Sequence record: PZ386963.1
Direction: 5' to 3' (one strand)
Source of the DNA: a phage
Length of the DNA stretch: 64,000 nt
A program made the translations under genes and the position numbers. The notes beneath the pieces are model-generated. The model searched no databases and was not told the origin of the DNA. It worked only from the letters and a program-made list of their open reading frames with translations. Shown in pieces: positions 1-64,000 of the stretch. Positions within the stretch are counted from its first letter, which is position 1; the number at the start of each line of letters is the position of its first letter.

Positions 1-216
1 AGTAACTATTCAGCTATTCGTGATTTACAGTCTGACATGAGATTGATTCAGCTAGGGATGGAGAACCAGAAAGTTCAGTTAGAGAATGTTAAGGGTGAAA
101 ACGCAAAACTTACCAAAACTCTTGATAAATTCTCTGACAGTGTAAATAATCTGGCTCAATCAGTATCAGCCTTGCAAGCTATTACTGAAAAGAACACAAA
201 GAATACTGAAAAATAA
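1..216 (+). CDS. 3' end of a CDS entering from upstream (72 codons, coiled-coil-like, stop TAA at 214-216)
   Basis: Frame-1 open from window edge to TAA; followed by hairpin terminator. Confidence 0.3.
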   Translation, partial: SNYSAIRDLQSDMRLIQLGMENQKVQLENVKGENAKLTKTLDKFSDSVNNLAQSVSALQAITEKNTKNTEK

Positions 217-223
217 AATTTTA

Positions 224-250
224 AGGCTCCTTTTTACGGGAGCCTTTTTT
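224..250. terminator. Bidirectional rho-independent terminator between convergent genes
   Basis: Stem GGCTCC/GGAGCC with T-run downstream and A-run upstream. Confidence 0.6.
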
Positions 251-254
251 GTTT

Positions 255-1154
255 CTACTTACCTACTGACAAAGGTGCTTCAATCTTTCCTGCATGTTGG
301 TAATTGTAAATGCCACCAATAAAATCACTTGCAGTGAGATGTTTTAAGTCACTTAAAGTGTTAAGTGGGATACCAATCTCAAAAGTTGGTGCATGGAACT
401 CTTCATTGTTCATCAGTTCATAAACCTGCTTCATATGATTCTGATAAATCTGAGTATCTCCAAAGACACCTATCAAGTACCGTGGAGTGTATCCAGTCAT
501 CTTACAAAGAACTTCCAGAATAAAACCATAAGATGCAATATTAAACGGGAGTCCTAAAAAGGTGTCTACTGAACGCTGATACCATTGTAAGTCAACTTCA
601 CCCTCGTTAGTGATATAAATCTGAAACAGAACATGACAAGGTGCTAAAGCCATCGAGTTGGATGCAATATCTGCTGCATTCCAAGCATTAACAAGCATGT
701 AGCGGTCTGTAATATCACCCTTCATCTTCGTTACTAAGGTCTCTAACTGGTCTACAACACAACCATTATGACCTTCAAAGTTTCTCCACTGAACCCCGTA
801 GATTCTCCCACCTGCGTCATCTAACCAGTCTTGTTCAGAAGAATAATTAGAGCTTAACCAGCGTTTAAAATCATCTGACCAGATAGTCCAGCGTTCTCCA
901 TCATTTTCATCCCAAGTGCGGTAACGGAGTTCACCCAGTTTATTCTCACCATTCAGGAACCATAAAGCTTCCCCAATAACTTGCCGTGTAAACACCTGTT
1001 TAGATGTTAAGAGCGGGAAACCAGTTCGCATATCAAAACGAAACTGAGGTGGAGCAAATGCAGAGATAACATCTCCAGTTCGTGTAGTACGCAGTTCACC
1101 AACGGATAAAACATGGTTCAGGATATTTTTGTAACTTGAATCTGCTTGTGACAT
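255..1154 (-). CDS. thyA: Thymidylate synthase (ThyA family)
   Basis: Motifs RTGTG-like, LAPCH, DLQWYQRSVDTFLGLPFNIASY typical of ThyA; 299 aa. Confidence 0.9.
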   Translation of the reverse strand: MSQADSSYKNILNHVLSVGELRTTRTGDVISAFAPPQFRFDMRTGFPLLTSKQVFTRQVIGEALWFLNGENKLGELRYRTWDENDGERWTIWSDDFKRWLSSNYSSEQDWLDDAGGRIYGVQWRNFEGHNGCVVDQLETLVTKMKGDITDRYMLVNAWNAADIASNSMALAPCHVLFQIYITNEGEVDLQWYQRSVDTFLGLPFNIASYGFILEVLCKMTGYTPRYLIGVFGDTQIYQNHMKQVYELMNNEEFHAPTFEIGIPLNTLSDLKHLTASDFIGGIYNYQHAGKIEAPLSVGK

Positions 1155-1155
1155 A

Positions 1156-1701
1156 TCAAAAGTGTCCTTTTACTTGTGGAACATAAATTTCAAAGGTTGC
1201 TTTACCATCTACTGATGGTTTTGACTGAATCTTAGCGAAAATTTGACGGTCATGCAACTTATCAAAGAAATTCTCAAAAGGTAGATGCACAGTTGCCTCT
1301 TCAGTCACTTCATGAAAAACTGTATGGAGCACTACATCAGCATACGGTAAAGCACTGACAAGAATACCTACACCACCAATTACATAAACATCTTCTTCAA
1401 TATTACTATCAAGATACTTTAAAAATGCTCCAAAAGAATCTTGATGAGCCTTAGCAAACATAACATCATCTTTGGTGAAGTCCATACCATAATAAGGCAC
1501 AGAATTTGTTAAGATGAGGTTTGTACGTTCTGGTAAAGGTTTACTGCCCAGAGTCTTAAAAGTCTCGTTACCCATAACTACTAAGTTGTCTTTAGTAAGT
1601 CTCTTAAACTCTTGCATATCCTGTTTATGTCGAGGCCACGGCATACCAGTTGGAGTACCAAACTCCCCATTTTCACCACTTGCAAAGATTAATTTAATCA
1701 T
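1156..1701 (-). CDS. Dihydrofolate reductase
   Basis: N-terminus MIKLIFA...GMPW, VVMGxxTFxxLG, PLPxRxNxILT motifs; 181 aa; adjacent to thyA. Confidence 0.8.
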   Translation of the reverse strand: MIKLIFASGENGEFGTPTGMPWPRHKQDMQEFKRLTKDNLVVMGNETFKTLGSKPLPERTNLILTNSVPYYGMDFTKDDVMFAKAHQDSFGAFLKYLDSNIEEDVYVIGGVGILVSALPYADVVLHTVFHEVTEEATVHLPFENFFDKLHDRQIFAKIQSKPSVDGKATFEIYVPQVKGHF

Positions 1702-1958
1702 TTTGTAAACCCTTTCTTAATGAACCAGTTGATAACATTCTTCACAACTTTACTACGATGGTGGATAAAATGTGGAGATGGTTGGTATGAACCATAAGCC
1801 CAGAAAGCGATAATTTCATTACACCCTGTGCATCGGGTACTTTCTTCAGCAATATGACCGTTGACTATTTCACTTACCTCACCTTGTAAGTCTGTACACC
1901 CACAATGTGGACATCGGATAGGTGTTCCATCAGACTCATAGCAGTGTTCAATTTTCAT
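1698..1958 (-). CDS. Hypothetical Cys-rich (zinc-ribbon-like) protein
   Basis: CPHCGC...CTGCNE pairs of CxxC. Confidence 0.4.
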   Translation of the reverse strand: MKIEHCYESDGTPIRCPHCGCTDLQGEVSEIVNGHIAEESTRCTGCNEIIAFWAYGSYQPSPHFIHHRSKVVKNVINWFIKKGFTK

Positions 1959-2474
1959 TTATTTAACCTCAAAAACTGGCTCAAGAACCAATATAAAGTC
2001 TACACAGTCATCTTCTTCATCCAGAATACCATCAAAGTTCTTAGGAACGAAGTCGAAGAGGCTCATAACAAAACAGTCAGAAGTGACCCTGATAGTACCT
2101 CCAATGTTCTCTACAGTCAACACTGTACGACTTTCTTTTACCTCCCTCAGAAGATTACTCACAAAGTCATCTAAGAAGTACTTCATCAGTGACTTAAAAC
2201 CTTTAGGGTAATCTGTACCAGAGTATGTTTCAATCTGAGGCACAAGCTTAACATTTATACTAGTCTTTGTTAAGAACGTGTTAGAGAACATACTATCAGG
2301 TAGCTTACAAACAGTCTTTCCAGTACCTTCATGTTCAATCTCAACAAAACCAGCTTCATCGCCACATGTAACTATTTTAAAAGATGCTTCATTCTCATAC
2401 TGTGAAGCCATAAACTTTTTAAGCATCTCTTTAAGGAAGTCTGCATGAGTATCTTGTAAGTAGATATCAATCAT
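1959..2474 (-). CDS. Hypothetical protein
   Basis: 171-aa ORF in tight minus-strand operon. Confidence 0.4.
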   Translation of the reverse strand: MIDIYLQDTHADFLKEMLKKFMASQYENEASFKIVTCGDEAGFVEIEHEGTGKTVCKLPDSMFSNTFLTKTSINVKLVPQIETYSGTDYPKGFKSLMKYFLDDFVSNLLREVKESRTVLTVENIGGTIRVTSDCFVMSLFDFVPKNFDGILDEEDDCVDFILVLEPVFEVK

Positions 2475-2487
2475 AGTTAATCACCTA

Positions 2488-2847
2488 TTATGGGAACAGA
2501 CACTTGATGTCATCGTTTTTAAAAACAAAACTTGTGTAGTTGTGACCATCAACATCCAGCCAAACAGCCTGAACATCTACACCATCAAGATTGTGGTAAA
2601 GCTCTTTGATGAAGTGGTCTTTCACAATCTGACTACTAGTTGTTTCCAACTTAATGTTCGAGATTGCTGAACCTACAGCCATATAACCCATGACACGTTT
2701 CTTCTCAGTATGCTTAATTTTACCATCTTTGTAAGCCATAATGAGATTGGAAAGAATCTTCACACCATAATACTTCTCAAGGTGAGTAGGTACGCCATAA
2801 AAACCTAATGCGAAGTTTTCAAAGTGGATAATGTTTTCACGTTTCAT
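2488..2847 (-). CDS. Hypothetical protein
   Basis: 119-aa ORF. Confidence 0.4.
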   Translation of the reverse strand: MKRENIIHFENFALGFYGVPTHLEKYYGVKILSNLIMAYKDGKIKHTEKKRVMGYMAVGSAISNIKLETTSSQIVKDHFIKELYHNLDGVDVQAVWLDVDGHNYTSFVFKNDDIKCLFP

Positions 2848-2848
2848 A

Positions 2849-3178
2849 TTAATCTGCCAACCTTAAATTGAGATTAACACCAAATTTTTCACACACTCCC
2901 AACATATACTCAAGGGAAACATTCCCAGTGAGGTGGATTATGTTGGATACACGAGCCTGAGAGATACCACAAATTTTAGCAACTTGTTCTTGAGAAAGAC
3001 CTCTGGATTTAATCTCTCTCTTAAAACGATGTGCAACGAAGTCCCTCATTTCGTCTACATCCATTGGACAAATATAACTCTCCATTTCAGCCTCTCTATC
3101 AGCCTCCCAATCATCTTGTGGAGCATAAGGGTCAAAAGCTTCATTCATCTTTCTTCTTCCGTTTGCGTGAAGTGTCAA
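2849..3178 (-). CDS. Helix-turn-helix DNA-binding protein
   Basis: LSQEQVAKICGISQARVSNIIH resembles XRE-type HTH. Confidence 0.45.
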   Translation of the reverse strand: MTLHANGRRKMNEAFDPYAPQDDWEADREAEMESYICPMDVDEMRDFVAHRFKREIKSRGLSQEQVAKICGISQARVSNIIHLTGNVSLEYMLGVCEKFGVNLNLRLAD

Positions 3179-3353
3179 TCAATGAATCTATGTTTGTAGC
3201 CCTAACCTTTTCACGTTCATCGTTAAGATAATCATCAAGAGCCTTTTCAATCTGTGAATCATCTTGACAGATAACTGTAAAGACTGTAAAGCCGTCTGTA
3301 TCGTCAATTATCTTACCATAACCGCTTCTGGGATGTAACTTTTTAAGAGCCAT
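3141..3353 (-). CDS. Hypothetical protein
   Basis: 70-aa ORF overlapping neighbour. Confidence 0.3.
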   Translation of the reverse strand: MALKKLHPRSGYGKIIDDTDGFTVFTVICQDDSQIEKALDDYLNDEREKVRATNIDSLIDTSRKRKKKDE

Positions 3354-3354
3354 A

Positions 3355-3738
3355 TCAAATACCTGTGCAGCTTCTGTTTTCTAAGAAATACTCAACACCA
3401 TACATAGCTTTTTGCATCAAATCTTCTTTAAACTGGATACGATGGTTGAGCATAGCCTGCACATCAATATCATCATGGTGCTTCTCTTTAATATTTGCAG
3501 ATTGCAGGAAATACTCTGCAAGAACACGATACTGGTAGTCAGTCACCTTATCGGTCATCTCTGTCAAAGACTCTTCAGAGATGGGTTTAAGTAACTCACC
3601 ATTAGCTAGAGCAACACCTTTTACAATCTGGCAAGTGTCTTCTGGAACACCTGATAAGTCCACATTTGGAAGTTCTGTTGCATTGACTGGTAAGTTCATT
3701 GCCATAACCATTGCAGCAGCTAATAAAATCTTTTTCAT
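3355..3738 (-). CDS. Secreted/periplasmic protein (signal peptide)
   Basis: N-terminus MKKILLAAAMVMAMNLPVNA looks like Sec signal peptide. Confidence 0.45.
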   Translation of the reverse strand: MKKILLAAAMVMAMNLPVNATELPNVDLSGVPEDTCQIVKGVALANGELLKPISEESLTEMTDKVTDYQYRVLAEYFLQSANIKEKHHDDIDVQAMLNHRIQFKEDLMQKAMYGVEYFLENRSCTGI

Positions 3739-3839
3739 AATGACCTCAAAGTTATATTAAATTTTGTATTACATTGAGTATAAAAATAAGCTATAACACC
3801 TGACTTGTCAACAGATTTTATAGCTTATTTGGCAGATTT

Positions 3840-4090
3840 TTTATAAGGCTACTGCCATCCTTCCATACCTTACCTTACCACACCTAACCATACCTAACCA
3901 AACTACACCATACAATACCTTGTTAAAAGACCCTCTTTAAAGACCTTTTAAAAAGGTGAGTCTCATTTTAATGTAGCTGAGACTAACTACCCTCACCAAA
4001 CCAGACCCAACCCAGCCCAGCCATACCAGACCATACCAAACCCAACCGAACCGAACCCTACCGAACATCACTTAAAAACCCTCTTAGAAG
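3840..4090. repeat. Strand-biased C/A-rich low-complexity repeat region (G/T-rich on the transcribed minus strand)
   Basis: Repeated CCTAACC, CCATACC, CCAGCCC, CCGAACC units; no ORF. Confidence 0.6.
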
Positions 4091-4158
4091 ACTCTTAAGT
4101 GATGCTGGTGAGTACCCGTTGGTTTATGCTGCTCAGTATACTCACCAAATTTTCTATG

Positions 4159-4347
4159 TCAACAACTTTCTAATAAAGTTTTATGAAGATTTTGCTTAAC
4201 GACCCGCCTAACATGCCTATGTTCTTTCTTAATAAAGAGTGACCTCTTCTTGATAGAGCGCCTATTCTTGTAAGTGTTGCTAGGATACTTATCATGAACC
4301 GGACAACAACTCCCCGGTTTTACAAACTTGATAATCTCTCTTTTCAC
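4159..4347 (-). CDS. Small basic hypothetical protein
   Basis: 62 aa, K/R-rich. Confidence 0.3.
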   Translation of the reverse strand: MKREIIKFVKPGSCCPVHDKYPSNTYKNRRSIKKRSLFIKKEHRHVRRVVKQNLHKTLLESC

Positions 4348-5447
4348 TATTCATAATCCCTAATAACGAGACCAACAGGGAACTGTAAAGAACCCTTACG
4401 AGTCATCTTCTGGAACTGAACCGTTAAAGGCTTCCCGATAAACTCTTCAGGGTGTTCAGCAAGATACTGTTTCTTCTCGTGTGTAGTTTTCCATGAGACA
4501 TCTACAAAGACGTTAGGAAGAGTCTCTACAACGAACTTGCCATGACCACGTTTATCGGTCTTTACACCAGTCACTTTAAACTCTTCAGTGTGCATCTTCT
4601 TGTGCTTAATCAAGAAGTATGAACGGTGACAACACTCATAGAAGGAGTCTTCAGAGATTGAACGGTACATTGCACCTTCAAACTTAGCTTCAACCCACTT
4701 ATCATGAGCTTCATCAAACTCTTCCCAAGAATTTACACGGATAGTTTGTACAGGAACCACTCTACAGGTATCCCCAAGCTCAACAATAGGTGAACTATCA
4801 ATAACTTCACGACGCTCAGGCCAAGATTTTGAATTGTCACAGATATCATACCAGTAGAATTTAAGAAGGTGACGGTCTGGATTGTCAGCATTCTTAATCA
4901 TGGATACAATATCTTCTAAGTCCCAACCATGAGCATAAATCTCTCCATCAAAGTCTTCAACTTGTGGATGTAATTTAAGCAACAAAAGCAAATCTGGAAT
5001 TAGTTCTGCTGGAACGTTGTAAACAGTATTCTCACGAGAATAAGCCGTGAAGCTAACTGAATCATCATCTCTTGAAATTCTACAACGGACACCATCAAGT
5101 TTTGGTTGAGCATCAGCAGGGAACTTCAGATACTTTGCATGGCTAACCTTTGCAGCATCATGAGCAAGCTGTACACCTACCTTCTCAGTATTCTGTGCAG
5201 ACTCTTTTGTGTAAGCATAACCTTTGCGGTCAACTTGTTTCTTGTACTTAGCAGAAACTTCAAAGAGAGCTTGCTGTTCAGCGTTACGCTCATTCTTTTT
5301 ACCGATGTTTTTAGGCTCTGCTGTGTACTCTTCAAACATCATCTTGCCATTTTCTTTACCATAGGTTGTAATAACTTTGTCACCTACAGCAACACATGAC
5401 CAGACGTTGAAAGAGCCATCTTTATTTTGTTTGTACAGTATTGTCAT
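4347..5447 (-). CDS. ATP-dependent DNA ligase
   Basis: KLDGVRC adenylation motif (KxDG), 366 aa, T7-ligase-like size; RBS GAGGA upstream. Confidence 0.8.
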   Translation of the reverse strand: MTILYKQNKDGSFNVWSCVAVGDKVITTYGKENGKMMFEEYTAEPKNIGKKNERNAEQQALFEVSAKYKKQVDRKGYAYTKESAQNTEKVGVQLAHDAAKVSHAKYLKFPADAQPKLDGVRCRISRDDDSVSFTAYSRENTVYNVPAELIPDLLLLLKLHPQVEDFDGEIYAHGWDLEDIVSMIKNADNPDRHLLKFYWYDICDNSKSWPERREVIDSSPIVELGDTCRVVPVQTIRVNSWEEFDEAHDKWVEAKFEGAMYRSISEDSFYECCHRSYFLIKHKKMHTEEFKVTGVKTDKRGHGKFVVETLPNVFVDVSWKTTHEKKQYLAEHPEEFIGKPLTVQFQKMTRKGSLQFPVGLVIRDYE

Positions 5448-5448
5448 T

Positions 5449-5640
5449 TTATTCCTCTGAGTGATACCAAGTATTGCAAGCGTTACATGCGTAAAGCTCT
5501 AAGTCATTTTTATCCGGTTTATGAAAGCAGTTTGCTCCGCAGTGACAACGGAATGGCTTTCCACCAACTGTCAGGGTGAATGATTGAACCTTCCCATCAG
5601 GAGTTCGTACAGCATTTTTATGCTTGTCTTCTTTGTTCAT
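5449..5640 (-). CDS. Small zinc-ribbon protein
   Basis: CHCGANC...CNACN cysteine pairs. Confidence 0.4.
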   Translation of the reverse strand: MNKEDKHKNAVRTPDGKVQSFTLTVGGKPFRCHCGANCFHKPDKNDLELYACNACNTWYHSEE

Positions 5641-5843
5641 TTTCTCTTACCACCAATCTCTACGTCGATAACTTGAACATCACCAGCAACATCAAACTTA
5701 TGAATGATGCTTTCCACAGTGTAAGTCCAACCCTCGATTCTAACCAACTCACCTTCTCGTGGGACGATTGGATTACGTTGAGCTACCGTTGTAGTGGAGT
5801 GAACAACATCATAACGGTAGATATAGTTTACTAAGACTTGCAT
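5637..5843 (-). CDS. Hypothetical protein
   Basis: 68-aa ORF. Confidence 0.35.
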   Translation of the reverse strand: MQVLVNYIYRYDVVHSTTTVAQRNPIVPREGELVRIEGWTYTVESIIHKFDVAGDVQVIDVEIGGKRK

Positions 5844-5852
5844 AGTTTCCCC

Positions 5853-6086
5853 TTAAAGATGTAAGTCAACATTAATACGTTCACCCTTAAGGACTCCTGT
5901 ACGGTCTCTTGCAATCTTACCGTCAACGATAAGGATATGCGCAGCCCTTAAAGCCTCACGATTAAAACCTTTTAAGAACTTACTAGGCATCACTACAATG
6001 GACATCTCCTGAATCAACTCTGGAGTATAGCAATTGTCGTGAAGTTGCTGAATAACGTCTGCAAGTGTCATTTTTGATGTCTCCAA
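5853..6086 (-). CDS. Hypothetical protein
   Basis: 77-aa ORF. Confidence 0.35.
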   Translation of the reverse strand: METSKMTLADVIQQLHDNCYTPELIQEMSIVVMPSKFLKGFNREALRAAHILIVDGKIARDRTGVLKGERINVDLHL

Positions 6087-6277
6087 TACTCAATGTCAAT
6101 AAGTTCTTGTGCAATGCTTTTCAGATTACCTTTCAAGAAAACCTTCTCAGAACCTGAAAGAGATGAATTGTCAATTAACCTGTTCATTCTCTCAAACAAC
6201 TTCTGCTTACGGTTCTTGATAGTTTCCTTTGAAGCACCTTTCATCATCGCTGCATGGGTTCTTCCACGGTGGCTCAT
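6068..6277 (-). CDS. Hypothetical protein
   Basis: 69-aa ORF. Confidence 0.3.
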   Translation of the reverse strand: MSHRGRTHAAMMKGASKETIKNRKQKLFERMNRLIDNSSLSGSEKVFLKGNLKSIAQELIDIEYWRHQK

Positions 6278-6328
6278 AAGCCCTCCTATACAAGATATAG
6301 TATAAGGTACTCTTCCCTGAGCACCTTG

Positions 6329-6856
6329 TCAACTTAGTTTTGCAAACTCTCCGTGGAGTTTTATAGCAGCTTCACAGTAAGCTTTATGGGCTTCTTCTGG
6401 TGTGTCATAGTAGCCTAATGACATCTTTTTACCTTTATAGCTTATTTGTGCAACCCACCTACCAGACTTCTTCTTCAGGCTTACACCCTTATAGCCTGAC
6501 TTATTGGTGGATAGTTTGCTTTTATTCCAAGCACTTTGGTAGTCATCTGCTTCTCTTAAGTTTGCAATCCTGTTATCAAGGGAGTCCCCATTAATATGGT
6601 CAATAACACCTTTCGGTAACCTACCATACACATACAGCCATGCGAGTCTGTGCGCTTTATGTGCTTTCTTGTCAAAATAGATAGTAATCTGTTTATGACC
6701 AGTTGAGTCAATCTGGATGCTCCCCGCTACCTGTCCTGCGTACTGAGTATTAAAAACTTTAACAGCCTTTGAGTCGCCCTCTCTACGAAGCCAAGTAAAG
6801 ACCCCTGTTTCGGGGTCATAGTGTAGTAGTTCCTTTAAACGTTCTTGTGTAATCAT
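6329..6856 (-). CDS. HNH homing endonuclease with AP2-type DNA-binding domain
   Basis: DHINGDSLDNRIANLR HNH motif plus YKGVS...RWVAQI...YDTPEEAHKAY AP2-like segment; likely start at internal MITQ. Confidence 0.7.
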   Translation of the reverse strand: MITQERLKELLHYDPETGVFTWLRREGDSKAVKVFNTQYAGQVAGSIQIDSTGHKQITIYFDKKAHKAHRLAWLYVYGRLPKGVIDHINGDSLDNRIANLREADDYQSAWNKSKLSTNKSGYKGVSLKKKSGRWVAQISYKGKKMSLGYYDTPEEAHKAYCEAAIKLHGEFAKLS

Positions 6857-6866
6857 TTTGTCACCA

Positions 6867-9566
6867 TTAATGCACTTCCAACCACGACTTACCAACCTTA
6901 CCAGTACCAGTTACCAGTGTTTCACTCTTTAGCCCTAAGTTCTTAGAGGCTTGTCCGTAATACCAATCAGTGACAGCCTTCACCTCTGCCGTCATACTTT
7001 CTGGACATTCCCAACTTGTCTCGTCGTGATAGGAGCACAATAAACGAGCACCTATGGCTGGTTTACGACCGTTCAACTTCATCAAACCTTCGTCAATCAT
7101 ACGACGGCAAGCAAGGTTAATTGCCTCGTTCTGAATCTGACTTTCCGAACCCATGAGCAAATAATTCAATAACTTATGTGGAGATTTACACCACAACCAA
7201 GCTCCAGCAACCTTTACAAAACCCCCTTTAGAGATTGCAGCAGTCTTACCAAACACCTCTTCAAGTGCCTTTTTAGTTGCTTTGTAGTCAGCTTCCAAGT
7301 CATCTAACAGCTTCTTAATTTTAGGCAAACGAATAAAGTAAGTCTGTTTAGTCAGCGCACCTTCCTGAGTAGTTGCAGCTTTAATCGTCTTAGCAAACTT
7401 CTCATCACCTGCACCGAACAGCAGTGCATAGATACCATTCTTAGCTTTCTTACGACCTTTGCTAATCTCATGGAGAAGATTCTCATCCTGAGTAGCTCGA
7501 CAAGTCAAGATGTCCTGCTCATCGTTCAAACTAAAGTAGATACTGTTCAGTGTATGCGCATCAGTCCCTGAATAGACAACGTACAGGTCATTCTCAGAGT
7601 CATAGCGAAGGTACTTATCAATCTCTGGGTTGAGGTACTCATCAAAGTGTTTGCAGTAATAGCGTCCATCTTCTTGACGAATGAACTCAATCTCTTCTTT
7701 ACCTTGCGTTACCGCTTTGGTGAAGTCTTTGTCACCCATAAAGTTACAAAGAAGAACTAGCTGGGCTGAGTTCATATCGACAGAGACAACGTTAGTACCT
7801 TCCTCACAAATCCACACTGCCCTCATCGGTTCTCCATAGACAGCAGCACCAGATGGTACGTTTACAATACCATATTGTGTCATACGTCCAGTTGAAGTAC
7901 CAAACACCATTGCACCAGCACTAAGGCGACCATCAGGACGAATCTGGTTCAACCAACCTTTTTCATCATCCTTTGAGTTCTCAATAGTTCTGCGTCGGTG
8001 CATCAAAGTATAGTACTTAGCAATCTTCTGTCCAAGTTCACCTTCAATCGTATCATAAGATGATTCAGTAAGTTTTGGTGAAGTACGGATTAAGCAAGGC
8101 TCAAGCAAGTCTGTGTATTTCTTCACAGACCAGTTATGCTCAATGTACTGTACACCTTCATGCTCAACATAGCTCAAACCACACCGCTCAACCATTTCCT
8201 GCCACTTAGGATGCTTTGTAATCATCTTTTTATTGTCTTTGAAACGACAAACTTTGACAGGGCGACCATCTGAGTCTTTCTTGTAGTTCCAGTCATCTGG
8301 AATCCAACCAACTGATTTCAAGTAGTCTTTAACAACTGCTACCTGAGTCATACGAGAAACTTCAAACTCAATTGGCGTATATGGTGCATCAATCAAACCT
8401 GTGTAGCGACTCGACTCAAGCTCAAAGTGGTTAACAACGTGACTGTTATAGTACTTCACAGTTTTAACTGTTTTTACTGGCTTCCAGTCTTTGCATTTCT
8501 TACCAATCTTTGCGTTCAACTCATTGCAAATTGCACGAGCATCCTTCATTGCTACAAACCCTTCCTTGTATTCTTCACCAGTTACAGTGTTGGTTGGTGT
8601 ATAGCAATTCCTTTTTTCAATGTTAAAAATCTTTGTAGTTGGCTTACCAAATGGCTTGATTTCATATGTTTGCATCTCACCATTACGTACCTGCTGACGA
8701 TACTTTGTCTTAGGGTACTTGGTAATTCTTTTCAGTCCATCTGCATGACCAAATGTTTCAACATACTCATTCCAAGCTTTTGCAAACTCTTCTCCAGTGA
8801 CTTTACCTTTGGTCTTAATAGTTGGAGGAAGATGTGGTTCAACCTCTGAAGCAAGCTCATTAGTCAATTTGTCAAGTTCCTTCACATGGAACTCCATAAG
8901 CTCTTTATCAGCTTTCCAGCCATTAATAGCTTGTTGACTCATCCAGAAAGATGTCTCTTTAGCTCGCATGTAAGTCTCATAAGTGTCTATACCACACTTC
9001 TTAAGCTTGAGATACTCGTTATCAAGTGCCCGTTTAGTTTTGGCGTTAATACGGATATCTTCTACAACACGAGTGAAGATTTCTGCATTCCACACACCCC
9101 AATGTTCAATCTCTGGTTTACGGACACCAACACGAGCACCCCATGCAGCCAAACCATGAGCACCTTTATAACCCTTTGGAGTTGGTCTATCCATCCACTG
9201 AACACGAGACTGGATAAGAGAATCCTGAAAGAAATTACTCCACGGCTTACATTTTGGATTATCAAAGTTCCATAAATCAGGTGCAATGTGATTGAAAACC
9301 CACCAGTCATAGCCGAGACCATTATGGATGCAAAGACGTTTTGCCTTTAACGCAAATTCAACACCTTCACGTAAGCCGCCCTTGATGTACTTGGTATACT
9401 TGTGACCGAGGATAGGCTCATCTGTAAAGACCCATACAGGAGGCTCTTCATCATCAGATTTATAGTCTGCAAAAGCCATTACGTGAACTTTAGTGAACTC
9501 AAGGAGTAAACCATCAGTCTCTGTATCACCAACTAAATGTAAGTTTTTAAAATCTACGTTTTCCAT
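6867..9566 (-). CDS. DNA polymerase, family A, with 3'-5' exonuclease domain
   Basis: DTETDGL exo motif, family-A palm motifs; start placed at second ATG (MENVDF) behind GAGGGAG RBS. Confidence 0.9.
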   Translation of the reverse strand: MENVDFKNLHLVGDTETDGLLLEFTKVHVMAFADYKSDDEEPPVWVFTDEPILGHKYTKYIKGGLREGVEFALKAKRLCIHNGLGYDWWVFNHIAPDLWNFDNPKCKPWSNFFQDSLIQSRVQWMDRPTPKGYKGAHGLAAWGARVGVRKPEIEHWGVWNAEIFTRVVEDIRINAKTKRALDNEYLKLKKCGIDTYETYMRAKETSFWMSQQAINGWKADKELMEFHVKELDKLTNELASEVEPHLPPTIKTKGKVTGEEFAKAWNEYVETFGHADGLKRITKYPKTKYRQQVRNGEMQTYEIKPFGKPTTKIFNIEKRNCYTPTNTVTGEEYKEGFVAMKDARAICNELNAKIGKKCKDWKPVKTVKTVKYYNSHVVNHFELESSRYTGLIDAPYTPIEFEVSRMTQVAVVKDYLKSVGWIPDDWNYKKDSDGRPVKVCRFKDNKKMITKHPKWQEMVERCGLSYVEHEGVQYIEHNWSVKKYTDLLEPCLIRTSPKLTESSYDTIEGELGQKIAKYYTLMHRRRTIENSKDDEKGWLNQIRPDGRLSAGAMVFGTSTGRMTQYGIVNVPSGAAVYGEPMRAVWICEEGTNVVSVDMNSAQLVLLCNFMGDKDFTKAVTQGKEEIEFIRQEDGRYYCKHFDEYLNPEIDKYLRYDSENDLYVVYSGTDAHTLNSIYFSLNDEQDILTCRATQDENLLHEISKGRKKAKNGIYALLFGAGDEKFAKTIKAATTQEGALTKQTYFIRLPKIKKLLDDLEADYKATKKALEEVFGKTAAISKGGFVKVAGAWLWCKSPHKLLNYLLMGSESQIQNEAINLACRRMIDEGLMKLNGRKPAIGARLLCSYHDETSWECPESMTAEVKAVTDWYYGQASKNLGLKSETLVTGTGKVGKSWLEVH

Positions 9567-9823
9567 TTTTACTCCCTCTAAAATCATTAACCTCATACAT
9601 TACTGCAAAAAATTATAAAAAGCAAGTTGACAATGCACTTGACAAGGTGTTAATCTTTGCGAAGTGGGTTTTTACTTAAAAGGTTACTTAACAGTTTAAC
9701 TATACAGATACTTTAAAACTCTTAAAAGATTATTTAATAGCTTTTAAAAAGCTTTAAAGTATAACGTATAGAATACGTTAAGATAAAAGATTAAAACTTA
9801 ATAGTTACTTAAAAGAGGCTTAC

Positions 9824-10246
9824 ATGCAGAAAATGTTTGTTCACCCAGACATAGCTGACTTTGTTAGAGCTTTGCAGAAGTTGGAAGAACTTGACATTGC
9901 TGCTCAACGGGAATATGCTCACCATCACAGGAGAATGGTTGATATACAACATGAAATAGAGTTATCTGAAAACTATGAAGATGACTTAAAATGCTCTGTG
10001 TTTGAGCATATGAAAGATGTTGCTACAGCGAGACGTAAAGCTAAAGACACAGTTGCTTTACTAGATTCTCTTAAAAAGAGGTTGCAAAGTGGTACAGACC
10101 TGTGTAATCTAGCGTCACTGATTAACGATGTTGAAACTTCTTGGGATAGGCACTATTATCCACGTTCTGAAAAGACACTTGACTTTTCTTCATCCGAAAA
10201 CTTAAAATGTTCTAGAAAGAAGCTTAACCAACTGAGAGAGAAATAA
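9824..10246 (+). CDS. Hypothetical protein
   Basis: 140-aa ORF, first gene of plus-strand block. Confidence 0.4.
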   Translation: MQKMFVHPDIADFVRALQKLEELDIAAQREYAHHHRRMVDIQHEIELSENYEDDLKCSVFEHMKDVATARRKAKDTVALLDSLKKRLQSGTDLCNLASLINDVETSWDRHYYPRSEKTLDFSSSENLKCSRKKLNQLREK

Positions 10247-10247
10247 T

Positions 10248-11048
10248 ATGAATATCGATGTAGAAAAGATGCTTGAAGAAAAAGGTATTGACGAAGCGTT
10301 CTTAATCAATGCCGTAGAAAGCATGGCTATGATTCTTCGTGGCAACAACTACACAGAACAGTTTATGCCTGCAAGTTATAACTTGCCTGAAGACAAGTCT
10401 GATAACGGTGCTTTTGCAGAACAGGTCAACATGATGCTTTGCGACAAAACACTCGCTTTAGCATCTATCGTTGTAGGTGTTGATGCTCTTGCAGAGTTCA
10501 TTTTTTATGAGATGCAGAAAAATGACTATATTGCCATGACCACTGAAGAAAAAGACTTGCTACTACTCGCAGGTAATGATGAACTAATTGACCTGTTAAT
10601 TTCATCAACAAGTGCTGTTATGGCTGCTCTTGAGAAGCGTATGGAAGAGAAACTTTCACGATATGAAAAACTTGATTGGGGCGTAGAAGAACTAAACCCA
10701 CGAATCAAGGAGATTATCCAGCAAACTAAAGAGTCTTTGGAAGAAGCTGTTGAAAATGACTCTGTAGCTGATATAGAACCACTTCAGGTGAAAGTTGCAC
10801 TGATGATTCCAGCTATCTCTACGATGATGAATATCGTTGCACTAATCCAGCTTTCACAGATGATGGGTGTGAGTATTGAGTTCATTGAGGAGATGACTGG
10901 CGGTGTTAGTATGCAAGCAATCAATGATGTTTTGGTGAACATTGGTGCTTCAATCATTGAAGAGAAACTACGCATTAACTTCGGTGATGATTTTGTGAAG
11001 CAACTCTCAGCTATGGCTGAAAAAGAGTCTGCTGAGCAACTGCACTAA
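10248..11048 (+). CDS. Hypothetical protein
   Basis: 266-aa ORF. Confidence 0.4.
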   Translation: MNIDVEKMLEEKGIDEAFLINAVESMAMILRGNNYTEQFMPASYNLPEDKSDNGAFAEQVNMMLCDKTLALASIVVGVDALAEFIFYEMQKNDYIAMTTEEKDLLLLAGNDELIDLLISSTSAVMAALEKRMEEKLSRYEKLDWGVEELNPRIKEIIQQTKESLEEAVENDSVADIEPLQVKVALMIPAISTMMNIVALIQLSQMMGVSIEFIEEMTGGVSMQAINDVLVNIGASIIEEKLRINFGDDFVKQLSAMAEKESAEQLH

Positions 11049-11109
11049 ATCTTTATAAATCTTACAAGCCTCCTTAGTTGGGGGCTTTTTAGTAATTAAG
11101 GGAGATAAA

Positions 11110-11853
11110 ATGAGTAATATTATCGCATTTACTGGAAAGGCACGTTCTGGAAAAGACACCTCATGTTCTATTGTGAAGAACATCTTAGAGGATGAGTACG
11201 GCTACAATGTTGCAGTAATGGCCTATGCAGACAACCTTAAGCTATCTGCATCAAAGATATTTGACCTGACTTGGAATGACCTGTATGGTGAAACTAAAGA
11301 GATTCCACAGGTTTTTGACTTATCATATCCTGAACTGATGTCAAAAGTTACAGAAGCTATGGAGTTTACCTTCAGAGATGAAGGTTACCATATGGACTTC
11401 AAGCTTATGTCAGAGTTAACCGGACGATTGATTATGGAGCTTAAGAAGGTCGCTAAACCAACTCTATTGACACGTCTGGGATTTAGCAAGAAGTATAAAT
11501 TCTCATCAAGACAAATTCAACAGATTTGGGGTACTGAAGTTATCCGTAAAGTTATGGGTGACAAATTCTGGGCTAAAGACCTTGAAAAAAGAATGGTTAG
11601 ATTCTATGAAATGTGCTCACTTAGAAATCAATATGGTTTTGTCTTAATCAGTGATTTAAGATTTGACTCTGAAGCTGAATGGCTGAGTAGATTTGCACAC
11701 CAAACTATTGAAGTAAAAAGAGACAATGTGGACAAAGTTTCATCACATGTTTCAGAAAATGGGATTTCTACAAAATATGAGCGTGACATTATTCATAATA
11801 ATGGTACTCTTGCAGACCTTGAGAACAAGCTAAGAGCCATCATTAAAGTTTAA
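11110..11853 (+). CDS. dnk: Deoxynucleoside monophosphate kinase
   Basis: N-terminal P-loop IIAFTGKARSGKDT as in T4/T5 dNMP kinases. Confidence 0.7.
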   Translation: MSNIIAFTGKARSGKDTSCSIVKNILEDEYGYNVAVMAYADNLKLSASKIFDLTWNDLYGETKEIPQVFDLSYPELMSKVTEAMEFTFRDEGYHMDFKLMSELTGRLIMELKKVAKPTLLTRLGFSKKYKFSSRQIQQIWGTEVIRKVMGDKFWAKDLEKRMVRFYEMCSLRNQYGFVLISDLRFDSEAEWLSRFAHQTIEVKRDNVDKVSSHVSENGISTKYERDIIHNNGTLADLENKLRAIIKV

Positions 11854-11861
11854 AAGAGAGA

Positions 11862-12062
11862 ATGAAGATGAGAGTAAAAGACAATTTTAAAGTTATTGAC
11901 CACCGTTTAGTGGAACTCTCATCTCTTTCCAATGAGGTAATGATTGAACGTCTTAAGAGAGTTGAATCACGAAGGAAAGAGATTGCAGATGAAATTCATG
12001 AACTGGACAAGATTGAAAATGGATTAAAAGCAGAACTACAACGAAGAGGTGCTAATGTCTAA
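11862..12062 (+). CDS. Hypothetical coiled-coil protein
   Basis: 66-aa ORF. Confidence 0.35.
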   Translation: MKMRVKDNFKVIDHRLVELSSLSNEVMIERLKRVESRRKEIADEIHELDKIENGLKAELQRRGANV

Positions 12063-14040
12063 AGGTCGTAAATTGAAAGAGGCTGGTCAGTTTATTGGTC
12101 ATTGTGCATGTCCACGTTGTGGTTCATCAGATGCTGGTTCAATCTATCATCATGACGATGATTCTTATTCGATGACTTGCTTTAGCTGTAACAAAGGTTT
12201 CCCAGAGTGGGATTTTGATAAAGGACAAATCGTGAGCACTTATTCTACTGGTTCAGACAATAAAAACCGTACTTTCCGTGGAATGGATTTAGTCGATGTA
12301 AAAGAAAACCTTGAAGCAATGGACTTGAAAGACAGGAAGATTCCTGCAAAAGTTCTTGAGCGTTTGGGTATTAAGGTTGACATTGACAGTGATGGTGAAA
12401 TTGATGCGCATTTCTATCCAACTTACAAACGTAATGAAGATGGTAAGCTAGAGCACGTCGGTTACCGTGTACGTCATCGTTATCCAGAAGACCATCCAAA
12501 AGAACACCTACGAGGTAAGCTAAAAGACTTTTCAGGTGGTGTTGGAGACATTAAAGGTGAACTGGCAATGTTCGGTTCATGGATTGCTCCAGAAGGTGGT
12601 AACCGTCTATTCATCTGGGAAGGTGAGATGGAATGTGCGACAGCAATTTATATGACTTCTCTTGCGATTAAGGACAAGTCTCGTCGTAAGAATTACTGTC
12701 ACGTATCTGTTCCATCAGGTGCAAACATTAAGTCTATCAAAGACAACTATCAGTACATTACATCATTTGATGAGATTTACTTGTGCTTTGATAACGATGA
12801 AGCAGGTGCTAAAGCTACCAAAGAGGCTGCTGGCATTCTCCCTATCGAGAAGGTTCGTTTATTCCAGTATCCAGAAGGCGTAAAAGACCTTAACGAATGG
12901 TGGACAAAGTTCTATAAAGAGAAAGATACAGTTCTGGAAGGATTTAAGCAGCGTATCTACAATGCACCTCGTTACTGTCCTGCTGGTATCAAGAACTTCG
13001 CAGATGGTTTTGAGGCAATGAAGAATCGTGGTCAGATTCCATTGATTCCTTTCCCAGAATCATTCGGAGATTTGAACAGACTGACTTATGGTGGTTATGG
13101 ACTAGGTGAGATTACAACTCTGGCAGCACCATCTTCAGTGGGTAAATCAGCATACACTCGTGAAATGATTTACACAGCTTGGAAAGAAACCGATTACAAT
13201 ATTGGTGTAATTCCTGTAGAAGATACCTATGAAGAGTTGATGGAGATGCTCTGTGCAATCCACCTGAGCAAGCAGATTTCTGAGATTCCTTATGACGAAC
13301 GTGATTGGGATGAATTGAAGGGAGCGCACGCAGAACTATCTAAAGGTCGTCGTATCCACATCGTAGACCATCAAGGGGCAATTGACCAAGATAACTTACT
13401 GGAGTTTGTTGACTATCTTGTTAATAGCTTAGACTGTAAGATTATTATTCTTGACCCTATTACGTTGGCTCTGTCACGTTCAGATACGGATGAAGAGGAA
13501 GTTTTGTCTGAGCTATTGCGTCGTTGCAAACGCTACCAGTATGCACAAGTGAACGTCTGTCACGTTCGTAAGAGTGCAGGTGGTCAGAAGGCTAACTCTG
13601 AAGGTGGGGATATCTCTGAAGAGGATATTAAAGGCTCTGGTGCGTATTTCCAGATTTCTATGAACAACATTCTGTTAATGCGTAACAAGGTTGACCCAGA
13701 CCCTGTTAAGAAAAACTTGACAAAAATCAAGCTAACTAAATGTCGTCGTCACGGTAAGTCAACGGGTATTGCTGGTCATACTTGGTACAATCCAGATACA
13801 GGACGCCTCATCAAAGCATCTGGTTGCGGAGTTGACATTGATGGTGCAGCAGAAAATATTCGCCAACAGTTTGGTATTGGTGAAGCTGAAGACCATTACG
13901 ATGACTCTTTGCCACATTATGAGGATGAAGTGTTTGACCGTGAGACTGGTGAAGTCTATACTGAAGAGCAGCGCCAAAGCTCAACGATTCCACCTGTATT
14001 AAGTGAGGATGCAGATGACTGCCCATTCGAAACTGAGTGA
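12055..14040 (+). CDS. Bifunctional DNA primase-helicase (T7 gp4-like)
   Basis: N-terminal zinc finger CPRCGS...CFSCNKG, TOPRIM-like DNDEAG, Walker A GLGEITTLAAPSSVGKS; ATG start at 12055. Confidence 0.85.
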   Translation: MSKGRKLKEAGQFIGHCACPRCGSSDAGSIYHHDDDSYSMTCFSCNKGFPEWDFDKGQIVSTYSTGSDNKNRTFRGMDLVDVKENLEAMDLKDRKIPAKVLERLGIKVDIDSDGEIDAHFYPTYKRNEDGKLEHVGYRVRHRYPEDHPKEHLRGKLKDFSGGVGDIKGELAMFGSWIAPEGGNRLFIWEGEMECATAIYMTSLAIKDKSRRKNYCHVSVPSGANIKSIKDNYQYITSFDEIYLCFDNDEAGAKATKEAAGILPIEKVRLFQYPEGVKDLNEWWTKFYKEKDTVLEGFKQRIYNAPRYCPAGIKNFADGFEAMKNRGQIPLIPFPESFGDLNRLTYGGYGLGEITTLAAPSSVGKSAYTREMIYTAWKETDYNIGVIPVEDTYEELMEMLCAIHLSKQISEIPYDERDWDELKGAHAELSKGRRIHIVDHQGAIDQDNLLEFVDYLVNSLDCKIIILDPITLALSRSDTDEEEVLSELLRRCKRYQYAQVNVCHVRKSAGGQKANSEGGDISEEDIKGSGAYFQISMNNILLMRNKVDPDPVKKNLTKIKLTKCRRHGKSTGIAGHTWYNPDTGRLIKASGCGVDIDGAAENIRQQFGIGEAEDHYDDSLPHYEDEVFDRETGEVYTEEQRQSSTIPPVLSEDADDCPFETE

Positions 14041-14292
14041 TAGTTATAAAAGAGAGGGGTTCACACCCTTCTTTGAAGAAAAAAGTTTAAATAAATTTCA
14101 GGAAGAGTGTTTGACAAAGATTGATAGGTTCTATAGAATGCTCCTTATGAAATGCGATGGGGAAGTTGAGATAAAAGAAGATTTCCACCAAAGCATGATT
14201 ACAGTCATCATTGCGCTGCCTCAGCATAATATTAGCTGGCTGTTTATAATTAAAGAAAATGTGTTTGAATATCAAGTATATCGGAGAATATC

Positions 14293-14442
14293 ATGAAACA
14301 CTCTAAAGCATTTGAAAAAGTTTTTGGGGATTCCTTAAAAGCCACTGCTGGAAAACCAGCAAAATACTATGAAGAGAAACGTGTAAGAACTGGAAAAACT
14401 GCACGTAAAGCAGCTTCTAAAGATAAGCACAACTTCCAGTAA
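14293..14442 (+). CDS. Small basic hypothetical protein (49 aa, below ORF-track cutoff)
   Basis: ATG at 14293, stop TAA 14440-14442. Confidence 0.25.
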   Translation: MKHSKAFEKVFGDSLKATAGKPAKYYEEKRVRTGKTARKAASKDKHNFQ

Positions 14443-14514
14443 TTAGTATTTGACAATAGAGTATCAACAAATTAGAATTGGTACTCTTCATAAATTGAGA
14501 TAGAGGTTTAAATA

Positions 14515-15372
14515 ATGTCTAAAGTTGTTAAAATGAAAGCTCCGGTAGAGAAGTACAACGGTACTGAACGTCAAACTCTGCGTTACCTGCTGAAAGATGT
14601 CTGGTTTTATTACCTGAACACTTCACCACGTCCGGGGAAAGGTAAGTCTATTGATAAAAAATTCCCAGGAAAAGATTGTAACTACAGCGTATCAATTCTG
14701 GCAGAGGACGGTAACAAACTGTTTAAAGAGTTTACTAAGTCTAAGAAAAATCCAGAAGGCTGGGATAAAGTTACTACTGAAGCAGTTGATGCAGATGACT
14801 TCGAAGAGAAGTTTGGTTGTAAACCACCTTTTGAAGCAGATACTTACTACATCTTGAAAGTAAGTCGTGCAGCAGCTTATAAAGATGGTGCTGTATGGAC
14901 AGCTAAACAGTCATTCCCTGTAATGCTGATTGAAGAAGTAAATGGTAAGCGTGTAGCTGTTAAGCAGCCGATGAAGAAAATCAAAGCTCAAGCATCTGAT
15001 AAACATGAAGATGACAAGAACTATGACGTAATTCATCCAGATATCGCAGTTGGTAACGGTTCTTTTGGTAGTGTGATTCTTTCTACTCACTTCTACACTT
15101 TTGAGAACAATGTTCTGACAAAACCTATTCAGGAACAGTTTATCATTGATACTCTTGTACCTTACACTGGTGGCAACGGTGCTAACGGTGAGCCTGAACT
15201 GGATGAAGATGAACTGGCTATGCTTGGTCTTGATGGTGTTGAAGATAACGGTGAAATCACTGAAGAAGACGCAACAGACCATAAATCTTCGAATGCTTCT
15301 GATGATGGTGATGATGAAGATTTGCCAGACCCAGATGACGAAGAAGATGAAGACTTCGATACAGAAGACTAA
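14515..15372 (+). CDS. Putative ssDNA-binding protein with acidic C-terminal tail
   Basis: C-terminus DDGDDEDLPDPDDEEDEDFDTED; sits between primase-helicase and flap endonuclease. Confidence 0.4.
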   Translation: MSKVVKMKAPVEKYNGTERQTLRYLLKDVWFYYLNTSPRPGKGKSIDKKFPGKDCNYSVSILAEDGNKLFKEFTKSKKNPEGWDKVTTEAVDADDFEEKFGCKPPFEADTYYILKVSRAAAYKDGAVWTAKQSFPVMLIEEVNGKRVAVKQPMKKIKAQASDKHEDDKNYDVIHPDIAVGNGSFGSVILSTHFYTFENNVLTKPIQEQFIIDTLVPYTGGNGANGEPELDEDELAMLGLDGVEDNGEITEEDATDHKSSNASDDGDDEDLPDPDDEEDEDFDTED

Positions 15373-15434
15373 TCTCTAAAAGTTACTTTAAAGCCCTGTA
15401 CTTAGTATGGGGCTTTTTCATATGGAGAGCCATA

Positions 15435-16475
15435 ATGGAGAAGTACACATTAACAAAACTTCCCGATTCAGTTACACATGTTTTTATTGACTCTGACAGC
15501 ATTGCCTATAAAGGTGCTTGTGTAGTTGAGAAAGCAAAATATAAATATGTCAATAAACTCACAGCAGAAGAATCTGATTCGTTTGATAATGCAAAAGATG
15601 CTGCAAGATGGTTAGCAGACCAGAGAATCCTTGTGGAAGAGCTTGGTCTGACATTTGATGAAGATGAATGGGAAAGACAGACTTGGAAAGAAGCTAAGAG
15701 TGAAAAAGAAGCTATCATGGCTACTCAACAGGTGCTTCAGGAATGGCTTAAGGTTGTTGGTAAAAAAAGAACTTGGGTAGGTTATTTAACAGAGAAAGGT
15801 GTGCATAAACATAAAGACGTTAAAGGTCTTGAGCACCAATATCAAGGCAACCGTAAAGATGCTGTCACACCAACACACCTAGTTGCTTGTCGTGAGTATC
15901 TTCTGTCAAGACCAGAGTTCAAACTCTTAAAGGGTGGCTTCGAAGCTGATTCAATCGTAATTGCTAAAGCTGAAAAGATGGGTAAGAAAGCCGCTCTTAT
16001 GAGTATTGACAAAGACCTTCGACAAGCTGAAGGGACTTATTGTATTGATATGACTTATGAAAAATCACCACTAATTTTTATTGCTGACAATAATGTTGGT
16101 GATATCTGGGATTGTCCTATCAAATCAAAACCAAAAGCTGCAAAAACAGTTGGTGTAGGTTTTAAATTCTTGTGTTATCAGGCTGTTGCTGGAGATAATG
16201 CAGACAACTACTTCGGCCTTAAGGGTGCTGGTAAAGTAGCTGTGATGAATGCTTTAGATGGTAAAGAGACCTATAAAGAGTGTCTTGACGCTATCTATGA
16301 ACTCTATGCTAAAAAAGACTCTTATACCTATGTGTCATGGGATGGACAGACTGTTACAAAGACACCGTTAGAGTTAATGGAACAGCATTTCTGGATAGCA
16401 TATCAAGAGAGAAATCCAAAAGATAATTTCTCTTTCAAGAAATATAATTGGGAGCCGTGTATGAATGAAGATTAA
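15435..16475 (+). CDS. 5'-3' exonuclease / flap endonuclease (FEN family)
   Basis: VFIDSDSIAY, GFEADSIVIA and GxxGxGxK H3TH-like motifs. Confidence 0.7.
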   Translation: MEKYTLTKLPDSVTHVFIDSDSIAYKGACVVEKAKYKYVNKLTAEESDSFDNAKDAARWLADQRILVEELGLTFDEDEWERQTWKEAKSEKEAIMATQQVLQEWLKVVGKKRTWVGYLTEKGVHKHKDVKGLEHQYQGNRKDAVTPTHLVACREYLLSRPEFKLLKGGFEADSIVIAKAEKMGKKAALMSIDKDLRQAEGTYCIDMTYEKSPLIFIADNNVGDIWDCPIKSKPKAAKTVGVGFKFLCYQAVAGDNADNYFGLKGAGKVAVMNALDGKETYKECLDAIYELYAKKDSYTYVSWDGQTVTKTPLELMEQHFWIAYQERNPKDNFSFKKYNWEPCMNED

Positions 16476-16962
16476 AGGATTTGGCAATTGTCCCACCTAC
16501 GGTCATTGGGTATCTTTATGTGGGGAAGTTGACCCCACTAAACATTTTGGCTTTGTCTATTTAGTACACTGTAAGAAGACTGGACAATATTATATCGGAA
16601 AGAAACAGCTTAACAGTGTGACCAAAAGAAAAGTTGCTGGGAAGACTCGGAAGAAGGTAGTCACTAAGGAAAGTGATTGGATGACTTACGAGACTTCTTC
16701 TGAGTATATTAAAAAAGATATTGAGAGCTTTGGAAAAGAATTTTTTGACTTTTACATTATCCAAACCTACTACACAAAAGGTGGCCTAGTTTATGGTGAA
16801 GCAAACCTTCAACATAAGTTCGATGTAATGACAAAAAGGATTGACTCGAAGCTCAGACTCTTCTACAATGCCAATATTGCAGCAATTAAGTTTATTACTA
16901 AAGAAACTTATGAAGATGCTGAAAAAAGAATCCATAAGGTAATGAAAGCAAATTGTGCTTGA
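16465..16962 (+). CDS. Hypothetical protein
   Basis: 165-aa ORF. Confidence 0.4.
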   Translation: MKIKGFGNCPTYGHWVSLCGEVDPTKHFGFVYLVHCKKTGQYYIGKKQLNSVTKRKVAGKTRKKVVTKESDWMTYETSSEYIKKDIESFGKEFFDFYIIQTYYTKGGLVYGEANLQHKFDVMTKRIDSKLRLFYNANIAAIKFITKETYEDAEKRIHKVMKANCA

Positions 16963-16983
16963 TAACTATTGAGAGAGAATAAA

Positions 16984-17232
16984 ATGTTTAACAAAAGTAA
17001 AGCTGTAAGTCATGTAGCAAAAGTTGACAGCAAGATTGAAGAACTTGAGCGCATTCTTGCAAATGCTAAAGAGTCAATCATTAAAGAAGTTGAAGCTGTT
17101 GAATCTCAAATGCAGCACCTGATGCTTAAACGTCAAGAGCTACGTGAGCACCTAGAATATATTGAAACACGAGAGCTAAAGGTTAACAAATATTTTAAGG
17201 AGTCCGAATGTTTAACTCAAGAGAATCAGTAA
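16984..17232 (+). CDS. Hypothetical coiled-coil protein
   Basis: ATG at 16984 behind GAGAGAG RBS. Confidence 0.35.
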   Translation: MFNKSKAVSHVAKVDSKIEELERILANAKESIIKEVEAVESQMQHLMLKRQELREHLEYIETRELKVNKYFKESECLTQENQ

Positions 17233-17963
17233 AAAACTGGAACCTTCGTTGTGGGAACACTCAAAAGCAACCTTACAGCAATGAGTATTGGGAATCTTTA
17301 AAATCTCAATCTCTGTGTATGCTTGAAGAAGCAAAAGAGCTTGTAAAAGCAATTGAAGAGAAAGACCCCATTGAGACACTGGATGCTCAGGCAGATTTGC
17401 AATATGTTCTTGATGGCTTGATTTATCTGTCACAACATGACCATAACGGTGCTATGAAAGCTGTTTGCCATAATAATGACCTGAAGTACACAGATGACTA
17501 TGAAGAAGCTTTAAAACGTCTTGCAGACATTGAAAAGCGTACTGGTCAAGAGTGTATTATCAGAATGTCAGTAGTTGATGGTAAAGAGTGGTATGCGATT
17601 GTTCGTGCAGCCGATGGGAAGATTATGAAGCAATCAAATATCCCTAAAGTACAGCTTGGTGAATACATTGTAGAACTTGAAAGCCAAGAACTTTTTGTGG
17701 TAGTATCTGAGACATGCGTTATCTGCAAAGGTATTGTAGGTAGCTTAAAGGATTTGGGTGTAGATGGTTTTGTAGAAGTTAATCCAATTACCTCTAAAGC
17801 AGATAAAGATTTCTGTAAAGAGAACGGACTATGGATTGCAGATATTGTCTACTATGATGGTGAGCAGTTCCATGTAACCTCATACCCGAAACTGAATTAT
17901 GATGCTAATAACCTGAAGTGCTGGTTAAAAGGGGTTGGTTATAATGGCTTCACAGAACATTAA
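17208..17963 (+). CDS. Hypothetical protein
   Basis: 251-aa ORF. Confidence 0.4.
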   Translation: MFNSRESVKNWNLRCGNTQKQPYSNEYWESLKSQSLCMLEEAKELVKAIEEKDPIETLDAQADLQYVLDGLIYLSQHDHNGAMKAVCHNNDLKYTDDYEEALKRLADIEKRTGQECIIRMSVVDGKEWYAIVRAADGKIMKQSNIPKVQLGEYIVELESQELFVVVSETCVICKGIVGSLKDLGVDGFVEVNPITSKADKDFCKENGLWIADIVYYDGEQFHVTSYPKLNYDANNLKCWLKGVGYNGFTEH

Positions 17964-18267
17964 TAAAGAGGGTGTGGCTCAGAAGAGCCACTTCTCAAAC
18001 TACAATATTTCTATGACGGTGTTTATGAATGACCCGTTACTTGAAAAGTATGGTGAGACTCCAGATACACTTCTGGATAATGAACAAGTTTTAAAAGCAG
18101 TCCTGTACAAATATGGGATTGATATTGAGAAAGAGTATTCCTTTGAAATCTGCCAACACAGGAACACTTTCGGTAAAGTTGTGATGGCTCCACTCTTTAT
18201 GGGTGTAGAAAGGACTGACTATGGTTGGTTGTATCTAAAAAGAAACTTGGAGAAATACCGTGTCTAA
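17935..18267 (+). CDS. Hypothetical protein
   Basis: 110-aa ORF. Confidence 0.35.
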   Translation: MVIMASQNINKEGVAQKSHFSNYNISMTVFMNDPLLEKYGETPDTLLDNEQVLKAVLYKYGIDIEKEYSFEICQHRNTFGKVVMAPLFMGVERTDYGWLYLKRNLEKYRV

Positions 18268-18595
18268 AGCAAAAAAGCTATCTTATGATGACATCATCTC
18301 AGGTGCTAAGTTAGGTGTTGACAGTATCGGACAAGATATCAAGCACGGAGACACAGTTATGTACTGTGATGACCGAAGAGGCAGAAGTGCAATCTTGTTT
18401 GGAAGAATTGTTTGCAAGATGAGAGGTAATTACGTTGTTGCAGACATGGATGTGAACGTTACACAAAAACTTGAAACAATTATGGATGCTAGCGCACCAT
18501 CATGGTTCCTAAATTGTATGCACACTTCTTCAGTCACAAAAGTAAGTGATAAGTTTTACGATATGTGGCAGAATGAGCAAATTTTCAAGATTTAA
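18260..18595 (+). CDS. Hypothetical protein (probable GTG start)
   Basis: 111-aa ORF, GGAGAAA RBS upstream. Confidence 0.35.
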   Translation: MSKAKKLSYDDIISGAKLGVDSIGQDIKHGDTVMYCDDRRGRSAILFGRIVCKMRGNYVVADMDVNVTQKLETIMDASAPSWFLNCMHTSSVTKVSDKFYDMWQNEQIFKI

Positions 18596-18600
18596 ACTAT

Positions 18601-18626
18601 GGAGCCTCTTCGGAGGCTCTTTTCAT
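18601..18626 (+). terminator. Rho-independent terminator
   Basis: GGAGCCTC-TTCG-GAGGCTC hairpin followed by T-run. Confidence 0.6.
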
Positions 18627-18641
18627 CTGTAGGATTCAAAA

Positions 18642-20876
18642 ATGATTAAGACAATTAAAAAATCAAACGGTACAGTAGTAAGCTTTGACCCAGAAAGACT
18701 GAACAAGTGGGCATCATGGGCAGATAAGCGTGGAATTATCTGGTCAGAAGTCACTATGGAAGCTATGAAACGTGTCTATGAAGGATGCACTACAAAAGAG
18801 ATGCACCAAGCCATGATTGATGTTTGTGTTGATAAACAAACTCAAGAGTACTCAGACATGGCTGGACGGCTACTTTTGGGTATTATCTACAAAGAAGCCT
18901 TTGGAGGCTTTACTAAGGTTCCTACACTGATTACCTTCGTTAAAAATATGGAGAGAGCAGGACTTTGGGAGAAGATGGACTATTCACAGGAAGAGCTTGA
19001 ATACCTGCAAGGTTACATCGTACACTCAAAAGATATCTCTTACGGTTATGCAGTCTTGAAACAGTTCAGAGACAAGTACGGTATCCGTGATATTAAAACT
19101 GGAAGACTTTTTGAGTCACCACAGTTTATGTTTATGGGTATGGCTATGAAAGCCTTTGAGAAGCAACCAAAGCACCGTAGACTGCAAGATGTTATCAAGC
19201 TGTACACTTACCTGTCTGACCTGAAGATTAATGCTCCTACACCTTATTTAAACGGTTTAAGAGCCACCAAGTCAGGCTATGCGTCATGCTGTTTGATTAA
19301 GGCAAATGATACTGCTGAGTCTCTCGGTATTGCTGCAAAGGTTGCTTATGATATGACCACAAAGCAAGCTGGTATTGGTATGCTGATGGAGACTCGCACT
19401 ATTGGTGATGGTATCCGTCAAAATACGATTGAGCACATGGGTAAACTACCTTATTACAAGCTTGTACGTTCATCTGTAGAGGCAAACAAACAGAAGAGCC
19501 GTGGTGGTTCAGCTAATAACTTTTACACTGCTCTAGACCCGCAGATTGAAGATTTACTGCGTTTGAAGCACCCTACAACGGTTCCTTCTAAACGTATTAA
19601 TGAGATGGACTACTCATTCGGCACAAACGATTATTTCTGGCAGTGTGTTCAGTATGACACAGATTGGTTGCTATTCTCTTACAAAGATGCACCAAAACTC
19701 TATGACATGTTCTACACAGCATCTGCTGATGAGTTTGCTATGGCAGTTGGTCACGCAGTACATTCAGGGGTTAAGCACAGACGAGTCAAGGCTCGTGAAA
19801 TTGCTAAGCTGTTTATTCAGCAGCGTTATGCTACAGGTCGTGTGTATCCATTCTTCACTAACAATGCAAACACACATACACCATTTAAAGAGCCTTTGAA
19901 GATGTCAAATCTTTGTATGGAAATTGTGTTGCCAGTGTATGGTTTTGAGAAAGAGACAGACCTTTACAGAGACGATGCTGTGAAAGAGGATGGTGAGGTG
20001 GCTCTTTGCTTCCTAGCTAGTTTGGTTGCAGGGAGAATTTCAGAAGATGAATACGCTGACGTTGCTTATTATGCTCTTGCAATGGTTGACTCCGTTATTG
20101 ACCTTATGGATTATCCGTATCCGTCGATGCGTAACCATGTTCAGAAGCGTCGTTCTGTTGGGATTGGCCTTACAAATGTGGCTCATTACCTTGCGAAGAA
20201 CTACGTGAACTACTCTTCACGAGCAGGTAAAACGAAACTTCATGAACTTGCAGAGATGCACTCTTACTATCTGCATGAAGCTTCTCTGAGACTTGCTAAA
20301 GAGCGTGGCGTTCCAGAGTACATGAAGTTCACTAAGTATCCTGAAGGCTGGGTTCCCCCAAAGACAGCTAACAAGAAGATTGATGAAAAGCATGATGCAA
20401 AACTACGGTATGATTGGGATGACTTAGCACAACGTATCAAAGAAAATGGTGGAATCCGAAACTCTGTATTAGAAGCTTACATGCCTAATGAGAGTTCCTC
20501 ACTAGCAACTAATACGACAAATGGCTTGTACCCAATTCGTGACTTTATTTTAACTAAAAAGTCTGCAACTGGTAACGTACTGTTTATTGTTCCAGATTAC
20601 GAAGAGTTGAAGTATGTCTATGAGATTGCTTGGGATATTGACACCTTTGATATGATTGATTGTTATGCAATTGTTCAAAAGTTCACTGGTCAAGCTATCT
20701 CTTCAGACTTCTATGTTGACTATGCAAAGTCTAAGAAGGTATCATTGGCTCAAGCTCTGAAGTACATGATTTATGCCAACTCGGTAGGTATGAAAACAAT
20801 GTACTACCTTAACAGTCGCATTGGTGTAGGTAAATCTGCACTGCAAGATGCTTATTGCGAGGGTTGTGGTGTTTAG
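18642..20876 (+). CDS. nrdA: Ribonucleotide reductase class I large subunit
   Basis: 744 aa, N-terminal ATP-cone, conserved catalytic-core motifs. Confidence 0.9.
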   Translation: MIKTIKKSNGTVVSFDPERLNKWASWADKRGIIWSEVTMEAMKRVYEGCTTKEMHQAMIDVCVDKQTQEYSDMAGRLLLGIIYKEAFGGFTKVPTLITFVKNMERAGLWEKMDYSQEELEYLQGYIVHSKDISYGYAVLKQFRDKYGIRDIKTGRLFESPQFMFMGMAMKAFEKQPKHRRLQDVIKLYTYLSDLKINAPTPYLNGLRATKSGYASCCLIKANDTAESLGIAAKVAYDMTTKQAGIGMLMETRTIGDGIRQNTIEHMGKLPYYKLVRSSVEANKQKSRGGSANNFYTALDPQIEDLLRLKHPTTVPSKRINEMDYSFGTNDYFWQCVQYDTDWLLFSYKDAPKLYDMFYTASADEFAMAVGHAVHSGVKHRRVKAREIAKLFIQQRYATGRVYPFFTNNANTHTPFKEPLKMSNLCMEIVLPVYGFEKETDLYRDDAVKEDGEVALCFLASLVAGRISEDEYADVAYYALAMVDSVIDLMDYPYPSMRNHVQKRRSVGIGLTNVAHYLAKNYVNYSSRAGKTKLHELAEMHSYYLHEASLRLAKERGVPEYMKFTKYPEGWVPPKTANKKIDEKHDAKLRYDWDDLAQRIKENGGIRNSVLEAYMPNESSSLATNTTNGLYPIRDFILTKKSATGNVLFIVPDYEELKYVYEIAWDIDTFDMIDCYAIVQKFTGQAISSDFYVDYAKSKKVSLAQALKYMIYANSVGMKTMYYLNSRIGVGKSALQDAYCEGCGV

Positions 20877-20931
20877 TTTTAACAACTATGAGGGTCGTAA
20901 AAGACCCTCTAAAAATAACTTTGGAGAGACC

Positions 20932-21189
20932 ATGAAAGATTTAATAGAAAAACATGAGCGACCTATATACTTGCTCCACAAGCCTCGGAAAACGATGTAC
21001 TATGTGAGTAGCACAGACATGATGATAAAACAAAATGATGACTCATGGGTTGCTGGTATCTCTTACATCTCTACAGCAGATGGTAAAATCTATGCAAGAC
21101 CTTATGAGATGTTTAACAAAGAAAATTGGGAAGTTTTAGACAGAAAACAAGCCTTAGAAATGATAAAGAAAGGAGAAATCACGCTATGA
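20932..21189 (+). CDS. Hypothetical protein between nrdA and nrdB
   Basis: ATG at 20932 after hairpin 20890-20910; stop overlaps nrdB start (ATGA). Confidence 0.35.
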   Translation: MKDLIEKHERPIYLLHKPRKTMYYVSSTDMMIKQNDDSWVAGISYISTADGKIYARPYEMFNKENWEVLDRKQALEMIKKGEITL

Positions 21190-22259
21190 TTAACCAGCAC
21201 CCAATCTTTTTAGGTGGTGAGAGAAAAACTTTTGACTCACTTAACAAGCACTACCCAAAAATCTTTGAACTTTATAAACAACAAAAAGCACAAGACTGGT
21301 CAGAAGATGAGTTCCCTTTTGAACAATCACGTCTTGATTTTGAGAGTGTCCCAGCATCAATGTCAGGTGTAATGCTTGAGATTCTTAAGTGGCAATGGGA
21401 AGCAGACACTCAAGTTGCTAAGAGTTTGGCATTTGCCTTTGCACCCTTTATCTCTGACGACATCTATGCAACTGCAATTATGAAGCAGTCTGAGATTGAA
21501 AACCTACATGCTCTTACTTACTCAGAGATTGTAAGACAATGTATTAAAAACCCTGAAACAATCTTAGACGAGATTAACCAGAATGTTGCTGTGCAAGACC
21601 GATTAAAAACGGTGAATCGTGTTCTTGAAGAATTACTGGATGAAGGTATAAACTATCGACTGAGTTATGTGCGTGACTCACTTCTGGACAAAGACCCTTT
21701 ACACTTCCATAAAGTGATTCTGAAAGGTCTATTTGCAGTGACTGCACTGGAAGGTATATCTTTTATGGCATCCTTTGCATGTACTTTTGCACTTGATGCT
21801 CAAGATAAATTTCAGGGTATTGCTCAAGCTGTGCAGAAGATTATGCTTGATGAAATCCTTCACACTAAAATTGATATTGAAGTTTTAAAAGAAACTTTAA
21901 GGGATGATGAGTGGCAGAAAGCTTTTCAACAAATTCTTCCAGAGATTAAAGTAATCTTAGATGAAGTAGTTGAAAGTGAAGAGAAATGGTCGTATTATAT
22001 CTTCTCCGAAGGACGTGCTGTAGTTGGCTTAAATACAAAGCTTCTTCATGAGTGGGTTTATTATAATGCTGCCCCACTGTATGATATGTTTGGCATTCCC
22101 AGAGATTTTGTAGCTCCTAAAGAACCACCTTTGAAGTACATGATTAAGAAGATGGAAATTGATAAAGAGCAGAATGCTAATCAGGAGCAACAGAACGGTG
22201 CGTACCTATTGAATACTGTTGTAGACGATTTGAATAGTGGATTTTTAGAGGTTCCTTAA
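21186..22259 (+). CDS. nrdB: Ribonucleotide reductase class I small subunit
   Basis: Ferritin-like di-iron protein; start at MINQHP behind AGGAGA RBS. Confidence 0.85.
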   Translation: MINQHPIFLGGERKTFDSLNKHYPKIFELYKQQKAQDWSEDEFPFEQSRLDFESVPASMSGVMLEILKWQWEADTQVAKSLAFAFAPFISDDIYATAIMKQSEIENLHALTYSEIVRQCIKNPETILDEINQNVAVQDRLKTVNRVLEELLDEGINYRLSYVRDSLLDKDPLHFHKVILKGLFAVTALEGISFMASFACTFALDAQDKFQGIAQAVQKIMLDEILHTKIDIEVLKETLRDDEWQKAFQQILPEIKVILDEVVESEEKWSYYIFSEGRAVVGLNTKLLHEWVYYNAAPLYDMFGIPRDFVAPKEPPLKYMIKKMEIDKEQNANQEQQNGAYLLNTVVDDLNSGFLEVP

Positions 22260-22501
22260 TGACTTATGTAATTTACTCCAAAACTGGATGCCCTCAGTGT
22301 GAGACTGCAAAGAATTTCGCAAAAGTTCGTGGTATTGACCATGTTGTGAGAATGTTAGGGCAGGACTATGAACTATCAGACCTGATGGATATTGCACAGA
22401 TGCCAGTTCGTCAGATGCCATTCATCATGAAAACTGATGGACAAAACCTAAAACCTGTTGGGACGCTACAGAATTTTATGGCAGAGGTGAATAATGCTTA
22501 A
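22259..22501 (+). CDS. Glutaredoxin/NrdH-like redoxin
   Basis: 80 aa, CPQC active-site motif near N-terminus. Confidence 0.6.
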   Translation: MTYVIYSKTGCPQCETAKNFAKVRGIDHVVRMLGQDYELSDLMDIAQMPVRQMPFIMKTDGQNLKPVGTLQNFMAEVNNA

Positions 22502-22700
22502 ACGCATTTGGGAAGGTTTGGTTGTTGATGCACCAGCTATTGTGATTGGTATGCTTATTGTTAACCTATTTACTGACTTTGAACAAGGTTCATTGTTTGG
22601 AGCCATGTTACTATGGGTTATCTTCGAGATATTAGAGATACAGTTAGGTATCACTGAAAAACTAAGAGAACTCTTTTCGAAGTTTTCTAAAAAGATTTAA
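22494..22700 (+). CDS. Small membrane protein
   Basis: 68 aa, hydrophobic core. Confidence 0.3.
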   Translation: MLKRIWEGLVVDAPAIVIGMLIVNLFTDFEQGSLFGAMLLWVIFEILEIQLGITEKLRELFSKFSKKI

Positions 22701-22748
22701 AATGAAAGGGTCTCTTCGGAGACCTTTTTAGCATGTAAAGGGGCAATA

Positions 22749-24893
22749 ATGAACAAAGTACAGATTATTAAAAAGAATGGCTCACTCGAAGAACCTGATA
22801 TCAAAAAAGTTTTAGCAGCAGTCACAAAGTCAGCTAATAGGGTTGGGTATAAAGAACTTCCACCAGATGTTACCCAAGCTCTTGAGTCAGCATTTATGAG
22901 GATTCTGGTAAAATCCACTAAGCAGAATAATTTACTCATTTCAGTAAATGATATTCACAGTATTGTTGAGGGTGCTTTGGCAGAAGTCAATCACGAGATT
23001 TATGAGTCTTACTCAACATATAGAAATTACCGTAAAGAAGTTGCTCAAAATTGGGATGAACTCTACCAGAAGACCAAAGATACACTCTTCTTAGGTGACA
23101 GAGAGAATGCTAACTTTGACAGCAGTTTAATTTCTACAAAAGGCTCAATTATTCGTGGTTACCTGACTAAAGAAATCTTTAAGCAGTACCATTTAACACC
23201 AGAGGAACTTGAAGCCATTGAAAAAGGGTTTATCTATATCCATGATTTAAGAGACCTGATTTTTGGTGGTATCAACTGTTGCCTGTTTGACATTGGTAAA
23301 GTGCTGAAAGGTGGCTTTGAAATGTCTGGCATTGAATACTGTGAACCAAAGTCTGTACTGTCAGCCTTACAGGTTATTGGTGATGTAGTTCTTTCAGCAA
23401 CTGCACAGCAATTTGGTGGCTTTACTTTAGCAGAGATTGATAAGGTACTTGTACCGTATGCTAAGAAGTCTCTATGTTACCATGCTGAAAAAGCAACAGC
23501 TTATGGTATTCCTAAAGAACATTACCACAACTATGTCATGGAGCAGCTACAGATTGAATTAACTCAAGGTTTTCAGTCTCTTGAAATGAAGCTCAATACT
23601 GTGCCTTGTAGCCGTGGTGATTTTGCATTCACAACTTTGACATTCGGGTTACTTGACTCAGATATGTCTAATGAAGATAACCGACTGCAATACATGATTG
23701 CGAGCACTCTCCTAGATGTTCGTATGAATGGACAAGGTAAGAGTAAGAAGCCTGTTGTATTCCCTAAACTGGTTTATATTTATGACCAGAAGAGACACAA
23801 TGAGAATATCTGTCAAGGCCACCTGTACAGTAAAGCTATTGAGTGTTGCTCTAAAGCTATGTATCCAGATTTCTTAAGTGTATCTGGACATGGTGCTGTA
23901 GCAGAGGCTTTTGAGCGTTCTGGTAAGGTAATTTCACCGATGGGTTGCAGAGCCTTCTTATCTCCATATTTTAACGAGAATGGGGAAGAGTTCTACGTTG
24001 GTCGTGCTAACATTGGTGCTGTATCTTTGAACTTACCAATGATTTACCAGTATTCTAAAGAGAATGGCTTAGATTTCTGGAAAGAGCTTGATAAGTACCT
24101 AGAAATGATTCGCAGCTTCCACAAGAAACGTTACGAAATGATTGCTAATATGCCAGCAAGTTCTAACCCTCTTGCATTCACACAAGGTGGTCTGTACAAA
24201 GGGAATAAGAAACCTACTGACAAGGTTGGCTGGGATATTGTGAAGTCCTTCACAGCTTCTTTTGGGGTTACTGCGCTTGATGAGTTATCTGTTCTTGCTG
24301 AAGGTAAACGACTTCATGAAGTTGGAAGCTGTAGTTTTGCATATGATGTTCTGGAATATATCAACATGAAGACTGAAGAGTTTAAAAATGAAGATGGATT
24401 CTTATATGCAGTCTATGGCACTCCAGCAGAATCACTTTGTGGAACTCAGCTAAAACAGTTCAGAGATATGTTTGGCGTTATCAAAGGCGTTTCTGACAAG
24501 GAATACTTTACAAACAGTTTCCATATGAATGTTGCAGCAGACATTACACCATTTGAGAAGCAGGACTTAGAAGAACCCTTCTTCCATATCTGTAGAGGCG
24601 GCAGAATCCAGTATGTAAGAGTGGCTAATCCAGAAAACTTATCAGCACTTAAGAGTTGTATTACAAGAGGGATGTTGAAAGGTTTCTATCAGGGACTTAA
24701 CTTTGACTTAGCAATCTGTGAACATTGTGGTAACAGACCAAAGGCTGATGTTGAAGAATGTGAGGTTTGCCATTCACATGATATCTCTGTGATTAACAGG
24801 GTATGTGGGTATCTCGGATGGACTAAGATTAAAGGTGAATCCCGAATGAATGATGCAAAAATCGCTGAGATTCGTGACAGGATTTCTATGTAA
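22749..24893 (+). CDS. nrdD: Anaerobic ribonucleotide reductase (class III)
   Basis: 714 aa, C-terminal glycyl-radical motif RVCGYLG, Cys-rich zinc site before it. Confidence 0.9.
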   Translation: MNKVQIIKKNGSLEEPDIKKVLAAVTKSANRVGYKELPPDVTQALESAFMRILVKSTKQNNLLISVNDIHSIVEGALAEVNHEIYESYSTYRNYRKEVAQNWDELYQKTKDTLFLGDRENANFDSSLISTKGSIIRGYLTKEIFKQYHLTPEELEAIEKGFIYIHDLRDLIFGGINCCLFDIGKVLKGGFEMSGIEYCEPKSVLSALQVIGDVVLSATAQQFGGFTLAEIDKVLVPYAKKSLCYHAEKATAYGIPKEHYHNYVMEQLQIELTQGFQSLEMKLNTVPCSRGDFAFTTLTFGLLDSDMSNEDNRLQYMIASTLLDVRMNGQGKSKKPVVFPKLVYIYDQKRHNENICQGHLYSKAIECCSKAMYPDFLSVSGHGAVAEAFERSGKVISPMGCRAFLSPYFNENGEEFYVGRANIGAVSLNLPMIYQYSKENGLDFWKELDKYLEMIRSFHKKRYEMIANMPASSNPLAFTQGGLYKGNKKPTDKVGWDIVKSFTASFGVTALDELSVLAEGKRLHEVGSCSFAYDVLEYINMKTEEFKNEDGFLYAVYGTPAESLCGTQLKQFRDMFGVIKGVSDKEYFTNSFHMNVAADITPFEKQDLEEPFFHICRGGRIQYVRVANPENLSALKSCITRGMLKGFYQGLNFDLAICEHCGNRPKADVEECEVCHSHDISVINRVCGYLGWTKIKGESRMNDAKIAEIRDRISM

Positions 24894-24955
24894 AACTTGA
24901 CAAGGTGATGTGGGTCTTGATAGGCTTACATCACCTTTTTATTTGGAGTTACACT

Positions 24956-25291
24956 ATGGACTTGTGGCTTTATGTAGCAGTTTGTGGGATTGTATGTCTG
25001 ATAATCTTATTTATTCTTGGAGTAATGCGATTTAGAGACATCATACAGTCAGATTTTTTGCCTGAGTTTGCCATGATAGTTGGGGTTATTACCCTTTGTG
25101 TCTTGGCAGTGTTCTATTCATACAAAACTGTGATATGGATGGAGGCAAACAATTGTGTAAAAACTCATCAGCATCGTGAGGTTACTCATTTTGTGAGTGT
25201 ACTTAGTGGTAGCACCACTATACTTGTCCCACAAACTTCTGTAGAGTATCTTTACACATGTGATAATGGTAAAACTATATGGTGGAATTAA
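24956..25291 (+). CDS. Membrane protein
   Basis: Two hydrophobic helices; start at MDLW. Confidence 0.35.
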   Translation: MDLWLYVAVCGIVCLIILFILGVMRFRDIIQSDFLPEFAMIVGVITLCVLAVFYSYKTVIWMEANNCVKTHQHREVTHFVSVLSGSTTILVPQTSVEYLYTCDNGKTIWWN

Positions 25292-25293
25292 CA

Positions 25294-25494
25294 ATGACAA
25301 CACTCTTAAAAGTATTGATACCCATACTACATATAGCAGTCTTCTTCTTTGGTGTTAGTGTTATGGTATGGGGATTTTCAGACCCACAATGGAGTTTCTC
25401 ATATCATGGTCAGATGGACTTATGGTCATGCTTCAAACCATTTTTAGGGTTAGCTATAGCATTCAGTGCATTACCAACTAAGGTGAAATTATGA
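25294..25494 (+). CDS. Small membrane protein
   Basis: 66 aa, hydrophobic. Confidence 0.3.
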   Translation: MTTLLKVLIPILHIAVFFFGVSVMVWGFSDPQWSFSYHGQMDLWSCFKPFLGLAIAFSALPTKVKL

Positions 25495-25886
25495 TTAAGT
25501 TGAGCCAAAAACAGTTAGAGTGGATTAAAGATTATGCCTCAGAGTGTGGCTCTTGCGAAAAGAATCACGTAAGATACTCAACATTCCACACGGTCTTCAC
25601 ATTGTATATTGGTGACAATGTTCTAAGTGATTCTGTAGAAGATAGTGTAGCATTACCTAATGAATTACTTGATAAACTAGCTGTAGTCTCTGGAACTTGG
25701 TCTGAAGAAGATGGTCACAAACTATCTGACGATGTTGTCTTCTACACCCTTGAAAACATCATGAATCCAGAGTACATTATGCTAATGACTTGCGCACAAG
25801 ATTGTGTACCATTACAAAACTTTATTAAAGAGCACTGTGAAGAGTTTATTACTAAACAGGTTCCTTGTCAGGTGGTGTTTGAATGA
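25491..25886 (+). CDS. Hypothetical protein
   Basis: 131-aa ORF. Confidence 0.35.
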   Translation: MIKLSQKQLEWIKDYASECGSCEKNHVRYSTFHTVFTLYIGDNVLSDSVEDSVALPNELLDKLAVVSGTWSEEDGHKLSDDVVFYTLENIMNPEYIMLMTCAQDCVPLQNFIKEHCEEFITKQVPCQVVFE

Positions 25887-26182
25887 GTAAAACAATTCGA
25901 AGAAAAGGTTTAAAGAACGTTCATGGGCTTTATGAGTGGAGAAATGAGGTACGTAACAGAGAAAACGCTTCAGATGTCTACTTCCATTCTGATATGATGT
26001 CCAGAAAAGGTGGCTCTTATGACTTTACAAGCCAACCTTGTAGAGAGATTAAGAAGGCTACTAAACGTCTTACAAGAACACAAATAAGGCAGCTTTCTAA
26101 GACATCTTTCTTAGATGAAGACTTTGACATTGATAGTAAGTCCCCAAAGAAAGCTGCTAAGAATACTTATATGTATTGGTGA
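25883..26182 (+). CDS. Hypothetical basic protein
   Basis: 99-aa ORF. Confidence 0.35.
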   Translation: MSKTIRRKGLKNVHGLYEWRNEVRNRENASDVYFHSDMMSRKGGSYDFTSQPCREIKKATKRLTRTQIRQLSKTSFLDEDFDIDSKSPKKAAKNTYMYW

Positions 26183-26191
26183 GGTAACTAG

Positions 26192-26677
26192 ATGAATTAC
26201 ATGGAGATTAGACCATTTGACACAGCTAATGGTGAAGGGGTTCGTGTAAGCCTCTTCGTAGCTGGTTGTAAGCATCACTGTGAAGGCTGCTTTAACAGGG
26301 AGTCTTGGAAGTTTAATGCTGGTAAAGTGTTCACTTATGCAAACCTATATGGAATCATCCAGTTAATGGGTGATGATGCTGTCAGTGGGTTGTCAATACT
26401 TGGTGGAGAACCTCTGGATGATAGAAATATTCAAGAGGTTACCGACATATGCAAACGTGTTAAAACTATTTATCCAGAGAAGTCTATATGGCTTTGGACA
26501 GGTTTTCAACTACACGAAAAAATTCACCTAGATGTAATGAAATATGTTGACGTGGTGATTGATGGTAAGTATGATTCATCTAAACCAACAGTTAAACCAT
26601 ATCGTGGTTCTGATAACCAAAACCTCTGGAGAAAAGAGTATGGATGGCAAGGCGATTGTCAATGGCGAGCAGAGTGA
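26192..26677 (+). CDS. nrdG: Anaerobic RNR activating enzyme (radical SAM)
   Basis: CKHHCEGC (CxxxCxxC) near N-terminus; 161 aa. Confidence 0.8.
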   Translation: MNYMEIRPFDTANGEGVRVSLFVAGCKHHCEGCFNRESWKFNAGKVFTYANLYGIIQLMGDDAVSGLSILGGEPLDDRNIQEVTDICKRVKTIYPEKSIWLWTGFQLHEKIHLDVMKYVDVVIDGKYDSSKPTVKPYRGSDNQNLWRKEYGWQGDCQWRAE

Positions 26678-26915
26678 TTATTCTGGCAAATGGACTTACG
26701 ACATCAACAAGTTAGATGCTTGGATGATTTATACGAGAGAAAAATTTGGTGCAAGTTCATTATGTGCTCTTGCAACGATGGTGAAGAACGTTACCTTTGA
26801 CATTCATGACTCAGATAAGTTTGGAGACTTCTACAGGATTCAAAACATCAGAGAAGGTATGACTCCAATTGGTATCACTGAAGAAGAACTTCATAAGTTC
26901 TGTATTAAACTTTAA
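26640..26915 (+). CDS. Hypothetical protein
   Basis: Start at MDGK overlapping nrdG end. Confidence 0.3.
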   Translation: MDGKAIVNGEQSDYSGKWTYDINKLDAWMIYTREKFGASSLCALATMVKNVTFDIHDSDKFGDFYRIQNIREGMTPIGITEEELHKFCIKL

Positions 26916-26930
26916 TGAGAGAGACTAAAA

Positions 26931-27197
26931 ATGGGAATTTTAGGTAATATGAAAGCTGGATTCTTGAAAGCACTGGCAAAAGCAGCAGCAATTGTTTCTA
27001 TGACTGGAAAGCAGGTCGGTGTAGATGCTTCAGCGGTTGCACAGATTCTTACAAGCCAAATTGAACAGCAGCCTTACATCTATGTAGGACGTGGTAAAGG
27101 TGGTAAGAAACAAGCCCACAGCCAGTCTGGTGCAGCAGCTATTAAACGAGCAGCTAAGAAAGCTCGTAACCGTAAACGTAACAAGAAGGCTAAATAA
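26931..27197 (+). CDS. Hypothetical protein with highly basic C-terminus
   Basis: AAKKARNRKRNKKAK tail. Confidence 0.35.
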   Translation: MGILGNMKAGFLKALAKAAAIVSMTGKQVGVDASAVAQILTSQIEQQPYIYVGRGKGGKKQAHSQSGAAAIKRAAKKARNRKRNKKAK

Positions 27198-27199
27198 CC

Positions 27200-27520
27200 A
27201 TGAGCAAAGTTTATAACACTCGCAAATTACAGATTTTCGTACTGTGCCAGTTTATGGCTAAAGAATATAACTTCTACTATTGTGGTACAGGTTTTATCAG
27301 CGATGATGATGGCTCATACCTCCCATTCAAAGAAGCTGTAAAGCTCTTTAATGAAGAGGAAAGCTCTAAGAAAGATATTGAAAAGGTTAAGCTAACCTAC
27401 AGCAAGAAAGATAAGAAGATTATCTGCCTAGATAACTTTGTAAAAGTTACTGGAGAAGCAAAAGAGTTTATGGATGAGAGTGAGATTTCATTCACAAGCA
27501 TCTTGAAAGTAGCTCAGTAA
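27200..27520 (+). CDS. Hypothetical protein
   Basis: 106-aa ORF. Confidence 0.35.
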   Translation: MSKVYNTRKLQIFVLCQFMAKEYNFYYCGTGFISDDDGSYLPFKEAVKLFNEEESSKKDIEKVKLTYSKKDKKIICLDNFVKVTGEAKEFMDESEISFTSILKVAQ

Positions 27521-27526
27521 ACAGAT

Positions 27527-27560
27527 ACTATAAGGGAACTGTAAAGGTTCCCTTTTTTAT
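27527..27560 (+). terminator. Rho-independent terminator
   Basis: GGGAAC...GTTCCC hairpin plus TTTTTT. Confidence 0.6.
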
Positions 27561-27572
27561 TTTGGAGATAAA

Positions 27573-28088
27573 ATGTATCTGTCAAACCTGAAACGTTCGG
27601 CTGCAATGTCAGTTCTAAGACTCAGCTTTGAGGAACGTCAAGAGTTCATTGACTCCCACCAATACGACCCTTCTAACTCGAATCACATGGTTCTTTGGAA
27701 TCGTGATAACTTCCGTGAAAGAGCACTTGTCCGTTATTACCCACACTACACAATAGATAACCTGTATGAATGGTGCGTTGTGAAGAACACTATTGCAACA
27801 CTGAACAATCTTTGCAGGTATACAGGTAAGCAAGCATTTACATTAGGCCACCACAAACCTGTTACAAAGGGTGGTGAGCATCACTGCGCAAACTGGTTTA
27901 TCCAGACTAAACTTGATAACCAGAAGCAAGGGGATAATCTTCTAAGCACACCTAAGATGACCTATGAAGAGCAAGAGAAATATATCAAAAATAATATGCC
28001 AGATGTGCTTGACAACAACTATACAGATTTGGCAATATCTCTCCTGTTGAAGTTCGAGACAGTTTATAGGGCAACTTACAATGGCTAA
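27573..28088 (+). CDS. Hypothetical protein with HNH-like His/Cys motif
   Basis: CRYTG...GHHKPVTKGGEHHCANW resembles HNH core (weak). Confidence 0.3.
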   Translation: MYLSNLKRSAAMSVLRLSFEERQEFIDSHQYDPSNSNHMVLWNRDNFRERALVRYYPHYTIDNLYEWCVVKNTIATLNNLCRYTGKQAFTLGHHKPVTKGGEHHCANWFIQTKLDNQKQGDNLLSTPKMTYEEQEKYIKNNMPDVLDNNYTDLAISLLLKFETVYRATYNG

Positions 28089-28359
28089 AGAGAAGTGGGA
28101 GATTTTACCATTAGTCAGTGAAGGTGGTAATGGTTGTGAAATGTACATGATACGTGGTCATGTTCCAGAACCAATTGCACTTGAGATGGTAAACAACTTT
28201 ACAGATGGTTCTTACAAAGACTTAGGAGAGCCAACTATAAAGCAGCAATGGGTAAAGCCTGTACCAGACAGCACAGGTAACTGTAGTGTACTTTATCACG
28301 TTGTAGACCCTGCAAAATGCAAATCTGCAATGGCAGTAACAAACGTAACTTTTGATTGA
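28081..28359 (+). CDS. Hypothetical protein
   Basis: 92-aa ORF. Confidence 0.35.
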   Translation: MAKEKWEILPLVSEGGNGCEMYMIRGHVPEPIALEMVNNFTDGSYKDLGEPTIKQQWVKPVPDSTGNCSVLYHVVDPAKCKSAMAVTNVTFD

Positions 28360-28370
28360 GAGAGAAAACT

Positions 28371-29252
28371 ATGAAAACTGTTATTGAAGCCGTCGTCACC
28401 GCACAAGAGAAATTCTTCCACACAGAAAAATTTAATATCATTCAATTCCCATCTGGAGAAATTGGTGGAAACTTCTCTGAAGATTTTGTTAAGTTTACTG
28501 AGCGTAATGCTGGTAAGATTGACAATGTTATACTTACTGTACAGGGATATGACAAAGATACACTGTTTGCATTAGCTTTGGCTAAGGATGCCGTTGACAG
28601 TCTTGTTCCCCAGAAATCAGCGATGAAAACCGTTGTTTTCGGGTTCTTACCAAATGCTCGATATGACCGCCACATGTTCAAAGGTGATGCAGCAGCACTG
28701 AAAGTCTTTGCCAACCTAGTTAATGCAATGGGCTTTGATGCAGTATGTGCTCTTGACCCTCACAGCAATGTTGCAGAAAACTTATTTAAGTGCTTTCAGA
28801 GCATGAAGCAAAAAGATGTGGCAGTACACTTTGCAAGTGACCCACGCATTGATTTCTTGGTAGCCCCAGATGCAGGTGCAGCTAAGAAGACTGAAGATGC
28901 CGCTAAAGAGGTGGATAAACCATATATCACAATGGCTAAGGTGCGAAACCTTAAGACTGGAGAAATCACTGGTATGCGAATCCTTGACGATGTTGATTTG
29001 ACCGATAAAACTGTCATGATTCTTGATGATATCTGTGATGGTGGTCGAACATTCGTAGAGGCAGCTAAACACCTACGTGAAGCAGGTGCAAAACGTGTGG
29101 AACTCTATGTAACTCATGGTATTTTCTCTAAAGGTGTTGAAAACTTACTTGACAATGGTATTGACCATATCTACACTACAAACACTTTAGGTGAAGCTAA
29201 AGACCGTGGCTTAACACATTACGGCCAAGTTACTGTAGCAACCATTGATTGA
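28371..29252 (+). CDS. Ribose-phosphate pyrophosphokinase (Prs)-like protein; candidate ADP-ribose pyrophosphate synthetase (Adps)
   Basis: PRPP-synthetase-type phosphoribosyl-binding loop VMILDDICDGGRTFVEAA; 293 aa. Confidence 0.7.
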   Translation: MKTVIEAVVTAQEKFFHTEKFNIIQFPSGEIGGNFSEDFVKFTERNAGKIDNVILTVQGYDKDTLFALALAKDAVDSLVPQKSAMKTVVFGFLPNARYDRHMFKGDAAALKVFANLVNAMGFDAVCALDPHSNVAENLFKCFQSMKQKDVAVHFASDPRIDFLVAPDAGAAKKTEDAAKEVDKPYITMAKVRNLKTGEITGMRILDDVDLTDKTVMILDDICDGGRTFVEAAKHLREAGAKRVELYVTHGIFSKGVENLLDNGIDHIYTTNTLGEAKDRGLTHYGQVTVATID

Positions 29253-29297
29253 AACTTTATAGGGGCTTGAAAGCCCCATTTTGAGAGAGATTAAAAG

Positions 29298-31079
29298 ATG
29301 ACTAAATCACTTTATGCAGTACCAGCAGGTTTAAACGCAGATGCTTACAAATCTGGTCATGTTTACCAGTATCCTAGTGCAACAGAGTACTTGATGTTCA
29401 ACCTGACACCACGTAGCGACAAATGGTTTAACAGCCCTTTAGCAATTGATGGTGTAGTGGCTTTTGGTATTCAACGTTTTGTTAAAGATTACTTGATAGA
29501 CCACTGGAACGCCACTTTCTTTGAACGTGATAAAAAAGAAGCAATTGACGAAATCTTAGAAGTCATGAATGGTGTTCTGGGTAAAGATACTATCGGTCGA
29601 GAGCATTGGGAAGCACTTCACGACTTAGGTTATCTGCCAGTTGAAGTATACGCTGTAGAAGAAGGCACAGTTGTCCCGATGCGTGTCCCAATGATTGTCT
29701 TCCAGAACACTGTTTCAGGTTTCCATTGGGTAGCAGGTTATCTGGAAGATGCTTTCTCTGCTGAGATTTGGAAGGCTTGCACCATTGCAACTATCGCATT
29801 GCACTACAAACGTATCTGTAAGAAGTGGGCTGACCTTACTTGCGACAACGACTTACATTTACCTTATCAGTGCCATGACTTTGCTATGCGTGGTATGTCC
29901 GGCTTTACTGATGACGCATTTAACGCTGTAGGCCACTTAACCAGCTTTAAAGGAACTGATAGCTTCCCTGCTGTATACACGGCTAAACGCATCTATGGAC
30001 AGTCTTACCCAATCTGTGATATTGGTAGCTCTGTACCAGCCACTGAACACTCTGTAATGTGTGCAAACATTGCTTGGGGAGGTGGTAATGAACTGATTGA
30101 AGAAGAAAGACGCTTTAAAGGTGAGTTACAAACCTTCCGTCGTTTCTTAACAGAAACTTACCCAACTGGTATTGCAAGTATTGTTTCAGATACTTATAAC
30201 TTCTGGAGAACTGTGTCAGAAATCTTACCAGCACTCCGTAAAGAAATTATGGAACGTGATGGCAAACTGGTAATTCGTCCTGACTCTGGAGACCCTGTAC
30301 ATATTGTCACAGGTTATAAAGCAATCCACTTAGAGTGTGCTAAGAAGGCTTATTATGAGCACCTAAGCAAGCTGGAAGCCAGTGACACAATGTTGAATGC
30401 TGTTCTGAACATGAAGCTTGAAAACATCAGCTATGGTATTGCTGGATGGCTACTGTCAGAAGGCTACGAAATGGTTGTTGACAGAGAAGACTTTGAAGCT
30501 GCTGATACAGTGATGTTGAAAAATGCTTATATGGTTGGTTCTGCAAACGTTGTAACACGCCCTGTAGCTGAGATTGATGGAGCTATTAAGACACTGTACA
30601 ACATCTTTGGGGGAACTATTAACTCTAAAGGGTTTAAGGTACTGGATGAGCACATCGGCCTTATCTATGGTGACTCTATCACGCTGGAACGTGCAAACGA
30701 AATCCTGAAGCGTCTGTATGAAATGGGTTTTGCAAGCTCTAACGTAGTGTTTGGTGTAGGTTCTTACACTTACCAGTACATGACTCGTGACACCTTTGCA
30801 TTTGCTGTCAAAGCAACTCTTGCAAGCATTGGTGGTAAAGAGATTATGCTTGCAAAAGACCCTAAAACAGATAGTGGTGTTAAGAAATCTGCCTTTGGTG
30901 GTGTAGCACCTATGTGGGATGGGGATAAGCTGAAAGCTGTAGATGGCTATGGATTCCAGAGTTTTGCAGATGCACTTGACCACCCAGCTTGTGCTTTACG
31001 TTTAGTCTTTAGCGACTCTGAGCAGTTCGGTTACACAACTCTTGGTGATATTCGAAATAATATTGACAAGCAGCTTTAA
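29298..31079 (+). CDS. Nicotinamide phosphoribosyltransferase (Nampt/NadV)-like protein; candidate Namat
   Basis: 593 aa; family assignment from overall Nampt-like sequence character, no single diagnostic motif picked out; immediately downstream of Prs-like gene. Confidence 0.65.
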   Translation: MTKSLYAVPAGLNADAYKSGHVYQYPSATEYLMFNLTPRSDKWFNSPLAIDGVVAFGIQRFVKDYLIDHWNATFFERDKKEAIDEILEVMNGVLGKDTIGREHWEALHDLGYLPVEVYAVEEGTVVPMRVPMIVFQNTVSGFHWVAGYLEDAFSAEIWKACTIATIALHYKRICKKWADLTCDNDLHLPYQCHDFAMRGMSGFTDDAFNAVGHLTSFKGTDSFPAVYTAKRIYGQSYPICDIGSSVPATEHSVMCANIAWGGGNELIEEERRFKGELQTFRRFLTETYPTGIASIVSDTYNFWRTVSEILPALRKEIMERDGKLVIRPDSGDPVHIVTGYKAIHLECAKKAYYEHLSKLEASDTMLNAVLNMKLENISYGIAGWLLSEGYEMVVDREDFEAADTVMLKNAYMVGSANVVTRPVAEIDGAIKTLYNIFGGTINSKGFKVLDEHIGLIYGDSITLERANEILKRLYEMGFASSNVVFGVGSYTYQYMTRDTFAFAVKATLASIGGKEIMLAKDPKTDSGVKKSAFGGVAPMWDGDKLKAVDGYGFQSFADALDHPACALRLVFSDSEQFGYTTLGDIRNNIDKQL

Positions 31080-31089
31080 AAGTATATGA

Positions 31090-31118
31090 TAAGAGGCTCC
31101 TACGGGAGCCTTTTTAAT
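31090..31118 (+). terminator. Rho-independent terminator
   Basis: GGCTCC-TACG-GGAGCC hairpin plus T-run. Confidence 0.6.
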
Positions 31119-31132
31119 TTCTGGAGAAAGAT

Positions 31133-31468
31133 ATGAAAATCAAAGAGATGAACATTAACGTTGTCCTAGAAGAACGTTGGGAAAACATTAAGAAACCTGA
31201 AGATGGTAAAAAGTTCCTTAACAAAATTTTAGTAGCAGCTAAAGAAGAACTGACTGGCAAGATTGCAGCAGCAATCACAATAAAAGTCTGTGTAAAAGGT
31301 CTTCCACAACATCACCAATTTGCACTTGACGAGTTTAAAGAAAGCTTCTACAATCCAAACAAACAGATACTTGAAAGTAACTTTGCAGTGTCTACAAGTA
31401 TCGTCCATGACAGAAGCTTTATCCTTTACAAAAACATGAGAGGTGAGTCATGCAAGCATATTGGATAG
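31133..31468 (+). CDS. Hypothetical protein
   Basis: 111-aa ORF. Confidence 0.35.
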   Translation: MKIKEMNINVVLEERWENIKKPEDGKKFLNKILVAAKEELTGKIAAAITIKVCVKGLPQHHQFALDEFKESFYNPNKQILESNFAVSTSIVHDRSFILYKNMRGESCKHIG

Positions 31469-31626
31469 AAATTTTACTGTCACTTGGTAGTGTAGCAGTA
31501 TTTGTTTACCTTCTTTGCAAGTACTATGCAGAGCACAAGAAGTGTGACTACTGTAACGGAGAAGGGTACACAAGAGCAGGCTGTTGCCCTATGTGTGGTG
31601 GTTCTGGTAAAATGTTTAATAAGTAA
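31450..31626 (+). CDS. Small membrane-anchored zinc-ribbon protein (58 aa, below ORF-track cutoff)
   Basis: Hydrophobic N-terminus then CDYCNGEG...CCPMCGGSG. Confidence 0.3.
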   Translation: MQAYWIEILLSLGSVAVFVYLLCKYYAEHKKCDYCNGEGYTRAGCCPMCGGSGKMFNK

Positions 31627-31654
31627 TTTAACAGTAAACTAAGAGGAAAGTATT

Positions 31655-34021
31655 ATGCGCATGGTAAATGACCACGCAGAAGTGATTAAGAGTTCAACTT
31701 CTTTGGAGACATCTCAAGCACAGATTACAATGACACCTGAAATGTTCAGCCTTCTGAGTTCTGGTGTATACACATTCAAAGAAAGGGCAGTGATTCGTGA
31801 ACTGTCATGTAATGCAGTAGATGCTCAGAAAGAAGCTGGAAAAGAGAACATCCCATTCCATGTGCATTTACCTACTCGATTTGAGCCTTACTTTGAAGTC
31901 CGTGACTTTGGAACTGGTTTAACCCATGACAAAGTAATGAGTTTGTACCTGAACTACGGGGCTTCTACGAAGAATGACTCTAATGATTACATTGGTGCAA
32001 TGGGTATCGGCTCAAAATCACCATTTGCAATTGCTCAGTCATTCACAGTGTCTAGCTATGTTGATGGTGTTGTTAATAAGTACTCTGTTTACCTTGAGAA
32101 TGGTATCCCTCAAGTAACTAAGCTTACTACTAACCCAACAAATGAACCTAATGGCTTAGCTGTACGTGTGGCAGTTGCTGACCACCGTATTTCAAAGTTC
32201 TTTGAAGAGGCTGGTCACGTATACTCATACTTTGCTGTAAAACCAGAAAGTAACATTGTATATGATGATGTGTTAGCAGATATGAACGTCATTGCTCGTG
32301 AAGAAGGTGTTTATGATGCCATGATTCATAAGCAAAGCTGGCGTTCTAGTGGTAACAGGACAGAGTTTAATGTGGTGATGGGTAATATTGCCTATCCAGT
32401 GAACATGGAAGCATTACTTGGTGATGATTTCTTCAAAGTCTTGCCAGAGTTTTTCCGTAGGAGCGTAGACCTTGTAAACATTTACATGCCTATTGGTTCA
32501 GTCGCTATTGCAGCTTCTCGTGAAGCATTGCAGATGAATGATACGACAAAAAATGTTATCATTGAGGCTACTAAAAAGATAACTGAAGCAATTACAAAGG
32601 ATGTTATCAAGAAAGTTAATAGCCAACCTACACTCATGGATGCTGCACAGGCTTATGCAGAGTTACGTTTGAACTCACGAGAAATGTTTAATGCTGTGTG
32701 TCCAAAGCTAGAGTGGGGAGGTGTTAAGCTTGATTCTCTGGAAGAAGAATTGCTAAACATTCGTCGTGGGATTATCTACGCAGAAGACGGCTCAGTCATT
32801 TATGAACGTGACGGTAAAGGTAATATCAAGGTTGATAGGAACGGGAACAATATCCCTAAAGTGGATTATCTTTATAATCCAGTTGCTTATGTCAAGTTCA
32901 ACTCTTTAGAGAGTAAGATTCGTGCAACAGCACTTTCCTACACTCAAGAGGCAAGTATGTTCAATATCTTTGGTGCAATGCGTAAAAGCCAAATTGAACA
33001 GTTTTTGTTCGTGATAAATGACCGTCGTAATAAAAATGGCACTGAGAAGACTGTAGGCCGCAATCAGATTCTGCGTGGTGCATGTCGAGATTACGCCAAT
33101 GAGTCAAATCTGTTTCACAGATACAATGGTATTGTGTTTGTATTCTCGACTGAAAAAGAGTTAGATGATTTAATCAACCTGCATAAACTTGATAAAAGTT
33201 TGTTAAAGATTGTGAAAATGTCTGATAAGGAGCACCATTACCAGCGTAAAGAATCTGTCAGGGGTGTTGTAAAACTCTGGAAAGCAGTTCCGGCAGAAGG
33301 TGTAGCCTCCTACAAAGAGGTGTCAGAAGACTTAGACACAATTGAAGAACCTCAGCTTTACATTAAGGCAGTTGGTGACACAGTTGATGGCGAATGTTTT
33401 TGCTCATCTCCAGAAGATGTAGCTAAGTCAGTTGCTAATGTTATAGGGAAGACAGTCTATGTTTTCCGAAAAGCAAATTGGAAAAAGATACCAGAAGACT
33501 GGATTGAAGTAGATGAGAAGCTTTTGAACGACAGCTTAACTGATGTTCATTGGATTAATCATAACAGGTATATGACACGCATCTACATGAATGGTGTTCT
33601 TGACCTTACAAGCAGTTGGATTATTGCCAGAAACTTTACATTCAATAACAGGAAGATTTCTCGTGGCTATTGCTATTCACGAGATACTAGCAAAACTATC
33701 TTCCTAGAAGGTAATGAAGAGGCTGTAGAGGCTATGTTCGGTAAAATCCAGTATGTTGCTGCACCGTTTGCATACACTTACACTATTAGTAGATTGCAAA
33801 CTTTGAAAGAATGCCTTGACAATGATACAAAACTGTACAAGAAAATTAAGAAAGCTGGTGACCGCATGGTCATTAAGGTGACAAACTACCTTTCAAAAAG
33901 AAAACAAGAGAACTTCTTGCTTTCTCATTTAGATTGGAATAAAGTGTCACCCATCGAAGTGAGTAAGTTCTTAGGCTTTGATGTGAAGTGTGTTCCAGAA
34001 GGGACTACAATTTACGATTAA
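31655..34021 (+). CDS. rIIA: rIIA-like protein with N-terminal GHKL (Hsp90/histidine-kinase-type) ATPase domain
   Basis: IRELSCNAVDA, DFGTGLTHD, IGAMGIGSKS match GHKL N, G1, G2 boxes; 788 aa followed by rIIB-sized gene. Confidence 0.6.
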   Translation: MRMVNDHAEVIKSSTSLETSQAQITMTPEMFSLLSSGVYTFKERAVIRELSCNAVDAQKEAGKENIPFHVHLPTRFEPYFEVRDFGTGLTHDKVMSLYLNYGASTKNDSNDYIGAMGIGSKSPFAIAQSFTVSSYVDGVVNKYSVYLENGIPQVTKLTTNPTNEPNGLAVRVAVADHRISKFFEEAGHVYSYFAVKPESNIVYDDVLADMNVIAREEGVYDAMIHKQSWRSSGNRTEFNVVMGNIAYPVNMEALLGDDFFKVLPEFFRRSVDLVNIYMPIGSVAIAASREALQMNDTTKNVIIEATKKITEAITKDVIKKVNSQPTLMDAAQAYAELRLNSREMFNAVCPKLEWGGVKLDSLEEELLNIRRGIIYAEDGSVIYERDGKGNIKVDRNGNNIPKVDYLYNPVAYVKFNSLESKIRATALSYTQEASMFNIFGAMRKSQIEQFLFVINDRRNKNGTEKTVGRNQILRGACRDYANESNLFHRYNGIVFVFSTEKELDDLINLHKLDKSLLKIVKMSDKEHHYQRKESVRGVVKLWKAVPAEGVASYKEVSEDLDTIEEPQLYIKAVGDTVDGECFCSSPEDVAKSVANVIGKTVYVFRKANWKKIPEDWIEVDEKLLNDSLTDVHWINHNRYMTRIYMNGVLDLTSSWIIARNFTFNNRKISRGYCYSRDTSKTIFLEGNEEAVEAMFGKIQYVAAPFAYTYTISRLQTLKECLDNDTKLYKKIKKAGDRMVIKVTNYLSKRKQENFLLSHLDWNKVSPIEVSKFLGFDVKCVPEGTTIYD

Positions 34022-34100
34022 AGTGTTTGACAAGGGGCTTCAAAGCCCCTTAGAATAGCCTTACAAAATGGTTTATTAACTAACAAGAGAGAGTAATAAG

Positions 34101-35231
34101 ATGACTACTAAAACTAAAGCACAGATTGACGCAGAAATTTACAAACTGGTTAAAGAAGGTAAGCTGACTAAAACAGCTATTGCACAGAAATTTAATACTT
34201 CAACCCGTTCAGTTGGTCGTGCTGTAGAGCGTCATGAAGCAACCTTAAAAGGTAATAAGAAGGCGACTTCTACACCAGCTACGAAGACTTTGAAACAAGT
34301 TGCTAAGACTTTGAAACAAGTTGCTAAGACTTTTAAAAAGAAATCTGGCAAACAAGTTGAAAAGGTCGTTAAAGATGCTGTACAGAAAGCTCCAGTAAAT
34401 AAACTGCATGAAGCTATGCAGAAAGATGACAAAATTGAGTACATGATTACTGGTGACTCTGTAATTATGACTTACGGTTCAGAGTCTGAAATTGTTGAAT
34501 CTACTCATCCGAACTATCAAGAGATTGTAGTTCATGTTGTGAAAGGTGAGTTCAAGAAAGCCTTTGAACTGATGAACATTCGTAAGTCTATCGAAAACTT
34601 CACTCAGGGTGCTATCACAATCAAAGGTGACAAGTTATTCTACGGTGCTGTTGAGATGCGCTCTACTCTGGTTGACCGTATTCTTCACATGATGAAGACT
34701 GGAGATAAAGGTTTTGAACGCCTTGTGATGTTCTTCGAAAAACTGATGGAAAACCCATCTAAAGACTCTGTAGAACAACTTTGGGGCTTTGTATCTCACC
34801 TTGATGTTGAAATTGATGAAGAAGGCTACATCATTGGTTGGAAGAAAGTCTCTACTCGTGAAGGTAAGCTGGTTGACTCCCACACCTACAGAGTACCTAA
34901 TGATTTGGGTAACATTGTAGAGATGCCACGTTGGATGGTTGATAATAACCGTAACGTAACTTGCTCTCAAGGTCTTCATGTTGGTGCTTGGGATTATGTT
35001 CGTTGCTTCTCAGGTGATACAATCCTGAAGGTTCGTGTCCATCCACGAGATGTTGTATCTGTTCCAACTGATTACAATGATATGAAGATGCGCTCGTCTC
35101 GTTATGAAGTTGCAGCAATCGTTGATAGTCAACGTAAAGTGCTGAAAGCATGGGATGGCAAGACTGACGCTTTACATGTCATCGTCGGTACTGCTGGAGA
35201 ACTTATCTCCCAACGTAAACGTGAAATCTAA
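34101..35231 (+). CDS. rIIB: rIIB-like protein (by position and size)
   Basis: 376 aa directly after rIIA-like gene; contains in-frame 21-bp tandem duplication (KTLKQVA x2). Confidence 0.4.
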   Translation: MTTKTKAQIDAEIYKLVKEGKLTKTAIAQKFNTSTRSVGRAVERHEATLKGNKKATSTPATKTLKQVAKTLKQVAKTFKKKSGKQVEKVVKDAVQKAPVNKLHEAMQKDDKIEYMITGDSVIMTYGSESEIVESTHPNYQEIVVHVVKGEFKKAFELMNIRKSIENFTQGAITIKGDKLFYGAVEMRSTLVDRILHMMKTGDKGFERLVMFFEKLMENPSKDSVEQLWGFVSHLDVEIDEEGYIIGWKKVSTREGKLVDSHTYRVPNDLGNIVEMPRWMVDNNRNVTCSQGLHVGAWDYVRCFSGDTILKVRVHPRDVVSVPTDYNDMKMRSSRYEVAAIVDSQRKVLKAWDGKTDALHVIVGTAGELISQRKREI

Positions 35232-35237
35232 TAAGTA

Positions 35238-35270
35238 ATTTCTTAAAAGGCTGCTTCGGCGGCCTTTTTT
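35238..35270 (+). terminator. Rho-independent terminator
   Basis: GGCTGC-TTCG-GCGGCC hairpin plus TTTTTT. Confidence 0.6.
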
Positions 35271-35331
35271 ATTTGTATTTTGTGCAGAGTGCTGTATAAT
35301 TGTTGTCACGATAAACTAAACAGGAGAACCA

Positions 35332-35880
35332 ATGAAGAAATTGATTCTAGGTTTGTGCTTAATGTTTACAGCACACTTATCTTATGCAGTTGACTGCCCA
35401 GAGCTATCAATTAGCCAAAAAGTAAACATGTTAAAAGCTTACCAGTATGGTGAGAATAACATGGGTAAAGGTTGGGGTATCACTCTAGCTGCTATAGCCT
35501 TACAAGAGTCAGAGTTAGGTCTGAAGGTAGAGAATAAAAAGACACATGATTATGGTATTTTCCAGAATCACTTGAAGACTGTTGTAAAGCGTAACAAAAT
35601 TAGCCCTAATGTGGCTAAAAAGAAACTCTTAAAAGACTTTGACTATGCTGCGAAGGAAACACACAAAGAACTTGAGTTTTGGACAAAGGTGCATGGTCAG
35701 CCAAAGTCAAAGAAGACTTTACAAAAAGTTTTAGCATCATATAATGCTGGGTATTCGTACAGAATCCCTAAAGCTAAGAAATATTCTCAAGATGTCTATA
35801 ACAATATGAAAGTAATCGCTCAATGTGAATTTGCAACAAACATTTCTAAGGTAAACCATGAAAAAATTAAGAAAGTCTGA
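35332..35880 (+). CDS. Secreted lytic transglycosylase (SLT-domain) protein
   Basis: Signal peptide MKKLILGLCLMFTAHLSYA; AIALQESELG and SYNAGYS motifs. Confidence 0.55.
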   Translation: MKKLILGLCLMFTAHLSYAVDCPELSISQKVNMLKAYQYGENNMGKGWGITLAAIALQESELGLKVENKKTHDYGIFQNHLKTVVKRNKISPNVAKKKLLKDFDYAAKETHKELEFWTKVHGQPKSKKTLQKVLASYNAGYSYRIPKAKKYSQDVYNNMKVIAQCEFATNISKVNHEKIKKV

Positions 35881-36553
35881 TGAAGTATTGTGCCATGCTT
35901 ATGACTTGCACCCTCATGAGTTAGGTCTTGATTCCTGTGTATGGACTCCAGAACAGTGCAGGGATTTTGAAGACACCGCAAGAGAAGTTGTATGTTCACT
36001 TGAAGAGTTCCACACATCAGAACCAATTGTGAACGTTGTGGACAAAAAGACTGGACAAGCTATAGGTGTAAGTCGTGATAGCTTAGTCATAGTCAATAAA
36101 GACCTTGTAGAAAAAGGGAATCTCATCTTAGCAGATATTGATGGTGTTCTTACAAATTTTAATCACGAAGATTGTTCAACGGAATTGACTGACGGTTCAT
36201 TCTCGCAGTATACCAATCTTCTTGATTCTGTAAGAGCAAAGCCGACGTATGTTTTCAATATCATTGATGCAATTGCTAATCATGCTGCTGTTGGACTCTT
36301 GACAGCGAGAGGCGAATCTCAGAGAATACCTACTGAGATGTTTTTAAGGCATAACACAGAGCATGACTACATGCTTTTTATGCGTGGTTTTGGGACTAAC
36401 TCTATAAGTGCAGAAAGTTTGAAAGTGAGGATGATTCAGTCTTGCATTCTGCCTTACTTTAATATAGTATGTTTTATAGAAGACACAGAGAAGAATGTGC
36501 AGAAGGTGAACAGAATCCTTCCACACATCAAAACCATGTTAGTTAAACATTGA
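35858..36553 (+). CDS. HAD-superfamily phosphatase-like protein (possible 5'-deoxynucleotidase)
   Basis: DIDGVLTNF resembles HAD motif I DxDG; start uncertain. Confidence 0.35.
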   Translation: MKKLRKSDEVLCHAYDLHPHELGLDSCVWTPEQCRDFEDTAREVVCSLEEFHTSEPIVNVVDKKTGQAIGVSRDSLVIVNKDLVEKGNLILADIDGVLTNFNHEDCSTELTDGSFSQYTNLLDSVRAKPTYVFNIIDAIANHAAVGLLTARGESQRIPTEMFLRHNTEHDYMLFMRGFGTNSISAESLKVRMIQSCILPYFNIVCFIEDTEKNVQKVNRILPHIKTMLVKH

Positions 36554-36563
36554 GAGAAAACTT

Positions 36564-37028
36564 ATGAACAATATCATTACGGTAGCACTGGACGTTACGG
36601 CAAACAAATCTGAAGTAGTTCGTAACATTATCAAGAGTAACTTTGAGGGTAAAATCTTCCGTGCTGTCAATGTAAAAGCAGACGGTAACATCCGAGAGTA
36701 TCGTGCTCTTTTGAATGTTAAGAAACACGTAAAGGGTTCTGGCTCAACGACAGCACACAAAGAAAACCTGATGACTATCTATGATATGGGTATGGCTTCA
36801 GAATTAGGTGCTGAAGGTATCGTTAAAGAAGGTGCTCCGTATCGCTCTTTCAATCTGGAAACTGCTCTTATGCTTTCCTTTACAAGTGGTTCTAAAACAA
36901 CTACTTATCTCTTTACTGATGCTGCAACGGTATCTGCTATCAAGGATAGCACTGTCAAAGCTGGGGTAGCTGCTGCTGCAAAAGCTTCTTCGATGGCTGC
37001 AAATGTCCTTGCTAAAGTCCTCGGTTAA
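36564..37028 (+). CDS. Hypothetical protein
   Basis: 154-aa ORF followed by terminator. Confidence 0.4.
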   Translation: MNNIITVALDVTANKSEVVRNIIKSNFEGKIFRAVNVKADGNIREYRALLNVKKHVKGSGSTTAHKENLMTIYDMGMASELGAEGIVKEGAPYRSFNLETALMLSFTSGSKTTTYLFTDAATVSAIKDSTVKAGVAAAAKASSMAANVLAKVLG

Positions 37029-37039
37029 GGTTAAGATAC

Positions 37040-37068
37040 AGGCTCCTTCGGGAGCCTTTTTCATTTTA
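37040..37068 (+). terminator. Rho-independent terminator
   Basis: GGCTCC-TTCG-GGAGCC hairpin plus T-run. Confidence 0.6.
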
Positions 37069-37080
37069 GGAGATTGTTAA

Positions 37081-37428
37081 ATGACATTTAAAGAGTTCTG
37101 TCAAGCTACTTTCATAATTGTTTTCTTAGTTGGTGCAGGTGTCTGGGGAGGATACTCTTACAGAGACTATCAAGTTGCTGAAACTGAGCTAAACAATCAA
37201 AAGCTCATAAGTGTTGCTAAAGATGCTTATCAGGAAGGATTAGTCACACTGAGCACCAATTACAAAAATGATTTGAAAGATGTACTTGCTAAGAATAAGC
37301 ATACAAAAGAGGTACTAACATATGAAAAAACTAAGCCAGAGTTTTATAATGTTTGTGTTACTGATAACTATGTCAGGGTGTTCAACGAACAAAGTGAACA
37401 GTACATTCAAAAACTCCCAAGTAAGTGA
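37081..37428 (+). CDS. Membrane-anchored hypothetical protein
   Basis: N-terminal hydrophobic helix. Confidence 0.35.
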   Translation: MTFKEFCQATFIIVFLVGAGVWGGYSYRDYQVAETELNNQKLISVAKDAYQEGLVTLSTNYKNDLKDVLAKNKHTKEVLTYEKTKPEFYNVCVTDNYVRVFNEQSEQYIQKLPSK

Positions 37429-37591
37429 GAGCGATAAGTACACTCAAGAAGAGTCACGGTATATCATCAAAGGTAACACAGGCAGTGATGTAGCAGCAGC
37501 CCTTGAGTTCTATCGTGACGGCTTTTACCAGTGTACAATCAAAGCTAATAACCTTATTGACATGATTTTATTAGGGAATAAGCAGCAATGA
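37322..37591 (+). CDS. Putative lipoprotein
   Basis: Signal peptide with lipobox-like LITMSGC; overlaps previous ORF in another frame. Confidence 0.4.
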   Translation: MKKLSQSFIMFVLLITMSGCSTNKVNSTFKNSQVSESDKYTQEESRYIIKGNTGSDVAAALEFYRDGFYQCTIKANNLIDMILLGNKQQ

Positions 37592-37857
37592 CAGAGAATC
37601 AAGATACTTTCTATGTAGAAGGTTACTTACTGTTACCACGACCAAAAGAAACTTATATGCGAATTGATTTCTCACCAACCATCATGGATAATGTGATGTG
37701 CCATATCTTTATGCAAGGTGTCACAGCACAACTTAAGCATGTTGGCAAAGAGTGCAAAATAAAGGTTGACACTCATCCAGAAATCAAAGAGAATCACTAC
37801 ACATGGTTCTTACCAGACTCTAAAGAAATCTTAGCAGTTCTTAAAACGAGGAAATGA
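37588..37857 (+). CDS. Hypothetical protein
   Basis: 89-aa ORF. Confidence 0.35.
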   Translation: MTENQDTFYVEGYLLLPRPKETYMRIDFSPTIMDNVMCHIFMQGVTAQLKHVGKECKIKVDTHPEIKENHYTWFLPDSKEILAVLKTRK

Positions 37858-38168
37858 TTATGCAATTCCAGCCAACAAATCGTGGATTTTCTTATGCAGA
37901 ATTTAAAGATGCTAAAGGGGAAATTTGTACTTTACAAGAGAGTTCATCATACGAACCATGTATCTGGTTAGGTGCTAAAGAGGTCTCTGTTCAGTACCTA
38001 GATAATGGCTGGAAAACACTTGATATCCCAGCATTAGTGGGCAAAGATTTTGTAGGTAACCAAAGAATGAAGCTCAATCAAGAACAGGTAAAAGAGTTGT
38101 TGCCGTACCTCCAATACTTTGCTGAAAATGGTGAATTACCAACAGAGGAACTTACAAATGCAGATTAA
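37854..38168 (+). CDS. Hypothetical protein
   Basis: 104-aa ORF. Confidence 0.35.
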   Translation: MIMQFQPTNRGFSYAEFKDAKGEICTLQESSSYEPCIWLGAKEVSVQYLDNGWKTLDIPALVGKDFVGNQRMKLNQEQVKELLPYLQYFAENGELPTEELTNAD

Positions 38169-38484
38169 TGGAAGAGACTTTGTAGCCGTTTACTACGAGA
38201 AAGGCAAAGAGGTTGGTGTAGCACAAGTAACTTATGGCAATGGTAAGTGGCTATATGGGACAATCGCAGTAGTAGGAACAAGAAGTGATACAAAAACTTT
38301 TAAAGATTGTGTTGACCTTCTTGAAGAATCCATCCAGAATCATTGGTGTCTGATATGGATGACTGATAACGAAGTGATGGAGCGTTTCAAAAAGATTGAT
38401 ATCAACATTGACAGTATTGAGCATGTTGATTTATATGAGCTAACTGAGAAGGTAAACTATGAAAGTAATACTAGCCAGAGATAA
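38159..38484 (+). CDS. Hypothetical protein
   Basis: Start at MQING behind AGAGGA RBS. Confidence 0.35.
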
Positions 38485-38686
38485 AAAGACACGAAAACTT
38501 ATCAGGTCAGCAGTGTTCATTGGACGAAATGAGGTCATCCCATTTACAGCAAATGATGTGATAGCTTACAGGAAGAACTTAGTATTCACTGACTGCTTAC
38601 GTGGCTTCATCTCTGAACCATTGGAAGACTTTAAAAGTCGTTGTGGTAAAGGTATCATCATTCAAGAGGCAATTATTCATGGCTGA
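38459..38686 (+). CDS. Hypothetical protein
   Basis: 75-aa ORF. Confidence 0.3.
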   Translation: MKVILARDKKTRKLIRSAVFIGRNEVIPFTANDVIAYRKNLVFTDCLRGFISEPLEDFKSRCGKGIIIQEAIIHG

Positions 38687-38879
38687 CTTCTGTAAAGACT
38701 GTTCTATCGAAATGTTCGGACGTGATACAGGTGACTTAAAAGGTCTTATCACTGAAGATGACTTTAAAGCTGGTTATGCAATGCCAGTAATCTGTGAAGG
38801 TTGTGGGTGCATCTGGGTAGACCATGAGGGGCAACGTGTAAAACCTTCAGAAGATAAAGAATCTTGGGAGAGATGTTAA
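38679..38879 (+). CDS. Small Cys-rich protein
   Basis: CKDCS...CEGCGC; start at MADF. Confidence 0.3.
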   Translation: MADFCKDCSIEMFGRDTGDLKGLITEDDFKAGYAMPVICEGCGCIWVDHEGQRVKPSEDKESWERC

Positions 38880-39665
38880 ATGGGTATTGTAAAAATCATC
38901 AATGGTGATATCTTTGCTGCATTTGATAAAGGTAAGTTTGACATCATTGGTCATGGTTGTAACTGTATGAACCTAATGGGTGCAGGTATCGCTGATAAGA
39001 TTTCTAAACTTTACCCAAAAGCATATGAGACCGATACAGAAGTTTATCTATATGCAGGTGGTATAGGCCACAAACCCTGTGAAAATTTACTGGGTAATTT
39101 CTCCGTAGCACGTTTAAAACAAGGTCGTATAGCTAACCTTTACACTCAGCTTAAGACTGGTAAAGATGCACGATACAGTGCTTTAGAGTCATCTTTGAAA
39201 CAGCTTAACAGATACTGTGAAGTTAACCAGTTGAAGAAGGTTGGTCTACCTATGATTGGTGCAGGTATCGGTGGACTTGACCCTCAAGCTGTCACAGTTA
39301 TCATCAATCAGGTGATGAAGGGTGTAGATGTTTATCTGTATGTCTATGAAGGAGAGATGTACCACAAGTTACGCTCAGGTTGGAAGAACTACTGTGAACC
39401 AGAATACTTTGCAGGTGTAGCAGTGTTCACAGATAACGCAGTTACCCTCTTCAGACGAAGAAAAGGTAAGATACATCAAAGTAACCCTCCGGTTGAAAAG
39501 ATGTCTCTAAGTAATGCTCTAGTTACCCACCTGTCGAAGAGCAATCACAGAATTGCTGTAACATTTGGTAGTGATGCAGAAGCTTATATCTATGCAAGAA
39601 CTGATGAGGATATCGAGGCAATCTTCTCTTCACCAGAAGTTACCTTCTTAGACGCAAAGAACTAA
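38880..39665 (+). CDS. Macrodomain protein, TARG1/OARD1-like (ADP-ribose binding/hydrolase)
   Basis: INGDIF...IIGHGCNCMNLMGAGIA matches the glycine-rich MGAGIA loop of TARG1-type macrodomains. Confidence 0.55.
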   Translation: MGIVKIINGDIFAAFDKGKFDIIGHGCNCMNLMGAGIADKISKLYPKAYETDTEVYLYAGGIGHKPCENLLGNFSVARLKQGRIANLYTQLKTGKDARYSALESSLKQLNRYCEVNQLKKVGLPMIGAGIGGLDPQAVTVIINQVMKGVDVYLYVYEGEMYHKLRSGWKNYCEPEYFAGVAVFTDNAVTLFRRRKGKIHQSNPPVEKMSLSNALVTHLSKSNHRIAVTFGSDAEAYIYARTDEDIEAIFSSPEVTFLDAKN

Positions 39666-39716
39666 GAAACTTCGTAGTATATTCACAATAGACTAAGCCT
39701 TTCTTATCTGGTAAAT

Positions 39717-39925
39717 TTTTCAGGTAAGGAGGGCTTTTTCATTTCAGATTTGTGCAGGTAAAGTTCTGTAGAGAAATCTATAGAGAAAATTTTGAACTCC
39801 AAAGAGAAAATTCATTTTCAAACTGTGCAGGTAATCTCCAAAGAGCTTTTTCATTTTCAAAACGTGCAGACCCCGCTCAGGTCGGGCAAGAAAAATCATT
39901 TTAGAATTGTGCAGGTAGGTGGGTG
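39717..39925. repeat. Four to five degenerate direct repeats (~TTTTTCATTTTCARAnTGTGCAGGTA) in ORF-free spacer
   Basis: Copies near 39735, 39807, 39845, 39891. Confidence 0.55.
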
Positions 39926-40092
39926 TAGGTGGGGCTGTCGCCATTTCTCACAAGGCTACCACATCTGAAAATAAAAGTCAACAGAAAAATTTGTAGCGGA
40001 TTGAAAAATAATTCTTGATTGTAGTTCTGTTTTGTGTTAGTCGTGCGCGCCCGTTTCATTCCATTTTTGCAAAAATATTTTTAAAATTCCTA

Positions 40093-40121
40093 TTGACTCT
40101 TTGAGTATGGTTATCTAATAT
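40093..40121 (+). promoter_or_regulatory. Sigma70-like promoter heading the small-gene array
   Basis: TTGACT - 17 bp - TAATAT. Confidence 0.5.
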
Positions 40122-40171
40122 TTGCATCAGACGGGCAATCAAGCCCACTTCCTAAACTGGAGAATCTAAAA

Positions 40172-40378
40172 ATGCTTTACAGTCGTGAATTGATGGTTAC
40201 AACTAACGTTAACACAAAGGTAAAACGTTTTTACATGCAAATTTGTGGCGTATGGTCTAGAATATCAGAGGCTGACTATTGCAACTATGTAGAAACAGCT
40301 ATAAACTCTAATTGCTACCTTACAAGAAATACTAAGAATTTTACAAGGCAAACAGCGATTTGCTATTACGATAAATAA
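40172..40378 (+). CDS. Cassette gene 1, hypothetical
   Basis: 68 aa; leader CTAAACTGGAGAATCTAAAAATG. Confidence 0.4.
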   Translation: MLYSRELMVTTNVNTKVKRFYMQICGVWSRISEADYCNYVETAINSNCYLTRNTKNFTRQTAICYYDK

Positions 40379-40380
40379 AA

Positions 40381-40465
40381 GTACTTTACATGGGGCTTAA
40401 AAGTCTGTAAAGTAAGCCCCAGATAAAGAGCTTTACCAACAACCTTAAACTAGGAGAATCTGAAA
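40381..40465 (+). promoter_or_regulatory. Cassette head type A: promoter-like TTTACA/TAAAGT + GGGGCTTA/TAAGCCCC stem-loop + conserved leader/RBS
   Basis: Stem-loop and AGATAAAGAGCTTTACC...TAAACTAGGAGA leader conserved across copies. Confidence 0.55.
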
Positions 40466-40846
40466 ATGGCATATCGCGCACCTAAATTCATCAACAAAGA
40501 CAACTTTCGCAACGCACTGGAGAAGTCACTTGATGAGGATTTTAAAGGCAATGTTATTGTTGTCCACGCATTCAATTTTAAGTATGATATTAACGGGAAC
40601 AGAATCAACCATTACACGGCAACAATGTTAGATGGCACACTTTCAAGTGAAAAAGCCATTATCAATGCACTTGCAGGACGTGGGAAAAACCTGATAAGAT
40701 GCGATAAGAGACGTTATCAAGGTGGCGCATATGGTTACGATGATGCTATCTATCATCTTGAGAATATGGGCTATCTAGTAGAAAAAGCGGGAGCGCCCCA
40801 AATTATTGGTAGTGATGGCTATGTAACAATTTTCAAAATTAACTAA
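40466..40846 (+). CDS. Cassette gene 2, hypothetical
   Basis: 126 aa. Confidence 0.45.
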   Translation: MAYRAPKFINKDNFRNALEKSLDEDFKGNVIVVHAFNFKYDINGNRINHYTATMLDGTLSSEKAIINALAGRGKNLIRCDKRRYQGGAYGYDDAIYHLENMGYLVEKAGAPQIIGSDGYVTIFKIN

Positions 40847-40850
40847 TAAA

Positions 40851-40934
40851 GTACTTTACAAGGGGCTTAGTAGTTGATACCTTAAGCCCCAGATAAAGAG
40901 CTTTACCACTAAATCCTAAATTGGAGATTCTAAA
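40851..40934 (+). promoter_or_regulatory. Cassette head type A
   Basis: Same stem-loop/leader as 40381. Confidence 0.55.
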
Positions 40935-41225
40935 ATGGCTATTATCAAAAACGTTGTAATTACTGCAAAAACTCGCGATGACGCTCGTGTTATGGCTAAA
41001 AAGTTATGCGGAAAAGTAGTTGACAACGGAAAACAATCTGCTGTAAGATGGGGCGTAAAGGTTGATAAACATTTAACCTTGAAACGCAGTTCAAATAACC
41101 TTTTTAAAGGTGTGGAAACACTCGGTAAAACAAACGTATACACTAAAAAATCATATATCAAACGCGTAGCCTTAACCTCCCCCATTCGAACAATCAGAGG
41201 CTATGCAAAACTGAAAATTAACTGA
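40935..41225 (+). CDS. Cassette gene 3, hypothetical basic protein
   Basis: 96 aa. Confidence 0.45.
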   Translation: MAIIKNVVITAKTRDDARVMAKKLCGKVVDNGKQSAVRWGVKVDKHLTLKRSSNNLFKGVETLGKTNVYTKKSYIKRVALTSPIRTIRGYAKLKIN

Positions 41226-41229
41226 TAAA

Positions 41230-41314
41230 GTACTTTACAGGGGGCTTAAAAGTTGATATCTTAAGCCCCAGATAAAGAGCTTTACCACTAAATCCTTAAA
41301 CTAGGAGATTCAAA
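41230..41314 (+). promoter_or_regulatory. Cassette head type A
   Basis: Same stem-loop/leader. Confidence 0.55.
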
Positions 41315-41827
41315 ATGAAAACTGTAGACGCTACTTTTGAAGTTGTAAAAGAAAAATTCACTATTATTTATGAAGCGGTAAATTGCTACGAAGCAAGCCA
41401 TAATCTTGATAATTGGAAGTTTACAGATGACCATCAAGGCGGCGTGACTGTTAAAAACCCTAACTGTCAGCGTAACGATTTTAAATATGCAATCCCTTTA
41501 AATTATAGCCTTAAACAGCTTTCTAGTGACTATGCAAAACAAGGCCGGGAAAATCCATCAAAAGAGGCTTACATCAGCTTACAGGAAGAACTAGAAAGAG
41601 ATTTAGAGGCTTCAGAATACAACCTTGCCGCGAAAGTTGTCGATGCAAATGGTCAAACAATTTTAGACAGTTTTTATATTGGTTACGCTTTCGATTGGTG
41701 CTATAGTGACGGTGATGATTTAGAGGATAGACTAAAAGAAGAGGTGAGCAATTCAGACGCAGAGACTGAAGTATTAGAACGTTTGGAATCATTAAAAGAT
41801 GCAGTGATGAATATCTTTAAAAACTAA
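41315..41827 (+). CDS. Cassette gene 4, hypothetical acidic protein
   Basis: 170 aa. Confidence 0.45.
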   Translation: MKTVDATFEVVKEKFTIIYEAVNCYEASHNLDNWKFTDDHQGGVTVKNPNCQRNDFKYAIPLNYSLKQLSSDYAKQGRENPSKEAYISLQEELERDLEASEYNLAAKVVDANGQTILDSFYIGYAFDWCYSDGDDLEDRLKEEVSNSDAETEVLERLESLKDAVMNIFKN

Positions 41828-41834
41828 ATAGATT

Positions 41835-41916
41835 TCTTTACACGGGGTTATCAAGCTGATAAGATAGCCCCAGATAAAGAGATTTACCACTAAATCCTTA
41901 AACTAGGAGATTCAAA
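41835..41916 (+). promoter_or_regulatory. Cassette head type A (variant stem)
   Basis: GGGGTTATC...GATAGCCCC stem-loop plus conserved leader. Confidence 0.5.
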
Positions 41917-42213
41917 ATGAAATTATCAAATAAAGTTAGGGAAAACCTTAGCAAATTACTCAATAAAATTGATTTTATCGAGACATCAAGAAATAGTCAT
42001 GATGTTATGGAATGGTTACACGGCAAAATAAAAGGCCGTCGTGTGGTGATTTGCTTATGGAATAGTTGCAGGGAGTATAAAAAACCTGTATTACAAGTTA
42101 ATATATACGATAATACTTTTAAAAGCCCTGTAAAGTCTAAAAGCGATTTATTAGAAGCCTATGAGATAACTGTAAGTGGCAAAGTATCACGTAAAGAGGA
42201 ATCACCATGCTAA
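41917..42213 (+). CDS. Cassette gene 5, hypothetical
   Basis: 98 aa. Confidence 0.45.
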   Translation: MKLSNKVRENLSKLLNKIDFIETSRNSHDVMEWLHGKIKGRRVVICLWNSCREYKKPVLQVNIYDNTFKSPVKSKSDLLEAYEITVSGKVSRKEESPC

Positions 42214-42539
42214 TGACTGGCATCACTGCAATTATAGCCATTTTCGCGCTCTATAAGGCATATAAAGCCTATAATTTAGCAGATAAGGCAATCACACAGC
42301 AGGTTAGCAATAACCTCGTAATGAGCTTTCTAGAGCGTTTAAGTGATGAGCAAATAAAGCGGCTAGAGATGAGCTTCAGATATAAAGCGAAAACCTATCA
42401 GATAAGTGACATCTTCAAAGATGATTTTCAGTTAGTTGATGATTATAATTCTCTGATAAATGCTTTAAATATCAGTGACTTAAAAGACTACTACGCTGTA
42501 ATTGTTCAAGAATTGAGCAAACGAAAACAAAGTGTTTGA
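42207..42539 (+). CDS. Cassette gene 6, membrane-anchored hypothetical (no own cassette head; overlaps gene 5)
   Basis: 110 aa, hydrophobic N-terminus. Confidence 0.4.
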   Translation: MLMTGITAIIAIFALYKAYKAYNLADKAITQQVSNNLVMSFLERLSDEQIKRLEMSFRYKAKTYQISDIFKDDFQLVDDYNSLINALNISDLKDYYAVIVQELSKRKQSV

Positions 42540-42629
42540 CACTGATTTTTAGATAGATTAAATTACACATCAACGGGGAGGGAATGACCTTCCCCACTAA
42601 ATAAAGTCCTTAAACTAGGAGATTCTAAA
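42536..42629 (+). promoter_or_regulatory. Cassette head type B: TTGACA-17-TAAATT promoter + GGGGAGGGAATGACCTTCCCC stem-loop + conserved leader
   Basis: Canonical -35/-10 spacing; stem-loop at transcript 5' end. Confidence 0.6.
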
Positions 42630-42902
42630 ATGTATACTACTAACAACGGTCGTACTTTAAATGTCACTCTACGTCACTATGTAGATGGTGTAATGTGCTT
42701 TGAGGATTTACGGGCTGAACAACACATCTTAGATTGGCAAGTAGCAGGACTCCAAAAAACTGCTACCGGATACGGTAAAAAGATTCCAACCAGTTGGAAA
42801 GTACACTACGAAGGGCGTTTGCGTAGAATTTATCAAGATGTTTGTAGCAATAGCGCATCGAGTTACATCATGGTAAAAGGTAAAAAGCTGCATTTAGTGT
42901 AA
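42630..42902 (+). CDS. Cassette gene 7, hypothetical
   Basis: 90 aa. Confidence 0.45.
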   Translation: MYTTNNGRTLNVTLRHYVDGVMCFEDLRAEQHILDWQVAGLQKTATGYGKKIPTSWKVHYEGRLRRIYQDVCSNSASSYIMVKGKKLHLV

Positions 42903-42988
42903 AGTACTTTACAAGGGGCTTATAGTTCGATAAAGTAAGCCCCAGATAAAGAGCTTTACCCCTAAATCCTAAATTGGAGAACTTAAAA
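42903..42988 (+). promoter_or_regulatory. Cassette head type A
   Basis: Same stem-loop/leader. Confidence 0.55.
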
Positions 42989-43393
42989 ATGGCTATTAAT
43001 AACCGTGAGTTATCAATCTTAAAAGCACGTTTGACCGTTAACCGGATTAATGTTATCACGTCATCAGCGCCTGATGAGACATTGCACAACATTATCGGGA
43101 AGATTCAAAGCGTTATCTTAGACGTTGAAAACGTAAAAAAATCATTGGCTGACGTTGCAGCAGGTATCACGCTAGACGGCGCACAATATGAAATGTCCGA
43201 CATGTTAGGCAAATCAAAGGTAATGAATAAAGAATTAGACTTGAAAATGTTTCGATTTGCTGTCAAAGTGTGGCTATCTGTCGAGTATGACGCTAATTTT
43301 GCAATCGCTGATTTCTTTGCCACTTGGTTACAACGTAATTTGACAAATCACGATTTTCGTGATGTCTGTGATGCAATTTATGCAGAACTCTAA
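42989..43393 (+). CDS. Cassette gene 8, hypothetical
   Basis: Start at MAINN behind GGAGA RBS. Confidence 0.45.
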   Translation: MAINNRELSILKARLTVNRINVITSSAPDETLHNIIGKIQSVILDVENVKKSLADVAAGITLDGAQYEMSDMLGKSKVMNKELDLKMFRFAVKVWLSVEYDANFAIADFFATWLQRNLTNHDFRDVCDAIYAEL

Positions 43394-43402
43394 AAAATTT
43401 TG

Positions 43403-43497
43403 TTGACACTGGTTTTTAGATAGATTAAATTACACATCAACGGGGAGGGAATGACCTTCCCCACTAAATAAAGTCCTTAAACTAGGAGATTCTAAAA
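43403..43497 (+). promoter_or_regulatory. Cassette head type B
   Basis: Near-identical to 42536-42629. Confidence 0.6.
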
Positions 43498-43701
43498 ATG
43501 GCTATTATCAACGGCTTACACATTGAAACAACTCACATCAAAGATATTAAAGTTGGTGATGTAGTCCTTTCCCACGGCGTAGAGAAAACTGTCACTGCAA
43601 AGGATATCAAAGAGGATTCTTTCATGGGTAGGACTCTCTTCGGTGATTCTTATTGCTTAGGGTATCTTGCAGTTTTAAAAGTTGTCAAAAATAACAAATA
43701 A
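43498..43701 (+). CDS. Cassette gene 9, hypothetical
   Basis: 67 aa. Confidence 0.4.
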   Translation: MAIINGLHIETTHIKDIKVGDVVLSHGVEKTVTAKDIKEDSFMGRTLFGDSYCLGYLAVLKVVKNNK

Positions 43702-43787
43702 AGTACTTTACAAGGGGCTTAAAAGTTGTTACCTTAAGCCCCAGATAAAGAGCTTTACCACTAAATCCTAAACTGGAGATTCAAAAA
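43702..43787 (+). promoter_or_regulatory. Cassette head type A
   Basis: Same stem-loop/leader. Confidence 0.55.
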
Positions 43788-44333
43788 ATGAAATGCTTTC
43801 ACGGTACTACTCAAGAAAACTTTATCAACCTGATTAATAATGGTGATAAGCCATCAGGTGCATGGAATTGTTCGGATATGGATGGCAATTTTTACGTATA
43901 CCCAGAAAATAAAATCTATGGTGACGATGAGGAAGAGATAGTATCCGAAGGTATTCAACAGGCGTTAGGAAATGCCACTATCACGGCAGCTTTCCAGATG
44001 AAAACCCAAAACATTGTTATCTTGGAACTTGATATTCCAGAGGATGAATTAAATGATGATTATTCTTGTGATAATATGTCTGGCGTAGCAAGTTTTACAG
44101 AATACTTCGATTTAAATTGGATTAAAAAGGTTTACGTAACCGAGTTTAATGCGATGTTTTCGCCTTTTTGTCTTCCTTCATTGGATAACCCAAATTTAAA
44201 CTATCTTGATGAGTCTCTGGAGCTTCTTGCTAAAAGCGTTCAACAGTCGGACAGTATTCAGGTTTTTTGTGACATCATGGATACACTGGCAGGAAACATC
44301 GCAGAAGAGGATTTAAAGAGCTTTTTTTTTTAA
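43788..44333 (+). CDS. Cassette gene 10, hypothetical acidic protein
   Basis: 181 aa. Confidence 0.45.
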   Translation: MKCFHGTTQENFINLINNGDKPSGAWNCSDMDGNFYVYPENKIYGDDEEEIVSEGIQQALGNATITAAFQMKTQNIVILELDIPEDELNDDYSCDNMSGVASFTEYFDLNWIKKVYVTEFNAMFSPFCLPSLDNPNLNYLDESLELLAKSVQQSDSIQVFCDIMDTLAGNIAEEDLKSFFF

Positions 44334-44399
44334 AAACCTATGCAATCACCTTATAAACACTAATCAGCCCCTTGTAGGGGCTTTTAGAGGGCTTAAATC

Positions 44400-44633
44400 A
44401 TGCTAACAACCGTTTATCTCATCCTCTCAATTTGTAATGGCCATTCATGTGACTTTAAAGGGCTTGAAGAGTTTACAGGAAGTAAAGAAAATGCCATTCA
44501 GGTGTGCCAGATAGCAAGGCAAGACTATCCCGCCAGTGATGACATTCAATGTTACTTTAAGACAGAAGATAACGACGGAATCTACTTCGATAGTGTTGAT
44601 GGTCAATATGAAATTATCATTGAAAAAGACTAG
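44400..44633 (+). CDS. Cassette gene 11, small hypothetical protein
   Basis: 77 aa; preceded by a different hairpin CCCCTTGTAGGGGC. Confidence 0.4.
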   Translation: MLTTVYLILSICNGHSCDFKGLEEFTGSKENAIQVCQIARQDYPASDDIQCYFKTEDNDGIYFDSVDGQYEIIIEKD

Positions 44634-44724
44634 ACAAGCCTGATAAAAGTCTGTAAATTGTCAATCAACGGGGAGGGAATGACCTTCCCCACTGAATAAA
44701 GTCCTTAAACTAGGAGATTCTAAA
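44631..44724 (+). promoter_or_regulatory. Cassette head type B
   Basis: TAGACA-17-TAAATT, GGGGAGGGAATGACCTTCCCC stem-loop, conserved leader. Confidence 0.55.
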
Positions 44725-45066
44725 ATGGCTTATGTAACCGTAATTACCGATAAAGCTGGCGCATCTTGGTCAACTCAGGTTAGTGATAAGATGACACCTA
44801 TGCAGTGCCTAAAATACTTTGAACAGTGGAACAAAGGTGAGGATACAAGCCCCTTTCAAGTGATGCAAATTATCCATATAGACAATGAAGGGAAGAAAAC
44901 AACTCTGAATAGTGAGTACTACGCAAGCCGTTTTGAAACGAGAAGTAAAGCAATGAAGCTCTTACGTGAGGCCGGATATGGTCACATTGCCGCGATAATC
45001 TGGGATGACCTTCTAAAAAGTCAGCGTATCAGCTATGTAAAACCTGAAAAAATATTCATCAGTTAA
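44725..45066 (+). CDS. Cassette gene 12, hypothetical
   Basis: 113 aa. Confidence 0.45.
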   Translation: MAYVTVITDKAGASWSTQVSDKMTPMQCLKYFEQWNKGEDTSPFQVMQIIHIDNEGKKTTLNSEYYASRFETRSKAMKLLREAGYGHIAAIIWDDLLKSQRISYVKPEKIFIS

Positions 45067-45196
45067 TCAATAACTTACAAAAAACTTTTAAAAAAGTGTT
45101 GACAATACCCCTTGACATTGGTAACTTTGTTCGAGGGGGTTTATCTAAAAGGGATTCACTTAAAAGATTCTTTATAGATAAGCTTAAAAAATTGCT

Positions 45197-45285
45197 TGCA
45201 ATCAGCTATCAAAACAAGTAAATTAATAATCAACGGGAGGGATGACCTCCCCACTAAATAAAATCCTTAAACTAGGAGAGTCAAA
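45197..45285 (+). promoter_or_regulatory. Cassette head type B (variant)
   Basis: TTGCAA-17-TAAATT, GGGAGGGATGACCTCCCC stem-loop, conserved leader. Confidence 0.5.
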
Positions 45286-45816
45286 ATGAACAAGTTTAAA
45301 GCTATCAACTACATTCGTTCAAATGCTGTAATGTCTAAGCCTGTTAAAGACACATATGAGTTCCGTTGTAATGGGGTACACTTTGCAACCATCACCAAAT
45401 CAGAAAACGGGGCTTATTATATCCATCGTCGTAATGTTGCAACCGTTGCAGTCTCTCACTTTATGCAAGCTGTAGCGGAATTATTACCGTTATTCTTAGA
45501 GATTTACTTAGATGAGTGTAAAAACGTTCGTAACCACGTTAAAAACCTTTTAAACGGTTATAAAATGGCTTATGAACGTTCTATCAAGTCCTTAAACAAG
45601 TTTTATAAAGCCCCTGTAAATACTGTTTCAATGGCTTACAGTGTAAGCGGTGAGTTGGTTAGCCTCTTCGAAGTGGAAGAAATCGAACTCTATGACTCAC
45701 GTCCTAGCGGTTACTCTAAGACACTGGGAGAAGGCTTAACGTTCAATATCAAGAACTTAGAAAAAACTTTAAAAGATATTGAAAAAGATATTGACGAAAC
45801 AATCAAAAGTCTGTAA
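45286..45816 (+). CDS. Cassette gene 13, hypothetical
   Basis: 176 aa. Confidence 0.45.
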   Translation: MNKFKAINYIRSNAVMSKPVKDTYEFRCNGVHFATITKSENGAYYIHRRNVATVAVSHFMQAVAELLPLFLEIYLDECKNVRNHVKNLLNGYKMAYERSIKSLNKFYKAPVNTVSMAYSVSGELVSLFEVEEIELYDSRPSGYSKTLGEGLTFNIKNLEKTLKDIEKDIDETIKSL

Positions 45817-45895
45817 ATTGTCAATCAACGGGGAGGGAATGACCTTCCCCACTAAATAAAACCCTTAATCAACTTCCTAAACTGGAGATTCTAAA
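45791..45895 (+). promoter_or_regulatory. Cassette head type B
   Basis: TTGACG-17-TAAATT inside 3' end of upstream gene; stem-loop plus leader. Confidence 0.55.
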
Positions 45896-46144
45896 ATGGC
45901 TACTATCCGCGCAACTGTTAACGAATTTGGCTTCTACTCTCTGGACGTTAAATTTGACCTTGTAGGTACTGATAACGCCTTTGAAATGGTGAAAGGCCTT
46001 ATCAGTCAGACCATCAGTGACTACAACCCCTCCGATGAATTCTGGGAGGAAACAAAACAGGAAGTTCTTACGCATGGTCACACTTATCACTATTGGGGAG
46101 AAAAAATCGTCTCCCTGTACTACGACAAAGAAGGCACTAACTAA
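45896..46144 (+). CDS. Cassette gene 14, hypothetical
   Basis: 82 aa; followed by hairpin GGGGCTAAATAGCCCC. Confidence 0.45.
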   Translation: MATIRATVNEFGFYSLDVKFDLVGTDNAFEMVKGLISQTISDYNPSDEFWEETKQEVLTHGHTYHYWGEKIVSLYYDKEGTN

Positions 46145-46229
46145 ACGCCGCAACGGGGCTAAATAGCCCCAGATACCTTTACAGCCCCTTAAATGGGGCT
46201 TTTTTACGTCTATCGAATCCTTATACAAC

Positions 46230-47800
46230 CCCTTTCCTTCTCCTTTCTAGAATCTTATCAGACCTTAAAAGCAATAACTCTATAGTCTACTCTATAGCCT
46301 TTTATCAAATCAGTTTAAATATAAGCCCATAACCCGAAAGGGAAGGGCAACCACTAAAACGCTCTATAACGCCCTATAACAGCCTTATCAACCTAACTTA
46401 AGGTATTGCATTACCTCACCCTTAAAAGCCCTTTATAGAGCTTCTTAGAGCCTTAAAAGAATCTTATAAGTGTGTAAGCTTTATCATCTCGTTAGTATTC
46501 TTGTGAACTACTATAAAGGACTTGTTAGTGTCTTAAAAGTATGTTATAGGGGCTGTTAAGTTACTTTGAAGTAGCTTAAAAGTTACGTAAAAGAGGCTAT
46601 GAAGTTACGTAAATGCTAGCCCCCTTAACATTTTCTTAACAATTTCTTAACAAACCCTACATAGTTATGCTTGTTAGCCCCTTGTTAAATCTCTGTTAAG
46701 ACCACGTAAAAGCTTTGTAAGAGTCTTTGGCATAGCCTTAAAAGCTCCTGTAAAGCCATATAAAGAGCTATCTGTACAGTTGGGGTGTAACTACTAGGAA
46801 GAGACTTAAAAGAGCCTATACAGAGCTATAGAGAGCTTTTAAAAGGTATGTTTAAGGAATCACTAAGAAAGGAAAGGGAACGATAAGAAAGAAGAGTTGT
46901 GTTTGTAAACAACCACTGTGACCATGTTAATAGCTTGTTAAAAAGATTAAACACTTGTTAGGAACTTGTTAATTATCTTAACAAAATAACTCTTAAAAAT
47001 TAACTTGTTAGCTCTTGTTAGTCATCTGTTAAGCCTCTGTAAAGACTATTCAGCACTTGTTAGGAAACTGTTACACCCTTGTTAGTTCTGTTAAGAAACT
47101 GTTAAGACCTTTGAAGAGTTGTTAATAAGATGTGAGAACTGTTAAGAGATTGTTAAGGATATTTTAAAATTTTGCAAAGTACTTGTAAGGGAGCTGTTAA
47201 GGGCTACCAAGCAGATATACATCCTAGACAGATATTTTTCAGTTCCTTCAAAGACCCTAAAAAATGACTTGACAGTCCTATTTTATAAAAATTTTAAAAT
47301 TCTGAATAATTACCTATACAGTCTTTTAAAAATACAGGTAGAAACAGGCTTATAAGATACCTTGTTAGTACCGTGTTAGACCTTGTGAGATAAGGTCTGT
47401 AAAGATATTCCTGTTAAGTTTGTTAAAACAGTCTATATAGAGGCTTAGTAATACCTAGTGAACACCTATAGAGGTGTATCATAGCTGACATAGAGATTAA
47501 GAGGTGTATAGGAGCTTCTAAGAGGGTGTAGAGGGATGGTTAAGGTAATTGTATAGGTTGTTAAGAAGGCTTGTTAGAAGAGTGTTTAGAAGGCTTGTTA
47601 GAGGGCTAGTTAGAAGGGTTATACAGAGGGGCTATTAAGACCACTAGATAGATACTAAGATACTATATAGTACTATATAACTATATAGAGAGTAAGATTA
47701 AGAAGATTGTTAAGAAGGATAGATATTTTGTTCACATATGATGGTGACCCAGAGGTTGGGACAACCGATAAAATTTTATAAAAATTAAAAAGCCCCCAAT
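46230..47800. repeat. About 1.6 kb ORF-free region saturated with short degenerate repeats (CTTGTTAG / CTGTTAAG / CTTAAAAG / CTGTAAAG families, both orientations)
   Basis: Dozens of 7-9-mer copies; no ORF of 60 aa or more on either strand; sits between convergent gene blocks. Confidence 0.7.
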
Positions 47801-47821
47801 TAAGGAGGCTCTTAAGATATT

Positions 47822-48427
47822 TTAAATCAGATTTTCTAAAACTGCTTTTAGTGATGACTTAGTTGTCTGATAAAAATGAGTGAATCCATTGTTGTTATCA
47901 AATATCTGCATCATGATATCATCTCCCTTGATTGGATACACTCGGATATCATAGTGAAACCCATTAAAGACAGCAGAACCATTACAGAATACACTAAAAT
48001 CACTTGCTGAGATATACTCTTCATGACCTGTGATTTTTATACAGACACCTTTACTCGGTCTCTTAGGGTTGATATCTTCCATCACAGACATACTCTGCCC
48101 ACCAAGAGATACCATCGTGACCACTTTACGGTTCTTCTGTTTAAAGTACATTTTAACTTTCTGTAAAGTGTCTTCATAGAACGGATAAGACTTCTCTACA
48201 AAGATTCCTTCCAATGGCTCTTTACCATTTTCAACTTCTCTGTTATGCCGTACTGCAAAGATAATTTGTTCGAACCAGTCAAGATTTTCTTCGGAGAGTG
48301 CTTCTCGAATATCACTCCAGTCAAGGACTAGGTAGTTACCTTCAACTTCTTTTAAGTTATCTTTTTCCATAGCTATCACACCATTATCGTAAGACTTGGT
48401 AATCTGGTACTGCAAACTTGTTGTCAT
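47822..48427 (-). CDS. Hypothetical protein
   Basis: 201-aa ORF (start may be internal Met). Confidence 0.4.
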   Translation of the reverse strand: MTTSLQYQITKSYDNGVIAMEKDNLKEVEGNYLVLDWSDIREALSEENLDWFEQIIFAVRHNREVENGKEPLEGIFVEKSYPFYEDTLQKVKMYFKQKNRKVVTMVSLGGQSMSVMEDINPKRPSKGVCIKITGHEEYISASDFSVFCNGSAVFNGFHYDIRVYPIKGDDIMMQIFDNNNGFTHFYQTTKSSLKAVLENLI

Positions 48428-48848
48428 TGTTTTTAATGAGGTCTTCTTCTGTCACTAAGAATGTAAGACCACACAAGTGCGTATAGCAGCTATCATACTC
48501 AAATATTTTAAGTAAGTATTTACCATCATGATAGACAGACTCTACTACACCTTTTGCAACAATCTTTCCAGTCTTGAAGTCTTTAAGACGGTATACATTA
48601 CCAACTTTAGGGACTGTTTTCACTTCAGGCTCTTTTAGTTTCTCACCAGCTTCTACATCACCTAGCAAGTTAGAACTTTCAAACGCTACATATTGCATAT
48701 AAGCTTCTGAGCATTCCCAGATAAAACAGTGTACAAGAACCTTAGCAGCATGTCTTGAGCAATTCAGCTTATCACAAATCTCTTTGTACATGTCATCTTT
48801 AGTTGAGTTGTCAAGCATTGCTTTTTGAACGACTTCTTTAATTTTCAT
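48384..48848 (-). CDS. Hypothetical protein
   Basis: 154-aa ORF. Confidence 0.4.
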   Translation of the reverse strand: MKIKEVVQKAMLDNSTKDDMYKEICDKLNCSRHAAKVLVHCFIWECSEAYMQYVAFESSNLLGDVEAGEKLKEPEVKTVPKVGNVYRLKDFKTGKIVAKGVVESVYHDGKYLLKIFEYDSCYTHLCGLTFLVTEEDLIKNNDNKFAVPDYQVLR

Positions 48849-49260
48849 AAGCTCTCCGAATAACCCTATTAAGCATCTCTAAAGTCAGCTTTCCAGATTC
48901 TAAATGTGGCATAACAAGCTTTAAAGCTTTTTCAACATCATGCACAACATCTATTATACCTTCTACATAGGCTTCCACAAGGATATCTTTTACACCAATA
49001 TAGTTTTCATTGATGAGGATTTGCATATCAAAATCTTTTGGATTCCGGTTTAATTTACCTCTCCAATACCCATCTACATTAAAAGATATGACTTCACGCT
49101 CATGAAAGTCTACACCATCTGCACTAAATGGGTTAAGTATTGTGCATTGGATTGGATATTCTACACCAGTGGTGTCAACATCAAAGACCTTCACAGAAGT
49201 GAGTGGTTTCTTTGTTTTAGAGCAGTAAACTGTCAGTCTTTTACCAATAAGCTCTTTCAT
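48838..49260 (-). CDS. Hypothetical protein
   Basis: 140-aa ORF. Confidence 0.4.
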   Translation of the reverse strand: MKELIGKRLTVYCSKTKKPLTSVKVFDVDTTGVEYPIQCTILNPFSADGVDFHEREVISFNVDGYWRGKLNRNPKDFDMQILINENYIGVKDILVEAYVEGIIDVVHDVEKALKLVMPHLESGKLTLEMLNRVIRRAYEN

Positions 49261-49313
49261 TTCGCTACCTTCTAAGTTTCTACAAAGGGGCTATCAAGTA
49301 ACCCCTCAAACTA

Positions 49314-49538
49314 TTACTCAGACTTTTCAGTCTTCTTATCGGATTTCTTGCTAGTCTTCTTCTCAGCTTTCTGTTCAGGCTCCTTCTCAGGAGTTGCCTT
49401 GATAACCATATCAAGAAGCTCTGATAAGTCACTCTTCAGCAAAGTAACAGGCTGCTCGTTGTAGAAGTTTTTGTCAAGATAAACTTTAAACTCTTCTATA
49501 GAAGGAAATCCAAAAATTGGTACAGGTGTCTTAATCAT
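49314..49538 (-). CDS. Hypothetical protein with Lys-rich C-terminus
   Basis: 74 aa. Confidence 0.35.
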   Translation of the reverse strand: MIKTPVPIFGFPSIEEFKVYLDKNFYNEQPVTLLKSDLSELLDMVIKATPEKEPEQKAEKKTSKKSDKKTEKSE

Positions 49539-49614
49539 TACTTAGTCTCTCCATAGGCATCTTTTAAGATTGCCTTGTTAATCATTTCAGCGATTGCAAA
49601 ACGAACACATACAG

Positions 49615-50148
49615 CTATAATTGTAGGTTGCATTCTTTACTTACCTCTTCAAGTTTAACCTCAGAGTCCTTAAGTCGTTTCTTATGAACTCTGAATCTTA
49701 TTAGTGAGATGATAATACCAGCTAAAGGAACAGCATACAAGTACCAGATATCGTGTATCTTTGTAGTAATCTGTGTAATTGTCAAATCTTGAGCTATGCA
49801 GCTAATTGCTGATACTGCCAGTAGCATTGCTAAGAAGAACGCAAGTACCATAACAATACTTAGGCAACCTCTGGCATGGTGTTCATGCTTAATACACTTA
49901 TTCTTTTCGTCAACAACTCTGTTGTAGTCATTTGCAAAGTCTCTGTAGAAAGCTTTCAGGTATTCTTGAGTGTAGCCTTCAAAGCAACCTGTACCATACC
50001 AATAATCACCACCGAAATGTGCTATGATACCAGTCTCTCCATTTGGTTTCGTCACTCTTAAAGAAGTGTGATGGCGAGTATCCTGAAAATCTATCTTGTA
50101 TCTTTCTTCGTAAATCATTTTCCAACCCCTCTCAATCGTTTGTTCCAC
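49615..50148 (-). CDS. Membrane protein
   Basis: Predicted TM helices in C-terminal half. Confidence 0.4.
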   Translation of the reverse strand: MEQTIERGWKMIYEERYKIDFQDTRHHTSLRVTKPNGETGIIAHFGGDYWYGTGCFEGYTQEYLKAFYRDFANDYNRVVDEKNKCIKHEHHARGCLSIVMVLAFFLAMLLAVSAISCIAQDLTITQITTKIHDIWYLYAVPLAGIIISLIRFRVHKKRLKDSEVKLEEVSKECNLQL

Positions 50149-50333
50149 TCAAGGTCAACAAGTCTTTGCAGGACTTTCCCTCTAGGTGTTACACCTTTTA
50201 AATCTGCATCATAGCAACGGTAAAAGTCACCTTCAGCGTGTTTACCATAGCATTTTATGATATTCTGGCTTCTGCGATACTGCTCTAATAGGGACAGTTT
50301 GTAGTAATCTTCAACTGTAGTTAACTTTTTCAT
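50115..50333 (-). CDS. Hypothetical protein
   Basis: 72 aa. Confidence 0.3.
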   Translation of the reverse strand: MKKLTTVEDYYKLSLLEQYRRSQNIIKCYGKHAEGDFYRCYDADLKGVTPRGKVLQRLVDLEWNKRLRGVGK

Positions 50334-50875
50334 TCTTTCACCATAGCATTTCTGAACTGGCGTTGTGTTTCTCTTGTAATTTCGTTTGGAGTAAACCCTG
50401 CTTTTAGCATATCTCTGAAAAGAGCTTCTAAGTGGTTCCTCTCAATGATGTAAATGGCATTCTGAATAGCTGTTTTACGCTCCTTCAAGTCACTGCTAAT
50501 CTCTTCACACTTACTGGTAAGCTCTGTATCAACTCTCTTAAAGGGTGGTATAATATGTGTATGACCACCTTTAGCAGCATCCATGAAAAATTTAAAAGAT
50601 TCTTCAGAGTCCTTTAGAGCAATCCCTATAAAGTTTTTGTAAGCACCTGTGAAAGATAAGGAATCAATCTCAGCAGTTGAGTATACAGTCCCTGCACACA
50701 GTCTTGCAGAAGTACTAAATGTGTGGTTTGGTGTTGTGTCAAAGTCTAAGTTCTTCAGTGGTCGAAAATAAACTGTACCATTGTGTGAGACATATGTCAC
50801 AACAGCCTCCACACTCTTTGAAGGATTCTGTTTAACATACAAAATAATTTTATCGTGTTCTTTCACTTTAGCCAT
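50330..50875 (-). CDS. Hypothetical protein
   Basis: 181 aa. Confidence 0.4.
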   Translation of the reverse strand: MAKVKEHDKIILYVKQNPSKSVEAVVTYVSHNGTVYFRPLKNLDFDTTPNHTFSTSARLCAGTVYSTAEIDSLSFTGAYKNFIGIALKDSEESFKFFMDAAKGGHTHIIPPFKRVDTELTSKCEEISSDLKERKTAIQNAIYIIERNHLEALFRDMLKAGFTPNEITRETQRQFRNAMVKE

Positions 50876-50947
50876 ATCTATTCTCCAGAAACTAAAAAGG
50901 GAACTACCTCTCGATAGCTCCCATCATAATCAATATTGTATACTTGG

Positions 50948-51529
50948 TCAAGAGTATTTTTTAGGCAGTAATGCACTGCGCTTGTTACTCTCTTCACTCA
51001 ACAGTGCAATGAAATCATCACTTTTACCTTTCCACGGGCTGAATGAAGGGATATGTTCACGGATAGCCTCAATAACCGTCTTAAGTGCTGTGTTCTTCAT
51101 CCACCAATCAGAATCTGCTGATGCTACCACGTAGTATCCACCGTCATCAGTTAAAATTGGCTCTGAAATACATGGTGAAATCAAAGTGGTGATGATTGAA
51201 CCGTTGTTCATGTAGTATGTACGCTTCATAACCTTTTCAAGAAGCTTGTGAAGGTCACCAAACAGTGTTACAAGTTCTTTGTGGTCGATGTCTTTTTCGA
51301 GATTTGCTCGGTACTTCAATAGTGCAGCATCAACCTCTCTGTCATTAAACTTGAAGTACTGAACTTCATCAACAAGGCAAACACTGATGTTGTTAACATT
51401 CATAGTCAGCTTGCAAACTTTTGCAGGAGAGTTGATGCTTGGTTGAAAAAGTGCTACACACCCTTCAATATTTCCAAAGTGTTGTACAAGTGTTACTTGT
51501 GGAATGATATCCTGTTGCTCTTCGGACAT
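50948..51529 (-). CDS. Hypothetical protein
   Basis: 193 aa. Confidence 0.4.
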   Translation of the reverse strand: MSEEQQDIIPQVTLVQHFGNIEGCVALFQPSINSPAKVCKLTMNVNNISVCLVDEVQYFKFNDREVDAALLKYRANLEKDIDHKELVTLFGDLHKLLEKVMKRTYYMNNGSIITTLISPCISEPILTDDGGYYVVASADSDWWMKNTALKTVIEAIREHIPSFSPWKGKSDDFIALLSEESNKRSALLPKKYS

Positions 51530-51873
51530 TACAGTTTCCTCATTAAATACTTTTTAAGTTGTGTGTTAGGTTTCTCAAAAACTTCTATAGAAGATATCTT
51601 GACAGCTTCACCACGCATACCTGTATGTTTGAATATGTAATACTCTAACATTCCTATGTACTTTGCTGGTAAGTCATATTTGACATACACCGCCACAGAA
51701 TCTTCAAATTCAACAACCTTTGTACCATCTTTATAGTTAAACTCTTTAGGATGGTTGTAGTTGTCTATGTCGTACATTAAAAAGAGTCTTTTACGTTGTA
51801 AGTCAAGCTTATTTGTTAAAGACTCTTTGATATCTGAGAAGTTTTTGTAAACTGTGACATGGAGCTTACTCAT
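51529..51873 (-). CDS. Hypothetical protein
   Basis: 114 aa. Confidence 0.4.
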   Translation of the reverse strand: MSKLHVTVYKNFSDIKESLTNKLDLQRKRLFLMYDIDNYNHPKEFNYKDGTKVVEFEDSVAVYVKYDLPAKYIGMLEYYIFKHTGMRGEAVKISSIEVFEKPNTQLKKYLMRKL

Positions 51874-52159
51874 CGTTAAACTCTCTGACGAAGAAATAGT
51901 TGACTTTGTTATTACCTACCATAAGGTCAAAGCAGGTATTCTCAAAAGGTTTGTTGTAGGCATCATAAGAAGTATATGAGTCAGCTACTTGTTTAGTATT
52001 GAGCTTTTTACTTGATGGGTTTAAGAGGCCACCATACAGCTTCTTGATAGCCTCTTCTACAACAGACCAGATAATTTCGTCAGTAATTTCTTCGTACAGG
52101 TCAAGTTCACGCTCTAGTGAGAAGTCACAAATAGGGAAAACAACCTGTACTTTACTCAT
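51866..52159 (-). CDS. Hypothetical protein
   Basis: 97 aa. Confidence 0.35.
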   Translation of the reverse strand: MSKVQVVFPICDFSLERELDLYEEITDEIIWSVVEEAIKKLYGGLLNPSSKKLNTKQVADSYTSYDAYNKPFENTCFDLMVGNNKVNYFFVREFNDE

Positions 52160-52548
52160 TAACGAATAACCTGTGAGACTTGAATTGCTTCAGTTACTGA
52201 CAAGTCACCTACTTTCTCTTCTTTGATAAAAGTGAAGGTGAGTTCAACAGGTTCTTGCTCTTCTTGCTCAACTGGAATACCGTTAAGCTCATCACGGATT
52301 GATTGAGTTGTCCAATCTTCCCCACCATCTGGATAATGGATTGCATAAAGTGGGAACTCCATGTCATACCAACCAAATACAGGGCAGCCATCTGCATCAT
52401 CTCGCACTCTGCGAAGGGTGCTACCTGAGTCTGTAAAACGAAGACTAATATTACCGTTACACTCAAAAATTATTGCATCAGCGAGACCGATATCTTCTCG
52501 ACCATCATGAGCAAAAGTGTCAACTTTTACTTGAATCTCTTTATTCAT
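52159..52548 (-). CDS. Hypothetical protein
   Basis: 129 aa. Confidence 0.4.
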   Translation of the reverse strand: MNKEIQVKVDTFAHDGREDIGLADAIIFECNGNISLRFTDSGSTLRRVRDDADGCPVFGWYDMEFPLYAIHYPDGGEDWTTQSIRDELNGIPVEQEEQEPVELTFTFIKEEKVGDLSVTEAIQVSQVIR

Positions 52549-52939
52549 AAAAACCTCTCTCTGCTTGTTCGATTTTTGCTCTTAAAGTTTCGCAATGCTG
52601 TAAATGGTAGTTAGCTTCTTGTTCATGTGTTGCTAACTGCCTTTCCAGAACAGTTTTATAGTAACCTGCAAGTTGCTCTTTTGTCAATGGGTGCTCTGAA
52701 ATAATATCAAGTCCACTTTCACCAAGAGGGCTGAATTGTCCATGTTCGTTGACATTGTAAGTCTCAAACTTGAACAGGCCATTGTTCACAGACTCAATAG
52801 GTGACAGTTCAACAAGTTCTACAGTAAACCGTGTATACACCCTGTCGCCTCTTGAAACCACATTGTTTCCGACAATGCGTACAAGCGAGCCATTACGAGT
52901 GTACTTAAAAGTTCCAAAGTCACTAGCCCAAAGTTTCAT
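52541..52939 (-). CDS. Hypothetical protein
   Basis: 132 aa. Confidence 0.4.
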   Translation of the reverse strand: MKLWASDFGTFKYTRNGSLVRIVGNNVVSRGDRVYTRFTVELVELSPIESVNNGLFKFETYNVNEHGQFSPLGESGLDIISEHPLTKEQLAGYYKTVLERQLATHEQEANYHLQHCETLRAKIEQAERGFYE

Positions 52940-52952
52940 AGTTTTCTCCTTA

Positions 52953-52980
52953 GAAAATAAAAAAGGCTCCCGAAGGAGCC
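52953..52980 (-). terminator. Rho-independent terminator downstream of lysozyme gene
   Basis: GGCTCC-TTCG-GGAGCC hairpin with T-run on minus strand. Confidence 0.55.
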
Positions 52981-52990
52981 TATGAAGATA

Positions 52991-53455
52991 TTACTTTGGA
53001 TATAGATTGTCAAGATAAATGGCAGCTTCCATTCTACGTCTGTTTTTCAGGCCGTTTGAAGTGACCTTCTTACCTTTGACTGTAACCTTGTTCCACCACT
53101 GCATAGCTTCTGCACAACCTACCTTATTACCAGCATTGTGACGCTTGATAAATGTAGAGTCCTGCATGGCTGTGATGCCAATGTTGTATGTTTCACTTAC
53201 AAGTGCATCAAACTCGTTCTGAGAAGTTGGAACCTTGATGGCTTTGTTAACTGCTGCAACGAACTTTTCAACATCTGCGAGAAGGTACTGTTCAGCTTGT
53301 TCAGCGGTAATCTTCATACCCATCTTAACAGGCTTACCAGCAATGCGGATTGTCCCATACCCAATTGTTGGGATTCCAGCAGAATCTTCGTAAGCCTCTA
53401 GCTTAAGACCTTCAAAGAACTTAATAGCTTCTAAACCTTTTCTTGAGAGTTGCAT
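52991..53455 (-). CDS. Endolysin, T4-type lysozyme (glycoside hydrolase family 24)
   Basis: FEGLKLEAYEDSAGIPTIGYG aligns with the T4 lysozyme Glu/Asp/Thr catalytic region. Confidence 0.75.
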   Translation of the reverse strand: MQLSRKGLEAIKFFEGLKLEAYEDSAGIPTIGYGTIRIAGKPVKMGMKITAEQAEQYLLADVEKFVAAVNKAIKVPTSQNEFDALVSETYNIGITAMQDSTFIKRHNAGNKVGCAEAMQWWNKVTVKGKKVTSNGLKNRRRMEAAIYLDNLYPK

Positions 53456-54588
53456 TATGCCTCCCCTGCTGGGTTAACAGTAACTGTTGCTGCATTAGAT
53501 GTTACAGAGCCACCTGCACCAGTAACTACACAGGTGTAGCTTCCTGCATCAGCAGCGGTTGCACCTTCTTTGGTGTAAGTTGCAGTAGTTGCATCGAGGA
53601 TGTCTTCCTCACCTTTCTTCCACTGGTAGCCTGTTGCACCTGTTGCCACAACATCCAGCGTTAAGGTATCACCTTCATTGATTTCTTGATTGGTTGGCTG
53701 TTGAGTAATTACTGGAAGTGCGTTCACAGTTACTACAGCAGCATTAGATGTCACTGCACCACCTGCACCTGTTACAACGCAAGTGTATGAACCTGCATCT
53801 GCTGGCAGAGCACCAGACTTGCTATAGGTGGCATCTGTAGCCGAAGGAATGTCAGAGCCATCTTTCTTCCACTGATAACCTGTTGCACCTGTTGCAGCCA
53901 CTTCCAAGTTGATGTTTCCACCCTCATTGATGGTCTGGTTAGAAGGTTGCTGTGTAATCACAGGCAGTGCGTTGACAGTAACTGTTGCCGCATCTGAGGT
54001 AACACTTGTCCCAGCCTCTCCAGATACAACACAAGTGTATGAACCTGCATCAGAAGGTAATACAGACTGTTTTGTGTAGGTTGCAGATGTGGCACTAGTG
54101 ATATCCTCACCACCCTTTTTCCACTGATATCCAGTGGCATTCGTTGCAACAACGCTTAGGGTAAGCGTACCACCTTCATTTACTGTTTGATTGGTTGGCT
54201 GCTGAGTGATTGCTGGCGGCTTGATAGCATCCTTCAACTTAGCATTCAACATTGAGAATGGTTTAACTCTTGCCAGCCATTCACAATAAATTGTATCAAC
54301 GTCTTTACCATTGATAATTGCATATTGTAAGTCCATGAAGAAGTCAGAAGTTCTCATTTGAGCACCGATGCTGTAAAGCAACTCATCACTAAATGGAACT
54401 TTGTAGTCTGGTTTGTAGTCAAACTCCTCAACTTCTGCAATATCAGCTTCAGGCCAATATGAGCTATAGGTGAGTGGTAAAATAGCCTCTTGATATGTTC
54501 TAAAATCATATCTCTTACCAGCCTTTACATTTGCAATGAAGCCCTTCACAAACTCTTTGAAGTCTGGGTAAGTCTTTGCTTTAATCAT
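53455..54588 (-). CDS. Protein with N-terminal domain paralogous to 54585-54956 product plus three tandem Ig-like repeats
   Basis: ~85-aa unit ITQQP(S/T)NQT(I/V)NEGG...GYQWKK...GSYTCVV...TV(N) repeated three times. Confidence 0.5.
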   Translation of the reverse strand: MIKAKTYPDFKEFVKGFIANVKAGKRYDFRTYQEAILPLTYSSYWPEADIAEVEEFDYKPDYKVPFSDELLYSIGAQMRTSDFFMDLQYAIINGKDVDTIYCEWLARVKPFSMLNAKLKDAIKPPAITQQPTNQTVNEGGTLTLSVVATNATGYQWKKGGEDITSATSATYTKQSVLPSDAGSYTCVVSGEAGTSVTSDAATVTVNALPVITQQPSNQTINEGGNINLEVAATGATGYQWKKDGSDIPSATDATYSKSGALPADAGSYTCVVTGAGGAVTSNAAVVTVNALPVITQQPTNQEINEGDTLTLDVVATGATGYQWKKGEEDILDATTATYTKEGATAADAGSYTCVVTGAGGSVTSNAATVTVNPAGEA

Positions 54589-54956
54589 TTCTTTTTAGCC
54601 TCTAAATGTGCGTTTAGTCTAAAATAACCTTTGTGATGCGGAGATACATCACCAACAACAATACCTTTAACCTTATAACCTTTACCAATTACATACTGGA
54701 TATCCATAAGGAATCTTCCAAGACCAACAATATGGAACATTGGATATAATAGATTCTCAGAATCTGGAATATTGATTTCAGGTTTGTAGGTACGCTGTTC
54801 GCTTGTTGGTGTAATATCTTCTTCAGGCCACTTACTGAGTCTCCATGTCAAAGGTGTTGGGATAACATCATTAAGGTTGTACCTTTCACCATTTTGCACG
54901 GAATTGATATAGGATTGTAGGAAGCAATAAAAGTCTTTTGCACTCTTAGCTTTCAT
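54585..54956 (-). CDS. Hypothetical protein, paralogue of N-terminal domain of 53455-54588 product
   Basis: Shared MxKAKxxxDF...YINxVxxGxRY and FLMDIQY(V/A)I motifs. Confidence 0.45.
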   Translation of the reverse strand: MKAKSAKDFYCFLQSYINSVQNGERYNLNDVIPTPLTWRLSKWPEEDITPTSEQRTYKPEINIPDSENLLYPMFHIVGLGRFLMDIQYVIGKGYKVKGIVVGDVSPHHKGYFRLNAHLEAKKK

Positions 54957-55003
54957 TAAATATCCTTATAAATAGTTAAAGGGGCATCAGCCCCTATTCA
55001 CAC

Positions 55004-55594
55004 TTAAGCTTTGGTCTTAAGTAGGTTCTTAAGTTTTTTAAGATTCATACTCTCATCAAACTTAAAACCAAATCCATTGACATAATCAATGAACTCGGAT
55101 TTCTTACTAAGTGACAATGCGTAACTCATATCAAAGTTCTTACTTGTTTCTGCGTCTGGACTAGAGTTCACATCAAATGAAATTTCTGTAGGCTCTTGCT
55201 TACTTTTTCTCATATTATCAACCAACAAACATGTATAGTTTGCTGGATAGAAGTTTACACTACCATCAACGTAGCTGTACTTATTATTATGGATAAGGTT
55301 GGAAAATACCTTAAGAAATGTTTCTGAGTCGTGGCAAACAAGTTTGAATTGGCTGCTCTCTCCAAGCGCAACTAATGAGTACGGACTTTCACTATCAAAG
55401 TCATAATTTGGATTCGATGCCGTCACTGTTACACGCATCAAGTTATTAGCAATAGTCTTCTGTTTAAAAGAATTTTGAACATAGTGAAGACCTCTATCAC
55501 ACTGATTGACTAGCTCTTTAAGTAGGTCATTTGCATATGGTGAATTAATTGATACAGAGCCATCACTATTGTAATTAAAACTTACTGTTAACAT
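55004..55594 (-). CDS. Hypothetical protein
   Basis: 196 aa. Confidence 0.4.
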   Translation of the reverse strand: MLTVSFNYNSDGSVSINSPYANDLLKELVNQCDRGLHYVQNSFKQKTIANNLMRVTVTASNPNYDFDSESPYSLVALGESSQFKLVCHDSETFLKVFSNLIHNNKYSYVDGSVNFYPANYTCLLVDNMRKSKQEPTEISFDVNSSPDAETSKNFDMSYALSLSKKSEFIDYVNGFGFKFDESMNLKKLKNLLKTKA

Positions 55595-55821
55595 TTTTCA
55601 GTTCTCCTGCGATTTATAATTTTGCTGCAATAGAGAAACGAAGTAAACTCACTGGAAGAAACCATTAAGTGTTGTTCACTAGATTGAGCCATTGCCCTGA
55701 AATACATTCCAGTCAAAGCATCATAGTGACTATTCTTTCCAATTGAGGTTATATAGCCATGACTCTTTGCAGTTTGATATAAATCTATAATATCTGCGAT
55801 TTCTAATTGGGAACTACACAT
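55588..55821 (-). CDS. Hypothetical protein
   Basis: 77 aa. Confidence 0.3.
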   Translation of the reverse strand: MCSSQLEIADIIDLYQTAKSHGYITSIGKNSHYDALTGMYFRAMAQSSEQHLMVSSSEFTSFLYCSKIINRRRTEKC

Positions 55822-56213
55822 AGATAATCCTCTTGTCTTCTGTAATTTTGAAAGAACAGGTACAGACCAATTTCAGAGGATGAATAGTAGAGTAACTCTA
55901 CCCTTTTTGATTCCTTACAGTGATTGGTATTTTTACCTTTCTTCGGGTTGTTTGATTTTCTCATTAAGTCTCCTTTGTAGAACAAGGCAGACCTACAGCT
56001 TTAAGTAAGATGGTACAGTAATCCATACAACAAGTCAAGAACTATTGCAAGTTAAAAAAGTTGTTGACAAAGTACTTGACAAGGTGTAGGCTTATAAATA
56101 CTTAGAAGATAACTTAAAAGGTTCCTCTAAAAAGGCTATTTAAACAGATATCTTTCTGGATATCTATCTTTTATCTTAAAAGCCTTTTAAGAGGTCTTAT
56201 AAGAGGCATACCA

Positions 56214-56585
56214 ATGAAAAACAGAACAAACAAAGGCCAGTTTAAAAAAGGCCAGTCTGGAAACCCATCTGGAAGACCGAAAGGCTCACGTAACAAAAGT
56301 TCTCTCGTAAAAGCTCAACTGACCATTGATAATTCTGCTGAGTTTGCTGCAAAGTTGTTTGAAGCAATTGTTACAAGGGATGCTGCTAAGCTTGCAGAGT
56401 TCGGGTTAAACACAGACGACGTAACCATCAAGAGCATGATTGAGGTCGGTAAAACTATCATGACTCACTCAGCAGGTGAGATGAAAGCCATTGCAGCAGA
56501 CACTAAGAAGACTCCTGATAACGGTGGTCAGTCTCAGACAGATAACAAACCAACGTTCTCTGCTGTAGCGACTCTCAAAAAATAA
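56214..56585 (+). CDS. Hypothetical protein with N-terminal GQSGNPSGRPKG motif
   Basis: Basic Gly/Pro-rich N-terminal signature recalled as recurring at phage protein N-termini. Confidence 0.4.
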   Translation: MKNRTNKGQFKKGQSGNPSGRPKGSRNKSSLVKAQLTIDNSAEFAAKLFEAIVTRDAAKLAEFGLNTDDVTIKSMIEVGKTIMTHSAGEMKAIAADTKKTPDNGGQSQTDNKPTFSAVATLKK

Positions 56586-56666
56586 TTTTAAAAGGTGTTG
56601 ACAGACTCTACAAAGTTGCTCTAAAGTCTGTCACATCAAACAACAAATGAGAGAAGAGAGTAAAAT

Positions 56667-58082
56667 ATGAGCGAATTATTTAAACATGCGCACCTTCATG
56701 CAGGTCGAACTGAAAATGGTGCTGTAAACCATACTTCATCAATGTCTGCTCTTGTAGACTTTTACAAAGCTGCTGGTTCAAGCCGTAGCAACGTAGAAAT
56801 CTTACCAGACCTGTTCTATAAAGCTTTGCGTGAGGATGTTGATGTTGCAGTTCGTATTTTACTGCATATGCGAGATGTACGAGAAGGTATGGGTGAGCGT
56901 AAAGCCTTCAGAACTGTTTTGCTTCAAGCAATTGAAGATAAAGTTTTAGAGCCTACACAGGTTCTTCGCATTATGGATAAGATTGCAGAACTTGGTCGTT
57001 TTGATGACTTCAAAATCTTCGCAGGTACTCGTTTCGAGACAGATGCCTTCAAACATTTAGAAGCAGCATTACTAGACCCTGCAACAGCAGGTTTGGCAGC
57101 CAAGTGGTTACCACGAGTCAAACCACGTCACAAACAGTTTGTAAAACGTTTCTGCAAGTTTGCCAACTTGAGTGAGAAAGAGTACCGCACACTGTTGTCT
57201 GCACTATCTGATACAGTTGAGCAAAAAATCTCTGCTAATGAGTTTGGTAAGATTGATTACAGTAAGATTCCTTCACTTGCTGCTGCACGTTACCAAAAGC
57301 TGTTTAACCGCAAAGATGGAGAACGCTACAAAGCTTACATCGAGTCTTTATCAAAGGGTGAGACTAAGATTAATGCTGGTGCTGTTTACCCATACGATGT
57401 GATTAAGTCTGTTAAGTATGGTAATGCAGATGTTGCTAATGAGCAATGGAAAGCACTACCAAACTGGATGGCAGAGGGTGAAAACATTCTATGTATGTCT
57501 GATGTTTCATGTTCAATGTCTTGGGTGAATTTTGGCTCCATTACTGCTCTGGATATTGGTGTATCACTTGCATTGTATGTAGCAGAACGCAATACAGGTT
57601 GCTTTAAAAATGAGTTGATGGTTTATTCAACAAACCCTCACTTCATCGAACTGAGTGGTGATTTACGAAATCGCCATCGTCAGGTGATGCGACACGTTGA
57701 ATATGGTTCAACTAACTTACAAGCAGCTTTTGACCGTATTCTTGAGACAGGTAAAAGAAACAACTTGACTCAGAAAGATATGCCAAGTAAGCTTATCATC
57801 TTCTCCGATATGGAGTTCAATCAGGTTGATGGAGCTAACGGTCGTACAAACTTTGAAGCAATTCAGAGTAAGTACAAAAAAGCTGGATATGAGATGCCAC
57901 AACTGGTATTCTGGTACTTAGCAAACCGTAATGGTACTTGCGAAGTATCTGTTAAGGATAACGGTGTAGCAATGGTATCTGGTTTCTCCCCAGCCACTTT
58001 AAAAGCTCTGCTTGGTGGTGAGAAGTTTGACCCAATCAGCGTAATGCTCAAAGCAGTAATGATTGACCGTTATATCTGGTAA
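56667..58082 (+). CDS. vWA-domain protein with N-terminal helical domain (TROVE/Ro60-like or DUF2828-like architecture)
   Basis: MIDAS-like DVSCSMS (DxSxS) with downstream conserved Thr/Asp positions; 471 aa; directly upstream of tRNA cluster. Confidence 0.5.
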   Translation: MSELFKHAHLHAGRTENGAVNHTSSMSALVDFYKAAGSSRSNVEILPDLFYKALREDVDVAVRILLHMRDVREGMGERKAFRTVLLQAIEDKVLEPTQVLRIMDKIAELGRFDDFKIFAGTRFETDAFKHLEAALLDPATAGLAAKWLPRVKPRHKQFVKRFCKFANLSEKEYRTLLSALSDTVEQKISANEFGKIDYSKIPSLAAARYQKLFNRKDGERYKAYIESLSKGETKINAGAVYPYDVIKSVKYGNADVANEQWKALPNWMAEGENILCMSDVSCSMSWVNFGSITALDIGVSLALYVAERNTGCFKNELMVYSTNPHFIELSGDLRNRHRQVMRHVEYGSTNLQAAFDRILETGKRNNLTQKDMPSKLIIFSDMEFNQVDGANGRTNFEAIQSKYKKAGYEMPQLVFWYLANRNGTCEVSVKDNGVAMVSGFSPATLKALLGGEKFDPISVMLKAVMIDRYIW

Positions 58083-58101
58083 AAAAGTTTTAAAAAGGGT
58101 A

Positions 58102-58130
58102 TTGACAATATGTTTGATACCCTTTAATAT
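58102..58130 (+). promoter_or_regulatory. Sigma70-like promoter flanked by an 8-bp perfect inverted repeat
   Basis: TTGACA-17-TAATAT; AAGGGTAT...ATACCCTT straddles the -35 and spacer. Confidence 0.5.
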
Positions 58131-58192
58131 GTTCTACATAGAAACGAAACGAGAGCTTTTCTAAGATACTGAAAAATATTTTAAAAAAGTTC

Positions 58193-58222
58193 TTGACAAC
58201 CACTAAAAAATAATGTTAAAGT
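58193..58222 (+). promoter_or_regulatory. Sigma70-like promoter ~27 nt upstream of first tRNA
   Basis: TTGACA-18-TAAAGT. Confidence 0.45.
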
Positions 58223-58248
58223 GGTTACATAGAGTTTGAAAAGTTTAT

Positions 58249-58325
58249 CTCTGTTTAGCTCAGCTTGGTAGAGCGTTCCGTTTGGGGCGGTAAGGCCGGA
58301 GGTTCAAGTCCTCCAACAGAGACCA
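58249..58325 (+). tRNA. tRNA-Pro (anticodon TGG), CCA encoded
   Basis: Cloverleaf by eye: acceptor CTCTGTT/AACAGAG, D-arm GCTC/GAGC, loop TTTGGGG, T-loop TTCAAGT. Confidence 0.7.
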
Positions 58326-58332
58326 AATTAAT

Positions 58333-58410
58333 GTTCCAGTAGACAAAATGGTAAAGTCACCACTCTTTCAAAGTGGATATCTGAGGGTTCAAATCCCTTC
58401 TGGAACGCCA
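58333..58410 (+). tRNA. tRNA-Glu (anticodon TTC), CCA encoded
   Basis: Acceptor GTTCCAG/CTGGAAC, anticodon stem CCACT/AGTGG, loop CTTTCAA. Confidence 0.65.
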
Positions 58411-58416
58411 GTTTTG

Positions 58417-58492
58417 ACAGAAGACCAATTACAGCAAACTTAATCTTATTCATCTGAAGGTAAATCGGACAAAGAAGAGATTTGGTCTGGTC
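58417..58492 (+). ncRNA. Conserved inter-tRNA hairpin element, copy 1 (candidate small RNA or processing signal)
   Basis: ACAGAAGACCAATTACAGCAA at 5' end pairs with TTGGTCTGG at 3' end. Confidence 0.35.
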
Positions 58493-58502
58493 ATTAAGAA
58501 TT

Positions 58503-58578
58503 GCGGGTATAGAGAAAGGGCGTCTCACATGTCTCATTAGCATGGTATCGGCAGGTTCGACTCCTGCACCCGCCTCCA
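58503..58578 (+). tRNA. tRNA-Met/Ile2 (anticodon CAT) with unpaired position 1-72
   Basis: D-stem GAGA/TCTC, anticodon stem CATGT/GCATG, loop CTCATTA, T-arm GCAGG/CCTGC. Confidence 0.55.
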
Positions 58579-58583
58579 AATTT

Positions 58584-58650
58584 ACAGAAGACCGTTTACA
58601 GCAATATTTATTAAATTTTTAGCGGAAAAATTGAAAGATACGGTCTGGTA
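58584..58650 (+). ncRNA. Conserved inter-tRNA hairpin element, copy 2
   Basis: ACAGAAGACCGTTTACAGCAA ... ACGGTCTGG. Confidence 0.35.
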
Positions 58651-58661
58651 ATACTAAACAT

Positions 58662-58738
58662 GGTTAGGAAGCACATAAGGTATGTGCGGTCGCCTGTTAA
58701 GCGAATGGCACAGGGTTCGAATCCCTGACTAACCGCCA
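58662..58738 (+). tRNA. tRNA-Asn (anticodon GTT)
   Basis: D-stem GCAC/GTGC, loop CTGTTAA, T-arm CAGGG/CCCTG, 3' end ACTAACC-G-CCA. Confidence 0.65.
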
Positions 58739-58807
58739 AATTTAGGAGAGAAGCGATTGCTCACCGATTTGTAAGGTGCAAGTCCTTAGCCTGAATAGAA
58801 ATTAAAT

Positions 58808-58895
58808 GTGTCGTTATCCCGTAGATGGTAGCGGTGGGGACTGTAAATCCCTTGTCATTGAGACTCGGTAGGTTCGACTCCTACACGGCACACCA
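58808..58895 (+). tRNA. tRNA-Tyr (anticodon GTA), long variable arm
   Basis: Acceptor GTGTCGT/ACGGCAC, loop CTGTAAA, 15-nt variable arm, T-loop TTCGACT. Confidence 0.65.
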
Positions 58896-58900
58896 ATAAA

Positions 58901-58978
58901 GGTTATGTAGTTTAATTTGGTTAAAATACTCCCCTGTCACGGGAGATGATGAGGGTTCAAATCCCTTCGTAACCGCCA
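58901..58978 (+). tRNA. tRNA-Asp (anticodon GTC)
   Basis: Acceptor GGTTATG/CGTAACC, anticodon stem CTCCC/GGGAG, loop CTGTCAC. Confidence 0.65.
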
Positions 58979-59038
58979 ATTTTGAGAGGGCTATTTAGCC
59001 CCTCCCTTAAAGAGTTCTTACGAGTATTCTTTAAAGGA

Positions 59039-59113
59039 GCAGAAGACCAAATACAGCAAGTTACTTAAAATTTCAAGCCAATTTAATTTTGAAAAATTTA
59101 AAACTTGGTCTGG
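59039..59113 (+). ncRNA. Conserved inter-tRNA hairpin element, copy 3
   Basis: CAGAAGACCAAATACAGCAA ... TTGGTCTGG. Confidence 0.35.
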
Positions 59114-59125
59114 CTCAACAAATTT

Positions 59126-59258
59126 ACAGAAGACCGTTTACAGCAAAACTTAAACAATCTATTTCTCGGTAAAGAAAAGGTGAAGGTTCGATTCCTTCAC
59201 TCGGCAGATGTCGAGTTGGTGTAATGGTAGCACTTAAGATGATAAACAACGTTCTGGT
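59126..59258 (+). ncRNA. Conserved element copy 4 containing tRNA-like T-arm and D-arm fragments
   Basis: ACAGAAGACCGTTTACAGCAA ... GAAGGTTCGATTCCTTC ... GTTGGTGTAATGGTAGCAC ... AACGTTCTGG. Confidence 0.3.
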
Positions 59259-59402
59259 AATTATCTTTGTAGATAAGTTATTAAGCTTACCTGTGAGTAT
59301 GCGACCACAAAGGGTGAAAGGGTAAATTCTAGATTTAAACCCAAAAAGGCACATCGCTACAGACCTTAAGCAAGTCTGGGTAGCTTATCTACAAAGATAA
59401 TT
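59257..59402 (+). ncRNA. Candidate structured RNA closed by a 17-bp long-range inverted repeat
   Basis: TTATCTTTGTAGATAAG (59261-59277) is the exact reverse complement of CTTATCTACAAAGATAA (59386-59402), enclosing ~108 nt. Confidence 0.35.
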
Positions 59403-59406
59403 TAAT

Positions 59407-59482
59407 GGAAGTGTAGCAGAATGGTGATGCGGCAGACTTTTAATCTGACAGGCGATGGGTTCGAATCCCTCCACTTCTACCA
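59407..59482 (+). tRNA. tRNA-Lys (anticodon TTT), weak T-stem
   Basis: Acceptor GGAAGTG/CACTTCT, loop CTTTTAA, T-loop TTCGAAT; two T-stem mismatches. Confidence 0.55.
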
Positions 59483-59486
59483 AAAT

Positions 59487-59563
59487 GGTTCAGTCGCAGA
59501 TAAGGTAATGCAAGGGTCTCATAAGCCCTATGAATGTGGGTTCGAATCCCATCTGAACCTCCA
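59487..59563 (+). tRNA. tRNA-Met/Ile2 (anticodon CAT)
   Basis: Acceptor GGTTCAG/CTGAACC, anticodon stem AGGGT/GCCCT, loop CTCATAA. Confidence 0.65.
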
Positions 59564-59565
59564 AT

Positions 59566-59640
59566 TGTGGGTTAGCATAAATGGTAATGCAAACGGCTGA
59601 TAACCGTTAGAAGAGGGTTCGATACCCTCACCTACAACCA
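59566..59640 (+). tRNA. tRNA-Ile (anticodon GAT)
   Basis: Acceptor TGTGGGT/ACCTACA, anticodon stem AACGG/CCGTT, loop CTGATAA. Confidence 0.6.
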
Positions 59641-59655
59641 ATTTCAATAAAGTTG

Positions 59656-59684
59656 TTGACATTGAAATGTGACTACTTTATAGT
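59656..59684 (+). promoter_or_regulatory. Sigma70-like promoter inside the tRNA cluster
   Basis: TTGACA-17-TATAGT; flanked by ATTTCAA/TTGAAAT inverted repeat. Confidence 0.5.
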
Positions 59685-59977
59685 AACTAAAATACTTCAT
59701 AATATGTATAATTCAAACACCAATACATGAGCGTTAGACGTAACACAATGTGGGGAAATTTGTTGTACATATTCTGAATAGTTTTCGTTGCGTAGCGTCT
59801 ATTTTGCAAATTTAAAATAAATGCAAACGACAATGTTTTTCTGGCAGTAGCTTGATAGGCTAAACACCAGTGAGGTCTTCCAATCCCTCATCAAAGAATT
59901 TGGCGTACTCGCCCACGGTATGATTAATAAGGTGGGCATCTTTAAGGGCTTTCTAAGAGAGTCTTTAAAGATAATTA

Positions 59978-60059
59978 CGGGGCGTATCTCAGCGGTCTTC
60001 TAAACCGCCGTTAACCGAGTAAGTGGAGTATGCGGGTTCGAGTCCTGCCGCCTCGACCA
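59978..60059 (+). tRNA. Atypical tRNA-like gene (possible Arg, anticodon TCT); D-arm not resolvable
   Basis: Acceptor CGGGGCG/CGCCTCG, stem-loop GCGGT-CTTCTAA-ACCGC, T-arm GCGGG/CCTGC, CCA encoded. Confidence 0.4.
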
Positions 60060-60202
60060 ATTTAGTTAGCAGATTACTTAGACGACCTAAGCGGGTCTTC
60101 CTGTAGGGAGGTGGTCTGTATCTCATGTTTTCCAGAACATGTAAATAATCTGAGAAGGGGCTTTACAGTGTTGAGATAATACGGTAAGCTTCGAATTATA
60201 GT

Positions 60203-60285
60203 ATGGGACGATGTTAAGACTCTAAGGCATGAGCAACGGCCTCCAAAACCGTTTCAAAGGGGTTCAACTCCTCCGTCCCATGCCA
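60203..60285 (+). tRNA. Atypical tRNA-like gene with Trp anticodon arm (CCA); ~7 extra nt between acceptor and D-arm
   Basis: Perfect acceptor ATGGGAC/GTCCCAT, D-arm CTC/GAG, loop CTCCAAA, T-loop TTCAACT. Confidence 0.45.
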
Positions 60286-60298
60286 AAGTCTTATTATG

Positions 60299-60388
60299 GG
60301 TAGGTAGCGGCTAATGGTAGCCAAACTGTCTTGAAAACAGTTGCCACTGTAGAGATACGGTGAGGGTTCGACTCCTTTACTTACCGCC
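60299..60388 (+). tRNA. tRNA-Ser (anticodon TGA), long variable arm
   Basis: Acceptor GGTAGGT/ACTTACC, anticodon stem ACTGT/ACAGT, loop CTTGAAA, 20-nt variable arm. Confidence 0.65.
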
Positions 60389-60543
60389 TAATAAGATTTT
60401 AAAGCCAAGCTTCATTCGGATGTTGCTTTGGTATCCCTCGTGTATTGTCGTACACACTGATAAAGCACCTAGTAGGTGTCACGGAGAAGAGATAATATCA
60501 AGCTCTCCAAAGGTTCTAGTCACCGGATTAAACAAGACTATGC

Positions 60544-60566
60544 AAAGACCTTTTTAGGTCTTTTTA
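60544..60566 (+). terminator. Rho-independent terminator-like hairpin within tRNA cluster
   Basis: AGACC-TTTTTA-GGTCT followed by TTTTT. Confidence 0.5.
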
Positions 60567-60644
60567 GAGGGCTTCTAAGGTTATTACAGCTTGTTGTGGA
60601 ACCTTGTTGCTTAGGTTCTTAGAAGTTCTCTAAAAAGATTTAAT

Positions 60645-60722
60645 GGGAGATTGATGGTAATTGGTAAACCTACCATCCTTAGAAGTTGGTGTTTGAGGGT
60701 TCGAATCCCTTGTCTCCTACCA
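60645..60722 (+). tRNA. Atypical tRNA (possibly Leu, anticodon TAG; short variable arm)
   Basis: Acceptor GGGAGAT/GTCTCCT with wobble ends, loop CTTAGAA, T-arm GAGGG/CCCTT; D-arm irregular. Confidence 0.45.
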
Positions 60723-60729
60723 AATTAAT

Positions 60730-60805
60730 GCAGGTGTAGCAAAATGGTTATGCGGCTGACTCTTAATCAGTAAGACGACGGGTTCAATTCCCTCCACCTG
60801 TACCA
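60730..60805 (+). tRNA. tRNA-Lys (anticodon CTT)
   Basis: Acceptor GCAGGTG/CACCTGT, D-stem GCA/TGC, anticodon stem GCTGA/TCAGT, loop CTCTTAA. Confidence 0.6.
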
Positions 60806-60811
60806 GACATT

Positions 60812-60887
60812 GGGGTCATAGTTTATATGGTTAAAATTCGAGTTTTGCAAACTTGGGAACTGAGTTCAATTCTCAGTGACTCCACCA
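60812..60887 (+). tRNA. tRNA-Ala (anticodon TGC)
   Basis: Acceptor GGGGTCA/TGACTCC with G3:U70 pair, loop TTTGCAA, T-arm CTGAG/CTCAG. Confidence 0.7.
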
Positions 60888-60893
60888 ATTAGT

Positions 60894-60968
60894 GCATCCA
60901 TAGTTTAAACGGGAAAATTACAGTCTTCCAAACTGAGGTTGAGGGTTCGATTCCCTCTGGATGCTCCA
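60894..60968 (+). tRNA. tRNA-Gly (anticodon TCC)
   Basis: Acceptor GCATCCA/TGGATGC, loop CTTCCAA, T-arm GAGGG/CCCTC. Confidence 0.65.
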
Positions 60969-60974
60969 AACAAT

Positions 60975-61051
60975 GCTGCTTTCGTATAATTGGCTATTAC
61001 ACATCCCTTGTAAGGATGGAGATGCGGGTTCAAGTCCTGTGAGCAGCACCA
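60975..61051 (+). tRNA. tRNA-Thr (anticodon TGT)
   Basis: Acceptor GCTGCTT/GAGCAGC, anticodon stem CATCC/GGATG, loop CTTGTAA. Confidence 0.65.
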
Positions 61052-61146
61052 ATTCAGAGGTCAAGTGAAAGACCGCTGGTGTCAACTGAAGACCGTAACA
61101 AATTCCACGGAGTTGAGTTAGCGGCACAACTTCAGACCTCTTTCAC
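61052..61146 (+). ncRNA. Inter-tRNA spacer with long-range inverted repeat (candidate structured RNA)
   Basis: AGAGGTC (61056-61062) pairs with GACCTCT (61134-61140). Confidence 0.3.
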
Positions 61147-61221
61147 ACTCGCTTAGTTTATATGGTAAAACATCACCCTTACAAGATGAAGAAAAAGGTT
61201 CAAGTCCTTTAGTGAGTACCA
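61147..61221 (+). tRNA. tRNA-Val (anticodon TAC)
   Basis: Acceptor ACTCGCT/AGTGAGT, D-stem GTTT/AAAC, loop CTTACAA, T-arm AAAGG/CCTTT. Confidence 0.6.
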
Positions 61222-61222
61222 T

Positions 61223-61300
61223 GTTCCAGTATCCCAATTGGCAGAGGATGCAAGCTCAAACCTTGTATTAGTGACGGTTCGAATCCGTCTTGGAACACCA
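61223..61300 (+). tRNA. tRNA with anticodon CAA (Leu) but short variable arm
   Basis: Acceptor GTTCCAG/TTGGAAC, anticodon stem GCAAG/CTTGT, loop CTCAAAC, T-arm GACGG/CCGTC. Confidence 0.5.
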
Positions 61301-61305
61301 ATTTT

Positions 61306-61381
61306 GCAGGATTAGTTCAAATGGATAGAGCAACAGTCTACGAAACTGTTAATAGGGGTTCGAATCCCTTATCCTGCGCCA
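61306..61381 (+). tRNA. tRNA-Arg (anticodon ACG)
   Basis: Acceptor GCAGGAT/ATCCTGC, D-arm GTTC/GAGC, anticodon stem ACAGT/ACTGT, loop CTACGAA. Confidence 0.7.
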
Positions 61382-61399
61382 GATAAGCAAGAGGAATTT

Positions 61400-61642
61400 A
61401 TGCAAACATTAACCGTCGTTGAACATGAAAATTCCAATAGTATTGAGTTTGTAAGGGTTCCCACTATAGATACCCACATTTTCTTAAAAGTCGGATGGGA
61501 ATGCGACCCAATAAAAGTAGAAAGATTTATTGGTCATTGCTTTGGTGGAAGACAACTTAAAAGTATCAATTTTGAGACAATGTTACCAGAAAGCTCAGAA
61601 ACAAATAATAATGCTTACCTCCTTACGAGGGTTAGACAATGA
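61400..61642 (+). CDS. Hypothetical protein embedded in tRNA cluster
   Basis: 80 aa behind AAGAGGA RBS. Confidence 0.45.
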   Translation: MQTLTVVEHENSNSIEFVRVPTIDTHIFLKVGWECDPIKVERFIGHCFGGRQLKSINFETMLPESSETNNNAYLLTRVRQ

Positions 61643-62196
61643 GATACTTAAAATATGCTTCATGGATTTTCTTAGCTTTACTAGACCCAATTGCAGCAAT
61701 CCTAGCAGTTATCTTAGCACCTTTCGTAGTTCCATTCTACAGTGAGAAGAAAGGGCATCTACCTTTTGGATTCAGATGGATGGAGACCTATGACAACCCA
61801 ATTGATGGTGATGAAGGTCACGTTAAAAGATGGGCTAAGGTTAGAAAGATTGGTAAGCTGGGTGTCTACATGCAGAGAGTCGGATGGCTCTGGAGAAACA
61901 AAGCTTATAACTTCTCTTACCATGTATTAGGAAGAGATGTAAAAGATGTTACTAAGTGGAAAGGTAATATCAACGTAAGTTCTGACCCTGAAGATAATCA
62001 GACAGGTTATCTCCTAATGTGGAACAACAATGCTTGGGGATTATTCGCTTTTATTCCGTCAATTAAAGTCTTTGGTAAACAGTTTTACTGGAGAATCTAT
62101 GTTGGATGGAAACTAAAAAGTGTTGTCCCAGAAGAAAGAGCATTCTCAAGGGAAAGAGTTATGTTGGCATTCTTTATTCATCCACTGAGAAAGTAA
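61639..62196 (+). CDS. Membrane-anchored hypothetical protein embedded in tRNA cluster
   Basis: 185 aa, hydrophobic N-terminal ~30 aa, Trp-rich; ATGA overlap with previous gene. Confidence 0.45.
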   Translation: MRYLKYASWIFLALLDPIAAILAVILAPFVVPFYSEKKGHLPFGFRWMETYDNPIDGDEGHVKRWAKVRKIGKLGVYMQRVGWLWRNKAYNFSYHVLGRDVKDVTKWKGNINVSSDPEDNQTGYLLMWNNNAWGLFAFIPSIKVFGKQFYWRIYVGWKLKSVVPEERAFSRERVMLAFFIHPLRK

Positions 62197-62204
62197 AGAT
62201 TTAA

Positions 62205-62280
62205 AGGGGATTAGTTTACAAGGTTAAAACCTCGGTCTTTGAAATCGAAGAAGTTGGTTCAATTCCAACATCCCCCGCCA
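62205..62280 (+). tRNA. tRNA-Gln (anticodon TTG), position 1-72 unpaired
   Basis: D-stem GTTT/AAAC, anticodon stem TCGGT/ATCGA, loop CTTTGAA, T-arm GTTGG/CCAAC. Confidence 0.6.
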
Positions 62281-62282
62281 AT

Positions 62283-62361
62283 GCTCCATTACTCCAATTG
62301 GCAGAGAGGCCAGACTTAAAATCTGTGTTATGTATCGGTTCGAATCCGATATGGAGTACCA
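62283..62361 (+). tRNA. tRNA with anticodon TAA (Leu), short variable arm
   Basis: Acceptor GCTCCAT/ATGGAGT, loop CTTAAAA, T-arm ATCGG/CCGAT. Confidence 0.5.
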
Positions 62362-62366
62362 AATTT

Positions 62367-62442
62367 AGCGGTATAGCATAACTGGCAATGCAGCAGTCTC
62401 TGAAGCTGTCCTATTAAGGTTCAAATCCTTATGCCGCTGCCA
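62367..62442 (+). tRNA. tRNA-Gln (anticodon CTG)
   Basis: Acceptor AGCGGTA/TGCCGCT, D-arm GCAT/ATGC, loop CTCTGAA, T-arm TAAGG/CCTTA. Confidence 0.6.
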
Positions 62443-62473
62443 CTTCTAAGGGTTCTTACGAGAGTCCTTAAAT

Positions 62474-62549
62474 GTGGCCTTATCATAAATGGTAATGACC
62501 CATGCTGTGAACATGGTCTATACGGGTTCAAATCCCGTAGGTCACCCCA
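62474..62549 (+). tRNA. tRNA-His (anticodon GTG), discriminator C
   Basis: Acceptor GTGGCCT/AGGTCAC, D-arm TCAT/ATGA, anticodon stem CCATG/CATGG, loop CTGTGAA. Confidence 0.7.
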
Positions 62550-62554
62550 ATTTA

Positions 62555-62631
62555 TAGTCCAAGTAGCTTATATGGTTAAAGCGCGTGTCTGAAAAACATG
62601 AGAAGAGGGTTCAAATCCCACTGGACTACCA
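62555..62631 (+). tRNA. tRNA-Phe (anticodon GAA), irregular acceptor-to-D-arm spacing
   Basis: Acceptor TAGTCCA/TGGACTA, D-stem GCTT/AAGC, loop CTGAAAA, T-loop TTCAAAT. Confidence 0.55.
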
Positions 62632-62647
62632 ATTTCAAAGGTGCTTA

Positions 62648-63382
62648 ATGAAAGAGATGACAGAACAAGGTAAGGAGATTTTTAATCTCTTAAAAACCGG
62701 TAAAGGGTTTTCTAACCCACTTATTACTGGTGCAGCAGTTCTCGGTGGAACCGTAGCTGCCTCTACATCACTTGTAAGCTCTATTAGCTCTGTAACAGAC
62801 CCTACAATGAAGGAGAAGCTTGTTGCTGCTGGACTTACAACAGTCCTTCTAAACAGCTTTACAACAAGCCTGACAAGCACTACAGCAACTACTAAGACCC
62901 TAACAGACTATGGTCAAAAGTCTATTGATGAGTTTTCATCACGTATGCAGGTAGCAAAGGGGTACTCCAATGTTATGGGTGCAGCAGGAGAACAAGTTGG
63001 TTGTACACCATTCAGTGGTATTATGGGTGTTGCTACAGAGTACGGTCAGCAAGCTATTGGCATGATTAACAGCACACTAGACAGTGTTAACGGTGTGTTA
63101 AGTGATTTACAAGACGCTATTGATGAGGGTCTTGATACTGTTTCTGATTTAGCTAATCAGGCTGTTAGTAAGATTAATGAAGGTATCTCAAAGATTACAG
63201 CTTATGCAGATGAAGTTGTGCAGATGATTGAAGAAGAAGCTGCCCTTATTGCAGAGTACCTTAAAACGAATATCAATGGGTTCTTAGCAGGTATCTTACC
63301 AGACTGGTTTGATGATGCTTGTAAAACTGGTGTAATTGACACCATTGCAACACCAGAAATGAAGAGCGCATTACAGAAATAA
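62648..63382 (+). CDS. Ser/Thr-rich hypothetical protein embedded in tRNA cluster
   Basis: ATG at 62648 just after tRNA-Phe; 244 aa with low-complexity S/T segment. Confidence 0.45.
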   Translation: MKEMTEQGKEIFNLLKTGKGFSNPLITGAAVLGGTVAASTSLVSSISSVTDPTMKEKLVAAGLTTVLLNSFTTSLTSTTATTKTLTDYGQKSIDEFSSRMQVAKGYSNVMGAAGEQVGCTPFSGIMGVATEYGQQAIGMINSTLDSVNGVLSDLQDAIDEGLDTVSDLANQAVSKINEGISKITAYADEVVQMIEEEAALIAEYLKTNINGFLAGILPDWFDDACKTGVIDTIATPEMKSALQK

Positions 63383-63383
63383 T

Positions 63384-63476
63384 GGAAGATTAACCCTAAA
63401 AGGTAAGGGAGCAGTTTGCTAAACTGCCAGTAGCTGAGAAATCGGTGTACCAGTTCAAGTCTGGTATCTTCCTCCA
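63384..63476 (+). tRNA. tRNA-Ser (anticodon GCT), long variable arm
   Basis: Acceptor GGAAGAT/ATCTTCC, anticodon stem GCAGT/ACTGC, loop TTGCTAA, T-arm ACCAG/CTGGT. Confidence 0.65.
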
Positions 63477-63480
63477 ATCT

Positions 63481-63556
63481 GAATCCGTGACAGAAATGGA
63501 TATGTGCCTGTCTGCAAAACAGGTTTATAAGGGTTCGAGTCCCTTCGGATTCTCCA
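63481..63556 (+). tRNA. tRNA-Cys (anticodon GCA)
   Basis: Acceptor GAATCCG/CGGATTC, anticodon stem CCTGT/ACAGG, loop CTGCAAA, T-arm AAGGG/CCCTT. Confidence 0.65.
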
Positions 63557-63594
63557 AGTTATTTTACTCTCTCTCAATTAAAATAATAATAATG

Positions 63595-63655
63595 CCCTGC
63601 TATAAGTATTCTTCCTTTCGCTACCGAAGAGTATTTTTAGACAGGGCTTTTTTAC
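63595..63655 (+). terminator. Terminator-like compound hairpin ending the tRNA cluster
   Basis: GCCCTG ... CAGGGC followed by TTTTTT. Confidence 0.4.
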
Positions 63656-63778
63656 AGAGTTATACTTTATAGGAAGACTTATACAGTATGTCTCTGACGT
63701 ACATTGTGGTTTCTCCTTGACGGTCTCTGTGCCGTCTTTTTTAAGGGGAAACAAGATTTATTATTTGGAGAAAACATA

Positions 63779-63979
63779 ATGAGCGAGAACGTTTATAAAG
63801 AACTTTATGAAGCTAACAAGAAGTTAGAGTTTATGCAGAATACTATCATGGCAATTGCAGATAGATTATCTGTAGCAACAGGTATTGATATTAAAGAAGC
63901 ATCTATGGATGCACTTCTTGATGCTGTTGATGTAAAGTTCGAAGTTAAGAAAGAAGAGACTGCTACAGACTCTGAATAA
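63779..63979 (+). CDS. Hypothetical protein
   Basis: Start at MSENVYKE behind GGAG RBS; preceded by GACGG...CCGTC-TTTTTT hairpin. Confidence 0.4.
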   Translation: MSENVYKELYEANKKLEFMQNTIMAIADRLSVATGIDIKEASMDALLDAVDVKFEVKKEETATDSE

Positions 63980-64000
63980 TTCTATTTGCGGAGGCGCTTA

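Follow-up and report, generated by a model that had tools for sequence, protein, structure and literature searches.

Non-canonical tRNA genes of a Felix O1-like phage: a probable rewired tRNA-Arg(UCU) and a Trp-type companion

The tRNA cluster of a Felix O1-like phage (taxon Felixounavirus), analyzed here in a window of 64,000 nucleotides (the whole stretch of DNA examined; sequence record PZ386963.1), comprises 25 tRNA genes called by ARAGORN and two irregular genes, with TCT and CCA anticodons, which together account for the 27 candidates counted in an earlier sequence-only reading. The interpretation favored here, to which a probability of roughly 70% is given, is that the two irregular genes are functional, evolutionarily kept, non-canonical tRNAs and that their addition to the 25 ordinary ones gives the phage decoders for every one of the 20 amino acids. 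The departures from the cloverleaf described in that reading, which had warned that some of its hand folds might be wrong, were all found in the sequence, and two of them, the D arm of the TCT gene and the T stem of the lysine genes, had to be refolded.

The TCT gene (59978-60059, on the plus strand as are all features below; 82 nt including an encoded CCA) was delineated with a covariance model of its own, which scores it at 98.5 bits and canonical tRNAs at no more than 34, with the Rfam tRNA model and with 41 close relatives. Its 7-bp acceptor, which includes a G3-U70 pair, joins CGGGGCG (59978-59984) to CGCCUCG (60049-60055), and is followed by the discriminator A at 60056 and the CCA end at 60057-60059. 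The anticodon arm (59992-60008) consists of a 5-bp stem, GCGGU/ACCGC, and the loop CUUCUAA, with the anticodon UCU at 59999-60001, while the T arm (60032-60048) has a 5-bp stem, GCGGG/CCUGC, and the loop UUCGAGU; the perfect acceptor, T arm and TCT stem-loop noticed by eye are thus confirmed. Only 7 nt separate the acceptor from the anticodon stem, and 23 nt separate the latter from the T stem. The statement that no D arm is identifiable holds for the D hairpin, which is absent; covariation reveals a substitute for the D stem, a helix in which the 5' linker meets bases lying 3' of the anticodon arm, accompanied by a D-loop-like bulge. Within the linker UAUCUC (59985-59990), CUC (59988-59990) pairs with GAG (60017-60019), the 3' strand of the substitute stem, and a further pairing of UAU (59985-59987) with GUA (60028-60030) is proposed; this UAU/GUA segment is invariant in the gene's own subtype, and the equivalent helix covaries in an 80-82-nt subtype. 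The region 60017-60031 runs from GAG through the bulge UAAGUGGA and GUA to a U that leads into the T stem. The 8-nt connector CGUUAACC (60009-60016) lies between the anticodon stem and GAG as a bulge or internal loop; its CGUUAA was fixed by the retrieval patterns, so that the relatives give no independent evidence of its conservation. The connector reads CAUCAA in one relative retrieved without this constraint, the two positions that follow are variable, and the connectors of other subtypes differ and are shorter.

With the partner strands of the linker lying 3' of the anticodon arm and UAAGUGGA as a bulge between them, the acceptor, an extended anticodon helix and the T arm are predicted to meet in a three-way junction, and not in a four-way cloverleaf. 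In such a fold the chain UAUCUC would leave the 7-bp acceptor and descend directly into the anticodon stem, meeting GAG and probably GUA. The bulge, in which we propose equivalents of A14, A15, G18, G19 and A20 (an assignment of our own), would provide a GG for docking on the T loop as well as the A recognized by ArgRS at position 20, and an L shape would still be possible.

Comparative data support the pairing. In 41 distinct relatives of 79 nt, base pairing holds in 94.9% of cells (64.4% in shuffles), both-side changes occur in 18 of 21 pairs, and all four helices are compensated. All seven acceptor pairs show such changes (99.3% of cells paired), as do five of five pairs of the anticodon stem, whose loop is almost invariant, and three pairs of the T arm (99% paired). 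The retrieval pattern left the substitute-helix positions free, and the two variable pairs of that helix accumulate 11 and 6 double changes with no broken cell: alignment columns 12-41 hold UA 30, AU 8 and GC 3, and columns 13-40 hold CG 35, GC 3 and UA 3. Unrelated phages, namely Klebsiella phages Roth37 and KB57, jumbo phage BF17 and phi92, harbor copies 83-90% identical to the TCT gene within their own tRNA clusters. A wider class of 128 distinct sequences carries the D-loop-like motif immediately 5' of the T arm, with anticodons UCU (83), ACG (31), UCG (6), CCU (5) and CCG (1); 126 are therefore arginine anticodons and two are not. Over this class, 339 of 378 substitute-helix cells are paired (shuffle mean 227, maximum 249), and the sequence types with full complementarity number at least 12. 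In more than 120 sequences in which a 7-bp acceptor and an anticodon arm are likewise present, the motif UAA-N-UGGA, itself fixed by the retrieval patterns, directly precedes the T arm. As the class was gathered with patterns that fix conserved motifs, these frequencies are not population estimates, and part of the conservation seen in those motifs comes from the patterns themselves. ARAGORN detects three of the 128 members, and the Rfam tRNA threshold is reached by five of 20. A scan of the genomes of 185,579 bacterial and archaeal species returned the 79-nt subtype in four short MAG contigs only. By its sequence, the TCT gene appears to belong to a large, phage-only class of rewired arginine tRNAs that standard tRNA finders overlook, and no prior description of this class was found. 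Some relatives need not be decoders, as suggested by a related 72-nt element in T5-like phages whose anticodon loop is not recognizable.

The second irregular gene (60203-60285) is a non-canonical tRNA of the tryptophan type, with the anticodon CCA at 60243-60245. Its acceptor (60203-60209 with 60275-60281), which contains A1-U72, is followed by the linker GAUGUUAAGA (60210-60219), of 10 nt where 2 nt are normal; the extra nucleotides before the D stem, put at about seven in the earlier reading, amount to 8. A 3-bp D stem, CUC/GAG (60220-60222 with 60231-60233), precedes a 5-bp anticodon stem (60235-60239 with 60249-60253) and a 9-nt anticodon loop, CCUCCAAAA (60240-60248); G73 lies at 60282 and the CCA end at 60283-60285. 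The gene is best described as a Trp-type tRNA with 8 nt inserted ahead of the D stem and with position 31-39 unpaired. It is conserved in Felixounavirus, Mooglevirus, Suspvirus and Pectobacterium phage Wc4-1, with compensatory changes in the acceptor (AU/GC), the D stem (CUC/GAG versus CAC/GUG) and the anticodon stem (AACGG/CCGUU versus GUAAG/CUUAC versus GUAGG/CCUAC). [quoted passage not shown] The phage gene shares with a known tRNA of this kind the CCA anticodon, the unpaired 31-39 and an effective 9-nt loop, but has an additional 26-44 pair, which brings the stacked pairs back to five, and differs in its 8-nt acceptor-D insertion, 3-bp D stem and 4-bp T stem.

The irregular genes could be viewed as decaying, functionless remnants of canonical tRNA genes hit by deletions and insertions, as the sequence-only reading had considered. 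ARAGORN called no tRNA at either locus (with default settings for the CCA gene), and the Rfam scores are marginal or sub-threshold: at a cut-off of 29, the TCT gene obtains 31.7 bits from the tRNA model, in an alignment that deletes the D arm, and the CCA gene is below threshold for every Rfam family. The single-sequence fold energy of the TCT gene is close to that of shuffled sequences (z = 0.04), its minimum-energy structure having a small local hairpin in place of the long-range helix, and HNH endonuclease genes inserted in the FelixO1 cluster and adjoining the Roth37 copy indicate that such clusters do rearrange. Against this, every helix is kept by compensatory changes in the 41 and the 128 relatives, in unrelated phages. 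The stems of both genes keep pairing in this way, the Trp-type gene across four Ounavirinae lineages, and the pattern is therefore not one of chance. Conservation of the loop CUUCUAA and of the D-loop-like motif, the confinement of anticodons to arginine, and the fact that the two genes supply exactly the decoders absent from the canonical set point the same way. The covariation data thus already disfavor decay, which has very little chance of being the correct explanation, and the irregular genes are conserved and probably working tRNAs.

The role of the TCT gene as a decoder is suggested by its genomic position. In the Felixounavirus Bas63, a canonical tRNA-Arg(UCU) occupies exactly the same slot between near-identical flanks, and canonical versions are also found in Sf17, Henu11 and PC79-13, three phages from other Ounavirinae lineages. 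Over 153 loci, a canonical arginine tRNA of the same anticodon accompanies a rewired one in only eight of 161 cases, and complementary pairs recur: rewired UCU stands beside canonical ACG in 21 instances, and rewired ACG beside canonical UCU in 13. In the ORFs of the window, AGA represents 26% and AGG 7% of arginine codons, jointly 33%. The Felix O1 genome paper had expected a tRNA for AGA and found none (PMC3185647); FelixO1 carries the TCT gene. The main determinants of E. coli ArgRS are A20 and C35, and those of TrpRS are G73, A1-U72 and the anticodon (PMC9976931); the bases corresponding to ArgRS, LeuRS and TrpRS determinants are present in the Arg, Leu and Trp-type genes, respectively. 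We infer from these features the expression, charging identity, decoding and three-dimensional fold of the irregular genes: the TCT gene would be transcribed with the whole cluster, matured, charged by host ArgRS and used to read AGA and AGG, codons that the phage uses often and for which the host tRNA is rare.

Altered identity may apply to the TCT gene alone, through its acceptor, in which G2-C71, G3-U70, G4-C69 and A73 are alanine-like, so that AlaRS might charge the window's allele. The corresponding proposal is that alanine charging, partial or complete, makes AGA ambiguous, or else that the Trp-type tRNA, whose loop is enlarged, reads UGA or promotes frameshifts. G3-U70 is kept in the copies of Felixounavirus, Roth37, BF17 and KB57, among which the neighboring pairs 1-72 and 2-71 vary, and tRNA-Trp(CCA) variants with weakened anticodon stems do read UGA (PMC13092985). 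However, the 3-70 pair is G-U in only six of the 41 close relatives and G-C in phi92, and is therefore not class-defining; insertion of alanine at 26% of arginine codons would be harmful proteome-wide, and efficient reading of UGA would be costly, TGA ending 10 of 40 long ORFs. Such a change of identity is considered improbable.

An arginine decoder must also be weighed against a function in counter-defense, in which the rewired arginine RNAs, and perhaps the Trp-type RNA, would serve mainly as decoys for host nucleases or toxins directed at tRNA, or as replacements that resist cleavage by them, the RNA core having been altered to evade recognition. Phage tRNAs are known to counter tRNA-cleaving defenses, T5 tRNA-Lys, -Thr and -Asn neutralizing the AriB component of PARIS (PMC12409363). 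The near absence of the 79-nt subtype from the one genome collection scanned, the occurrence of the class in unrelated phage lineages, and the alternation of canonical and rewired alleles within one genus, as expected under fluctuating selection, count in favor of this scenario. To our knowledge, no defense recognizes the D arm of tRNA-Arg. Moreover, the anticodon loop CUUCUAA, the usual nuclease target, is the same as that of the host-type tRNA, and one core bearing five different arginine anticodons appears tied to arginine identity and not to a single nuclease target; a resistant replacement must, in addition, still decode, and would overlap with the decoder role. Sequence data neither support nor exclude a decoy or nuclease target, and counter-defense as the main function is judged unlikely, though it deserves some weight.

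Comparison with known systems places the TCT gene closest in its parts to canonical tRNA-Arg(UCU), such as E. coli argU and the Bas63 and Sf17 alleles, with which it shares the 7-bp acceptor, the 5-bp anticodon stem, the loop CUUCUAA, a T arm with a UUCGA loop, A or G at 73 and an encoded CCA, as well as, for the phage alleles, the slot and the presumed codons. It differs in lacking the D hairpin, in the partner strand of its linker lying 3' of the anticodon arm, in a D-loop-like sequence that is a bulge running into the T stem, in its predicted three-way junction, and in being missed by standard finders. The D-armless tRNA-Ser species of metazoan mitochondria are short, organellar molecules with a small replacement loop that need adapted mitochondrial factors. 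Like the TCT gene, this tRNA-Ser(GCU/UCU) group lacks the D hairpin, and some of its members have a UCU anticodon (PMC4013460, PMC7609411); the phage RNA, in contrast, measures 79 nt before CCA, has a covarying substitute helix and, in our reading, D-loop equivalents in its GG and A, and has to rely on the standard machinery of bacteria. Class II tRNAs (Leu, Ser, Tyr) and allo-tRNAs (8/4 or 9/3 acceptor/T), unusual forms also reported from phages (PMC5389517), share the long anticodon-T stretch, but in the TCT gene this stretch has no hairpin of its own and its variable positions change in concert with the 5' linker, while its acceptor/T configuration is the ordinary 7/5.

The remaining oddities concern ordinary members of the cluster. 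The genes for tRNA-Leu(UAG) (60645-60722, 78 nt; Rfam 40.2 bits), tRNA-Leu(CAA) (61223-61300, 78 nt, with the Leu-type D-loop CAAUUGGCAGA) and tRNA-Leu(UAA) (62283-62361, 79 nt), lengths including CCA, were identified by ARAGORN and Rfam, and all carry A73. They do lack the long variable arm, with variable loops of 4-7 nt, while Ser and Tyr genes keep theirs; the cluster of Wc4-1 contains an 87-nt, long-arm tRNA-Leu(UAA). Short-arm leucine tRNAs are common among the phage loci sampled, with 65 distinct sequences in 49 loci. E. coli LeuRS does not need the long arm, its determinants being A73, A15-U48 and G18G19 (PMC9976931). Since the window's genes retain A73, A15-U48 and the G18G19 D-loop, the missing arm does not in itself imply altered identity, and they may be seen as leucine tRNAs that have lost an arm dispensable to the enterobacterial enzyme. 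The only tRNA-Leu group listed without a long arm in the 2023 identity review is that of animal mitochondria (PMC9976931), which has the same short variable loop and A73; the phage genes differ in keeping a bacterial Leu-type D arm (3-bp stem, loop CAAUUGGCAGA) and A15-U48, and are presumably used with bacterial LeuRS.

Irregular spacing had also been noted in tRNA-Leu(UAG) and tRNA-Phe(GAA), and is present in both, which, in the automated folding suggested earlier as a check, pass Rfam and are among the 25 ARAGORN calls. The former has a weak D stem of 2-3 bp, and its anticodon stem covaries with FelixO1 and Wc4-1. For tRNA-Lys(UUU) (59407-59482) and tRNA-Lys(CUU) (60730-60805), which are 81% identical to each other, a five-base reading of the T stem does give three pairs and two mismatches, but a better fit is a 5-bp stem of G49-C65, A50-U64, one bulged pyrimidine and three G-C pairs, the bulged base alternating between U and C among relatives. 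In the Phe gene (62556-62631; ARAGORN fold, Rfam 45 bits), 3 nt separate the acceptor from the D stem, A7 and C66 are mismatched and the T stem is irregular, an irregularity conserved in Felixounavirus, Mooglevirus and Suspvirus relatives, while the Phe gene of Wc4-1 is regular.

Over its 5.4 kb, the region 58200-63600 shares 94-99% identity with Felix O1-like myophages from Salmonella and Escherichia (Felixounavirus, Ounavirinae), and its tRNA cluster is common to the window and to the annotated Felix O1-like relatives. ARAGORN detects 25 tRNA genes in this cluster, all on the plus strand and spanning 58249-63556, and the Rfam tRNA model detects 24. The 27 candidates of the sequence-only reading correspond to these 25 ARAGORN genes plus two elements, one at 59978-60059 (+) with a UCU anticodon (the TCT gene) and one at 60203-60285 (+) of Trp type (the CCA gene), and all of the irregularities described by that reading were seen again at the sequence level. 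Once both elements are included, every one of the 20 amino acids is represented in the cluster; the Sf14 paper counts 19 for a related phage. It is of note that the first tRNA-Met(CAU), at 58502-58578 (+), falls under the Rfam tRNA threshold yet is called by ARAGORN, and that its 1-72 pair is mismatched, its acceptor-D spacer measures 3 nt and position 37 is a U.

The TCT gene carries three of the four elements of a cloverleaf in canonical form. Its acceptor stem consists of 7 bp (CGGGGCG/CGCCUCG), whose pairs covary, followed by A73 and an encoded CCA; the anticodon arm has a 5-bp stem (GCGGU/ACCGC), all five pairs of which covary, and a 7-nt loop (CUUCUAA) with U33 and a purine at position 37; and the T arm (stem GCGGG/CCUGC) closes a UUCGAGU loop that conforms to UUCRANY. 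The gap between the acceptor and anticodon stems is of 7 nt, and positions 10-25 form no D hairpin. The gene is not called by ARAGORN, and Infernal aligns it by deleting the D arm and inserting 20 nt in the variable region, and it passes the Rfam tRNA model by 2.7 bits (31.7 bits, cut-off 29). The earlier statement that a D arm is missing therefore holds for a local hairpin of 3-4 bp and fails for the helix itself, since covariation reveals a partner strand 3' of the anticodon arm: within the post-acceptor linker UAUCUC, the triplet CUC (59988-59990) pairs with GAG (60017-60019), which would generate a three-way junction.

Evidence for this helix comes from relatives. BLAST reveals, besides those of Felixounaviruses, copies of the TCT gene with 83-90% identity in the tRNA clusters of unrelated phages, namely Klebsiella phages Roth37 and KB57, the 383-kb jumbo phage BF17 and phi92, where they are mostly unannotated or labeled "tRNA-OTHER". 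Among five such copies, compensatory changes are present in the acceptor, anticodon and T stems, and the linker and the 23-nt "variable" region are constant. Two pattern scans of IMG/VR, the second of which left the linker and the six positions ahead of the UAA free, yielded 41 distinct 79-nt relatives. At these unfixed sites, the triplet of the linker changes in concert with the one preceding UAA (CUC/GAG, CAC/GUG, CAG/CUG, CAU/AUG, CGC/GCG and CUU/AAG). Across the 41 aligned sequences, the new helix has two variable pairs, which are UA, AU and GC in 30, 8 and 3 sequences and CG, GC and UA in 35, 3 and 3, with no unpaired cell, and the structure as a whole is paired in 94.9% of cells, compared with 64.4% after shuffling and no more than 46% after sliding of the partners. 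This evidence is comparative and not thermodynamic, since RNAalifold run alone, as well as the single-sequence fold of the TCT gene, recover only the three classical stems and miss the new helix. The sequence-only reading had proposed that such genes could be pseudo-tRNAs; covariation of the stems in relatives speaks directly against decayed genes, and we regard this explanation of the unusual genes as very improbable.

A covariance model built on the rewired structure assigns 98.5 bits to the TCT gene and no more than 34 bits to canonical tRNAs, and it also recovered two intermediate relatives, one of them with anticodon ACG. A wider IMG/VR search for the D-loop-like motif directly ahead of a T arm delineated a class of at least 128 distinct sequences of 74-92 nt, each with a 7-bp acceptor stem and an anticodon arm. 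Among the 128 sequences listed, the linker/pre-UAA helix keeps its pairing in 339 of 378 cells (shuffle mean 227, maximum 249) and occurs as at least 12 fully complementary sequence types. Furthermore, an 80-82-nt subtype shows covariation between bases 1-4 of the linker and the four bases that follow UGGA (UAGC/GCUG, UAAC/GUUG, UAGU/ACUG and UAAU/AUUG), so that the linker makes up a single uninterrupted helix and the strand opposite is broken by the D-loop-like bulge; the corresponding UAU/GUA of the window's subtype is able to pair and is invariant. As the start of the linker in the 80-82-nt subtype pairs just 3' of UGGA, a first model of the core, in which the tertiary pairs U8-A14 and A15-U48 were the sole contacts above CUC/GAG, was revised.

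Class members largely escape the standard finders: ARAGORN detects three of the 128 sequences listed, and the Rfam tRNA threshold is reached at five of 20 class loci examined, with 29-37 bits as compared to 40-73 for the adjoining canonical tRNAs. A scan for the window's 79-nt subtype in one genome per species, covering 185,579 bacterial and archaeal species, returned four matches, all of them on MAG contigs of 5.5-41 kb. A BLAST search of GenBank phages with a sequence of the 80-nt subtype gave no match, and Xanthomonas jumbo phage XacN1 carries an unannotated rewired Arg(ACG).

The anticodons of the 128 sequences listed are UCU (83), ACG (31), UCG (6), CCU (5), CCG (1), GAU (1) and GUC (1), so that 126 belong to arginine. 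The two exceptions, one with GAU (Ile) on IMG/VR contig L125 and another with GUC (Asp), may represent anticodon shifts out of the arginine family. This near restriction of the class to arginine, together with the tRNA-Arg(UCU) anticodon loop of the gene itself, is the first of several reasons for which we read the TCT gene as a working tRNA-Arg, which would be expressed and charged in the infected cell. A second reason is provided by its identity elements, since the determinants of E. coli ArgRS are C35, U36 or G36, A/G73 and A20 in the D-loop (PMC9976931), and the gene carries C35, U36 and A73, position 73 being usually A or G throughout the class; the A that follows the GG of the D-loop-like bulge would be the equivalent of A20. 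Thirdly, Felixounavirus Bas63 harbors a canonical tRNA-Arg(UCU) in the same slot, with near-identical flanks and a swap that is exact at the gene borders, and the canonical gene also occupies this slot in Sf17, Henu11 and PC79-13. In addition, over 153 loci, a canonical Arg tRNA shares the anticodon of the rewired one in just 8 of 161 cases, and complementary combinations, in which rewired UCU accompanies canonical ACG or vice versa, are common. Codon usage points in the same direction, AGA and AGG representing 26% and 7% of arginine codons in 40 long ORFs of the window, as does the fact that FelixO1, in whose genome paper an AGA tRNA was expected and none found (PMC3185647), carries the TCT gene. 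Finally, the best sigma-70-like site of the region (TTGACA-17-TATAGT, 59656-59684) lies upstream of the gene on the same strand, with no overall enrichment of such sites in the region. A UCUUUAAAGA-type hairpin is located just upstream of the gene, at 59940-59978.

Other roles can be envisaged for this RNA. Charging with alanine is possible for the window's allele, whose acceptor includes G2-C71, G3-U70, G4-C69 and A73, but the G-U at 3-70 occurs in just six of 41 close relatives. A counter-defence role, which the sequence-only reading had raised in the form of targets or decoys for host anticodon nucleases, is likewise possible and would be compatible with decoding, but no particular nuclease is indicated by the sequence. 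A further proposal, which we consider unlikely, is that the rewired core is an adaptation that spread among unrelated phages by escaping or titrating a host factor acting on ordinary tRNA-Arg (a nuclease, a toxin or a modification-dependent check), and that alleles with G3-U70 and A73 would also take alanine, leading to a conditional or ambiguous reading of AGA.

The tRNA-Arg reading was also compared with known systems, and the TCT gene fails one defining feature of each: canonical tRNA-Arg, mitochondrial D-armless tRNA-Ser, class II tRNAs, allo-tRNAs and tmRNA. A tmRNA, which combines a G3-U70 acceptor stem with a tag reading frame and pseudoknots and lacks an anticodon arm, or a tRNA-like domain was considered due to weak Rfam tmRNA matches and G3-U70; the match is of 22 bits and confined to the acceptor and T parts, ARAGORN finds no tmRNA, and the covarying anticodon arm, the absence of a tag and the lack of conservation of G3-U70 in the class ruled it out. 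A class II variable-arm hairpin (CCG/UGG), which would be self-contained between positions 44 and 48 and is suggested by the minimum-energy fold, was rejected in that its 5' positions vary without keeping pairing and covary instead with the 5' linker. Metazoan mitochondrial D-armless tRNAs are organellar by definition, are truncated and carry a short replacement loop that lacks GG, whereas the TCT gene is of phage origin, has 79 nt plus CCA, and contains both a GG-bearing bulge and a substitute helix. Rfam 15 includes no family for the rewired Arg RNA, and no description of it was found in open-access papers or bioRxiv. A review from 2020 on non-canonical tRNAs leaves phages out, and the phage tRNA in the allo-tRNA paper is of a different kind (PMC5389517). 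Should rewired Arg tRNAs be aminoacylated and take part in translation, a natural three-way-junction tRNA would be accepted by the ordinary bacterial machinery, from RNase P and ArgRS to EF-Tu and the ribosome, with consequences for the minimal tRNA core and for the design of orthogonal tRNAs. The canonical and rewired alleles that occupy one slot in sibling phages offer a natural experimental pair. Phage genome annotation would also be affected, since invisibility to the finders makes phages appear to lack an AGA decoder or a tRNA-Trp; gaps of this sort are reported for Felix O1 (PMC3185647) and in the Sf14 paper.

Two further observations concern the surroundings and kin of the class. A 72-nt "tRNA-OTHER" of the T5-like Escherichia phage KookSpook (670-741 of fetched locus L210), present in approximately 90 records of T5-like Salmonella and Escherichia phages, has the D-loop-like motif directly ahead of the T arm and shares 97% identity with a rewired Arg over 33 nt; it displays neither a recognisable 7-nt anticodon loop nor an encoded CCA, which makes it a possible non-decoding relative. 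Several insertions of HNH endonuclease genes occur in these tRNA clusters (FelixO1, locus L002; Roth37, locus L003; and BLAST relatives), one of them directly downstream of the rewired tRNA in Roth37, and homing may contribute to the transfer of tRNA cassettes from one phage to another.

The CCA gene (60203-60285) is the sole Trp-type gene of the cluster. Neither ARAGORN nor the Rfam model reaches its threshold here, and relaxing the former yields an uninterpretable "tRNA-???". The long spacer and the Trp (CCA) anticodon arm noted initially were both recovered, and the linker measures 10 nt (an 8-nt insertion ahead of the D stem); a 9-nt loop and a 4-bp T stem also depart from the standard cloverleaf. 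BLAST found it with 84-100% identity in 231 of 236 matching phage records, chiefly of Felixounavirus, Mooglevirus and Suspvirus, with a 76% identical copy in Pectobacterium phage Wc4-1, no relatives outside Ounavirinae, and no tRNA annotation among the records listed. Relatives exchange AU and UA for GC and CG at acceptor pairs 1-72 and 2-71, and CUC/GAG for CAC/GUG in the D stem; four of five anticodon-stem pairs covary, and position 31-39 is always C-A or C-C, which opens the 9-nt loop. The gene has the CCA anticodon, A1-U72 and G73 that are listed as determinants for bacterial TrpRS (PMC9976931). Trp tRNAs with unpinned loop ends exist in bacteria but are unstudied (PMC13092985). The linker GAUGUUAAGA (60210-60219) and the connector CGUUAACC of the TCT gene (60009-60016) have GUUAA in common, located two bases ahead of the strand that precedes the UAA..GG D-loop; GUUAA is absent from other rewired subtypes.

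The three Leu genes, Leu(UAG) at 60645-60722, Leu(CAA) at 61223-61300 and Leu(UAA) at 62283-62361, indeed lack a long variable arm, with total lengths of 78-79 nt and variable loops of 4-7 nt; the Tyr (88 nt) and Ser (90 and 93 nt) genes of the cluster retain theirs. All three have A73 and bacterial Leu-type D arms, with D-loop CAAUUGGCAGA in Leu(CAA) and Leu(UAA) and UAAUUGGUAAA in Leu(UAG). Recognition by E. coli LeuRS relies on A73, A15-U48 and G18G19 with A20a in an enlarged D-loop, both the long arm and the anticodon being dispensable (PMC9976931), and judging from their sequences all three genes would qualify. The cluster of Pectobacterium phage Wc4-1 pairs a long-arm Leu(UAA) of 87 nt with a short Leu(UAG), which suggests that loss of the arm took place inside the subfamily. 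Phages clearly often carry short-arm Leu: in a biased sample of approximately 200 fetched loci, ARAGORN detects 65 distinct short Leu tRNAs in 49 loci versus long ones in 45, Ser and Tyr genes being nearly all long. These short Leu tRNAs measure 73-81 nt and come from unrelated phage contigs (e.g., loci L112, L122, L131 and L132). In a 2023 review of identity elements, animal mitochondria are the only listed source of tRNA-Leu lacking the long arm (PMC9976931).

Among the remaining irregular genes, Leu(UAG) was found to have a weak D stem, and Phe (62556-62631) a 3-nt spacer and an irregular T stem. The T stems of the two Lys genes (59407-59482 and 60730-60805) are irregular as well, although the two mismatches originally proposed are better described as a five-pair stem in which a single pyrimidine bulges out after position 50, this base being alternately U or C among relatives. 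A 26-nt inverted repeat with 85% complementarity (60554-60643) lies just upstream of tRNA-Leu(UAG) and, like the UCUUUAAAGA-type hairpin, may be a processing or termination structure.

A conserved structured RNA is located between tRNA-Asp and tRNA-Lys, at 59160-59402 (+). It comprises, in order, a T arm, a closed 7-bp 'acceptor' hairpin, which shows compensatory changes in Sf17, a D arm and a 22-bp inverted repeat around approximately 100 nt. It is a circularly permuted tRNA-like module with the same topology as YrlA-type bacterial Y RNAs, and it has no match among Rfam families. Immediately upstream of the cluster, 56667-58082 (+) encodes a 471-residue PHROG 850 'RNA-binding protein' with Pfam domains DUF2828 and DUF7788; regarding a likeness to Ro60, this protein has no PDB sequence match, and its single-sequence AlphaFold model (pLDDT 43) was too poor for use. 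Lastly, CAGAAGACCnnnTACAGCAA occurs four times on the plus strand in the first part of the cluster (58418, 58585, 59040 and 59127), three of the copies starting at most 10 nt past a tRNA 3' end.

Follow-up and report, generated by a model that had tools for sequence, protein, structure and literature searches.

Genes for a candidate lysis protein and a probable virion protein within the tRNA gene cluster of a Felix O1-like phage

Protein-coding genes in the tRNA gene cluster

The window (the entire 64,000-nucleotide stretch analyzed; record PZ386963.1) derives from a Felix O1-like myophage, and the region described here was 95–98% identical to Felixounavirus genomes. ARAGORN placed 25 plus-strand tRNA genes around three ORFs, hereafter ORFs A, B, and C, in agreement with a sequence-only reading of the window. 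The features of the locus are as follows.

58249–63556, plus strand: tRNA gene cluster of 25 tRNAs hosting ORFs A, B, and C (ARAGORN; Rfam tRNA matches)
59656–59684, plus strand: best sigma-70-like promoter within the cluster, TTGACA-17-TATAGT (consensus match only)
61306–61381, plus strand: tRNA-Arg(acg), with its 3' end 18 nt before the start codon of ORF A (ARAGORN)
61400–61642, plus strand: ORF A, 80 aa, soluble, accessory gene (phrog_14202; without Pfam match)
61639–62196, plus strand: ORF B, 185 aa, DUF7338 (Pfam)
62205–62631, plus strand: five tRNA genes (Gln, Leu, Gln, His, and Phe) separating ORF B from ORF C (ARAGORN)
62648–63382, plus strand: ORF C, 244 aa, DUF7217 (Pfam)
63384–63556, plus strand: tRNA-Ser(gct) and tRNA-Cys, beginning 1 nt past the stop codon of ORF C (ARAGORN)
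63686–63736, plus strand: two terminator-like hairpins past the last tRNA (hairpin search)

A good ribosome-binding site had been ascribed to each gene, and we found AGAGGA 7 nt upstream of the ATG start codon of ORF A, GAGGG upstream of ORF B, and AAAGGTG upstream of ORF C. Because tRNA-Arg(acg) ends 18 nt before the start of ORF A, the ribosome-binding site of this ORF lies in the tRNA trailer. ORFs A and B form a two-gene operon, as had been proposed; their ATGA overlap of 4 nt suggests translational coupling and recurs in phage Av-05. The stop codon of ORF B is located 8 nt before tRNA-Gln, 16 nt separate the end of tRNA-Phe from the start of ORF C, and ORF C looks "embedded" because tRNA-Ser(gct) and tRNA-Cys come after it. 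A longer reading of ORF C (265 aa, from a GTG start at 62585) would cross tRNA-Phe and is unused in the Felixounavirus records examined.

ORFs B and C correspond to ORF48 and ORF49 of Felix O1, respectively. Among 22 Felix-like IMG/VR loci, ORF B was present in all 22 (dN/dS 0.03–0.18), ORF C in 21 (dN/dS 0.04–0.13), and ORF A in nine (dN/dS 0.2–0.3 in divergent pairs). The three ORFs are real, conserved genes under purifying selection, a point on which the sequence-only reading had made its proposal depend. ORF A was found in 70 GenBank records, in all of them directly upstream of ORF B, and its Av-05 counterpart (29% identical) occupies the same position overlapping ORF B. Its relatives amounted to only seven close (near-identical) clusters among 5.8 billion proteins, and a search upstream of ORF B in T4-like phages found no A-like ORF. 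Judged by these comparisons, ORF A is a lineage-restricted protein without a family match; it may be a small cytoplasmic partner of ORF B, presumably coupled to it in translation.

Transcript structure

The promoter-like site at 59656–59684 matches the reported Felix O1 P45 site letter for letter (PMC3185647). Promoter-like sites in the region were not more numerous than expected by chance, and we regard this site, from its sequence, as the probable start of the transcript carrying ORFs A, B, and C. The hairpins at 63686–63736 likely mark the end of the tRNA/mRNA transcription unit; between 59656 and 63686, no terminator-like hairpin was found except a weak 5-bp hairpin inside ORF C. Because 18, 8, 16, and 1 nt lie between the ORFs and their neighboring tRNAs, promoters and terminators have no room around the three ORFs, and it is plausible that, as proposed, the window phage transcribes them together with the tRNAs. 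RT-PCR of Felix O1 detected transcripts of both ORF48 and ORF49 (PMC3185647).

Judging from spacing alone, processing of a tRNA precursor probably yields the mRNAs of ORFs A, B, and C. The three ORFs and the tRNAs would be carried on one long transcript, from which RNase P and 3'-end processing enzymes would excise the flanking tRNAs and thereby release the mRNAs; with no room for signals of their own, tRNA excision would define the mRNA ends. This arrangement resembles tRNA-punctuated transcripts, of which mitochondria provide the model and which include bacterial and T4 tRNA-mRNA transcripts processed by RNase P and RNase E, in that the ORFs abut tRNAs at distances of 1–18 nt. It differs from the situation in T4-like phages, which give ORF B its own terminator and promoter. 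If mRNA release by tRNA excision is correct, the operon represents compact, natural tRNA-punctuated gene expression in a phage.

ORF C and the DUF7217 family

The three proteins had been described as lacking recognizable motifs, which proved wrong for two of them. ORF B matched Pfam DUF7338 (PF24027) with 210.9 bits (cut-off 27; E = 1.6e-62) over residues 1–184, and ORF C matched DUF7217 (PF23854) with 290.4 bits (cut-off 29; E = 1.6e-86) over residues 8–243, both being full-length members of their families.

Ser and Thr make up 20% of ORF C, in line with its earlier description as Ser/Thr-rich, and its N-terminal third is rich in Gly, Ala, Ser, and Thr and moderately hydrophobic (best window 1.62). 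The predicted structure was all-helical, with low confidence (pLDDT 56). The alignment contained two invariant Cys residues and a conserved C-terminal motif, which suggest a stable structural role.

Virion data are available for a distant homologue. ORF129 of the Dickeya phage LIMEstone1 (Ackermannviridae), listed as an "unknown structural protein", is a full-length DUF7217 protein (Pfam E = 2.6e-93) of 242 aa, compared with 244 aa for ORF C, and the alignment of the two (26% identity over 239 aa; E = 4e-26) includes both invariant Cys residues. Virion mass spectrometry made it a "confirmed structural protein" (25.03 kDa, two peptides, 18% coverage), and the LIMEstone1 authors reported a ViI counterpart. 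A late promoter is annotated upstream of ORF129. Its surroundings differ from those of ORF C, in that it adjoins the gp3 tail-completion gene and neither a tRNA nor a terminase is annotated in the stretch examined. In Felix O1, Gp49 was named as a virion band that ran at 51 kDa on the gel versus a predicted 25.5 kDa; it is missing from the whole-phage shotgun table, and gp63 (48.9 kDa) fits the 51-kDa band better (PMC3185647).

Linkage of ORF C homologues to tRNAs is confined to the Ounavirinae. In Erwinia Kolesnikvirus, the gene is located directly ahead of a small ORF, TerL, and portal, the same position as in the window; no tRNA follows it in the annotated record of Erwinia phage Roscha1, and the Ackermannviridae loci are without tRNAs by annotation. 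ORF C is a probable virion-associated protein heading the terminase-portal block, and DUF7217 gains a provisional "virion protein" label.

We consider it quite unlikely that ORF C acts outside the particle, as an assembly or membrane factor (a scaffold-like protein, packaging accessory, or membrane protein). Such a role would accord with the absence of Gp49 from the Felix O1 shotgun list, with the location of the gene immediately upstream of terminase, with its hydrophobic N-terminal third and the label "putative membrane protein" in some records, and with weak coiled-coil-type matches to scaffold, tape-measure, and ZorA tail segments; moreover, two peptides underlie the LIMEstone1 assignment, and DNA ligase and rIIB were likewise "found" in that data set. 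Virion detection in two separate papers (LIMEstone1 and the Felix O1 Gp49 band), the annotated late promoter ahead of the LIMEstone1 gene, and the invariant Cys residues with the conserved C-terminal motif argue for the virion assignment.

ORF B and the DUF7338 family

The DUF7338 family comprises 897 representative sequences, every one a single-domain protein of about 165–205 aa. An alignment of 27 sequences revealed 16 invariant residues, among them T50, D52, R86, N87, Y90, R152, and K158. The sequence-only reading had called ORF B membrane-anchored and Trp-rich, and both descriptions were upheld by one strongly hydrophobic N-terminal segment (Kyte-Doolittle window 2.47; family mean 2.17) and 10 Trp residues (5.4%). 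In the structure model, an N-terminal transmembrane helix (residues 2–33) is followed by a basic, Trp-rich α/β domain. The fold of this domain matched no solved structure, and a search of PDB sequences with the DUF7338 profile returned only noise (E > 0.5). ORF B shares with holins the predicted nature of a small phage-encoded membrane protein bearing one or more transmembrane helices. Its flanking charges, which are weakly informative, weakly favored an N-in/C-out orientation, and the C-terminal domain carries a net charge of about +6.7. The predicted topology is N-in/C-out, with one transmembrane helix and a folded domain of roughly 150 aa. Holins do not usually carry a globular domain this strictly conserved, with polar residues that are invariant, a point against the holin assignment.

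DUF7338 in the neighborhood of lysis genes

In tRNA-less relatives, DUF7338 genes follow tail-fibre genes and are located zero to two genes upstream of endolysins. These nearby endolysins belong to five different Pfam families, including those in the following loci.

L058 and L067: Phage_lysozyme with a signal-anchor-type N-terminus
L059: the same kind of Phage_lysozyme, judged by eye
L072 group: Amidase_2
L092/93: GH108+PG_binding_3, followed by an Rz spanin
L097: Peptidase_M15_4, followed by a 2-TM ORF and i-/o-spanins

In Aeh1, the gene order is gp37-like, DUF7338, lysozyme e, an ORF with a TM segment and coiled coil, and asiA, which places DUF7338 where T4 and JS10 carry t, i.e., in the holin slot. 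No T-holin homologue was detected in the whole Aeh1 genome (tblastn E > 1; none annotated), and tblastn likewise found none in the Felix-like genome. Four Dhakavirus-type loci have a terminator hairpin upstream of ORF B, followed by a T4 late promoter located at -34 (TATAAATA). The Mushroom orthologue was assigned as a class-III holin by the Center for Phage Technology from predicted topology, and several GenBank records label DUF7338 "holin" on the basis of predicted topology alone. In the library searched, no paper was found under the DUF names, and none described expression or knock-out experiments on membrane permeabilization or endolysin release by DUF7338; a Pfam search of the genes around ORF B in Av-05 gave no matches.

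Endolysin linkage is a feature of the distant relatives and Aeh1 and is absent in the window and in most T4-like phages. Furthermore, JS10 and a T4-like locus that is apparently RB43 (L036) encode a bona fide T holin in addition to DUF7338, and L097, L092, and L072 encode small 2-TM holin-like ORFs in addition to it. Because known or candidate holins coexist with it, DUF7338 cannot be "the" holin everywhere, and it may be a lysis regulator or another kind of envelope protein. Felix-like genomes encode other holin candidates after the tail fibres, namely a 64-aa ORF and a gp79 homologue; the latter was rejected as an i-spanin, being without an embedded o-spanin reading frame.

These observations also bear on a different, rather unlikely interpretation, in which ORF B is envelope-acting cargo (superinfection exclusion, protection against lysis from without, or envelope modification) with ORF A as its partner. 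In non-tRNA contexts, ORF B always comes right after tail-fibre or tail-fibre-chaperone-sized genes, and in some of these loci (L065, L098, and L096) no endolysin follows. Cargo would also explain its presence alongside the complete canonical lysis set of L097 and alongside T holins in T4-like phages, the resemblance of the invariant residues listed above to a specific binding or catalytic site, and its absence from Erwinia members of the subfamily, because of which we regard ORF B as accessory. Expression timing gives two clues. The Felix O1 ORF48 transcript was maximal at 5 min, which favors cargo; ORF48 and ORF49 both fell into the earliest class (5 min) of a noisy RT-PCR set in which the capsid gene was assigned to the same class (PMC3185647). 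The other clue is the late promoter of the Dhakavirus-type loci, which suits lysis or another late function. In T4, the exclusion genes imm and sp belong to the early class. Cargo is further opposed by the location of ORF B in the holin slot beside lysozyme e in Aeh1, a genome without a T holin, and by its proximity to endolysins of five Pfam families; a receptor-specific blocker, in particular, is hard to reconcile with the conservation of DUF7338 across hosts with different receptors. In favor of cargo, the boundary between tail-fibre and lysis genes is a place where cargo genes are classically found.

tRNA linkage of ORF B

Same-strand tRNA clusters enclose or immediately precede ORF B in Felixounavirus, in Av-05 (a member of the Vequintavirinae), in several T4-like genera, and in distant metagenomic contigs of 34% identity, in which a tRNA ends 16–20 nt ahead of the ORF B start codon. 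Among the scanned non-Felix loci, it was linked to tRNAs in 27 of 57 and unlinked (no tRNA within 5 kb) in the other 30.

The sequence-only reading had regarded the embedded genes, from their location among the tRNAs of the window, as candidates for acting on tRNAs, by modification, processing, or protection from anticodon nucleases of the PrrC/RloC type, which would be the reason for their co-transcription. Beyond the recurrence of this linkage in four phage groups, the proposal could draw on the basic domain and weakly determined topology of ORF B, on the lack of a family assignment for ORF A, and on the textbook precedent of T4, in which the tRNA-processing helper gene cef is located near the tRNA genes. 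Nevertheless, our data make it very improbable. None of the three proteins matched a tRNA- or RNA-enzyme family, or a catalytic or RNA-binding domain, in Pfam, PHROGs, NCBIfam, or PADLOC, and ORF B has a strong predicted transmembrane helix. Distant homologues of ORF B reside in tail-fibre/endolysin neighborhoods, about half of the scanned relatives being without a tRNA within 5 kb, and in Aeh1 the gene is about 110 kb away from the tRNA cluster. In the Dhakavirus-type T4-like phages, the terminator and separate late promoter insulate it from the tRNAs. Erwinia relatives have 26 uninterrupted tRNAs without ORF A or B. For ORF C, a tRNA function is disfavored by the Ackermannviridae homologues, one of them the confirmed virion protein, in loci without annotated tRNAs. 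Location among phage tRNAs is accordingly no ground for assuming a tRNA function in annotation.

Discussion

We propose, with a probability of roughly 0.55, that ORFs A, B, and C are ordinary phage genes in a recombination-prone tRNA operon (ORF B belonging to the lysis set, ORF A its partner, and ORF C a virion gene) and not tRNA-handling factors. ORF B would be an inner-membrane-anchored lysis-set protein, most likely a holin with a topology like that of the T4 "class III" holin and an unrelated fold. ORF B would build up in the membrane until, at a set time, it opens the membrane and lets the soluble lysozyme encoded elsewhere in the genome, the orthologue of Felix O1 gp35, reach the cell wall; alternatively, it may be a close regulator of this membrane-opening step. 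ORF C would be a helical virion-associated protein encoded by the first gene of the terminase-portal-head block.

Comparison with T4 holin T (class III; Phage_holin_T) shows both similarities and differences. By prediction, each protein begins with a short N-terminal stretch ahead of its single transmembrane helix and ends in a large C-terminal domain, and both are served by a late promoter, in the case of ORF B in Dhakavirus-type phages. The t slot, after distal tail-fibre genes and before asiA, is occupied in Aeh1 by ORF B, there beside lysozyme e, and in T4 t is unlinked from the endolysin, as is ORF B in Felix-like phages. In contrast, ORF B had no match to Pfam Phage_holin_T at E ≤ 1, hhalign of the DUF7338 profile with JS10 T gave a probability of 0.4%, and the fold of the periplasmic domain is not common to both. 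Moreover, T and DUF7338 occur together in many T4-like phages. A stronger version, in which DUF7338 (with ORF A where present) constitutes an unrecognized new-fold holin or lysis-timing system that replaces T in Felix O1-like phages and Aeh1 and is expressed from tRNA-precursor mRNA in Felix-like and Av-05-like phages, is doubtful, and we offer it tentatively. In this version, the amount of lysis protein would depend on how the tRNA operon is transcribed and processed.

Felix O1 is a classic Salmonella typing and biocontrol phage. The label of its holin differs among GenBank records, some of which attach it to ORF48/DUF7338 and at least one of which also attaches it to the gp79 homologue. The five endolysin families nearby, the Aeh1 holin slot, and the Dhakavirus-type late promoter make DUF7338 a testable holin candidate, with the caution that it coexists with known holins.

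That DUF7338 recurs beside tRNA clusters in four phage groups is most likely the outcome of gene exchange within a plastic region. Protein genes interspersed among tRNAs in such hyperplastic regions are also seen in T4 (tRNA.2-4, SegB, and cef) and Felix O1 (HNH genes). Homing nucleases that cut tRNA regions, such as T4 SegB, drive co-conversion of neighboring genes, and co-conversion of this kind would explain movement of the A-B module between tRNA clusters. ORFs A, B, and C differ from homing endonucleases in not being nucleases, and from T4 cef in that no tRNA-processing role is indicated for them. Exchange of ORF B between Felix and Av-05 as a simple cassette with common tRNA flanks was not supported by comparison of the flanks, which have in common only dispersed matches of tRNA size and a single non-tRNA element of 87 nt. 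In the tRNA cluster of Felix O1, three HNH endonuclease genes occupy positions at which the window has empty gaps.

Identity and conservation of the three ORFs

The window region 61300-63500 aligned over its full length, at 95-98% identity, with approximately 200 genomes of Felixounavirus, the group of Felix O1-like myophages infecting Salmonella, Escherichia, and Shigella. ARAGORN, in agreement with Rfam, located 25 tRNA genes at 58249-63556, all on the + strand, and the three ORFs described in the sequence-only reading were confirmed among them, each with its ribosome-binding site:

61400-61642, +, ORF A, 80 aa; AGAGGA upstream of the start
61639-62196, +, ORF B, 185 aa; ATGA overlap with ORF A; GAGGG upstream
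62648-63382, +, ORF C, 244 aa; AAAGGTG upstream of the start

Conservation, dN/dS values, and, for B and C, transcripts demonstrated that the three ORFs are real genes. Among the 22 Felix-like IMG/VR loci, B was intact in all (pairwise dN/dS 0.03-0.18), C was found in 21 (0.04-0.13), and A in nine. A was also present in 70 GenBank records, each time immediately 5' of B, with a dN/dS of 0.2-0.3 among divergent pairs. The Felix O1 counterparts of B and C are ORF48 and ORF49, and transcripts of both were detected by RT-PCR in that phage (PMC3185647); A is absent from Felix O1.

The description of B as membrane-anchored and Trp-rich was borne out by a single strongly hydrophobic N-terminal segment and 10 Trp residues (5.4%), as was that of C as Ser/Thr-rich (Ser+Thr, 20%). 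The statement that none of the ORFs contains recognizable motifs was incorrect: B matched Pfam DUF7338 (E 1.6e-62) and C matched DUF7217 (E 1.6e-86), both domains of unknown function. Hundreds of genomes already have annotations for these genes, B being labeled 'holin' in some; new here are comparative evidence that links DUF7338 to lysis modules, with the caveats discussed below, the conservation of A and B as a pair, and the labeling of DUF7217 as a virion-protein family.

Probable transcription with the tRNA genes

The ORFs are closely spaced with the tRNA genes (tRNA-Arg to A, 18 nt; B to tRNA-Gln, 8 nt; tRNA-Phe to C, 16 nt; C to tRNA-Ser, 1 nt). The sole strong promoter-like site upstream was TTGACA-17-TATAGT at 59656-59684, from a promoter scan that overall was not above chance; its sequence is identical to that of the P45 site reported in Felix O1 (PMC3185647). 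Terminator-like hairpins were found at 63686-63736, and the only one between the 59656 site and 63686 was a weak 5-bp hairpin within C. The simplest reading of this spacing is a single tRNA-mRNA precursor carrying A, B, and C together with tRNAs, from which tRNA excision would free an A-B mRNA and a C mRNA. Co-transcription with the tRNAs is thus probable, but the proposed role of the three proteins in tRNA modification, protection, or processing was unsupported.

ORF B and phage lysis modules

A profile search recovered 897 representatives of DUF7338 (E<=0.001), nearly all of which were single-domain proteins of 165-205 aa. The alignment of 27 members contained 16 invariant residues, located in the motifs TxD...G, WLWRNxxY, and GWK. 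In the AlphaFold2 model of B, which was of high confidence (pLDDT 93.3), residues 2-33 form a long helix at the N-terminus and an alpha+beta domain comes after it. The C-terminal domain carries a basic charge (family-mean net charge +6.7), and the flanking charges weakly favored an N-in/C-out topology. B was unrelated to the T4 holin T, with no Pfam match and an hhalign probability of 0.4%.

DUF7338 relatives occurred in two recurrent contexts, with same-strand tRNA neighbors or with no tRNA within 5 kb. The latter comprised 30 of the 57 scanned loci, where B followed tail-fiber-sized genes and was located 0-2 genes upstream of an endolysin belonging to one of several families:

L058 and L067, Phage_lysozyme with a signal-anchor-type N-terminus
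L059, Phage_lysozyme kind, signal-anchor-type, as read by eye from the sequence
L072 group, Amidase_2
L092/93, GH108+PG_binding_3, then an Rz spanin
L097, Peptidase_M15_4, then a 2-TM ORF, an i-spanin, and a lipoprotein o-spanin

Another frequent neighbor was a small protein combining an N-terminal transmembrane segment with a coiled coil. The late tail-fiber operon of Aeromonas phage Aeh1 reads gp34, gp35, two gp37-like genes, DUF7338, the lysozyme gene e, and such a transmembrane/coiled-coil ORF, followed by asiA on the opposite strand. In JS10 and T4, the holin gene t precedes asiA, whereas in Aeh1 the last three genes of the operon occupy the t slot. No t is annotated in the whole Aeh1 genome, and tblastn found no T homolog there (E>1) while recovering DUF7338 at E 3e-19; the search was sufficiently sensitive, since T homologs of 24% identity in T5-like phages were readily found. 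A T homolog was likewise absent from the Felix-like genome by tblastn. The Aeh1 genome carries rIII, rI.1, rI.-1, pseT.2/pseT.3, and e.

Promoter arrangements were examined in T4-like relatives. In four Dhakavirus-type loci (L042, L043, L045, and L046; ~4940-5000), a terminator hairpin was immediately followed by the T4 late-promoter octamer TATAAATA at -34 of B, an octamer occurring just 2-3 times on the same strand per 10.5-kb locus. Four Pet-CM3-4-like loci contained a terminator and then CATAAATA upstream of B. The Dhakavirus-type B therefore appears to be a late gene insulated from the tRNAs, with the hairpin and TATAAATA as a putative compact insulator between them. The Mushroom ortholog of B is annotated as a class-III holin on the basis of topology, and the lysis-module contexts, the Aeh1 slot, and the late promoter fit this label.

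Several observations nevertheless count against a simple holin: JS10 and RB43-type phages encode T and DUF7338 together, L097, L092, and L072 contain an additional small 2-TM ORF, L065 and L098 lack a downstream endolysin, and the folded domain of B is conserved beyond what is usual in holins. The boundary between tail-fiber and lysis genes is also a well-known site of cargo genes, and the main rival explanation is that B is an exclusion-type envelope protein, to be set against the recurrent endolysin neighbors and the Aeh1 gene order. Weighing the lysis contexts against this counter-evidence, we consider B a lysis-module membrane protein, either a holin or a close regulator, with a probability of roughly 0.55; that it is a holin in the strict sense is less likely than not.

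Two further points count against B as a simple holin. In Felix O1, RT-PCR placed ORF48 in the earliest transcript class, although the capsid gene falls in that class too (PMC3185647). Felix-like phages also have other holin candidates after the tail fibers, namely a 64-aa hydrophobic ORF and a gp79 homolog of 123 aa; the latter, labeled 'holin' in one record, has a coiled coil in addition to an N-terminal transmembrane segment:

23097-23663 of L090 (Salmonella phage DR094), gp79-homolog region, just outside the window start; the 64-aa ORF precedes the homolog

The gp79 homolog contained no embedded o-spanin frame and was weakly similar (27%) to the Aeh1 ORF after e. GenBank records disagree on which Felix-like gene is the holin, and our literature search found no experimental test of B, the 64-aa ORF, or the gp79 homolog in this role.

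Linkage of ORF B to tRNA genes

The tRNA-adjacent context was found in Felixounavirus and other groups. In Escherichia phage Av-05 (Vequintavirinae), a B of 81% identity lies within a 14-tRNA cluster. Among T4-like phages, B lies inside clusters of 18-19 tRNAs in the Pet-CM3-4-like and S13-like groups, starts 233 nt after the last tRNA in JS10 and relatives, and is also tRNA-linked in the Miller/RB43/Miro group and STML-198. In two distant metagenomic contigs (L061 and L062; 34% identity), a tRNA ends 16-20 nt before the B start codon. Although this linkage is real, history accounts for it better than function does; the T4-like B has its own late promoter, and in other phages B resides in lysis cassettes.

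Gene content in the tRNA region is plastic, with the presence of A and of B varying between lineages. Within this cluster, three HNH homing-endonuclease genes (ORF44, 45, and 47) of Felix O1 occupy places where the window has empty gaps, indicating that endonuclease genes are gained and lost in the cluster; another Felix-like record also has one there. The tRNA-free window gaps lacking a long ORF are 58979-59406, 59641-60298, and 60389-60644. Homing nucleases acting on tRNA regions, such as T4 SegB, co-convert neighboring genes. No common tRNA-flanked cassette was demonstrable between the Felix and Av-05 copies of B.

ORF A

A belongs to phrog_14202, a PHROG without assigned function, and had no match in Pfam, NCBIfam, or PADLOC; among 5.8 billion proteins it had only seven close clusters. 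Mooglevirus-type phages carry a copy of 45-48% identity at the same place, and Av-05 encodes a 75-aa homolog (29% identity, E 2e-7) in the same position with the same 4-nt overlap with B; no A-like ORF was found in T4-like phages. Between Felix and Av-05, A has diverged far faster than B (29% versus 81% identity). Survival of the pairing despite this divergence points to A as a candidate partner or modulator of B.

ORF C

Homologs of C were found in all Ounavirinae, with 44% identity in Erwinia phages, and also in Ackermannviridae, where identity was 25-30%. Erwinia phage Roscha1, in which A, B, and the Ro60-like gene are all absent, has 26 tRNAs in an unbroken run; C starts 17 nt past the last of them, and a small ORF and the genes of the large terminase subunit and the portal come next. 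C therefore opens the packaging and head block, and its 'embedded' look in Felixounavirus is due solely to the tRNA-Ser and tRNA-Cys genes downstream of it.

LIMEstone1 ORF129, a member of DUF7217 over its full length (Pfam E 2.6e-93), shares 26% identity with C over 239 aa (E 4e-26), in an alignment spanning both invariant Cys residues of C. Its record reads 'confirmed structural protein' with a late promoter annotated upstream, and its entry in the LIMEstone1 paper gives 25.03 kDa, two peptides, and a coverage of 18%. In Felix O1, a 51-kDa virion band was assigned to Gp49 and discussed as a possible sheath protein, the predicted mass of ORF49 being 25.5 kDa; the shotgun table lacks Gp49 and lists gp63 (48.9 kDa), which would fit the band (PMC3185647). 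The mismatch stems either from an error in numbering or from dimers of this two-cysteine protein that withstand SDS. The predicted structure of C was all-helical with three long helices, albeit at low confidence (pLDDT 56). Matches of C to tape-measure, scaffold, and ZorA coiled-coil segments were weak and compositional.

Neighboring features and database records

Three further features were found in or beside the cluster:

56667-58082, +, 471-aa gene just 5' of the tRNA cluster; DUF2828, DUF7788, PHROG 'RNA-binding protein'
59583-60059, +, tmRNA-like Rfam matches, weak and under the gathering score, in a 658-nt cluster gap
61052-61146, +, 95-nt gap between tRNA-Thr and tRNA-Val; not an ARAGORN tRNA, no Rfam match

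A preprint describes Bas63 gp130, the counterpart of the 471-aa gene, as a Ro60-like protein that counters the Ppl defense system, and suggests that Y RNAs may be among the neighboring 'tRNAs'. The 471-aa gene is separated from the first tRNA by a terminator-like hairpin (58094-58125) and by promoter-like sites (58102-58222). The 61052-61146 segment folds with a long closed stem (-30.7 kcal/mol, z -2.96). In Av-05, an unrelated phage, its core is conserved at 82% (L032 4655-4739) and again immediately follows a tRNA. The segment is thus a candidate for a small structured RNA and possibly a partner of the Ro60-like protein. The Mushroom paper states that Felix O1 encodes a tmRNA in the region of the tmRNA-like matches.

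Some GenBank records were irregular. GU169904.1 ('Staphylococcus phage SA1') contains Felix-like DNA of 97.9% identity and is therefore probably chimeric or contaminated. PV390658.1 (vB_EcoM_P54) is filed as Tequatrovirus, although its counterpart of this stretch is Felix-like (95.6% identity, same gene order). The tRNAs of NC_041923.1 (Mushroom) are annotated on the other strand than ARAGORN implies for the orthologous part of the window, and the annotated tRNA-Met strand in KM236237.1 (Miller) contradicts what ARAGORN called at the same position in related IMG/VR loci.
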